Positions 1 through 30,111 of a stretch of 30,111 bases of DNA are shown piece by piece. Positions within the stretch are counted from its first letter, which is position 1; every line of letters starts with the position of its first letter. This DNA comes from Pedosphaera sp. Lineage in GTDB: Bacteria > Verrucomicrobiota > Verrucomicrobiia > Limisphaerales > SIBH01. The position numbers and the translations under genes were made by a program. The stretch spans positions 1 to 30,111 of the forward strand of contig JANOQV010000092.1 of assembly GCA_031414955.1 (NCBI GenBank), written 5' to 3'. The notes beneath the pieces are model-generated. The model was not told the DNA's origin and searched no databases. It saw nothing but the letters and a program-made list of their open reading frames with translations.

Positions 1-504
1 GCTGGCGGTCACGTCCGGCAGGCCCTCATACACTTCATACTTCGGCGTCGCCGCGTTGCCCCCAGCGTCAATCGCCCCGTTGATCACCGTCCGACCCAGG
101 ATCACCACGCCTCCCCACAGGCCCCGCGCCGTCGCACCCCACAGCGGCATGTCGTCCGGCAGGAACGGGTCATCCGCCTCGGCCGTGAAAATAATGGGAT
201 TCTTGGCCGTGCCCTCGGCGAAAATCTTCGCGTCGCGGCAGATGACGAGGGCCGAGATATTGGTGCTGTCGGTGCCGAGGTTGTGGCCCTTGATCACCGT
301 GCCCGCCTCGATGTTGAGCACGCCGCCCGCGCGCACGAAGACCATGCCGTTCAACTGATAGGTGTTGGTGCGATACCAGCGATGCGTGCCGGACAGGTAG
401 CCGGTCACGATGGTGTTGGCCGCATGACTGAGACCGGTCGCGAGCAGCCCCGCGCCGAGAAGTGCCGCCAGAATGAAGCGGCGTTTGATGGAATTCATTA
501 TCAT
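1..504 (-). CDS. Secreted protein, likely right-handed beta-helix/pectin-lyase-like, of the type found next to TonB-dependent receptors (N-terminal part; runs off the window)
   Basis: Not in the ORF track. Manual translation from ATG 504 (or 498) is open to base 1: MIMNSIKRRFILAALLGAGLLATGLSHA|ANTIVTGYLSGTHRWYRTNTYQLNGMVFVRAGGVLNIEAGTVIKG...ALVICRDAKIFAEGTAKNPIIFTAEAD...GLWGGVVILGR. Has a signal peptide and the motifs L.IE.GT.IKG, GTA..PI.FT and WGG...LG. Confidence 0.8.
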   Translation of the reverse strand, partial: MIMNSIKRRFILAALLGAGLLATGLSHAANTIVTGYLSGTHRWYRTNTYQLNGMVFVRAGGVLNIEAGTVIKGHNLGTDSTNISALVICRDAKIFAEGTAKNPIIFTAEADDPFLPDDMPLWGATARGLWGGVVILGRTVINGAIDAGGNAATPKYEVYEGLPDVTAS

Positions 505-788
505 AAGTTTTTTGTTATGGTTGCGGGCCAAGCCTGCCGCATGGATTTGCCGGATTCATGGCGACGTCGCAACAAGGGAGTGACTTGGAGGGAGTTTTCA
601 TGTCCGCCAAATGTGTGTTCTGGGAGTAAACGCAATTACGATCCAGCGTCTGGCGGAGGAGGAGCGGACCTTCACTTGCGGTTTGAGCTGGAGACAGGCC
701 GTCCAGGAAAAGTTGACGCTCACGCAGGGGGCGTTGGAAACGAGGTGATAAGGCGCGCGGATGAATCCGGCGGACGGTCGCACCCAAA

Positions 789-3704
789 TCAGAACTCCGC
801 CGTGAGGCTCAGGGCAAAAGTTCGGCCGCGCTTGAAGGACGAATAAACGCTGCCATCGGGACTCGATCCGTAGGTCCGGACGAAATCAGGATCGAGCACG
901 TTGCGGACGGAAAACCGGGCCGAGCATTTTTTCCAAAGTCTCTGGCTGATCGACAGGTCGAGACTGATGGGCGGGTGTTCGTAAATGTCCGGCGACTGCG
1001 ACTTCACGATGACCAGGCGTTCCCCGGTGAGATTCGCACCCACGGCCAGCGTGGTGCCGGAAGTCGGATGGGCATAGGTCATGTCCAGATTGATGATGTA
1101 AGGAGACTGGTCGTAAAGCGGCCGCGTCTTGGGCGTGCGCGGGTCACTGTCCCTTTTGTTGGACAACTCGTCCTTGGTCAGGGTGGTGGTGGACTCGATG
1201 AGCGTGACATTCGCCCCCAGGCTCAATCCCTTCAGACCGTCGGCCAGGAACCCCATCGACTTCCGCACCTCGAATTCCGCGCCCATGACTTTAGCGGCGC
1301 CATTGGTGCGGTTGATCCAAGTCACCACCATGTCATCCACCGTCCTCGAATACAGCTCGATGGGCCGCTCGATCTCCTTGTAAAAAACGCCCACGCTCAC
1401 TACGTCACCCGGGGCGGGAAACCATTCCAAACGCGCGTCGCAGCTCTGGATGGAGACCATTTGCAAATCGGGATTGCCGAAGGCGATCAAATCCTCGTCC
1501 GGCAGAAAGTTGGCGACGTTGGCCTTCTCACGAAAACTGGGCCGGGCCAGCGTTTCGCCATAGCCCAGGCGCAGATTGAGATTGGTGTAGAGCGTGATGA
1601 CGGTGCTGGCGGAAGGGAGCAAATCCGTCTGATCGATCAGGGAGCTGCCCGAGTCCGCGTCGATGTTCATCATCGTTTTCTCCAGGCGCGCGCCGCCGAT
1701 GAAGCGAAGCCAGGGCCGGGGAGCAACGTCCGCCATGAGGTAACCGGCCGTGATGTCGAGAGACGCGGCGTAAGGGTGGTTGAAGGCGTTGCCGATATAT
1801 CGCTGAAAACCGTAGTTGGTGCGGCCTACTCCGCTGGAGGTGTTTCCCAGATAATCGGCGACATAGCGCAGGTAGGCCGGATCATCCAGATAGGAATTGG
1901 GATCCTTCGGATCAAATCCGTTCGAAAGGTTGTAGGCAAAATACTGCTCGCGAAACTCGCGCTCGTTGTTGCTGCTGTAAAAGCCCGCCTTGAATTTGCT
2001 GTCCTCCTCAATCACGGGCAGGAACGACAAGGGCAGCGTCCAATCGAGCCGATAGTTGAAGCCGTCCTCCCGGATCTCGCGGAAATAGCGGGCCGGAAAC
2101 TGTGGCGTGGGCAGGGCCGAGTCCCCGAATTGCGCCTGGCCATCGGTCGAGACGAAATAATTCATGTACCGATTGTCCGGTTCATCCTGCGAGGTGTTGG
2201 CGAGGCCCACCACCCAGTCCACTTTGGATTGGGCCAGGATGGGGAACTCGTGGTGCCCGCGGTACTGGTAGTTGAAAATCTGCCGGTCGGTGTAACGAAG
2301 CTGCCATTGGTCCAGCGACTCATCGCGCCCCTCCACGAAGGAATTGTGCGTGTAGCGCGCCTCCTCATCAATGCTCCGGGCCAGCATAAAGTTGAACCCC
2401 ACCTCATGCTCGGGGGAAAGGGCGTAGCCCACGTTGACGTTGGCCCCGTAGTCCGTGCCGATGTTGCTGCGGGTTTGGACGCCGAGGCGTTTCGGCTTGG
2501 TGATTTCGGTGGCATAGCGGCCCACCTCCATCTCCTCCAGCAGGTTGAAATTGCGCTTGTAGTTGATCCCGGCAAACAGCCCGAGATTTTGTCCGAACAG
2601 CGTCGGGACCGTGCCACCGCCGGAGACATCGAAGCTCGAGTTCAAGGGCGACGATTTCGACACCCCGGCAAAATTCGCGAGGCCCACACTTTGCATCAAG
2701 TCCTGGACCTCCCGGGCGGCCTGGGCACGATCATTCGCCCGGAGTTGCGTTTCGCGGGAACTGGCCGGCCCGGGCGGTGCGGGCACGGAATTGATTCCGT
2801 ACAACTCCGGGCTCAAGGCTCTCGGCCCGGAAGGCAGGGCAAACATCTCCATCGGACTGTTGGGGTCGGCGAGGAAATTTTTCTTCAGGTTCGAGTTCGG
2901 GTTGTAGGAATTGCCATAGGTGCCCTTGACGAACGGCTTCTCAGGAAATGACTTGGTCGTGATGTCAATCGTGCCGCCGCCCGTGCCGCCGGGCTGGTCG
3001 GGCGTGAACGTCTTGCTCACGGAGATGCGATCGATCATCGCGGCCGGAAACAAATCGAGCTGCGGCGACATGCGATAGGGATCAGCGCTGGGCACCTCCA
3101 CGCCGTTGAGCAGCGTGCGGGTGTAACGGTCGGACAGTCCGCGCACCACCGCGTATTTGCCGCCCACGACTGACACGCCGGTGACCCGCTGGACAATGGC
3201 TCCGGCGTCGCTGGCCCCCAGCTTGGAGAAGTCCGCGTTGCTGACCGTATCGACCATCTTCTCCGAGTTCTGCCGCTCAAACATGATCTTCTCCGTCTGC
3301 TCGGTGAACTCCTCGGCCGTGACCTCGACCTCCTCCATGTCGAAAAACTCCGGCCGCAGGTTTCCGTTCACGGTCGTGGTCTGGCCGATGATGACCCGCA
3401 CCTCCGAAACCACGGTGGAGGCGAAGCCGCCCTTGGAGAATCGCAGCACCTGCTCGCCCGGAGGCACGTTCTTCAACTCATACCGGCCGGTGGCATCCGT
3501 CTGCACGGCCAGCGTGGTGCCGCGCACCGTGACCACCACGGCGGAGATGGGAGAACTGTTCCAGGTGTTCACAACCAGGCCGGCCACGGAGCCGCCCGCT
3601 TCCTGCGAACGCAACGTGCCGCTGCTGACGAGCAGAGTCAGCAACGCGAGCGCGGCGCGAAACCAACCAGGTCCAAAAATCCAAGCAGCCTTCAAGTCAC
3701 CCAT
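789..3704 (-). CDS. TonB-dependent receptor with N-terminal carboxypeptidase-regulatory-like domain
   Basis: Signal-peptide-like segment after MGDLK (ATG 3704); N-domain 'TDATGRYELKNVPPGEQVLRFSKGGF'; plug 'RVTGVSVVGGKYAVVRGLSDRY'; barrel 'ARPSFREK..GNPDL'; C-terminal Phe. The ORF track starts at 3890, but that extension is low-complexity and repeat-derived. Confidence 0.92.
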   Translation of the reverse strand: MGDLKAAWIFGPGWFRAALALLTLLVSSGTLRSQEAGGSVAGLVVNTWNSSPISAVVVTVRGTTLAVQTDATGRYELKNVPPGEQVLRFSKGGFASTVVSEVRVIIGQTTTVNGNLRPEFFDMEEVEVTAEEFTEQTEKIMFERQNSEKMVDTVSNADFSKLGASDAGAIVQRVTGVSVVGGKYAVVRGLSDRYTRTLLNGVEVPSADPYRMSPQLDLFPAAMIDRISVSKTFTPDQPGGTGGGTIDITTKSFPEKPFVKGTYGNSYNPNSNLKKNFLADPNSPMEMFALPSGPRALSPELYGINSVPAPPGPASSRETQLRANDRAQAAREVQDLMQSVGLANFAGVSKSSPLNSSFDVSGGGTVPTLFGQNLGLFAGINYKRNFNLLEEMEVGRYATEITKPKRLGVQTRSNIGTDYGANVNVGYALSPEHEVGFNFMLARSIDEEARYTHNSFVEGRDESLDQWQLRYTDRQIFNYQYRGHHEFPILAQSKVDWVVGLANTSQDEPDNRYMNYFVSTDGQAQFGDSALPTPQFPARYFREIREDGFNYRLDWTLPLSFLPVIEEDSKFKAGFYSSNNEREFREQYFAYNLSNGFDPKDPNSYLDDPAYLRYVADYLGNTSSGVGRTNYGFQRYIGNAFNHPYAASLDITAGYLMADVAPRPWLRFIGGARLEKTMMNIDADSGSSLIDQTDLLPSASTVITLYTNLNLRLGYGETLARPSFREKANVANFLPDEDLIAFGNPDLQMVSIQSCDARLEWFPAPGDVVSVGVFYKEIERPIELYSRTVDDMVVTWINRTNGAAKVMGAEFEVRKSMGFLADGLKGLSLGANVTLIESTTTLTKDELSNKRDSDPRTPKTRPLYDQSPYIINLDMTYAHPTSGTTLAVGANLTGERLVIVKSQSPDIYEHPPISLDLSISQRLWKKCSARFSVRNVLDPDFVRTYGSSPDGSVYSSFKRGRTFALSLTAEF

Positions 3705-3788
3705 TCCAATTCGCCGCCCGGCGGCACTGGGTGTTCGCGACAAGGCCAAGGCCGGGGCCAGATGGAGCTTGGGCGAGAGAGGCGCTTC

Positions 3789-3824
3789 TGGAGTAGAAGG
3801 GTGGAAGGGTGGAGTTTGGAGTTT
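3789..3824. repeat. Short 7-8-bp tandem repeat (GGAGT/GGAAGGGT units)
   Basis: tggagtagaagggtggaagggtggagtttggagttt between the TPR gene and the receptor start. Confidence 0.5.
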
Positions 3825-3911
3825 CGCCAAAGTTTGCGACTCACACCGCACGGGCTCGATTTCCATTCGGGAACTCATGTCAGGTTGCACAGGTCGGTGT
3901 GGTGGTGCGGT

Positions 3912-5369
3912 TCAACCGCGTCCGGCCCGGGCGAGTTGCTCCACCTTGTCCAGGTAGCGCTGCACATTCTCGCGGTGCTTCGCCTTTTGCGCTTTGCGCA
4001 GCAGGTCGGCCGCTTCCGTGTATTTCTGCGACTTGACCAGCAACTGCGCCTGCTTCACGAAGGCGTCCGCCTCGAAGCCCTCGATCTTGGAAGCCGCGTC
4101 GAAACGGTCCGTCGCTTTCCCCGGTTGATCGTTGCGCGCGTAATAGTCGCCAGCCAGGAGCAGCGCCTCGCCATCCAAGGGATTCTTGTCCTTGATCAGT
4201 TCCAGCGTCTGGATGGCTTTCTCGCCTTCGCCCGTGGCCATCGCCACCTTGGCTTCCAGCTTCAACAGCTTGAGTTCGTCCTCGCCGCCCAGGCTCGTGG
4301 ACACTTCGCGAATCTTGGCGAAGAGTTTCTTCGCTTCCTCCCAGGCGCTGCGGCTCACCAGAATCGTCGCCGGACGCAGCAACGACTTGGTCGGACTTTT
4401 GCCGCCGTCCTTCTCGATCGCTTCCAGATAGCTCACCAGCGCGAGATCCTTCGCTTCCTGGTTCATGTAGAGATCGCCCAGGAGGAAGAGCGACTTGGCA
4501 TCGGCCTTGCCCAGACGGCGGAGCAATTCGAGGCTGACCAGCGCCTTGGCCGGCTGTTCCTTCCGGAGATAGACGTTGGCCTGCAGACTCCAAAGATTGT
4601 CCTGCTCCGGATATTGAAGAATCAGTTCGTCGAGCAGGGCGAGGGCGTAATCGTTGTTGCCGGCGGCCAGCGCGCAGCGCACCAGGGCCAGCTTGAACTC
4701 CTTCTTGTCTGGATCAAAAACCATGGCCTGCTTGAAGGCGCCCTCGGCGGAGGCATACCGGCCCAGGTTCATGTAGGCGTTGCCGAGCAGCGCATAGACC
4801 GCGATGTCGCCGCCGCCCTGCGCAATGGTCTTGACCAGGGCTTTGGCCGCTTCTTCGTGGCGCTCGCTGCGGGCCAGGGCCAGGGCCAGACTTTTTTGGG
4901 CGCGGCGAAATTCCTTGTACTTGGTCAGGGCGTTCTCGAAGCTCTTCACCGCGTTGGTCAAATCGCCGCCGTCGAACTGGAGCGTGCCGAGCTGAAAGTC
5001 GAAGAGAGCGCTCACCCCGGGCTGCTTCACGCGCGCTTCGAGCAAGGGCAAAGCCTCGGCGCGGTTCGTCCCTTTCCAAATGGCCACGATCTTGTTGGTG
5101 TAGAAATTTAGGTCCTCGCCCTTGAGCGCCGGTTCGACTTCCGGGAGGAATCCGTAGTTCGCGAGCAGCCGGCGCGCGACCTCGGGATCGTTCCAGAACG
5201 GGGCCAGCTCATGATCCGCGGGCAGCGGCGCGAAGGTGGCGGGACCGGTCGGAACCGGAGCCGGCGCGTCCACCTTGTCTTTCTTCGCCGCCGCCCAAGC
5301 AGGCAGCGCGAGCAGCCACAACAAGGTCACCAGGTTCAAAGGGTTCATTCGCTTCATAGGGTCTTTCAT
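3912..5369 (-). CDS. Exported tetratricopeptide-repeat protein (TtpD-like position in a TonB2-type cluster)
   Basis: Signal peptide (LNLVTLLWLLALPAWA) and many TPR-like helices (LGNAYMNLGRYASAEGAFKQAM). Start taken at MKDPMKR, just after the tonB stop. Confidence 0.85.
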   Translation of the reverse strand: MKDPMKRMNPLNLVTLLWLLALPAWAAAKKDKVDAPAPVPTGPATFAPLPADHELAPFWNDPEVARRLLANYGFLPEVEPALKGEDLNFYTNKIVAIWKGTNRAEALPLLEARVKQPGVSALFDFQLGTLQFDGGDLTNAVKSFENALTKYKEFRRAQKSLALALARSERHEEAAKALVKTIAQGGGDIAVYALLGNAYMNLGRYASAEGAFKQAMVFDPDKKEFKLALVRCALAAGNNDYALALLDELILQYPEQDNLWSLQANVYLRKEQPAKALVSLELLRRLGKADAKSLFLLGDLYMNQEAKDLALVSYLEAIEKDGGKSPTKSLLRPATILVSRSAWEEAKKLFAKIREVSTSLGGEDELKLLKLEAKVAMATGEGEKAIQTLELIKDKNPLDGEALLLAGDYYARNDQPGKATDRFDAASKIEGFEADAFVKQAQLLVKSQKYTEAADLLRKAQKAKHRENVQRYLDKVEQLARAGRG

Positions 5370-5394
5370 GAAAAGTGGGTGGGGATGCGTCCGG

Positions 5395-6054
5395 TCATTT
5401 CGTGAGGCGGAAAGCAAACGGGTAACGAAGATAGGTGGCGACGTCTTTGCCGTCCTTGACGCCGGGTCGGAACTTCCACTTCCGAATGGCCTCGAGCGCC
5501 GGCTTTTCAAACTCCGGCCGCGAGGAGTTCTCGACTTGCGCTTCCTCGACCCGGCCCTGCGCACTGACCAGGCAAAGGATCGTCACGGCCCCTTCGATTT
5601 TGGCTTTGCGCAGATCCGACGGGTAAACAGGTGCGACCTGCGACACGGCTTCGGGCCGCTTTTCCAGTTCGCTCATGTCCACGATCTCGGTCCCCGCCTC
5701 CTGCACCGCCGCCGTTTTCTGAATCTCTCCGAGACCGCTGAACGCGCCGCCGCTGCCTTCCACGGACTCGATGTCGGTATTAAAGGTCATCTTCTGCGGC
5801 TCAGCGGCCAGGGCCAGTTCCGGCGGTTTCTCCTCGGGCTTGTCCGGCGGAGGCGGAGGCGGAGGCGCGTCCTGATCTACCGGCGGGGGCAAATCGACCG
5901 TCTTCGCACTGCTCAGTTGCACCATGCTCTTGGGCGTGGCGATGACGTGGGAGAAAGGGATGATGGCGAACAAAACTCCGGCGACGCCCACGCCGATGAT
6001 CACCGCCAGGGCGACCCCCGTTCTGCTTTTCTCCGCGTGATAGACCTTGCGCAT
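5395..6054 (-). CDS. tonB: Energy transducer TonB
   Basis: N-terminal TM helix, Pro-rich linker (PPPPPPPDKPEEKPP), C-terminal domain 'PVYPSDLRKAKIEGAV...ALEAIRKWKFRPG'. Confidence 0.93.
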   Translation of the reverse strand: MRKVYHAEKSRTGVALAVIIGVGVAGVLFAIIPFSHVIATPKSMVQLSSAKTVDLPPPVDQDAPPPPPPPDKPEEKPPELALAAEPQKMTFNTDIESVEGSGGAFSGLGEIQKTAAVQEAGTEIVDMSELEKRPEAVSQVAPVYPSDLRKAKIEGAVTILCLVSAQGRVEEAQVENSSRPEFEKPALEAIRKWKFRPGVKDGKDVATYLRYPFAFRLTK

Positions 6055-6073
6055 GGCTTCCTCGTCAAACTCC

Positions 6074-6481
6074 TCAACCCTTGTCCATGGCCAGGCTCAC
6101 GTCCTTGGCCCCGCCCATCTTTGCCTCGTCGATGACCTTGATCACGATGCCGGAGCGCGAACTCTCCTCGGTCTGGATGAGCACCGGCAGGGACTCGGTT
6201 CCGCAGAGGCGCTTCACGGTGGGCCGCACCCCGTTGACTCCAATTTCGCGGCCGTCGTGGAAAATTTTCCCCTCGCCCGTGATCATCAGGATGATGCTCT
6301 TGGACTCCGACTGTTGCTGCGAAGCGCCCGGCTTGGGCTTGTCCACCGCCACGCCGACGTCCTCCATCATGCTGGTGGTGGAGATGAAGAAGATGAGCAG
6401 GAACATGATCACGTCGATGAGCGGAATGAGGTTCAACTCAATCGGCTCCTCCGGCTCGCTCAATGATCGGCGCAATTTCAT
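6074..6481 (-). CDS. exbD: Biopolymer transport protein ExbD (copy 2)
   Basis: 'LNLIPLIDVIMFLLIFFI' TM segment with conserved Asp; C-terminal 'VIDEAKMGGAKDVSL'. Confidence 0.93.
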   Translation of the reverse strand: MKLRRSLSEPEEPIELNLIPLIDVIMFLLIFFISTTSMMEDVGVAVDKPKPGASQQQSESKSIILMITGEGKIFHDGREIGVNGVRPTVKRLCGTESLPVLIQTEESSRSGIVIKVIDEAKMGGAKDVSLAMDKG

Positions 6482-6511
6482 GATGTCGTCGGTTGCAATG
6501 CGTGGCTGATC

Positions 6512-6916
6512 TCAACCTCGATCCGTGGAGATATGAACTTCTTTGGCTCCGCCCAGCTTGGCCTCGTCCAGCACTCGAATGAGCACGCCGGAGTGGGACT
6601 CCTTGTCCGTCTGGATGACCACGGGAAGTTTCTCCTTGGCGCAAAGGCGCTTGACCGTGGGGCGCACCCCGCCCAGCCCGATCTCCTTGCCGCCGTAGGC
6701 CACCTTGCCGTCCGCCGTCACGGCGAAGATGATGCTGTTCTTGGCCAGTTGCTTGGCGCTGGCGGCCCGCGATTTCTCGACCTGCACGCCCGGCTCCTCG
6801 ATGAAGCTGGTGGTGGAGATGAAGAAGATGAGCAGGAACATGATCACGTCGATGAGCGGAATCAGGTTCAGCTCAATCGGCCCATCGGCCTCTTCCAATT
6901 CACGGCGAAACCTCAT
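6512..6916 (-). CDS. exbD: Biopolymer transport protein ExbD (copy 1)
   Basis: Same TM motif; overlaps the exbB stop by 4 nt. Confidence 0.93.
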   Translation of the reverse strand: MRFRRELEEADGPIELNLIPLIDVIMFLLIFFISTTSFIEEPGVQVEKSRAASAKQLAKNSIIFAVTADGKVAYGGKEIGLGGVRPTVKRLCAKEKLPVVIQTDKESHSGVLIRVLDEAKLGGAKEVHISTDRG

Positions 6917-7596
6917 GCGAGCGCGTGTTTAGTGATCGGGGTCGAGACGGCCGGGGTCTTGACCGCCGGCTGGTTGTTACGCACGAAGCGCTGCGTCATG
7001 CCGCCGAAGCTCGGACGGAAGTAGCGCAGGGTGATGCCTTCGAGGCGCGCGAGGAAGGACACATATTCATTGCGCCAGCGCTTGGCGACATGGGCCATCA
7101 TGAAGCCCGGCACCGCCACCATCATGCCCGTCTGGGTCGCAATCAGCGCCTCGCTGATACCGCGGGCGATGATGTCCGAGGTGGAATTGCCGCCCACGCC
7201 GATAGCCTTGAAGGTGAGCAACATGCCCAGCACCGTGCCGAGCAGGCCGAAGAGCGGCGCGGAAACCACGATGACATTCAGGAAGGCGATGCGGCGATCC
7301 ACGTCGCGCACCTCGCCGGCCTCGACTTCTCGGAAACGACCCTCGATATCGGCCAGCGACTGCACCTCGTCCTGCGTGTAACGAACCAGTTCACGCACTG
7401 ACTTCGGGGAGTCCTCCGGCTTGCCAACCCAGCGGCGCAGATCGGCGTCCGAGGCGCGGGTCAGGCCGCGGTGATAGAGCTTGATGAGCAGAAGGGCCGC
7501 CGTGCTGTACATCACGACGCCCAACGCGAAGAGCGCGCCCATGACCCAGCCGCCGGTGGTCCAAGCGTGAACCATTTGTTGGAGGGTTGCATTCAT
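6913..7596 (-). CDS. exbB: MotA/TolQ/ExbB proton channel protein
   Basis: 'APLFGLLGTVLGM...GISEALIATQTGMMVAVP' motif. Confidence 0.92.
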   Translation of the reverse strand: MNATLQQMVHAWTTGGWVMGALFALGVVMYSTAALLLIKLYHRGLTRASDADLRRWVGKPEDSPKSVRELVRYTQDEVQSLADIEGRFREVEAGEVRDVDRRIAFLNVIVVSAPLFGLLGTVLGMLLTFKAIGVGGNSTSDIIARGISEALIATQTGMMVAVPGFMMAHVAKRWRNEYVSFLARLEGITLRYFRPSFGGMTQRFVRNNQPAVKTPAVSTPITKHALA

Positions 7597-7629
7597 ACGA
7601 TTTTTTTTGCCGCGGCGTTTGAGTTTGAA

Positions 7630-9075
7630 TCAGACAAAAGTTTTTTCCTCGCTGGGCAGACCATTGATGAAGCCGACCGCCGTCTGCTCCATGCTGCCGA
7701 TGATGCCCTTGGCCTTGCGGTTCAAGAAGGCGTGGAGCAGCAGCGCCGGAATGGCCACGCCCATGCCGGAGGCAGTGGCGATGAGCGCCTCGGAGATGCC
7801 GGCGGCCAGCACCTTCGGGTCGCCGCTGCCGAAACTCGAAATCATCTTGAAGGTCGCAATCATGCCCATGACGGTGCCGAGCAGTCCCATGAGCGGGCCG
7901 ACCGTGGCGGTGAGGGCAAGGAAGGAGAGGCCGCGATCCAGTTTGGTGCGCGCCGCCAGCATCTTCTCGTACACCACTTCCTCGATGTATTCCTTCTTCT
8001 CGTCCATGTGCTCGACCGCCGTGGTCAGGAGATCGCCCGCCATGCCCGGAATGCTGCGCGCATGGGCCAGCGCCTTCTCGGGTTGCCGTTCTTCGACGTG
8101 GCGCAGCACCGTTTGCAAATCCCCTTCGCTGGCCGTGCGAATGCGGATGAGCTGAATCCATTTGAAGAAGGCCACGATGAGCGCGCAGAAGCCCAGGCCG
8201 AGCAACGGCACCATGACCCAGCCACCGGCGGCGATCTTCTCGTAAAGACTTTCCTCCATGGCCGAGAGCTTGAAGGCGTTGCCCAGCGTCGGGTCGATCG
8301 CGAGCTGGCCCCGCCCGGTGGTCACCAGCGCGCGGCTCGCCTCGGTGATGGCCTTGTCCGTGTCGGCGACGGTGGGATCGGTCTTGTTCAATTCCTGCTG
8401 GAGCAATCCCGCGACCTGCCCGGAGGCATCCGCGAACACCGCCACCGGACCGACCAGGCCGACCTTGCCCTGCTGGACCCGGCCCTGTTTGTCGAGGGCC
8501 CGGCCGTCAAAGGTGTCACCGCCCAGCGCCGCTTCGGAGCGCTGGAGCGAAGTGGTGAGCAAGGCCGACCGTTGCGCGAAGCGTTGCGCCGGAGTGAGAT
8601 CGGGAGCGGCCGCCGCCTTGTCCACGGCGTCAAACATCGAGGCGTAGCGCGGCTCCTCCACAAAGGTGATCTTGGCCCGAAGCTGGCGGCCGTACTCACT
8701 GAGCAGCGCTTCCAGAAATTTTACTTCCTCGGTGGTCTTGCGCGCTTCGGTCTTGAGCTGGTTCAAGGCCGCGAGCTGGTTGGCCTGCGACTGGTCGGCC
8801 TTGGCGAACTCGGCCTTGCGGTCGATCAGCTTCTGCTCCAGCTCGCTGAGCTGGCGCCCGAGCGGCAGTCGCTCCGCCTCGACTTCCTTGCGCGCCGCCG
8901 CCAGATCAGCCAGCGCCTTTTGCAAGTCGGCCGAGACCGCCGTGGAGACAGCCTCCAAATCCTGCGCGCGCAAATCGGCGCGGCCAGGCAGCCACAGTGT
9001 CAGAGTAACGAGAACGAGAGGAACCAAGTGCTTCATGCGATGTGGGATAAAGGTTTTGAAAGGGCGGGCGCTCAT
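7630..9075 (-). CDS. Large MotA/TolQ/ExbB-family protein with N-terminal periplasmic coiled-coil domain (TtpC-like)
   Basis: Signal peptide (alternative start MKHLV at 9036), coiled coil, C-terminal 'GPLMGLLGTVMGMIATF...GISEALIATASGMGVAIP'. Confidence 0.9.
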   Translation of the reverse strand: MSARPFKTFIPHRMKHLVPLVLVTLTLWLPGRADLRAQDLEAVSTAVSADLQKALADLAAARKEVEAERLPLGRQLSELEQKLIDRKAEFAKADQSQANQLAALNQLKTEARKTTEEVKFLEALLSEYGRQLRAKITFVEEPRYASMFDAVDKAAAAPDLTPAQRFAQRSALLTTSLQRSEAALGGDTFDGRALDKQGRVQQGKVGLVGPVAVFADASGQVAGLLQQELNKTDPTVADTDKAITEASRALVTTGRGQLAIDPTLGNAFKLSAMEESLYEKIAAGGWVMVPLLGLGFCALIVAFFKWIQLIRIRTASEGDLQTVLRHVEERQPEKALAHARSIPGMAGDLLTTAVEHMDEKKEYIEEVVYEKMLAARTKLDRGLSFLALTATVGPLMGLLGTVMGMIATFKMISSFGSGDPKVLAAGISEALIATASGMGVAIPALLLHAFLNRKAKGIIGSMEQTAVGFINGLPSEEKTFV

Positions 9076-9830
9076 TTGATCACGGCCGGGAGCGACACAA
9101 ATTTGGCCGGACGCTCATTGCGATAAATGCGGATGACCTCGCGCACCTGGCCGGCGATCTCAGGCTGAGTGGACCATTCCCAGCCCGTGGCCCCGGGCGT
9201 GCCCAGGCCCGCAAAGTCACCCGAATCGTTGACGAAGTATCCCGCACCCAGGCCGATGTACACGGTCTCCACCGACACCTCCGCGCCGGCGGCGTTCTTG
9301 CGCTTCTCGCTGAAGACGTTGAGGGCGTTGTTGAATTTATCCAGCTCGTTGAGGATGGCCACGATGGCCTGGACGCGCTCGGTGGCTTTCATCTGGGTGT
9401 TCGTGCCTTCGGCCGGCAGGCGCGCGAAGAGCGGCTTGAGAATGTCCTGCAACGGATCGGGCAGGCGCGGGGCCAGCGCCCGAATCTTGCCCTCGAACTC
9501 GACGGCGAACTGCTGCGCCGGAGCCAGCCCTTCGTTCGACGCCTTGATCGAGGCCTCGGTCTCGGCGCGTTCCTTCTCCGCCTGGACGTTGTTGGTCGTG
9601 AGCTTGGAGAACTTCTCCTCCACGCCCTTCAACTCGCGCTCCAGAATCAGCACGGTCTGCTGGAGGGTCTCCTTGTCCGACTGCCAGTCGGTGCGCGTCT
9701 TGGAAACCAGTCCGCGCGCCTCCACCCATTTCTCCAGGGTGCCGCGGGTGGCCGAAAGTTTGTCACTGGAATCAGCGCCCATCGCCACGAGGCCGGCGGT
9801 CAGGATGGCTGCCATCAGGGTTCGTTTCAT
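9072..9830 (-). CDS. DUF3450-family (TtpB-like) exported coiled-coil protein
   Basis: Signal peptide MKRTLMAAILTAGLVAMGA, coiled coil, 'VETVYIGLGAGYFV...WEW...FVSLP'. Directly upstream of the TtpC-like gene, as in TonB2 clusters. Confidence 0.8.
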   Translation of the reverse strand: MKRTLMAAILTAGLVAMGADSSDKLSATRGTLEKWVEARGLVSKTRTDWQSDKETLQQTVLILERELKGVEEKFSKLTTNNVQAEKERAETEASIKASNEGLAPAQQFAVEFEGKIRALAPRLPDPLQDILKPLFARLPAEGTNTQMKATERVQAIVAILNELDKFNNALNVFSEKRKNAAGAEVSVETVYIGLGAGYFVNDSGDFAGLGTPGATGWEWSTQPEIAGQVREVIRIYRNERPAKFVSLPAVIK

Positions 9831-9853
9831 GGCGCTCACACTAATGAGCCGAA

Positions 9854-9893
9854 ATGTCGAACAAATGGCGCGCTCGTTACGTTGGCGTAACCT
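9854..9893 (-). promoter_or_regulatory. Pho-box-like array (four half-sites, 11-bp period) upstream of the TonB2-type operon
   Basis: Minus strand: agGTTAC-gcca-acGTAAC-gagc-gcGCCAT-ttgt-tcGACAT. Confidence 0.45.
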
Positions 9894-10006
9894 GTACCGG
9901 ACCTTGCGCCTCGAGATCGCGCCCGCGAGAAATCCCGAAGCAGCCCGGCGGGCGTGGAAATAATCGGCGTTGAACGAAAACGGCCAGGCCCGGAGCGGTG
10001 GCCGTT

Positions 10007-10858
10007 TCATGTCAGGTCGCGGACCACGGAGGCGTGTTCAGAAGGTCCGCTGACCGCACCGCGCCGGCGGCATTCGCTGGGGGTAAGACCGAAGCGCTTC
10101 TTGAACATCATGTTGAAGAAGCCCATGTGCCGATAGCCCACGGCCTGGGCGATGGAGGTGATCTTGTCGTCCGTCTCTTGCAGCAAACGGCGGGCTTTTT
10201 CCAGGCGCAATTCGGTCTGCCGGGCGCGCACCGAGGTCTGGTATTGCTTGCGGAACATGCGCCGAAAGTGCCGCAGACTGCACCCGCACATCTCCGCCAG
10301 CTTTTCCGCCGAGTAATGGATCAAATCCGCATCCGGAATGCGCGCGAGGATCTCCTCGAAGCGCAACAGGGTGGGCGGAGTCGTGGCCCGGGCGCGGGAA
10401 GCCGGCTCGGGCAGTGCCTCACCAAAAACCATGCCCACCAGATTTAAGAGGCGGCAGCGATAGGAAAAGTCCCGCCGTTTCCCCGGCTTGCCCGCCAGGC
10501 CGGCGAACTCCGAGGCGATCGGATCCGTCGCCGGCAGAATTCGCGACTGGAGCCGGGGCGCTCCCGTTTCGGCCGACAATCTTTCGGAGAAGGACATCAG
10601 ACCCATCAGATCCTGGGTCTGGAGGTGAAGGTAGTGCAATTCGGCCGGACCAATCTGGCTGACCCGCAGCACGCCATCCACCGACGGGCCAAGGATCAGC
10701 AATTCGTTCACGTTCAATTCCCGAACCTCGTCCCGCGCGATCCAGTAAAGAAATCCCTTGGTGACCAGAATCACCTTCCAGCCCGGGCCAGGCTCTTTCC
10801 ATTCCGAGCCGGCCACCAGCGTGGACTCTTGGAGAACTAAATGGGTCAGAACATTCAC
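10007..10858 (-). CDS. AraC-family transcriptional regulator
   Basis: C-terminal double HTH 'LAEMCGCSLRHFRRMFRK...RLEKARRLL...IAQAVGYRHMGFFNMMFKKRFGLTPSECR'. Confidence 0.93.
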   Translation of the reverse strand: MNVLTHLVLQESTLVAGSEWKEPGPGWKVILVTKGFLYWIARDEVRELNVNELLILGPSVDGVLRVSQIGPAELHYLHLQTQDLMGLMSFSERLSAETGAPRLQSRILPATDPIASEFAGLAGKPGKRRDFSYRCRLLNLVGMVFGEALPEPASRARATTPPTLLRFEEILARIPDADLIHYSAEKLAEMCGCSLRHFRRMFRKQYQTSVRARQTELRLEKARRLLQETDDKITSIAQAVGYRHMGFFNMMFKKRFGLTPSECRRRGAVSGPSEHASVVRDLT

Positions 10859-11021
10859 TCACCACCATGATTCCGCCGCGCTCGTGACAAATCGAAGACG
10901 GTGGAGCGACGAAGGCGTCAATAATGCGGCCGGGCTAGGTCCGCTCCCTGCCGCCCGGCCCTCGTCCGCGCGCCTGAAGCGCCATTCGGATTCAATCCGG
11001 CCGGAACCACCCGGCGCTGTT

Positions 11022-11834
11022 TCAGCGGATCAATTTCGGAAAAAACCGGTGCGCCGTGTCGCAGGTGGCGCGGCTCAATTCCTCCAGCGAACAACCCTTG
11101 GCCTGGGCCACGGCCTGCGCGATCTCTTTCACGTAAGCCGGCTCGCAGCGTTGGCCCCGGTAAGGAATCGGCGCGAGGAACGGACCGTCCGTCTCCAGCA
11201 TGAACTCGCCCAGCGGCACCGCCGTCGCCGCATCGCGCACGTTCTGCCCGTTCTTGAAGGTCACGATGCCGGTGAAGCTGACGATGGAACCGAGCGCGCG
11301 AATCCGGGCCAGCGCGTCGAGTGTGCCGGAGAAGCAATGAAACACGCCACGCACCCGGTCCGCGAAGGGCGTCATGAGCGCGAGGGTGTCGTCGAGCGTC
11401 TCCCCACGCTGGTGAACCACGCAATTGAGTTTCACTTCGGCGGCCACTTCGAGTTGTTGGCAGAAGATTTCGGCCTGCTTCTGCTTGAACCGGGTGTCGT
11501 CCTCGGCCGTGCCGCCCTTGGCGCTCGGCATCCGGTAGTAGTCCAGCCCGGTCTCGCCGATGGCCACGACCTTGGGATGCGCGGCCAGTTCGCGCAGCGT
11601 CGGGCGCAGATCGTCCGGCGCGGCCAGCGCATCAGAAGGATGCCAGCCCACCACGGCGAAAACTTCCGCGTGTTGTTCGGCGAGCATGATTGCCCGCCGG
11701 CTGCTCTCGAAGCAGGTGCCAATGGAGATGAGCCGCGTGATGCCCGCCGCGCGGGCGCGCGCCAGCACCTCGCCGAAGTCCGGCCCAAAGTCCGGAGAAT
11801 CGAGATGCGCGTGCGTGTCGTAGAAAGTCGCCAT
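11022..11834 (-). CDS. tatD: TatD-family metal-dependent hydrolase/DNase
   Basis: 'DTHAHL', 'GWHP', 'AIGETGLDYY', 'GVFHCFSG', 'LETDGPFLAP.PYRG'. Confidence 0.95.
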   Translation of the reverse strand: MATFYDTHAHLDSPDFGPDFGEVLARARAAGITRLISIGTCFESSRRAIMLAEQHAEVFAVVGWHPSDALAAPDDLRPTLRELAAHPKVVAIGETGLDYYRMPSAKGGTAEDDTRFKQKQAEIFCQQLEVAAEVKLNCVVHQRGETLDDTLALMTPFADRVRGVFHCFSGTLDALARIRALGSIVSFTGIVTFKNGQNVRDAATAVPLGEFMLETDGPFLAPIPYRGQRCEPAYVKEIAQAVAQAKGCSLEELSRATCDTAHRFFPKLIR

Positions 11835-11855
11835 GCGCGGGGAAGTTGACGGAAG

Positions 11856-11883
11856 GAATTACGATTGGCGATTTACGAATTAC
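11856..11883. repeat. Heptamer tandem repeat x4
   Basis: gaattac gattggc gatttac gaattac, just upstream of tatD. Confidence 0.6.
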
Positions 11884-11906
11884 AAACCGCGAAAATGATC
11901 ACGGCT

Positions 11907-12010
11907 GGTAGGGCGGCGGTGTCCTCACCGCGCCGCGCCACGAAGCGGACGAGAATGCTCGAACTTGCGTGAGCCTCACTCCGGCGCGCTGAGGACAGCG
12001 ACGCCCTACC
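11907..12010. repeat. GTAG-type REP doublet (REPIN-like)
   Basis: ggtagggcggcggtgtcctcaccgcgccg (11907-11935) and inverted cggcgcgctgaggacagcgacgccctacc (11982-12010), 26/29 complementary. Confidence 0.8.
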
Positions 12011-12029
12011 CTTCTCAGCATGGGTAGCT

Positions 12030-15000
12030 TCACGGCGCGGTCACGCGGGCGCGGAAGAACTTCTGCGCCGCATTGGTGACGTCGCTGATCGACACGCTGT
12101 TCGAGGTGGCGGGATACACGGGACGGTTCCCCGGCACATCGTGGAAGCTCCATTGGATCGGCGAGGTAAGGTTGGTCGCACTCTCAACGCGCACCGCCCG
12201 ATTGGCCGGATGGATGAATTGCAACACCCCGCCGCCATTGGTCGCGGTGATGCCGAGCGTCAGCGGCTCGATGGAATTCGTCCAGCCGCCCGCGAGGTCA
12301 TTCGTAATCCAGCGGCTCAAGAGCGCCATGGCCTGCGTATCGAGGATCGACGACGCCAGCGGCGGCATCTGGCTCGCGCCGCGCACGGAGATGCGCGAGA
12401 GGAGCATGGAGTTGGTGAGTGAACCGGGCGCAATGACGCGAGCGTCGGGGTTGCCGAAGTTGTTGTTGAGCGCGCCGTGAATCAGTCCGGCGTTGACGGT
12501 GGCGTTGGAAGGGTTGGCGTTCCAACTGCCGAGCGCGGCCCCGCCGGGCTGGTGGCAGGAGTTGCAGTTGGCCGCGAGGTAGGAACGCACGCGCCATTCC
12601 AGGCTGGCGGCCTCGTTGGTTGCTGCGGCCAGCGCACGGAGGGAATTGATCTCGGGCACGGCATTCGAGAACACACCGGCCGCTTTGAGAAACGCAATCT
12701 GGTTCGACACACCGCTGCTATAGCCGAAGTCCCGGTTCAACTGCACGGTGTTGAAGCCCAGCCCGAATCCGCCCACCGGCGTGTGGCAGACGTTGCATTC
12801 GGTCCGGCTGGGATAATGCCAGACTTGGGTGCGGGTGGTGCCGCCGTCGCTGATGGCGAAAGACTCGTCCAGGCCCTGCTCGGGTACCAGCGTGGCGTTG
12901 GTGAGAGAACTGCCCCAACGATAGGTCACGCCGTACACGCCGTTCGAGTTCCGCACCAGCAGGCGCGTCTCGATGCGCCGCGCGGAGGAGGCGACGCCAT
13001 TGGTCAGCTCCAAGTCGAAGTGCTTTACCCAGGCCGAGCCGGCCGGGAACGACCAGTTGCCCTCGGACCGGAATCCGATCTTCAAGTTGGTCGCGCTCAA
13101 AAACCAGCGGCTCTTGCGCGCATGGTCGCTCCAGAACGGCACATTGATGTCGTACGGCACGACGCCCGTGCTCGCGCCCAGCGCCTGCGTCTGATTGGTG
13201 AGCGAAGTGAGATTGGTGAACGCGCCGGTGTCGGCCAGGGTGGGCGGGATGGGCGCGCCGCTGGCGGAGTTGGTGTCGTAGATGAGTCGGTGAACGGTGC
13301 CGTTGTTGACGTTGGCCATGAGCACATCGCCGTTCGATGGATCAGGGCCGAAGGCTGAGATGCCACCCGTGCCCGCGATGCGCTGGAAGGGGATGGTGTT
13401 GGTGCCGTCGTGATAGAGCCGCCAGATGTTGCCGCTCGAATAATCGGCAAACACATACCAGCCGTAGAGCTGCGGGAAGCGCGCGCCCCGATAGACGATG
13501 CCGCCGGTCACGGAGTTCCCCTGGTTGAATCCCGAGCCGTGCTGATACTCCTGGATCGGATCGATGAGCGGGCCAATGACCGTGTTGGTGGCGCGGTAGC
13601 CGGGATGCGCGCCTTCGCGATAGGCCCAGCCGTAGTTGCTGCCCTTGGTCACGATGTCGATCTCCTCCCAAGTGCCTTGTCCGACATCGCCGCAGTAGAG
13701 CCAGCCCGTGCCCGGGTCGAAGGAAAAGCGCCACGGATTGCGAAAACCCACCGCGTAGAACTCGGTGTGGACCTGGTTCGAGTTGATGGTGCGACCATCG
13801 AAGTTGGTGAAGCCGATGTAGGGGTTGTCGAACGGGATGCGGTAATTGAACGCGCCCGTGTTGGTGTTGGCCGGGTGCGGATTCGGCAGAATGCTGCTGA
13901 CGCGGAACGGTTCATCGACATCGAGCCGCATGATGGCGGAGAAGAAATTCGAGGTGATGATCTGGCTGTTGCGGCTGCCGTCGTTCTGCACGCCACCGTC
14001 GCCGAGCGAGACGTAGAGAAGCCCATCCGGGCCGAAGTGGACATCGGCGCCGTTGTGATTGCTGGCCGGATCGGCCTGCGTGATGAGCGGCACCTGCGTG
14101 TTCGTGGACGCGGAGTTAGGATTCCCTGCGTCCGTCTGAAATCGAGCCAGTTGTTGATGCAAGGTGTTGCTGCCTTGGGTGGTGGAAGCGGTCGTGGAAT
14201 AGAAGACAAAGAAGGAGCGATTCGTGGCGTAGCCGGGATGAAAATCCAAACCAAGCAGGCCGGACTCGCCGCTGTCGAACACTTGCGCTGAGAGGTCCAT
14301 GAAGGTGGTCAGGTTCGGACTGGCCAGATTGGTGATGACGAGAATGGTGCCCGCCTTGTTGACGACGAAGAGCCGGTTGGTTTCGCCGGGCGGCGTGACG
14401 ATAGCCACGGGTGCGCCAAAGCTCAAACCGGGGAACCCATTCACCACGCTGTAGCCATAGACTGGCGGATAGAGCGGCAAGCGCAGCGGCGCGGGTGTGA
14501 GTTCCGAAGTGCTGGCGCTCAAGGCGCAGCCAAAGACGATGTCCGAGCTGCCCGCAGTCGTTTGATGGACTTCCACGGCCAGCACGTTGGTGCCGGTGAT
14601 GAGATTCGTCTCCACCAGCGGGCCGGAGAGCGTGGTGACTTCAATCGAGGTGGCATCGTGGCTCGTGGCCAGGTTGGTGTAAGTGATCGGCGCGGGTGCC
14701 GCCGGCAGGTAGATGCGATGAATTTCCCGCCCGTTCAGGTAGAAGACCGCGCCATCGTCAACCAGGTTGGAGAAGACCAAAGAAACGCCCGTGACACCGT
14801 TGGTGAAAACAAAACTGGTGCGGAAATAATAGGTCAGGCGGCCCAGGGTCAGGATGGTGTTCGTGCGGGCGATGGCGAAGGGATTGCCCGAGTCCTCGAC
14901 CGCCAGCGCCCCTCGACCGACGGGCAGCGCGGAGTCATCGAAGGACGGGGCGGTCCAGTTGGTGCCATCGTAGGAGACGGTCTGGTTGTAGCGCCACGAG

Positions 15001-15125
15001 TTGGTCAGCGTGAACAGGATCGTTTCCGCCGCGCTCGCGGAGAACGTCGCGAGCAACGTGAGTCCGAGCAAGAGCGGCCGGAGCGGGGTGAACCGGCGAA
15101 TTGAGGAGCGCATAAATGATTTCAT
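12030..15125 (-). CDS. Secreted multidomain protein: N-terminal beta-sandwich, glucose/sorbosone (PQQ-type) dehydrogenase propeller, diheme cytochrome c domain, short C-terminal domain
   Basis: Signal peptide after MKSFMRSSIRR; 'ESGLLGLDFHPGY', 'NHNGADVHFGPDGLLYVSLGDGG', 'GFRNPWRFSFD', 'GDVGQGTWEEID'; two CxxCH motifs (CNVCH, CNSCH). Confidence 0.88.
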   Translation of the reverse strand: MKSFMRSSIRRFTPLRPLLLGLTLLATFSASAAETILFTLTNSWRYNQTVSYDGTNWTAPSFDDSALPVGRGALAVEDSGNPFAIARTNTILTLGRLTYYFRTSFVFTNGVTGVSLVFSNLVDDGAVFYLNGREIHRIYLPAAPAPITYTNLATSHDATSIEVTTLSGPLVETNLITGTNVLAVEVHQTTAGSSDIVFGCALSASTSELTPAPLRLPLYPPVYGYSVVNGFPGLSFGAPVAIVTPPGETNRLFVVNKAGTILVITNLASPNLTTFMDLSAQVFDSGESGLLGLDFHPGYATNRSFFVFYSTTASTTQGSNTLHQQLARFQTDAGNPNSASTNTQVPLITQADPASNHNGADVHFGPDGLLYVSLGDGGVQNDGSRNSQIITSNFFSAIMRLDVDEPFRVSSILPNPHPANTNTGAFNYRIPFDNPYIGFTNFDGRTINSNQVHTEFYAVGFRNPWRFSFDPGTGWLYCGDVGQGTWEEIDIVTKGSNYGWAYREGAHPGYRATNTVIGPLIDPIQEYQHGSGFNQGNSVTGGIVYRGARFPQLYGWYVFADYSSGNIWRLYHDGTNTIPFQRIAGTGGISAFGPDPSNGDVLMANVNNGTVHRLIYDTNSASGAPIPPTLADTGAFTNLTSLTNQTQALGASTGVVPYDINVPFWSDHARKSRWFLSATNLKIGFRSEGNWSFPAGSAWVKHFDLELTNGVASSARRIETRLLVRNSNGVYGVTYRWGSSLTNATLVPEQGLDESFAISDGGTTRTQVWHYPSRTECNVCHTPVGGFGLGFNTVQLNRDFGYSSGVSNQIAFLKAAGVFSNAVPEINSLRALAAATNEAASLEWRVRSYLAANCNSCHQPGGAALGSWNANPSNATVNAGLIHGALNNNFGNPDARVIAPGSLTNSMLLSRISVRGASQMPPLASSILDTQAMALLSRWITNDLAGGWTNSIEPLTLGITATNGGGVLQFIHPANRAVRVESATNLTSPIQWSFHDVPGNRPVYPATSNSVSISDVTNAAQKFFRARVTAP

Positions 15126-15321
15126 GTCGTGTCGAAGCCCAACGGATCTTCCCAGAGTCAGAGTGATGACCATGGCCTGGACGTTTGAGCGCGCGCAGAC
15201 AGAAGCCCATTCCGCCCGAGAAAGCAAACGCCATAGCAGGCAGGAGACGGCCACGGGTGCGTCGGGCCGCTCGAAAATGCTTTGCTGTTCCCTGGGTGCG
15301 CGGATATGTCAGGCGGGCGAT

Positions 15322-16068
15322 ATGTTCCAAAGCATTGGCGAGATGGTGGTGTTGTTCCTGCGCACGTTGCAGGCGCTGCCTAAACTCTGGCGCCAGAAAC
15401 ACAAATTCTTCGACCAGCTCTTCGAGATCGGCAATGCCAGCCTGCTCATGGCCTGCGTCCTCTCGCTTTTTATCGGCGGCGTCATCGCCCTCCAGACCGG
15501 CCCTCTCCTCGCCAAGTACGGCCTCTCCACCTCCATCGGCGGCGGCGTGGGCATGGCCATGGCCAAAGAACTCGGCCCCTTGATGATGGCCATCCTCATC
15601 GCCGGCCGCATCGGCTCGGCCATGGCCGCGGAGATTGGCTCCATGCGCGTCTATCAGGAAATCGACGCGTTGCGCACCATGAACATCAATCCCATCCATT
15701 ACCTGGTCCTGCCCCGCATCACCGCCATCAGCGTCGCCCTGCCCATGCTGACCCTGTTCTCGATCCTGGTCGGCTGGTTCGGCGGGGCCATGGTGGCGGC
15801 GGCGAATGAAAAGATTGCGGTCAGCTACCAGACCTTTTTCTCCAACCTCCGGCTCACGGTCGATTTCGGCGATGTGGCGCACGGCCTGTTCAAAAGCTTC
15901 ATCTTCGCCCTGACCATCGGCGTCGTCTCCTGCGCGCAAGGCCTGCAAACCATCGGCGGCCCGCGCGGCATCGGTCGCTCCGTGACCAAGGCCGTGGTCA
16001 ACTCCATCGTGCTCATCCTGATCTTCGATTACTTCCTCACCCGCTTCCTCCTCTACTTCGAGCCGTGA
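15322..16068 (+). CDS. mlaE: MlaE-family lipid asymmetry ABC transporter permease
   Basis: 'KELGPLMMAILIAGRIGSAMAAEIGSMRVYQEIDALRTMNINPIHYLVLPR'. Start taken at MFQSIG. Confidence 0.93.
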   Translation: MFQSIGEMVVLFLRTLQALPKLWRQKHKFFDQLFEIGNASLLMACVLSLFIGGVIALQTGPLLAKYGLSTSIGGGVGMAMAKELGPLMMAILIAGRIGSAMAAEIGSMRVYQEIDALRTMNINPIHYLVLPRITAISVALPMLTLFSILVGWFGGAMVAAANEKIAVSYQTFFSNLRLTVDFGDVAHGLFKSFIFALTIGVVSCAQGLQTIGGPRGIGRSVTKAVVNSIVLILIFDYFLTRFLLYFEP

Positions 16069-16233
16069 TCGGGCCGCGCATCAGCTCGCGCTCTTGGGCC
16101 GGCCGGCCGGTGGCCAAACCATCGGGAGTCAATCGAGCCACTCCGGGCGCGGTGGGTGGTGGTTAAAGCGCGGCCGGATCGATTCCAGAAGGGCCGGCTT
16201 GCTTGCGCCCCAGGCCGACCGTGTTTCAGGTGA

Positions 16234-16410
16234 GAGCCGGTCTGAAAATTTGGAGGCGGAGTGCGCCCGTCCTCGGGCGCAGCCACATGATGACTTGGAG
16301 CGCGTCGGAAAATCCCATACCCGCTGATGTTCGCACCTTCCTGCGCCCGGGGACAGGCGCACTCCGGAGCTGGCAGCTTTCGCTGCACCAGTGACTTTTC
16401 AGACCGGCTC
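16234..16410. mobile_element. MITE-like element with 15-bp terminal inverted repeats, containing a GGAG-type REP doublet
   Basis: GAGCCGGTCTGAAAA ... TTTTCAGACCGGCTC flanked by TGA/TAA; inner inverted pair 16258-16282 and 16341-16365. Confidence 0.7.
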
Positions 16411-16416
16411 TAAGGC

Positions 16417-17622
16417 TTAAATCAGGTGCCCGAGCTTGGTTTTCTTTGTCTCCAGATACTTCTGGTTGTGCGGGTTCGCCGGCACGCGAATGGGCACCTG
16501 CTCCGTGATTTCCAGACCATAGCCTTCCAGCCCCACGATCTTCTTCGGATTGTTGGTCAGCAGGCGGATGGTTTTCAAACCCAGGTCCACGAGAATTTGC
16601 GCGCCCAGCCCGTATTCGCGCAGGTCCATCGGGTAGCCCAGCTTCAGATTCGCGTCCACCGTGTCGAAACCCTTCTCCTGCAATTTGTACGCCTGAATCT
16701 TCGCCCCCAGCCCGATGCCCCGGCCTTCCTGGCGCATGTAAACAATCACGCCCGCGCCCGTCTCGGCAATCTGCTTCATGGCCTGGTGCAACTGCGGGCC
16801 GCAATCACAGCGCCGCGAACCAAACACGTCCCCGGTCAGGCATTCGCTGTGGACACGCACGAGCACGTTCTTCTTCCCCGCCACTTCGCCCTTCACCAGT
16901 GCGAGGTGATTTTGCCCGTCCAGCGTCGAGCGATAGAGCGTGAGTTGAAAATTGCCATACTCCGTCGGCATCTGGATGGTTTCCACGCGCTCCACCAGGC
17001 GTTCCTTGGCCCGGCGGAACTTGATCAGCTCCTCGATGGTGCAAATCTTCAGCCGATGTTTGCGCGCGAATCGCAGCAGCTCCGGCAATCGCGCCATCTC
17101 GCCATCGTCGCGCATGATTTCGCAGATCACCCCGATGGGCCGGCAGCCGGCGAAGCGCACCAAATCCACCGCCGCCTCCGTGTGCCCGGCGCGTTGCAAC
17201 ACCCCGCCCGCCTTGGCCCGCAGCGGAAACACATGCCCCGGCTGCACCAGGTCCTCCGGCAAGGCCGTCGGATTCGCCATCACCTGGATGGTCCGGGCGC
17301 GATCCGCCGCGCTGATGCCGGATGAAATGCCCTGACTGGCGTCCACGCTCACCTGGAAGTCCGTCTTGAAACTCTCGCGGTTGCGCGAAACCATTTCCTC
17401 CACCCCGAGCTGCTTCAACCGCTCGCCCGTGGTCGGCACGCAGATCAGCCCGCGCCCGAAGCGCGCCATGAAGTTCACCGCCGCCGCCGTGACCTTCTCC
17501 GCCGCCATGATCAGATCGCCTTCATTCTCGCGATCCGCGTCATCGACCACGATGACCATGCGTCCGTCGCGCAAGTCGGCGATGACCGCGTCGATGGAAT
17601 CAAATGGCTGCTGTTTCTTCAT
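16417..17622 (-). CDS. ribBA: Bifunctional 3,4-dihydroxy-2-butanone-4-phosphate synthase / GTP cyclohydrolase II
   Basis: 'DDADRENEGD', 'RAGHTEA', 'RVHSECLTGDVFGSRRCDCG', 'QEGRGIGL', 'LLTNNPKK'. Confidence 0.97.
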   Translation of the reverse strand: MKKQQPFDSIDAVIADLRDGRMVIVVDDADRENEGDLIMAAEKVTAAAVNFMARFGRGLICVPTTGERLKQLGVEEMVSRNRESFKTDFQVSVDASQGISSGISAADRARTIQVMANPTALPEDLVQPGHVFPLRAKAGGVLQRAGHTEAAVDLVRFAGCRPIGVICEIMRDDGEMARLPELLRFARKHRLKICTIEELIKFRRAKERLVERVETIQMPTEYGNFQLTLYRSTLDGQNHLALVKGEVAGKKNVLVRVHSECLTGDVFGSRRCDCGPQLHQAMKQIAETGAGVIVYMRQEGRGIGLGAKIQAYKLQEKGFDTVDANLKLGYPMDLREYGLGAQILVDLGLKTIRLLTNNPKKIVGLEGYGLEITEQVPIRVPANPHNQKYLETKKTKLGHLI

Positions 17623-17629
17623 CCGGGCG

Positions 17630-17662
17630 CGGATGGTAAGGGTCGGCGGCGCGCGACGGCAA
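17630..17662 (-). promoter_or_regulatory. Putative sigma70 promoter of ribBA
   Basis: Minus strand TTGCCG-18nt-TACCAT, 10 nt before the ATG, with no Shine-Dalgarno. Confidence 0.4.
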
Positions 17663-17814
17663 AGCGGAATTCATGACGCGCCGCTTGCCGGGCGTTTCAT
17701 TTCAGCACCGACGGAGCACCCCGCCGCCCGGATTGGGCCGCCGCAACTTCAAGATGTGCCCCAGTTCTCTGGTTCTGCTGGATCCAGCCGGGGTGGCTTT
17801 CCCGATGTTCGGCG

Positions 17815-17843
17815 TTGAATGTTCGCGCCTCGCTTCCTATGGT
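17815..17843 (+). promoter_or_regulatory. Putative sigma70 promoter of frr
   Basis: TTGAAT-17nt-TATGGT, 10 nt before ATG 17854. Confidence 0.5.
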
Positions 17844-17853
17844 CTCGCCCACT

Positions 17854-18414
17854 ATGGCACTCGACGATATTTTGCTCGAAGCGGAGGAAAAGATGATCAA
17901 GACCGAGGAAGTCGTGCAGCACGAGTTCGGCGGCGTGCGCACCGGCAAGGCCTCGCCTTCGCTGGTCGAGAACATCATGGTCGAGGTCTACGGCACACAC
18001 TCGCGCATCCGCGAACTGGCCGGCATCACCACCCCGGAGGCGCGCATGCTGCTCATCCAGCCTTGGGATGTGAACACCACCGGACCGATCGAGAAGGCCA
18101 TCCAAAAGGCGAACCTCGGCTTTAACCCGACCGTGCAGGGAAAATTGATCCGTATCGTCCTGCCCGATCTCAGCACCGAACGCCGCCAGGAAATGGCCAA
18201 GATCGCACGCAAGATGTCGGAGGACGGCCGCGTCGCCATCCGCCATGTGCGCCGCGACGCCATGGAAGGCATCAAGAAGGAATCGAAGAACGGTGGCGTG
18301 TCCGAAGAGGACGTCGAGAACGCCGAGGCCGAAGTTCAGAAACTCACCGACCAATACATTGGCAAGATCGACGCCCATCTCGCCCACAAGGAAAAAGAAA
18401 TCCTGACCGTGTGA
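17854..18414 (+). CDS. frr: Ribosome recycling factor
   Basis: 'VRTGKASPSLVE', 'IQPWD', 'IEKAIQKANLGFNP', 'PDLSTERRQE', 'KEKEILTV'. Confidence 0.97.
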   Translation: MALDDILLEAEEKMIKTEEVVQHEFGGVRTGKASPSLVENIMVEVYGTHSRIRELAGITTPEARMLLIQPWDVNTTGPIEKAIQKANLGFNPTVQGKLIRIVLPDLSTERRQEMAKIARKMSEDGRVAIRHVRRDAMEGIKKESKNGGVSEEDVENAEAEVQKLTDQYIGKIDAHLAHKEKEILTV

Positions 18415-18547
18415 GGCGGGTGGTTCCGTGGTGACTTGGCTTGGAGGCGCGAGCGGTGTTGCCCTCGCCTGGCCCCTGCCTCGCTGGGGCAGGAGCACTT
18501 CCATTTGAGGAATGGGCCAAGTCCGCGCTGGTTTTTCTCCACCTCAG

Positions 18548-18640
18548 ACGCCGGATCGGGAACCGGCGCTTCATCATCAGTGACTGGCCGCGTCCCTCAG
18601 CGGCTCAACTTCTTTGCCTTCCCTCCGTGCTCGTGCGGCC
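18548..18640. repeat. Degenerate copy of the composite repeat at 27406-27497
   Basis: 54/70 identical without gaps over the first 70 nt by manual alignment. Confidence 0.7.
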
Positions 18641-18661
18641 CATGAATTCGGCGCAGTGAAG

Positions 18662-20374
18662 TCAAGGCGTCGGAGGATTGCCGCTGTAGATGAATTCATC
18701 ACGGCTCAACACGCCGTCCTTGTTGCTGTCAAAACGCTCGAAGCGATTCGGGGCTTCGGCGGGGTCGGGCTGGTTGGCGAGAAATTCTTCGCGCGTCAGT
18801 TGGTTGTCATGGTTCGCGTCCTTCTTCTCGAAGAGGGCGGTGCGATCCTGTTTCTGATTTGCGGTGGCTTTGGCGGCTTTGAACTGCGGTTTGGCTTCGG
18901 GCAGTTTCGCCAGCATGGCCCGCATTCGGGAAACCACTTCCGGTTGCGACGCCGCGACGTTCTTCGTTTCCAATGGATCGGTTTCGTAATCGTAAAGTTC
19001 GAGTTCAGCCGAGTCAGCGGCGGCACCGGGGACTTTCCATTCCACCAGGCGATGGCGCGTGGTGCGGACGGCGCGGCCAATGCGTTCGCCGCGCGGATAG
19101 ACGTGGAAGATTTGATTCTTCGTAGCGAGCGCCGGGGCACGCAGCGCGGAGACAAAACTCTTGCCTTCGATGCCTTGCGGCACCTGCGGCGCGGGCAGTC
19201 CGGCGAGTTCGGCCAGCGTCGGATAAAGGTCCACCGTCTCCACGAGCGCGTTGGTCGCGTGCGCCCCGGGCTTGCTCACGCCGGGCGCGGAGACGATGAG
19301 CGGAATGCGGGTGGCCTGCTCGTAGTTGGAATGCTTGCACCACATGCCGTGGTCGCCGAGATGCCAGCCGTGGTCACCCCACAGCACAATGATGGTGTTA
19401 GTGGCGAGACTCAGCCGGTCCAATTCATCCAGCACGCGGCCAAGCTGCGCGTCCATGTAACTGATCGCCGCGTGATAGCCGTGGAGGAGCGCGCGCGCCT
19501 GCTCATCCGTCACCGGCCCGTTGGTCGGCATGTCGCTGTATTGGCGCAGTTCGCCCCAGCCCGTCGGAGCGTACTTCGGCGCGCCTTCCGGCGGCGTGCG
19601 CAACGACGGCACGGTGAATGACGCGCGCTCGTACAGATCCCAATACTTCTTCGGCGCGCAGAACGGCAGGTGCGGCTTGAGGAAACCAACGGCGAGGAAG
19701 AACGGTTCGTTGGGTTTCGACTTCGCCGACTGCAAACGACGGAGGGCTTCATCGGCGATCTTGCCATCGGGATATTCAGTGTCGGCCACGGCTGCGGATT
19801 CATACGCGGCTCCGCGTGGCAGCTTGCCCGCGTCCTGGTTGGCGAACAGCGCCTCCTCCCGCGTGAGCGACTGGTTGGCGCGGCTCTCCGGCAGCAGGTA
19901 GGCGATCGATTTCGCCTGAAAGTGTGGGACGCTCCACGATGCGGAGTCCTCGTGATTGCCATGCCCGACATGGAAAATCTTCCCCAGCGCCTCGGCGCGA
20001 TAGCCGTGCTTCATAAAATACTGCGACATGGTCAAGGCATTCGAGGCGGCGAGGCGGAAGTTCGTCCCCAGATCATAAATGCCCAGCGTGGTCGGGCGCA
20101 CGCCCGTCATCAGCGCATTGCGCGACGGCGCGCACACCGCCTGATTGCAATACGCGCGTTCAAACACCACCCCGCGCGCCGCCAGCCGATCAATGTTCGG
20201 CGACTTGACCACCCTGTCCCCGTAGCACTCGAGCACCGGCTTCAGATCATCCACGGCGATGAAAAGAATGTTGGGTTTCAGTGCGTCCGCAGCGAGAGCC
20301 AGCCACGGCAGGCACAGCAGACCTGGAAGGAAGCAGCGTGCGAAGCGGAGGGTCGCAACGATTTTGGCTTTCAT
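18662..20374 (-). CDS. Exported sulfatase (iduronate-2-sulfatase-like, formylglycine-dependent) with C-terminal EF-hand pair
   Basis: 'PNILFIAVDDL', CxPxR 'CAPSR', 'GKIFH', 'KPHLPF', 'DHGWHLGDHG.W.K'; EF-hands DANHDNQLTREEF and DSNKDGVLSRDEF. Confidence 0.92.
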   Translation of the reverse strand: MKAKIVATLRFARCFLPGLLCLPWLALAADALKPNILFIAVDDLKPVLECYGDRVVKSPNIDRLAARGVVFERAYCNQAVCAPSRNALMTGVRPTTLGIYDLGTNFRLAASNALTMSQYFMKHGYRAEALGKIFHVGHGNHEDSASWSVPHFQAKSIAYLLPESRANQSLTREEALFANQDAGKLPRGAAYESAAVADTEYPDGKIADEALRRLQSAKSKPNEPFFLAVGFLKPHLPFCAPKKYWDLYERASFTVPSLRTPPEGAPKYAPTGWGELRQYSDMPTNGPVTDEQARALLHGYHAAISYMDAQLGRVLDELDRLSLATNTIIVLWGDHGWHLGDHGMWCKHSNYEQATRIPLIVSAPGVSKPGAHATNALVETVDLYPTLAELAGLPAPQVPQGIEGKSFVSALRAPALATKNQIFHVYPRGERIGRAVRTTRHRLVEWKVPGAAADSAELELYDYETDPLETKNVAASQPEVVSRMRAMLAKLPEAKPQFKAAKATANQKQDRTALFEKKDANHDNQLTREEFLANQPDPAEAPNRFERFDSNKDGVLSRDEFIYSGNPPTP

Positions 20375-20562
20375 GGTTCGAGTTCCAGCATCACGGATTC
20401 AGCGGACCGAGCCAATCCTTTTGGAGCCAGCGAGGCAACTGGAGGCGCAGCCTTACACCGTTGGTGAAGGCGGGACGGCGCGGAGGTGGAAAGCCTCGCG
20501 CTGCGAGGCGAGGGCCGGCCGGGGCCGCTCGACAAGTTGGTCTTCGGCGTCGGCGTGGCCGC

Positions 20563-21564
20563 TCATTTCAAAACGTAGCGTCCGGTTTTCACAGTGCCCA
20601 CGCGCTTGACCAACCCGGCCTTCACCAGCGGACGCAGCAAATCCATCGCGCCCTGCTTGGACACCTTCAGTGCCGCCCAGAGTGCGGATGGCGCCATGCC
20701 CCCGCTCTGGCCGAGCAGCTTCAGCAACTGCTCCTGACGCGGGCGGAGCACCACCTTCTCGCGCGCCGTGGAAACCGAGAGCTGCCCCATCCGCTCCCAC
20801 ACCCGCTCCAGCGTTTGCCGCAAACCCTCGGCGCAATACTCCAGCCACGAGGTCAGGTCGTCGCCTTCGCGTCGCACCGCATCCAGCGCCGCGTAATACC
20901 GGGGGCGATCCTCCCAGTAAAATTCGTCCACCGCGAAGATGTGATGCGAATCAAACCCGCGCCGATAAAGTTCCCAGAGTGCCAGAGCCCGGCCCGCGCG
21001 CCCATTGCCATCGGCAAACGGATGAATCGTCTCGAAGCGATGATGCACGATGGCCGAACTCAACACCGGCGACAGTCCCGGCGCATCCTTGTTCCACCAC
21101 TCCAACAGTTCGAACATCAGGCCCGACACATCCTCCGGCGGCGGCGGCACGAAGTGGCCCACCCGCACCCGCATCGTCCGGTAGCGACCCGGCTCGCCCT
21201 GATCCATCACCTCACCGGCGATGATCTGGTGCAGCCGGAAAATGTCCTCATGCGTCAGTCGCTTCTTCGTCGCCTGCTTCTCCACATGCCGCAGTGCCGC
21301 GAAATAATTCAGCACCTCGCGTCGTGCCCGCACCGGCGCGACCACCGTCGTTCCTTCCTCCAGCGCGCGGACTTCCTCCAGCGTGAGCGGATTGCCCTCG
21401 ATGGCGGTTGAACTGTGGGTGTTCCGCGCTCGCGTGTCCTTTTGCAGCGCGGGAATCCACGGCAATTGCACCGCCGCGCCTTGAATGCGCTCCCGCAGGG
21501 CGGCAATGCTTTCCACCCGCGCCAGCAGGGCGACCGTGATGGTGAATTGCGGCTGGTAACTCAT
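20563..21564 (-). CDS. Fic-family protein (N-terminal inhibitory helix) with C-terminal winged-HTH
   Basis: Fic motif HPFADGNGRAGR; inhibitory motif STAIEGN; C-terminal HTH-like 'LWAALKVSKQGAMDLLRPLVKAGLVKRVG'. Confidence 0.92.
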   Translation of the reverse strand: MSYQPQFTITVALLARVESIAALRERIQGAAVQLPWIPALQKDTRARNTHSSTAIEGNPLTLEEVRALEEGTTVVAPVRARREVLNYFAALRHVEKQATKKRLTHEDIFRLHQIIAGEVMDQGEPGRYRTMRVRVGHFVPPPPEDVSGLMFELLEWWNKDAPGLSPVLSSAIVHHRFETIHPFADGNGRAGRALALWELYRRGFDSHHIFAVDEFYWEDRPRYYAALDAVRREGDDLTSWLEYCAEGLRQTLERVWERMGQLSVSTAREKVVLRPRQEQLLKLLGQSGGMAPSALWAALKVSKQGAMDLLRPLVKAGLVKRVGTVKTGRYVLK

Positions 21565-21571
21565 GTCCGCC

Positions 21572-21622
21572 ACTTTGCCGATGGGTCAATCTTGGGTCAA
21601 GTATCAGTCAAGTATCGGTCAA
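21572..21622 (-). promoter_or_regulatory. Four 11-bp-period TTGAC direct repeats overlapping the putative fic promoter
   Basis: GTCAA at 21585, 21596, 21607 and 21618; minus-strand TTGACC-17nt-CAAAGT-7nt-ATG. Confidence 0.65.
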
Positions 21623-21646
21623 GCTGCCGAAGCCCATGCCCACCTT

Positions 21647-21799
21647 CCCTCTCCGCCTCGAACGGGGAGAGTCCGACGCCACCATCGCCCATCAGATTTT
21701 CCTTCTCCGCATCCGATGGGGAGAAGGTGGCCGCAGGTCGGATGAGGTGTGCTTGGAGAGTGGAGAGGGGCTGGGGTGAGGGCAATGGGGTGAGGTGTC
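21647..21799. repeat. Cluster of CCCTCTCC...GGAGAGGG palindromic repeats, apparently nested
   Basis: ccctctccgcctcgaacggggagag; ccttctccgcatccgatggggagaagg; ggagaggggctggggtgagggc. Confidence 0.7.
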
Positions 21800-22024
21800 G
21801 AGGTTTTACTGTGCTTGTCGCCGCCATTCCACCCCCGCTACTCTCGCCGCGTTCCGAAAAACAAAACGATCCAGAAACCAATTTAACCAGAACCAATTCG
21901 CGTAGCTTCGGCTGCTGTCCACTACGAAACCGCTAATTTCGACACGAAGGACATCGCTTGATGCACGCCCCACCTGGGGCGTGTTGAAAGCGCTCCTTCG
22001 TGGGCCCTTAGCGGTGCCTGTAGT

Positions 22025-22055
22025 GGGGCGTGTGTAAACACGTCCCTTTTGTTTT
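22025..22055 (+). terminator. Intrinsic terminator-like hairpin upstream of the Type ISP gene
   Basis: ggggcgtgt-gtaa-acacgtccc followed by ttttgtttt. Confidence 0.5.
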
Positions 22056-22131
22056 CAGGCACCGGGAAGAACCCACGGAGGACACGCCATCCCGACAGGG
22101 CTGATTCGCGCGCGAGCGAATCCCTGTCTGC

Positions 22132-25100
22132 ATGGCTAAAATTTCCATTCACGACGTCCTCGCGCATTTTCGCGAGGCCGCATCTTCCAACCGTGACCTC
22201 GGCGACCGCTTCGAGCGGCTCATCTGCCGTTACCTCGAACTCGATCCCATCTACGCCGAGCGCTTCTCGCGCGTGTGGATGTGGAACGAGTGGCCGCGCA
22301 AAGGAAACGTCGGTGACGTGGGCATTGACGTGGTGGCCGAAGAGCGCGCCACCGGTGAGTTCTGCGCCGTCCAGTGCAAGTTCCATCTCCCGGAAAACGA
22401 AATCAGCAAAGGAGACATCGACTCCTTCTTCACCGCCGCAGGCAGTGCCAGGTTCACATCGGGAATCATCGTCTCCACCACGGACAAGTGGGGCAAAAAT
22501 GCCGAGCACGCTCTCCTCAGCCAAGGGAAGCCATTCAACCGAATCACCGTCCACGACCTCGACGCCAGCCCGATTGACTGGTCGAAGTTCAGTCTCCAGC
22601 GCCCGCAAGACCTTTCCTTGCGCGAGCGGAAGAAGGCGCTTCAACACCAGACCGTCGCCATCACCGACGTAATCAACGGCTTTGCCCAGGCCGACCGGGG
22701 CAAACTCATCATGGCTTGCGGCACAGGCAAAACCTTCACTTCCCTGCGCATCGCCGAACAAATCGCGCCCACGGGCCACGTTCTCTTTCTCGTGCCGTCA
22801 CTCTCGCTGCTGTCGCAAAACCTGCGCGAATGGACCGCCGAATCCACCCGCCCCATGCACAGCCTCGCCGTCTGCTCCGACACCAGCATCGGCAAGCGCA
22901 CCACCAAGACCGACGACGACAAGGCGGACATCACGACCTACGGCCTCGCGTTTCCTGCCACGACTTCCGCACGGCAGATTGTCGGCCAGTATCAGGCGAT
23001 TCACCGCATGGCGGAGAAAAAGAAAACGCCCGCGCAGATGACCGTCGTCTTCTCCACGTATCAATCCATCGAAGCGGTGGCAGAAGCGCAGAAAGCCGGG
23101 TTGCCGGAATTCGATCTCATCATCTGCGACGAAGCACACCGCACCACGGGCGTCACTCTCACCGGCGAAGACGAAAGTCACTTCGTCAAAGTCCACGACG
23201 CCAGTTTCATCAAGGCGAAGAAACGCCTCTACATGACCGCCACGCCGCGCATCTATGGCGACGAGGCCAAGGTGAAGGCGGAACAGGCCAGTGCGGAAGT
23301 CTGCTCAATGGATACGGTCGAACAGTTCGGCGCGGAGTTTCATCGCCTCGGCTTCGGCGAAGCCGTCGGCAAATCCCTGCTCTCCGATTACAAGGTGCTC
23401 GTTCTTGCTGTGGACGAAAAATACGTCTCCAAAACTTTCCAGCGTCAAATCACCGACGTGAACAACGAGATCAATCTCGACGACGCCGTTCGTATCACCG
23501 GCTGCTGGAATGGTCTCGCCAAACGCTTTGAACAGTCCGCCGCCACCGCCACCGCCGCCGACTTGCAAGGCGACATGGCTCACATGCGCCGCGCTGTGGC
23601 CTTCTCCCGTTCCATCAAAGACTCGAAAGCCTTCGTCGAGAAGTTCGGCCAGATCATCGCCGCCTACCGCGAGACGCATCCCGACGCGGAAAATCTCCTT
23701 ACCTGCGAACTCGATCATGTGGACGGCACATACGACGCCCTCAAGCGCAACGCCCGGCTCGATTGGCTCAAAGCCAATTCCCCGGACCACACCTGCCGCA
23801 TCCTCTCCAATGCCCGTTGCCTTTCCGAAGGCGTGGACGTGACCGCGCTGGACGCCGTGCTGTTTCTCAATCCGCGCAAATCCATCATTGATGTCGTCCA
23901 GTCCGTCGGGCGCGTGATGCGCCGCGCGGAAGGAAAGAAATACGGCTACATCATCCTGCCCATCGGCATCCCGGCGGACGTGCCCGCCGAAGAAGCGCTG
24001 AAAGACAACGAGAAATACAAAGTCGTCTGGCAGGTCTTGCAGGCGCTCCGCGCCCACGACGACCGCTTCAACGCCACGGTCAATCAGATCGAACTCAACA
24101 AGCAGCGGCCCGACGTGATCCAAGTCATCGGCATCGGCGGTGACGACCCGAACTCCAAGGACGACAGCAAGAGCGACGGCGACAGTCAGATGAAAGTCCG
24201 CGAAGTGCAGGGCGCGTTTGCCTTTCCGCAACTGGAGGAATGGAAGGACGCGATCTACGCCCGCATCGTCCTCAAGTGCGGCGACCGTCGCTATTGGGAA
24301 AGCTGGGCCAAGGACGTGGCCGTCATCGCCGAACGCCACACCGACCGCATCCGCGCCCTGCTCGAAAGCGGTGAAGCGCGCCACAAGAAAGCCTTCGCCG
24401 ACTTCCTCGCCGGTCTGCGCGACAACCTCAATCCCAGCGTCACTGCGGACGACGCCATCGAAATGCTTTCCCAGCATCTCATCACCCGCCCGGTCTTCGA
24501 TGCGTTGTTCGAGAACTACGCCTTCACCCAGCAGAATCCCGTCTCCATCGCCATGCAGACGATGCTGGAAACGCTGCACGACCAGGCGCTGGAAAAGGAA
24601 ACTGCCGCGCTGGAAAAATTCTACGTCAGCGTCCGCCAGCGCGCTTCCGGCATCGACAACGCCGAGGGTCGCCAGCGCGTCGTCATTGAGCTTTATGACA
24701 AATTCTTTCGCACCGCCTTCCCGAAGATGGCCGAGCGCCTCGGCATCGTTTACACGCCGGTCGAGGTCGTGGATTTTCTCATCCACAGCATTAACGACAT
24801 CCTCCAGCGCGAGTTCTCCTGCACCCTTTCGGACAAGGATGTCCACGTCATTGACCCTTTCACCGGCACGGCCACCTTCATTGTGCGCCTCCTCCAGAGC
24901 GGCCACATCCGGCCCGCCGACCTCCTCCGCAAATACCAGCACGAGCTGCACGCCAACGAAATCGTCCTGCTCGCCTACTACATCGCCGCCATCAACATCG
25001 AGGAAACCTTCCACGGGTTGCAACGAACCGGTGTGAAATATCCCGGCGCGGAGATAGGCCGCCCCTACAGGGCTTCCGATACGCGGGCCTCTAAACCTGG

Positions 25101-27396
25101 GGCGATGCCCCAGGCTGGAATGAGTTGCGCCGTTGGCGCAGAAGCCGCAGCCCCAACGGGGCATACCATACCAGCCCAGGGCAACGCCCTGGGTCGCGCC
25201 ACCCCGCAAGTCCAAAGCCCTGAAGGGGCGGCCTACATTCCGTTTGATGGCATCGTGCTGACGGACACGTTCCAGCTTTCGGAAACCAAAGGTGAGATGG
25301 ACGAAAAGATGTTCCCCGAAAACAACCGCCGGCTGAAGCGCCAGAAGCAAAGTCCCATCCGCGTCGTCGTCGGCAACCCGCCATATTCCGTCGGCCAGGG
25401 CGACGCGAACGCAAACAACCAGAATCTAAAATACCCCATCCTCGACGAGCGCATCCGCGCCACCTACGCCGCCCAATCGAGTGCCACGAACAAGAATAGC
25501 CTCTACGACAGCTATATTCGTGCTCTGCGCTGGGCCAGCGACCGCATCAATGGCAAAGGCGTCGTTGGCTTCGTCACGAACGGCGCGTTCGTTGACGGCA
25601 ATGCAATGGAAGGTTTGCGCGCCAGCCTGACCGACGAGTTCTCCACCATCTACATCTTCAACCTTCGCGGCAATCAACGCACCTCTGGCGAAACGTCCCG
25701 CATGGAAGGTGGCAAAATTTTCGGCTCAGGCAGCCGCGCCGGAATCGCCATTTCCTTGTTCGTTCGGAATCCCGATAAAAGCGGGAAGTGCGAACTTCAC
25801 TATCACGACATCGGCGACTACCTCTCCCGCGAAGAAAAGCTGGCTCTCATCCGTGGCTTCCAAAGCATCAACGGCCTTCACCGCGAAAAGAAATGGCAGC
25901 GCATCCAGCCCAACGCCAGCCACGACTGGATTAACCAGCGCGACCCGGCTTTCGAGAAGTTCGTTTCCGTTGGCGACAAGAAGGACGATGAGGCGAAGAC
26001 GGTTTTTGAAAACTACTCCAGCGGTTTGAAAACGTGCCGTGATGTTTGGTGCTACAACTTTTCCAAAGCGGCAGTGACGGCGAACATGCAACGCATGATT
26101 GCTTTCTTTAACACGCAGGTTGAGGGCTTCGCCAAAGTCAGCACCGGAAAACTCAAAGAGGAGCTTCCCGCCTTAGCCGAGTCCTTCATTGAAACCGACG
26201 GAAAGAAAATCTCATGGTCGCGCGGATTACTGACTGACCTCACACGGCTGACTGAGCGGCCCTTCCGCCCGGACGCCGTCCGTCAGGGAATTTACCGGCC
26301 CTACTGCAAGCAGTGGGCGTACTTTGACCGCCACCTCAATGACATGGTCTATCAGTTGTTCCGCCTGTTCCCAACAGCGTCGCTCGATAATCTCGCCATT
26401 TGCATGACCTCCGCTGGCAATCGCGTCGAATTCTCCGCACTGATTTGCAATGCGTTGCCCGATTTGCACATGGCTGATTCCAACGGAGCGAGCCAGTGCT
26501 TCCCCCTCTACCTCTACGAGAAGGTCGAGCCAGCGGAGTCAAAGAGCGGCGAAGAAAAGAAGCTCCGGCAAGGCGAGATGATTGCCAAAGAACCGGTAGG
26601 CGAGTTGGTGGACGGTTACCGGCGGCGCAGCGCCATCACGGATGCCATCCTCGCCGATTTCCGCGCGGCTTACGAAATGCCGGACGCGGCAGCCCACTCC
26701 CTCTCCTCCATTCGGAATGGAGGAGAGGGCCGGGGAGAGGAGGAGTCTTTATCAACCAAGCCGCCCCTCTCTCCGGATCTCTCCCCACTCCTGCCTCGCG
26801 GGGCGAGAGAGAAAGCCCGCGCCATCACCAAGGAGGACATCTTTTACTACGGCTATGGCGTGCTGCATTCGCCGGAGTATCGCACGCGCTTCGCCAGCGA
26901 CTTGAAGAAAATGCTGCCGCGCCTGCCCTTCACGCGGGAGACGGCGGATTTCTGGCGCTTCAGCCAGGCAGGCCGCGACCTCGCGCAATGGCATTTGAAT
27001 TACGAAACCGTCGAGCCGTGGCCGGCGAAGGAATTTGCCGGTGAACTCCTGAGCGACCCGGCGAAGGATTTCCTCGTCCAGAAGATGACCTTTGGCCGGA
27101 AGGACAAGCAGGTGGACAAGACCGCCATCCATTACAACGCGCAAATCACGCTCACCGGCATCCCGCTCGAAGCCTACGATTACGTGGTGAACGGCAAACC
27201 CGCGCTCGAATGGATCATGGAGCGCTACCAAATCACCGTGGACAAAGACAGCGGCCTCCGCAACGACCCGAACGATTGGGCGCGCGAACACAACCAGCCC
27301 CGCTACATCCTCGACCTCCTCAAGCGCATCGTCCGCGTGAGCCTGGAAACGATGAAGATCGTGAACAAGCTGCCAGCGTTGAACGAGCGGAAGTGA
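22132..27396 (+). CDS. Type ISP (LlaGI/LlaBIII-like) single-polypeptide restriction-modification enzyme: Mrr-like nuclease, SF2 helicase, N6-adenine methyltransferase, target recognition domain
   Basis: Nuclease 'DVGIDVVA...VQCK'; Walker A MACGTGKT; DEAH; TATP; 'QSVGRVMR'; 'GIVYTPVEVVDF'; motif I DPFTGTATF; motif IV NPPY; C-terminal 'YVVNGKPALEWIMERY'. Confidence 0.93.
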   Translation: MAKISIHDVLAHFREAASSNRDLGDRFERLICRYLELDPIYAERFSRVWMWNEWPRKGNVGDVGIDVVAEERATGEFCAVQCKFHLPENEISKGDIDSFFTAAGSARFTSGIIVSTTDKWGKNAEHALLSQGKPFNRITVHDLDASPIDWSKFSLQRPQDLSLRERKKALQHQTVAITDVINGFAQADRGKLIMACGTGKTFTSLRIAEQIAPTGHVLFLVPSLSLLSQNLREWTAESTRPMHSLAVCSDTSIGKRTTKTDDDKADITTYGLAFPATTSARQIVGQYQAIHRMAEKKKTPAQMTVVFSTYQSIEAVAEAQKAGLPEFDLIICDEAHRTTGVTLTGEDESHFVKVHDASFIKAKKRLYMTATPRIYGDEAKVKAEQASAEVCSMDTVEQFGAEFHRLGFGEAVGKSLLSDYKVLVLAVDEKYVSKTFQRQITDVNNEINLDDAVRITGCWNGLAKRFEQSAATATAADLQGDMAHMRRAVAFSRSIKDSKAFVEKFGQIIAAYRETHPDAENLLTCELDHVDGTYDALKRNARLDWLKANSPDHTCRILSNARCLSEGVDVTALDAVLFLNPRKSIIDVVQSVGRVMRRAEGKKYGYIILPIGIPADVPAEEALKDNEKYKVVWQVLQALRAHDDRFNATVNQIELNKQRPDVIQVIGIGGDDPNSKDDSKSDGDSQMKVREVQGAFAFPQLEEWKDAIYARIVLKCGDRRYWESWAKDVAVIAERHTDRIRALLESGEARHKKAFADFLAGLRDNLNPSVTADDAIEMLSQHLITRPVFDALFENYAFTQQNPVSIAMQTMLETLHDQALEKETAALEKFYVSVRQRASGIDNAEGRQRVVIELYDKFFRTAFPKMAERLGIVYTPVEVVDFLIHSINDILQREFSCTLSDKDVHVIDPFTGTATFIVRLLQSGHIRPADLLRKYQHELHANEIVLLAYYIAAINIEETFHGLQRTGVKYPGAEIGRPYRASDTRASKPGAMPQAGMSCAVGAEAAAPTGHTIPAQGNALGRATPQVQSPEGAAYIPFDGIVLTDTFQLSETKGEMDEKMFPENNRRLKRQKQSPIRVVVGNPPYSVGQGDANANNQNLKYPILDERIRATYAAQSSATNKNSLYDSYIRALRWASDRINGKGVVGFVTNGAFVDGNAMEGLRASLTDEFSTIYIFNLRGNQRTSGETSRMEGGKIFGSGSRAGIAISLFVRNPDKSGKCELHYHDIGDYLSREEKLALIRGFQSINGLHREKKWQRIQPNASHDWINQRDPAFEKFVSVGDKKDDEAKTVFENYSSGLKTCRDVWCYNFSKAAVTANMQRMIAFFNTQVEGFAKVSTGKLKEELPALAESFIETDGKKISWSRGLLTDLTRLTERPFRPDAVRQGIYRPYCKQWAYFDRHLNDMVYQLFRLFPTASLDNLAICMTSAGNRVEFSALICNALPDLHMADSNGASQCFPLYLYEKVEPAESKSGEEKKLRQGEMIAKEPVGELVDGYRRRSAITDAILADFRAAYEMPDAAAHSLSSIRNGGEGRGEEESLSTKPPLSPDLSPLLPRGAREKARAITKEDIFYYGYGVLHSPEYRTRFASDLKKMLPRLPFTRETADFWRFSQAGRDLAQWHLNYETVEPWPAKEFAGELLSDPAKDFLVQKMTFGRKDKQVDKTAIHYNAQITLTGIPLEAYDYVVNGKPALEWIMERYQITVDKDSGLRNDPNDWAREHNQPRYILDLLKRIVRVSLETMKIVNKLPALNERK
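25055..25235. repeat. Inverted doublet of a three-hairpin palindromic repeat, in frame inside the Type ISP gene
   Basis: Ends taggccgcccctacagggctt / aagccctgaaggggcggccta are 20/21 complementary; internal cccagggc-aac-gccctggg hairpins. Confidence 0.85.
26697..26812. repeat. Inverted doublet of the CCCTCTCC palindromic repeat, in frame inside the Type ISP gene
   Basis: Perfect 14-bp stem ccctctcctccatt-cgg-aatggaggagaggg plus an inverted partner cccctctctccggatctctcccc...ggggcgagagag. Confidence 0.85.
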
Positions 27397-27400
27397 AGCG

Positions 27401-27572
27401 GGAACACGCCGGGTCGGAGCCCGGTGCTCCGGCATCAGCGCCAATCAGCGTCCATCAGCGGTTCAACTTCTTTGCGCTTTCTGCGTTCTTTGCGGCCATT
27501 CCATCCGCGTTCATCCGCATCATTCGTGGTTGAAAATTCTGGAACACGCGGACTCGGCGGTCCGCGCTCCGG
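27401..27572. repeat. Composite repeat: two direct GGAG-type REP hairpins enclosing 9-10-bp-period tandem motifs
   Basis: ggaacacgccgggtcggagcccggtgctccgg (27401-27432) and ggaacacgcggactcggcggtccgcgctccgg (27541-27572) flank atcagcgcca/atcagcgtcc/atcagcggtt, ctttgcgct/ttctgcgtt/ctttgcggc and atccgcgttc/atccgcatc. Confidence 0.75.
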
Positions 27573-27574
27573 GA

Positions 27575-28411
27575 TCAGCCCTTGGGCTTGTCCAGCTTCT
27601 TGATTTCGCGGTGGGAGGATTTGAGTTTCTTGTGGACCTGCTTGATGTCTTCGGCGGGCGGCAAATCTTCCGGGCGCTTGCCGCTGATTTCGATCATGGT
27701 GCGGCGGACTTTCCGGCCCACGTCCTCGGCGACGCGCTCCAGCGGTTGCTGGCCCCGGATGCGTTCGGCGCGAATCTTCTCCTCGGTCTGCGTGACGCGA
27801 AAAAGATTGGCTGCCAGTTCGGTCTTGCCCATGAAGTCGAGTGGGGAGCGTCCGTCCGGCACACCCTTGCGCCGGCGCACCTGCCACAAGTCCATGTTGT
27901 AGAGGCCGCGATAGCCGGAGTTTTGGAACAAGGCGTAGTCCACCACGCCGGACATTTTGGCCGTGCCGGAGAGCGTGCGTTCGTGCTCGGAAATCTCGCC
28001 GCGAATGGCGACGCGCTCCACGCCCTCGGCCTGTTCGAGATACAGCCGGCACGCCTCCGCCCATTGCACAAAATATCCCTGGGCTTGCGCGACCTGCGGT
28101 ATCTTCGGATCGCCGTTCATGGCGGCGAGGTAGCAGGCGAAGCGGGAAAGTTTGTAATCCGTGACGAGCTTCCCATCTACCTCGCGCTGGTCCTGCACGA
28201 TGTTGTCGAACACGGGAATGTTCAGGCTGGTCAGGGCCATCATCGCGCGCTCCACGGCCTTGCGGAAACTGTTCACACTCTCGTAGCCGAGCATGACCGC
28301 GAGTTCGGAAGCCCACCAGAAGCGGAAACCGTTGCTATGGGCGAGCGACTCGAAACCAGGTTTGTTCGGTTCGAGGTGGAATGGACTTTCGTTGGAAGCT
28401 TCGCCGCTCAC
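27575..28411 (-). CDS. dinD: DinD-like / BRO-N domain protein
   Basis: 'FWWASELAVMLGY', 'DYKLSRFACYLAAMNGDP', 'AQGYF', 'FQNSGYRGLY', 'LDFMGKTELAANLFRVTQTEEK', 'PEDLPPAEDIK'. GTG start preceded by TTGCGC-16nt-TAGTGT. Confidence 0.85.
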   Translation of the reverse strand: MSGEASNESPFHLEPNKPGFESLAHSNGFRFWWASELAVMLGYESVNSFRKAVERAMMALTSLNIPVFDNIVQDQREVDGKLVTDYKLSRFACYLAAMNGDPKIPQVAQAQGYFVQWAEACRLYLEQAEGVERVAIRGEISEHERTLSGTAKMSGVVDYALFQNSGYRGLYNMDLWQVRRRKGVPDGRSPLDFMGKTELAANLFRVTQTEEKIRAERIRGQQPLERVAEDVGRKVRRTMIEISGKRPEDLPPAEDIKQVHKKLKSSHREIKKLDKPKG

Positions 28412-28540
28412 GGTGCGACACTAGCCGCGCGGTTTAGCGGCGCAAACCCAAACGTGGCCGTCTTCTCGACATTACTTTTCCCGGGCTGACTCATCGCCGC
28501 CATTTTGCCAACTCCGTGTCTCCGCGCGAGTCGCATTTCT

Positions 28541-28645
28541 GCCGCCCCGACAGGGCTTGATGATTTGTTTTGGGAACCTGAATCCAGGGCGTCGCTCGCG
28601 GACTCGCTTTGCCCTGGGCTATTGTCTGGCCGCGCTTACAGCGCT
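28541..28645. repeat. Intergenic single copy of the three-hairpin palindromic repeat (same family as 25055-25235)
   Basis: gccgccccgacagggctt...ccagggc[gtcgctcgcggactcgcttt]gccctgggct...gcgcttacagcgc. Confidence 0.75.
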
Positions 28646-28682
28646 CCGGCATTCCGCCTTCGTCTGACTGTGGCGCGACGAG

Positions 28683-28708
28683 CAGCGCCAATCAGCGTCC
28701 ATCAGCGG
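28683..28708. repeat. 26-bp exact direct repeat of 27436-27461
   Basis: cagcgccaatcagcgtccatcagcgg occurs at both positions. Confidence 0.85.
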
Positions 28709-30110
28709 CACCCTTCCCGCTGGCCCGTGGTTTTGCTTCGCCGGTGCGGAGGAATTGAATCAAGTCCGCCATCTCCTGTTGGCTCAATCCGGCCTCGAGT
28801 CCCTCGGGCATGAGCGAGATGTTCGCGCCCCGGAGTTCGGCGATGTCGGTGCGGAGCACCACGCGCTTCGTGGCGTCGGCGAGCTTGAAGGTGATGCTGT
28901 TGCCGGTCTCGGCGGCGATGAGTCCGTACAACTCGGTGCCGTCCGCGAGGCGGCCATGGTAGGCGTGGAAGCCGGGCTGCACGTCGGCGCTGGGATCGAG
29001 AATGTTCGCCAGCAATTTCTCCGGCGGATGGCCAGCCACGGAGCGCAAGTCCGGCCCGACTTCGTTCCCGACCGCGCCGCGCTGGTGGCAGGTGAGGCAC
29101 AGCTTGGTGAACACGGCTTCACCGCGCGCGGCATCGCCCACGAGCTTCAGCGCGGGTTGAAATTGCTCAATGACCTTCGCGCGGCTCGAAGCGGCGGACG
29201 TGTTGAAAACTTGGCCCGCCAGTTCGCGAATGCGCGCCGAGGAATGCTTGATCAACTGGCTGCGCCGGGCGGCGTCGAACGAGGGCGTTCCATCCTTCTG
29301 CGCGTGTTGCAACAGCGCGAACGTCCACGGCTCGCGGGAGAACAGGGCGTCGAGCGCGGCGGCGCGCGTCTCCGGCGAGAACGACGGCCAGCCGTCGAGC
29401 AACGTGGCGGGCACGGACGGGTCCGCCGCCAGCGCCAGCGCGTTCACGGAGGCGCGCTGAAGTTCGCCGGACTGACGCGGCGCGAGCCAGCCGGAGAGCA
29501 ACGTCAGCGTGTCGGCGCGACGCGCGGGAGATTTCGCCAGGAGATTGGCGGCGGCGGCACGCGCGGTGACGGGCTGCGATTCCTCCACGGCCGCCTTCTT
29601 CGCGGCGTTGAAAAGCGATTCGGCAGCGGCGAGCTGCCTAGCGAGCGCGTCATCACCCACGGCAAGTGCGGCGAGCGTGGTCTTGCGGCGCACGAGCGTG
29701 TCGAGGAACTGGCTGAAGGCCGCCATCTGCGCGGCGGTGAACGCGGCCTCCTTCGCCGTCAGCGTCGGTGACAGCAAAGCGGCCAGCGCATCGCGCTCAT
29801 TCAGGCCGAGTGTGAGGTTCACCAGCGGCTCGGAGAGCGACGCCAGCGCGGGCTGGCCAGCACGCACGGCGGCATTGACCAGCGCGTGCGCGTGCGGGAC
29901 GGCGGAACTCATCACGGCGGCGACCATGAAGCTACCTGCGTGGTGTGCGACAGCGAGACGGCCCAACGCTTCGCCCGCGCGCGGGTCACTCCACTCGCCG
30001 AGCGTGCAGGCGAGTTGGAGGCGGACTTTGGCGTCCGGGTCATCGACCAGTTTCGCGGCGGCGGAAATCACTTCGGGCGAAGATTGCTTCTCCGCGAGAC
30101 GCAGCGCGTT
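28692..30110 (-). CDS. PVC-type heme-binding CxxCH protein with HEAT-like repeats (C-terminal part; starts outside the window)
   Basis: HEAT-like 'DPDAKVRLQLACTLG'; 'GEAVFTKLCLTCH...VGPDL', 'ILDPS', 'SLMPEGLE...ADLIQFL'. Frame is open to the window edge. Confidence 0.9.
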   Translation of the reverse strand, partial: NALRLAEKQSSPEVISAAAKLVDDPDAKVRLQLACTLGEWSDPRAGEALGRLAVAHHAGSFMVAAVMSSAVPHAHALVNAAVRAGQPALASLSEPLVNLTLGLNERDALAALLSPTLTAKEAAFTAAQMAAFSQFLDTLVRRKTTLAALAVGDDALARQLAAAESLFNAAKKAAVEESQPVTARAAAANLLAKSPARRADTLTLLSGWLAPRQSGELQRASVNALALAADPSVPATLLDGWPSFSPETRAAALDALFSREPWTFALLQHAQKDGTPSFDAARRSQLIKHSSARIRELAGQVFNTSAASSRAKVIEQFQPALKLVGDAARGEAVFTKLCLTCHQRGAVGNEVGPDLRSVAGHPPEKLLANILDPSADVQPGFHAYHGRLADGTELYGLIAAETGNSITFKLADATKRVVLRTDIAELRGANISLMPEGLEAGLSQQEMADLIQFLRTGEAKPRASGKGAADGR

Positions 30111-30111
30111 C

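Follow-up and report, generated by a model that had tools for sequence, protein, structure and literature searches.

Results

A palindromic doublet lies in frame in a Type ISP restriction-modification gene

The window (the whole stretch of DNA that was analysed, 30,111 nt of a Pedosphaera sp. contig) contains a gene whose product is a restriction-modification (RM) enzyme of Type ISP, with a palindromic doublet in frame in its methyltransferase (MTase) domain. The relevant features are as follows.

22132–27396, + strand: Type ISP RM gene, 1754 aa, frame open (ORF, Pfam and solved relatives)
24853–24879, + strand: MTase motif I, residues 908–916, with Ala914 where 116/120 sequences have Gly
25055–25235, no strand: two three-hairpin arms forming an inverted doublet, each with H1 on the outer side (complementarity and folding)
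25053–25142, + strand: left arm; H1 25061–25073, H2 25096–25114, H3 25127–25139; E = 1e-15 with an nhmmer model for which this arm served as a seed
25057–25233, + strand: in-frame part of the doublet, 59 codons, residues 976–1034, predicted to be unstructured
25147–25237, − strand: right arm; H1 25217–25229, H2 25175–25193, H3 25150–25162; H2 and H3 resemble RF01687
25234–25236, + strand: host Tyr1035 codon, its first two bases being the right-hand TA of the doublet
25375–25386, + strand: MTase motif IV (NPPY), intact, residues 1082–1085
26677–26817, + strand: second in-frame insert, an unrelated CCCTCTCC-type palindromic repeat doublet in the specificity domain, 47 aa, residues 1516–1562
28538–28647, + strand: free single arm of the three-hairpin family, intergenic, E = 2e-11; extended H2, no doublet

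The host chain had the Type ISP layout, with an Mrr nuclease, SF2 helicase, coupler, N6-MTase and C-terminal specificity domain in this order, and its ORF matched the Pfam families Mrr_cat_2, ResIII, ISP_coupler and Type_ISP_C. LlaGI, LlaBIII and DrdV were the best solved relatives; LlaGI and LlaBIII (PDB 5ffj, 4xqk) share its domain order and MTase fold at 42–44% identity. The nuclease, Walker A, DEAH and NPPY motifs were all present, and the replacement of Gly914 by Ala in motif I was found in 4 of 120 sequences. Of 639 conserved columns, 5 in this protein deviated from the consensus (median of the homologues, 5), and homologues with a long loop at the doublet site were no more deviant than those with a short one (medians 4.5 vs 6, P = 0.32). 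When best matches were determined segment by segment along the sequence, the closest relative of the host protein kept switching, and the protein P0002 topped the match list only in segments that contained the loop. A scan of positions 21500–28800 gave nothing resembling a promoter, and terminators were not enriched there.

An earlier note on this DNA had described a 181-bp inverted doublet with 20/21 complementary ends, three mini-hairpins per arm with particular stem variants, no stop in the gene frame and a location between MTase motifs I and IV. All of this was borne out: the first 21 nt of the arms paired at 20 positions, and complementarity extended across 33 nt at 82% (25055–25087 and 25203–25235). 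The 181-mer folded into a single long hairpin (DNA, z = −8.8; RNA, z = −9.8; 0/200 shuffles were equally stable), with an RNA fold energy of −121 kcal/mol. A length of 181 bp is not divisible into whole codons, and the in-frame portion comprises 59 of them. The loop measured 71 residues in the host enzyme compared to ~6 in LlaGI, in line with the note's statement that it normally has few residues; in the nearest homologues, however, it has 10–20 (modes among the 120 best homologues, 10 and 19–20), so the excess over close relatives is ~50–60 residues. Structure modelling was consistent with the suggestion that the insert is tolerated: in the AlphaFold model it (model residues 125–186) had a pLDDT below 50 and no secondary structure, and the rest of the modelled MTase superposed on LlaBIII and LlaGI with an rmsd of 2.0–2.4 Å. 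The insert is thus predicted to be a low-confidence coil, a floppy surface loop, and the host enzyme probably still works despite it.

The doublet begins and ends with TA, but these termini are no signature of target duplication: TA is its own reverse complement, few other arms had it at the corresponding place, and the right-hand TA is part of the host Tyr codon. Tyr1035 was invariant across 66 aligned sequences, and all six homologues with the three-hairpin family shared a junction at this codon, as judged from peptide junctions. CTAC was the most frequent tetramer at the Tyr codon (41 of 137 parsed loci) and several inserts ended in CTAC; targeting of CTAC is nevertheless unproven because GC-rich codon use explains its frequency equally well. 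The outer 21 nt of the right arm were identical to DNA running from the stop codon of a Y1 transposase gene on contig C90 of the same genome. A clean empty allele was sought and not found, and the boundaries of the doublet are therefore approximate.

The three-hairpin repeats form a structured, multi-copy family

A profile search recovered 37 arms of the family in this genome and none in the reversed control, in agreement with the proposal that the unit is a non-autonomous palindrome with other genomic copies. These repeats are dispersed, mostly intergenic and often arranged as inverted doublets, as in REP/REPIN systems. Of 54 clusters, 52 lay outside the frame of any long ORF and the 2 in-frame copies both sat in RM genes; 25 clusters were opposed pairs, 23 with H1 inward and only 2, as in the window doublet, with H1 outward. 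The free copy that had been placed at 28541–28645 proved to be a member of the family, albeit a single arm with a longer middle hairpin and not a doublet.

Stems covaried across the family, which upheld the idea of selection for structure: 94% of 738 cells were paired, with 98 double-sided changes, and the covariation score was 0.378 compared to 0.112 when shuffled and at most 0.151 when slid. Covariation consisted mainly of Watson-Crick swaps, and the few G-T cells (~6 in 738) fit a DNA hairpin. Counts of G-T against A-C did not single out a functional strand: a loose parse gave 23 vs 2, and the aligned set gave ~6 G-T cells along with 17 cells at the innermost H1 pair that did not pair, most of them C-A. 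The compensatory differences between the two arms do not on their own show selection inside the gene, since the same stem variants pre-exist among free copies. A conserved 5' GT[AG]G at the hairpin foot was absent, and the 37 H1 hairpins shared a loose T-R-K-G-Y-C tail. GTAG occurred in the right arm and in both arms of the locus L013, and we rejected GTAG/CTAC as a family tag since it was not general among the H1 hairpins. Matches to miRNA families were generic hairpin matches far under cut-offs.

In-frame palindromes are routine in this genome. An unbiased survey found 40 in-frame repeat inserts in 36 ORFs, including LeuRS, DnaE, UvrA and Mur genes, and only 4 of the 36 were RM genes. Together with the in-frame REP dimers already published (PMC3733652), this means that the event is not out of the ordinary for this lineage. 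For the subfamily of the window doublet, 7/18 loci (6/17 without the window) were no more than 3.5 kb away from a DNA methyltransferase gene, and such zones make up 3.1% of the genome. None of 26 loci of other Acido-Lenti-1 subfamilies lay near MTase genes, and the 29 transposase loci from other genomes showed no RM gene in the surrounding ~1.5 kb. We accordingly rejected a preference of the whole family for RM loci; proximity was seen only for the window subfamily in this genome.

Subclass 1.2 Y1 transposases are candidate partners of the repeats

Three features of this system had escaped the earlier note, namely a cognate transposase, an Rfam match and the second palindrome in the same gene. 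Y1 transposase genes flanked by three-hairpin arms lay on two contigs of this genome, C90 and C172. Both transposases carried DHVH, WQ and YxxxQxxHH, the signature of TnpA-Y1 subclass 1.2 (PMC6006769), and passed the IS200/IS605 model NF033573; they scored 17.5 and 25.2 bits against the RAYT model (class 2, YxxNP; NF047646), far from its cut-off of 80. The candidate partner, assigned to subclass 1.2 by its motifs, is thus a 150-aa HUH/Y1 transposase, present as 5 diverged copies in this genome. YxxxQxxHH was found at 29/29 transposase loci in other genomes. A model built solely from the arms of this genome matched 19 of these loci (57 matches) compared to 1/159 Type ISP loci and none in reversed sequence; 10/29 were unmatched.

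The inner two hairpins of the arm, H2 and H3, corresponded to Rfam RF01687, the Acido-Lenti-1 RNA, in its geometry of an 8-bp hairpin, a ~12-nt linker and a 5-bp hairpin with a 3-nt loop. In a 301-nt search the right arm matched at 25149–25193 with 28.6 bits (E = 8e-5), below the gathering score of 37; the left arm gave no full H2+H3 match, and the two L013 arms scored 30.6 and 30.4 bits. Matches were found at 10/20 of the other-genome transposase loci examined, 6 of these matches being at or above the gathering score, and with 150 of 1574 candidates scored this genome had at least 60 matches, at least 34 of them above it. On sequence grounds, Acido-Lenti-1 thus acquires a testable candidate identity as the hairpin substrate of a subclass 1.2 transposase.

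Two loops of Type ISP enzymes are recurrent landing sites

Among the 120 homologues, 100 had a short loop at the doublet site and 20 had one of at least 27 residues, of which 6 carried the three-hairpin family and 14 carried other inserts. Internal inserts of at least 22 residues were confined to this site and one other, save for one odd segment in P0007. Among 83 parsed homologues, the other loop, near residue 1515, was 3 residues long in 71 and at least 30 in 8; in the host enzyme it is occupied by the CCCTCTCC-type doublet, whose family has 24 clusters in this genome, 4 of them in frame. Carriers adjoined non-carriers in the tree (P0009/P0044 and P0027/P0090, support 99). When 15 other long-loop peptides were compared with this genome, 3 had 22–38 matches, 5 had 1–3 and 7 had none; only some of these loops are traceable to repeats. 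The doublet loop is a recurrent landing site of several repeat families and the second loop is similar, which is new here.

A search with the insert peptide among proteins of 964–3070 aa recovered only P0002 out of 23 candidates. The same peptide matched 17 of 1.8 billion representatives, 16 of them without a Pfam family, and those that were read were mostly translated repeat arrays. Of 256 loci, only L013 and the window matched the junction pattern. Two of 40 related genomes had a match to the MTase region, both broken and without the three-hairpin family at the loop. In a broken Type ISP gene from the same genus, one deletion began at a repeat inside the doublet loop, and a same-genus homologue with repeats in both loops was internally deleted.

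Hairpins are conserved over spacers between in-frame copies

Between P0001 and P0002, hairpin codons differed at 1/32 and spacer codons at 15/28 (Fisher P = 1.2e-5). In the comparison with L013, right-arm hairpins differed at 1/45 bases and fourfold sites at 12/42 and 12/21; all stem differences were compensated, though amino acids changed. One mis-oriented alignment row was disregarded. Plain neutral decay following one insertion does not predict that hairpins are conserved over spacers, which needs repeated insertion of siblings, conversion by free copies, or selection.

Discussion

Translated palindromes as a general phenomenon are already known. Rickettsia palindromic elements (RPEs) are long palindromes that lie in frame and are presumably translated. 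The likeness to RPEs drawn earlier holds as an analogy; as described in PMC3733652, several RPEs are CGTC-tagged and have no known transposase, whereas a candidate cognate enzyme is at hand for the window family. The same report (Di Nocera, De Gregorio and Rocco) described in-frame REP dimers for Verrucomicrobia in 2013, most numerous in Opitutus terrae; these GTAG-tagged dimers occur in protein genes of this species and others, often DNA-processing genes and sometimes two per gene, and were proposed to form flexible loops; its main text does not contain the word 'Restriction'. As described there, those dimers encode 20–30 aa and have a conserved GTAG tag, whereas the window unit encodes 59 aa, is built of three-hairpin arms and lacks a fixed GTAG. 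REPIN/BIME with RAYT (TnpA-REP) in E. coli and Pseudomonas (Corneloup et al. 2021; PMC8266576) likewise form gene-less inverted doublets across the genome, their cognate HUH Y1 enzyme being bordered by the same repeats, and single-strand, hairpin-guided chemistry would be expected here too; the partner here is, however, IS200-like (class 1) and no RAYT, and the arms have three hairpins without a conserved GTAG guide. Quentin et al. (2018; PMC6006769) listed subclass 1.2, low-copy enzymes of ~148 aa, with 'no' REP; the transposases found here resemble that subclass in size (~150 aa), DH[IV]H, WQ and YxxxQxxHH motifs, low copy number and diverged paralogues, but differ in the three-hairpin arms found at 19/29 loci. 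Acido-Lenti-1 is listed as probably an RNA, its function unknown (Weinberg et al. 2010; PMC2864571), and a preprint of October 2026 still has it as 'of unknown function'. H2, a 12-nt spacer and H3 fit its model in sequence and structure and sibling copies pass the cut-off, but here a three-hairpin arm, of which the motif makes up two thirds, brackets a Y1 gene, and the window copy falls under the cut-off.

The most likely explanation is that the doublet is a tolerated REP-like passenger; we put at roughly 0.7 the probability that it is a non-autonomous member of a three-hairpin repeat family with a TnpA-Y1 subclass 1.2 partner. The transposase would recognise folded single-stranded hairpins and cut and rejoin DNA beside them, so that gene-less arms and doublets would spread without target duplication; the association of arms and enzyme is what we observed, and this mechanism is modelled on TnpA-REP and IS200 biochemistry. 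The doublet lies in frame just before the conserved Tyr, in the loop between motifs I and IV, where it takes the place of roughly 7–8 codons of a 19–20-residue loop. It is predicted to be translated as an unstructured surface loop of a probably functional enzyme, with a peptide that would have no function of its own. This loop and the one near residue 1515 look like hot spots, which we infer to be mainly because inserts elsewhere are purged; the recombination that makes Type ISP genes mosaics would then add, trim and replace inserts and carry them from one such gene to another. Several observations sit less easily with a passenger: hairpin codons are far better kept than spacer codons, the right arm falls under the Rfam gathering score, 10/29 transposase loci were unmatched, the doublet is oriented in the less frequent way, only part of the remaining long loops could be traced to repeats, and motif I has lost its Gly.

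The conservation of hairpins is also a reason to weigh a function of the hairpins within the gene, either as handles for TnpA- or homology-driven segment exchange or as a 181-nt mRNA hairpin that tunes expression or mRNA cleavage. This is unlikely in our judgement. The two repeat loops bracket residues 1035–1515, including the stretch that varies most and is related to specificity; P0002 ranks first only around the loop, the stem differences from L013 are compensated, a same-genus deletion starts at the loop repeat, the RNA fold is stable, and the window subfamily is concentrated near MTase genes, with both in-frame copies of the 54 clusters in RM genes. Repeated insertion of mobile siblings would, however, also conserve stems, 100 of 120 homologues have a short loop here, unrelated families fill the site, and RM genes were few in the unbiased survey. 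Moreover, because RM proximity was absent at the 26 loci of other subfamilies and the 29 transposase loci elsewhere, the RM link may merely reflect repeats arriving on acquired islands. We give still less credence to a bolder form, in which the two loops of Type ISP genes in this bacterial group dock HUH-placed hairpins on either side of the specificity half, the hairpins stay intact although translated and act as single-strand recombination handles that swap MTase and specificity segments from gene to gene, and Acido-Lenti-1 serves subclass 1.2 TnpA as its DNA substrate and is no small RNA.

Relaxed selection on a decaying enzyme with an impaired MTase could likewise let repeats accumulate, and two inserts in one gene, the rare Ala in motif I and the internally deleted same-genus homologue with repeats at both loops would suit it; this is doubtful given 1754 open codons, the catalytic motifs present and a typical number of consensus departures that is not raised in long-loop homologues. 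The terminal inverted repeats that start and finish with TA recall a MITE of the classical kind, moved by a DDE transposase (IS630/Tc1-mariner type), with TA insertion and duplication, which we regard as very improbable: besides the scarcity of TA in other arms and its host origin on the right, some family copies lack TA on either side, L013 ends in GTAG and CTAC, single arms and both doublet orientations exist, and the family tracks a Y1 HUH transposase. Such an element would show TA duplication on all copies and have a cognate DDE transposase with matching terminal repeats, and the copies examined did not all have TA. The metagenome-assembled genome comprises 313 contigs with an estimated 5.8% contamination, and the repeat draws reads from many other organisms, yet a chimera is hardly credible. 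An assembly artefact is unlikely as the source of the doublet because contigs of two runs (of one study, possibly the source sample, and not independent) bridge the element with 0 differences and P0002, an independent protein, has a doublet of equal length at the same position; in both P0002 and L013, which come from other sources, the family sits at this very codon. The sole read joint that skipped the element belonged to another organism's homologue.

The interest of a tolerated REP-like passenger here lies mainly in the identity of the repeat and in its recurrent landing site. An abundant orphan Rfam family gains a testable identity, as the candidate hairpin substrate of a transposase subclass published without REPs. 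Two insertion-tolerant loops of Type ISP enzymes have been mapped, with ~25–120 extra residues accepted in nature, and this map should serve engineering and the interpretation of annotation noise. That hairpins are conserved to excess in translated copies prompts the question of whether in-frame repeats are still turned over by the transposase. If the docking-loop reading were true, it would constitute a REP-driven diversification system for a defence enzyme.

The doublet and its repeat family

The earlier note had described a palindromic doublet in the methyltransferase (MTase) region of a Type ISP enzyme, with three mini-hairpins per arm and roughly 60–70 extra in-frame residues. The element is a genuine in-frame palindrome: 20 of its 21 outermost bases were complementary, it folded with z-scores of -8.8 (DNA) and -9.8 (RNA) relative to shuffled sequence, and each arm comprised three hairpins with stems of 5 bp (H1), 8 bp (H2) and 5 bp (H3). 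The reading frame was indeed maintained, but the in-frame part was 59 codons.

Features of the window (forward-strand coordinates) and a related locus
22132-27396: ORF of the host gene, Type ISP enzyme of 1754 aa (P0001), doublet between motif I and NPPY
25055-25235: inverted doublet of three-hairpin arms
25057-25233: in-frame part of this doublet, 59 codons
26677-26817: second in-frame doublet in the same gene, CCCTCTCC-type, unrelated to the three-hairpin family
20563-21573 and 27575-28411: flanking Fic-domain/HTH gene and DinD-like gene
11907-12010, 16257-16366, 21640-21800, 18548-18631, 27406-27489, 28683-28708: further intergenic palindromes or short direct-repeat tracts of other families
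L206 (contig C172 of the same genome, G000, 5681-5891): second in-frame three-hairpin doublet, located in the linker of an HsdM-HsdS fusion and oriented with H1 inward

The Fic-domain/HTH and DinD-like neighbours suggest a small accessory island. BLAST located related arms on several G000 contigs, and a profile built from 17 arms found 37 (seeds included) in G000 and 0 in the reversed genome, which supplied the other genomic copies that the earlier note had anticipated. Across 41 arms, 94% of 738 stem cells were paired and 98 cells carried double-sided changes; the covariation score was 0.378 vs. 0.112 for shuffled and ≤ 0.151 for slid alignments, although sequence relatedness inflates this value. 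G-T pairs were scarce in the stems, which fits DNA hairpins.

Association with a subclass 1.2 transposase and Acido-Lenti-1

Contigs C90 and C172 carried 150-aa Y1 transposase genes bracketed by three-hairpin arms, and DNA starting at the C90 transposase stop codon was identical to the 21 outermost bases of the right arm in the window. Both proteins passed the IS200/IS605 model, failed the RAYT model and bore the TnpA-Y1 subclass 1.2 signature; this subclass is listed without REP in the available text of Quentin et al. (PMC6006769). A gene of this type was present in 42 of 301 genomes of the phylum. The G000-arm profile matched 19 of 29 transposase loci outside G000 (57 matches), compared to none when the sequence was reversed and one locus among 159 Type ISP loci; by eye, the remaining ten mostly had the same layout with diverged sequence. 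TnpB was absent among the neighbouring ORFs scanned at transposase loci. Y1 transposase matches in G000 numbered twelve and fell into at least three kinds; the readable ones had their own flanking repeat types. At L215 (C90, 8985-9754), tnpA lay between two near-identical direct arm copies with a start codon after each, as if its insertion had duplicated the arm and translation start of a downstream methyltransferase gene.

H2 and H3 of the arm correspond to Rfam RF01687, Acido-Lenti-1, classed as a probable RNA in the text available from Weinberg et al. (PMC2864571). This model matched 10 of 20 transposase loci scanned, with six matches at or above the cut-off, and at least 60 places in G000, 34 above the cut-off (150 of 1574 candidates scored). 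At 28.6 bits the window's right arm lay below the cut-off; structure and family context make it a relative, though no formal member. We found no paper tying Acido-Lenti-1 to a transposase in the literature searched, whose coverage excluded most subscription journals.

Two loops of Type ISP enzymes receive inserts

The loop between MTase motifs I and IV (first loop) was claimed to be normally only a few residues in LlaGI-like enzymes. This held for LlaGI itself (~6 residues, vs. 71 in the window protein), but the modes among homologues were 10 and 19–20. From 8000 scored homologues we compared the best 120, a set that favours three-hairpin-family carriers because the query region contained the insert; the loop was 4–21 residues in 100 and ≥ 27 in 20. 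In six of these 20, including P0001, the insert belonged to the three-hairpin family and ended at the same Tyr; these were full doublets (P0001, P0002 and P0003, the latter being locus L013 of an Opitutia MAG) or partial arms (P0009, P0027, P0036). Other peptides occupied the remaining 14. Some of these were clearly other repeats: those of P0007 and P0030 matched 37 and 38 places in G000, and inverted or short tandem repeats were visible by eye in the DNA of L015, L017, L027, L030, L031, L034 and L094. Of 15 long-loop peptides tested, 7 had no match in G000. Within the Opitutia doublet, the long spacer at its centre (L013:3845-3995) held an apparent further repeat pair; judging from this sequence, repeats may nest at the site.

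Internal inserts of ≥ 22 residues were confined to this loop and a second near residue 1515 in the specificity domain, bar one odd P0007 segment. Of 83 homologues parsed, 71 had 3 residues in the second loop and 8 had ≥ 30. The CCCTCTCC-type family found there in the window formed 24 clusters in G000, 4 in frame, 3 of these in DNA methyltransferase genes; P0021, the closest overall among homologues compared (87%), carried it not there but in the first loop. In an internally deleted Type ISP gene from the same genus (L255, G303:C61; likewise L070), repeats of other families occupied both loops, and the first of these repeats marked the start of one deletion.

Structure modelling, a check proposed in the earlier note, was done with AlphaFold on residues 846–1280 and predicted an unstructured loop: the insert lacked secondary structure and its pLDDT was below 50, low confidence being expected anyway with few aligned residues, and the remainder superposed on LlaBIII and LlaGI (rmsd 2.0–2.4 Å).

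In-frame repeats across the genome

The in-frame doublet resembles Rickettsia palindromic elements (RPEs), an analogy drawn partly from the text of Di Nocera et al. A k-mer survey of G000 (home-made gene caller; 13 intragenic intervals scoring as coding dropped) gave 911 REP-like intervals and 40 in-frame inserts within 36 long ORFs, including LeuRS, DnaE, UvrA, Mur ligase, AcrB and four restriction-modification (RM) methyltransferases. Such insertion is therefore not very unusual in this genome, and the phenomenon is already published: in the available text of Di Nocera et al. (PMC3733652), Opitutus terrae has the largest number of in-frame REP dimers, and DNA-processing genes are frequent hosts.

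Counting intergenic and in-frame copies, another proposal of the earlier note, gave 54 three-hairpin clusters with 2 in frame, both in RM genes (the second being L206). At L206, short tandem repeats preceded the doublet and a subclass 1.2 tnpA lay just downstream. Among proteins from a database search, P0131 (DUF4062/NACHT-type; residues 565–640) and a related fragment, P0136, shared an in-frame three-hairpin doublet at the same place. Regions within 3.5 kb of a DNA MTase gene made up 3.1% of the genome and held seven of 18 loci of the doublet's subfamily. Because 0 of 26 loci of other subfamilies lay in such regions and 0 of 29 transposase loci in other genomes had RM neighbours, the local bias can adequately be read as arrival on acquired islands.

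Origin and persistence of the inserts

First-loop labels were at odds with a flanking-sequence tree (built by a quick method from all 120 rows after removal of the loop columns), in which carriers adjoined non-carriers with support of 99. The best match to the window protein shifted along its length, P0002 being best only around the first loop, and these genes are thus mosaics. The P0001 and P0002 inserts had the same length and register and shared 44 of 60 residues, with 1 of 32 hairpin codons and 15 of 28 spacer codons differing (p = 1.2e-5). Between the window and L013, right-arm hairpins differed at 1 of 45 bases and all left-arm stem differences were compensated, vs. differences at 12/42 and 12/21 fourfold sites. 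Stem conservation is the sole result left unexplained by a simple model of one insertion followed by decay; selection, conversion by free copies, or siblings inserting repeatedly at a single junction could each account for it. It seems unlikely that the hairpins are retained because they act in segment exchange or expression.

We consider it still less likely that the insert marks a decaying enzyme; Gly914Ala in motif I is one of 5 departures from consensus, and 5 of 639 conserved columns is the median. The doublet does start and end with TA, as the earlier note stated, but the right-hand TA forms the first bases of the host's invariant Tyr codon and the H1 foot lacks a fixed TA family-wide. 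A fixed TA or GTAG tag was ruled out, leaving a loose tail, and a TA-targeting MITE is highly improbable. The G000 assembly totals 6.5 Mb in 313 contigs. Least credible is an assembly artefact: contigs from two runs of one study (possibly the source sample) bridged the doublet with zero differences.

TnpA-REP cuts and joins folded single-stranded REPs, according to the portion of PMC8266576 available. By analogy, a subclass 1.2 enzyme most likely disperses the three-hairpin arms; the doublet landed in frame within a loop that tolerates inserts, and its translation product is probably a passenger. Both loops would stand out as hot spots because inserts at other sites are purged, and recombination between Type ISP genes would have moved and trimmed the inserts. 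We assign this reading as a whole a probability of about 0.7. The value of the doublet lies in a likely transposase assignment for Acido-Lenti-1, in stem conservation that simple decay does not predict, and in two Type ISP enzyme loops where inserts land recurrently.
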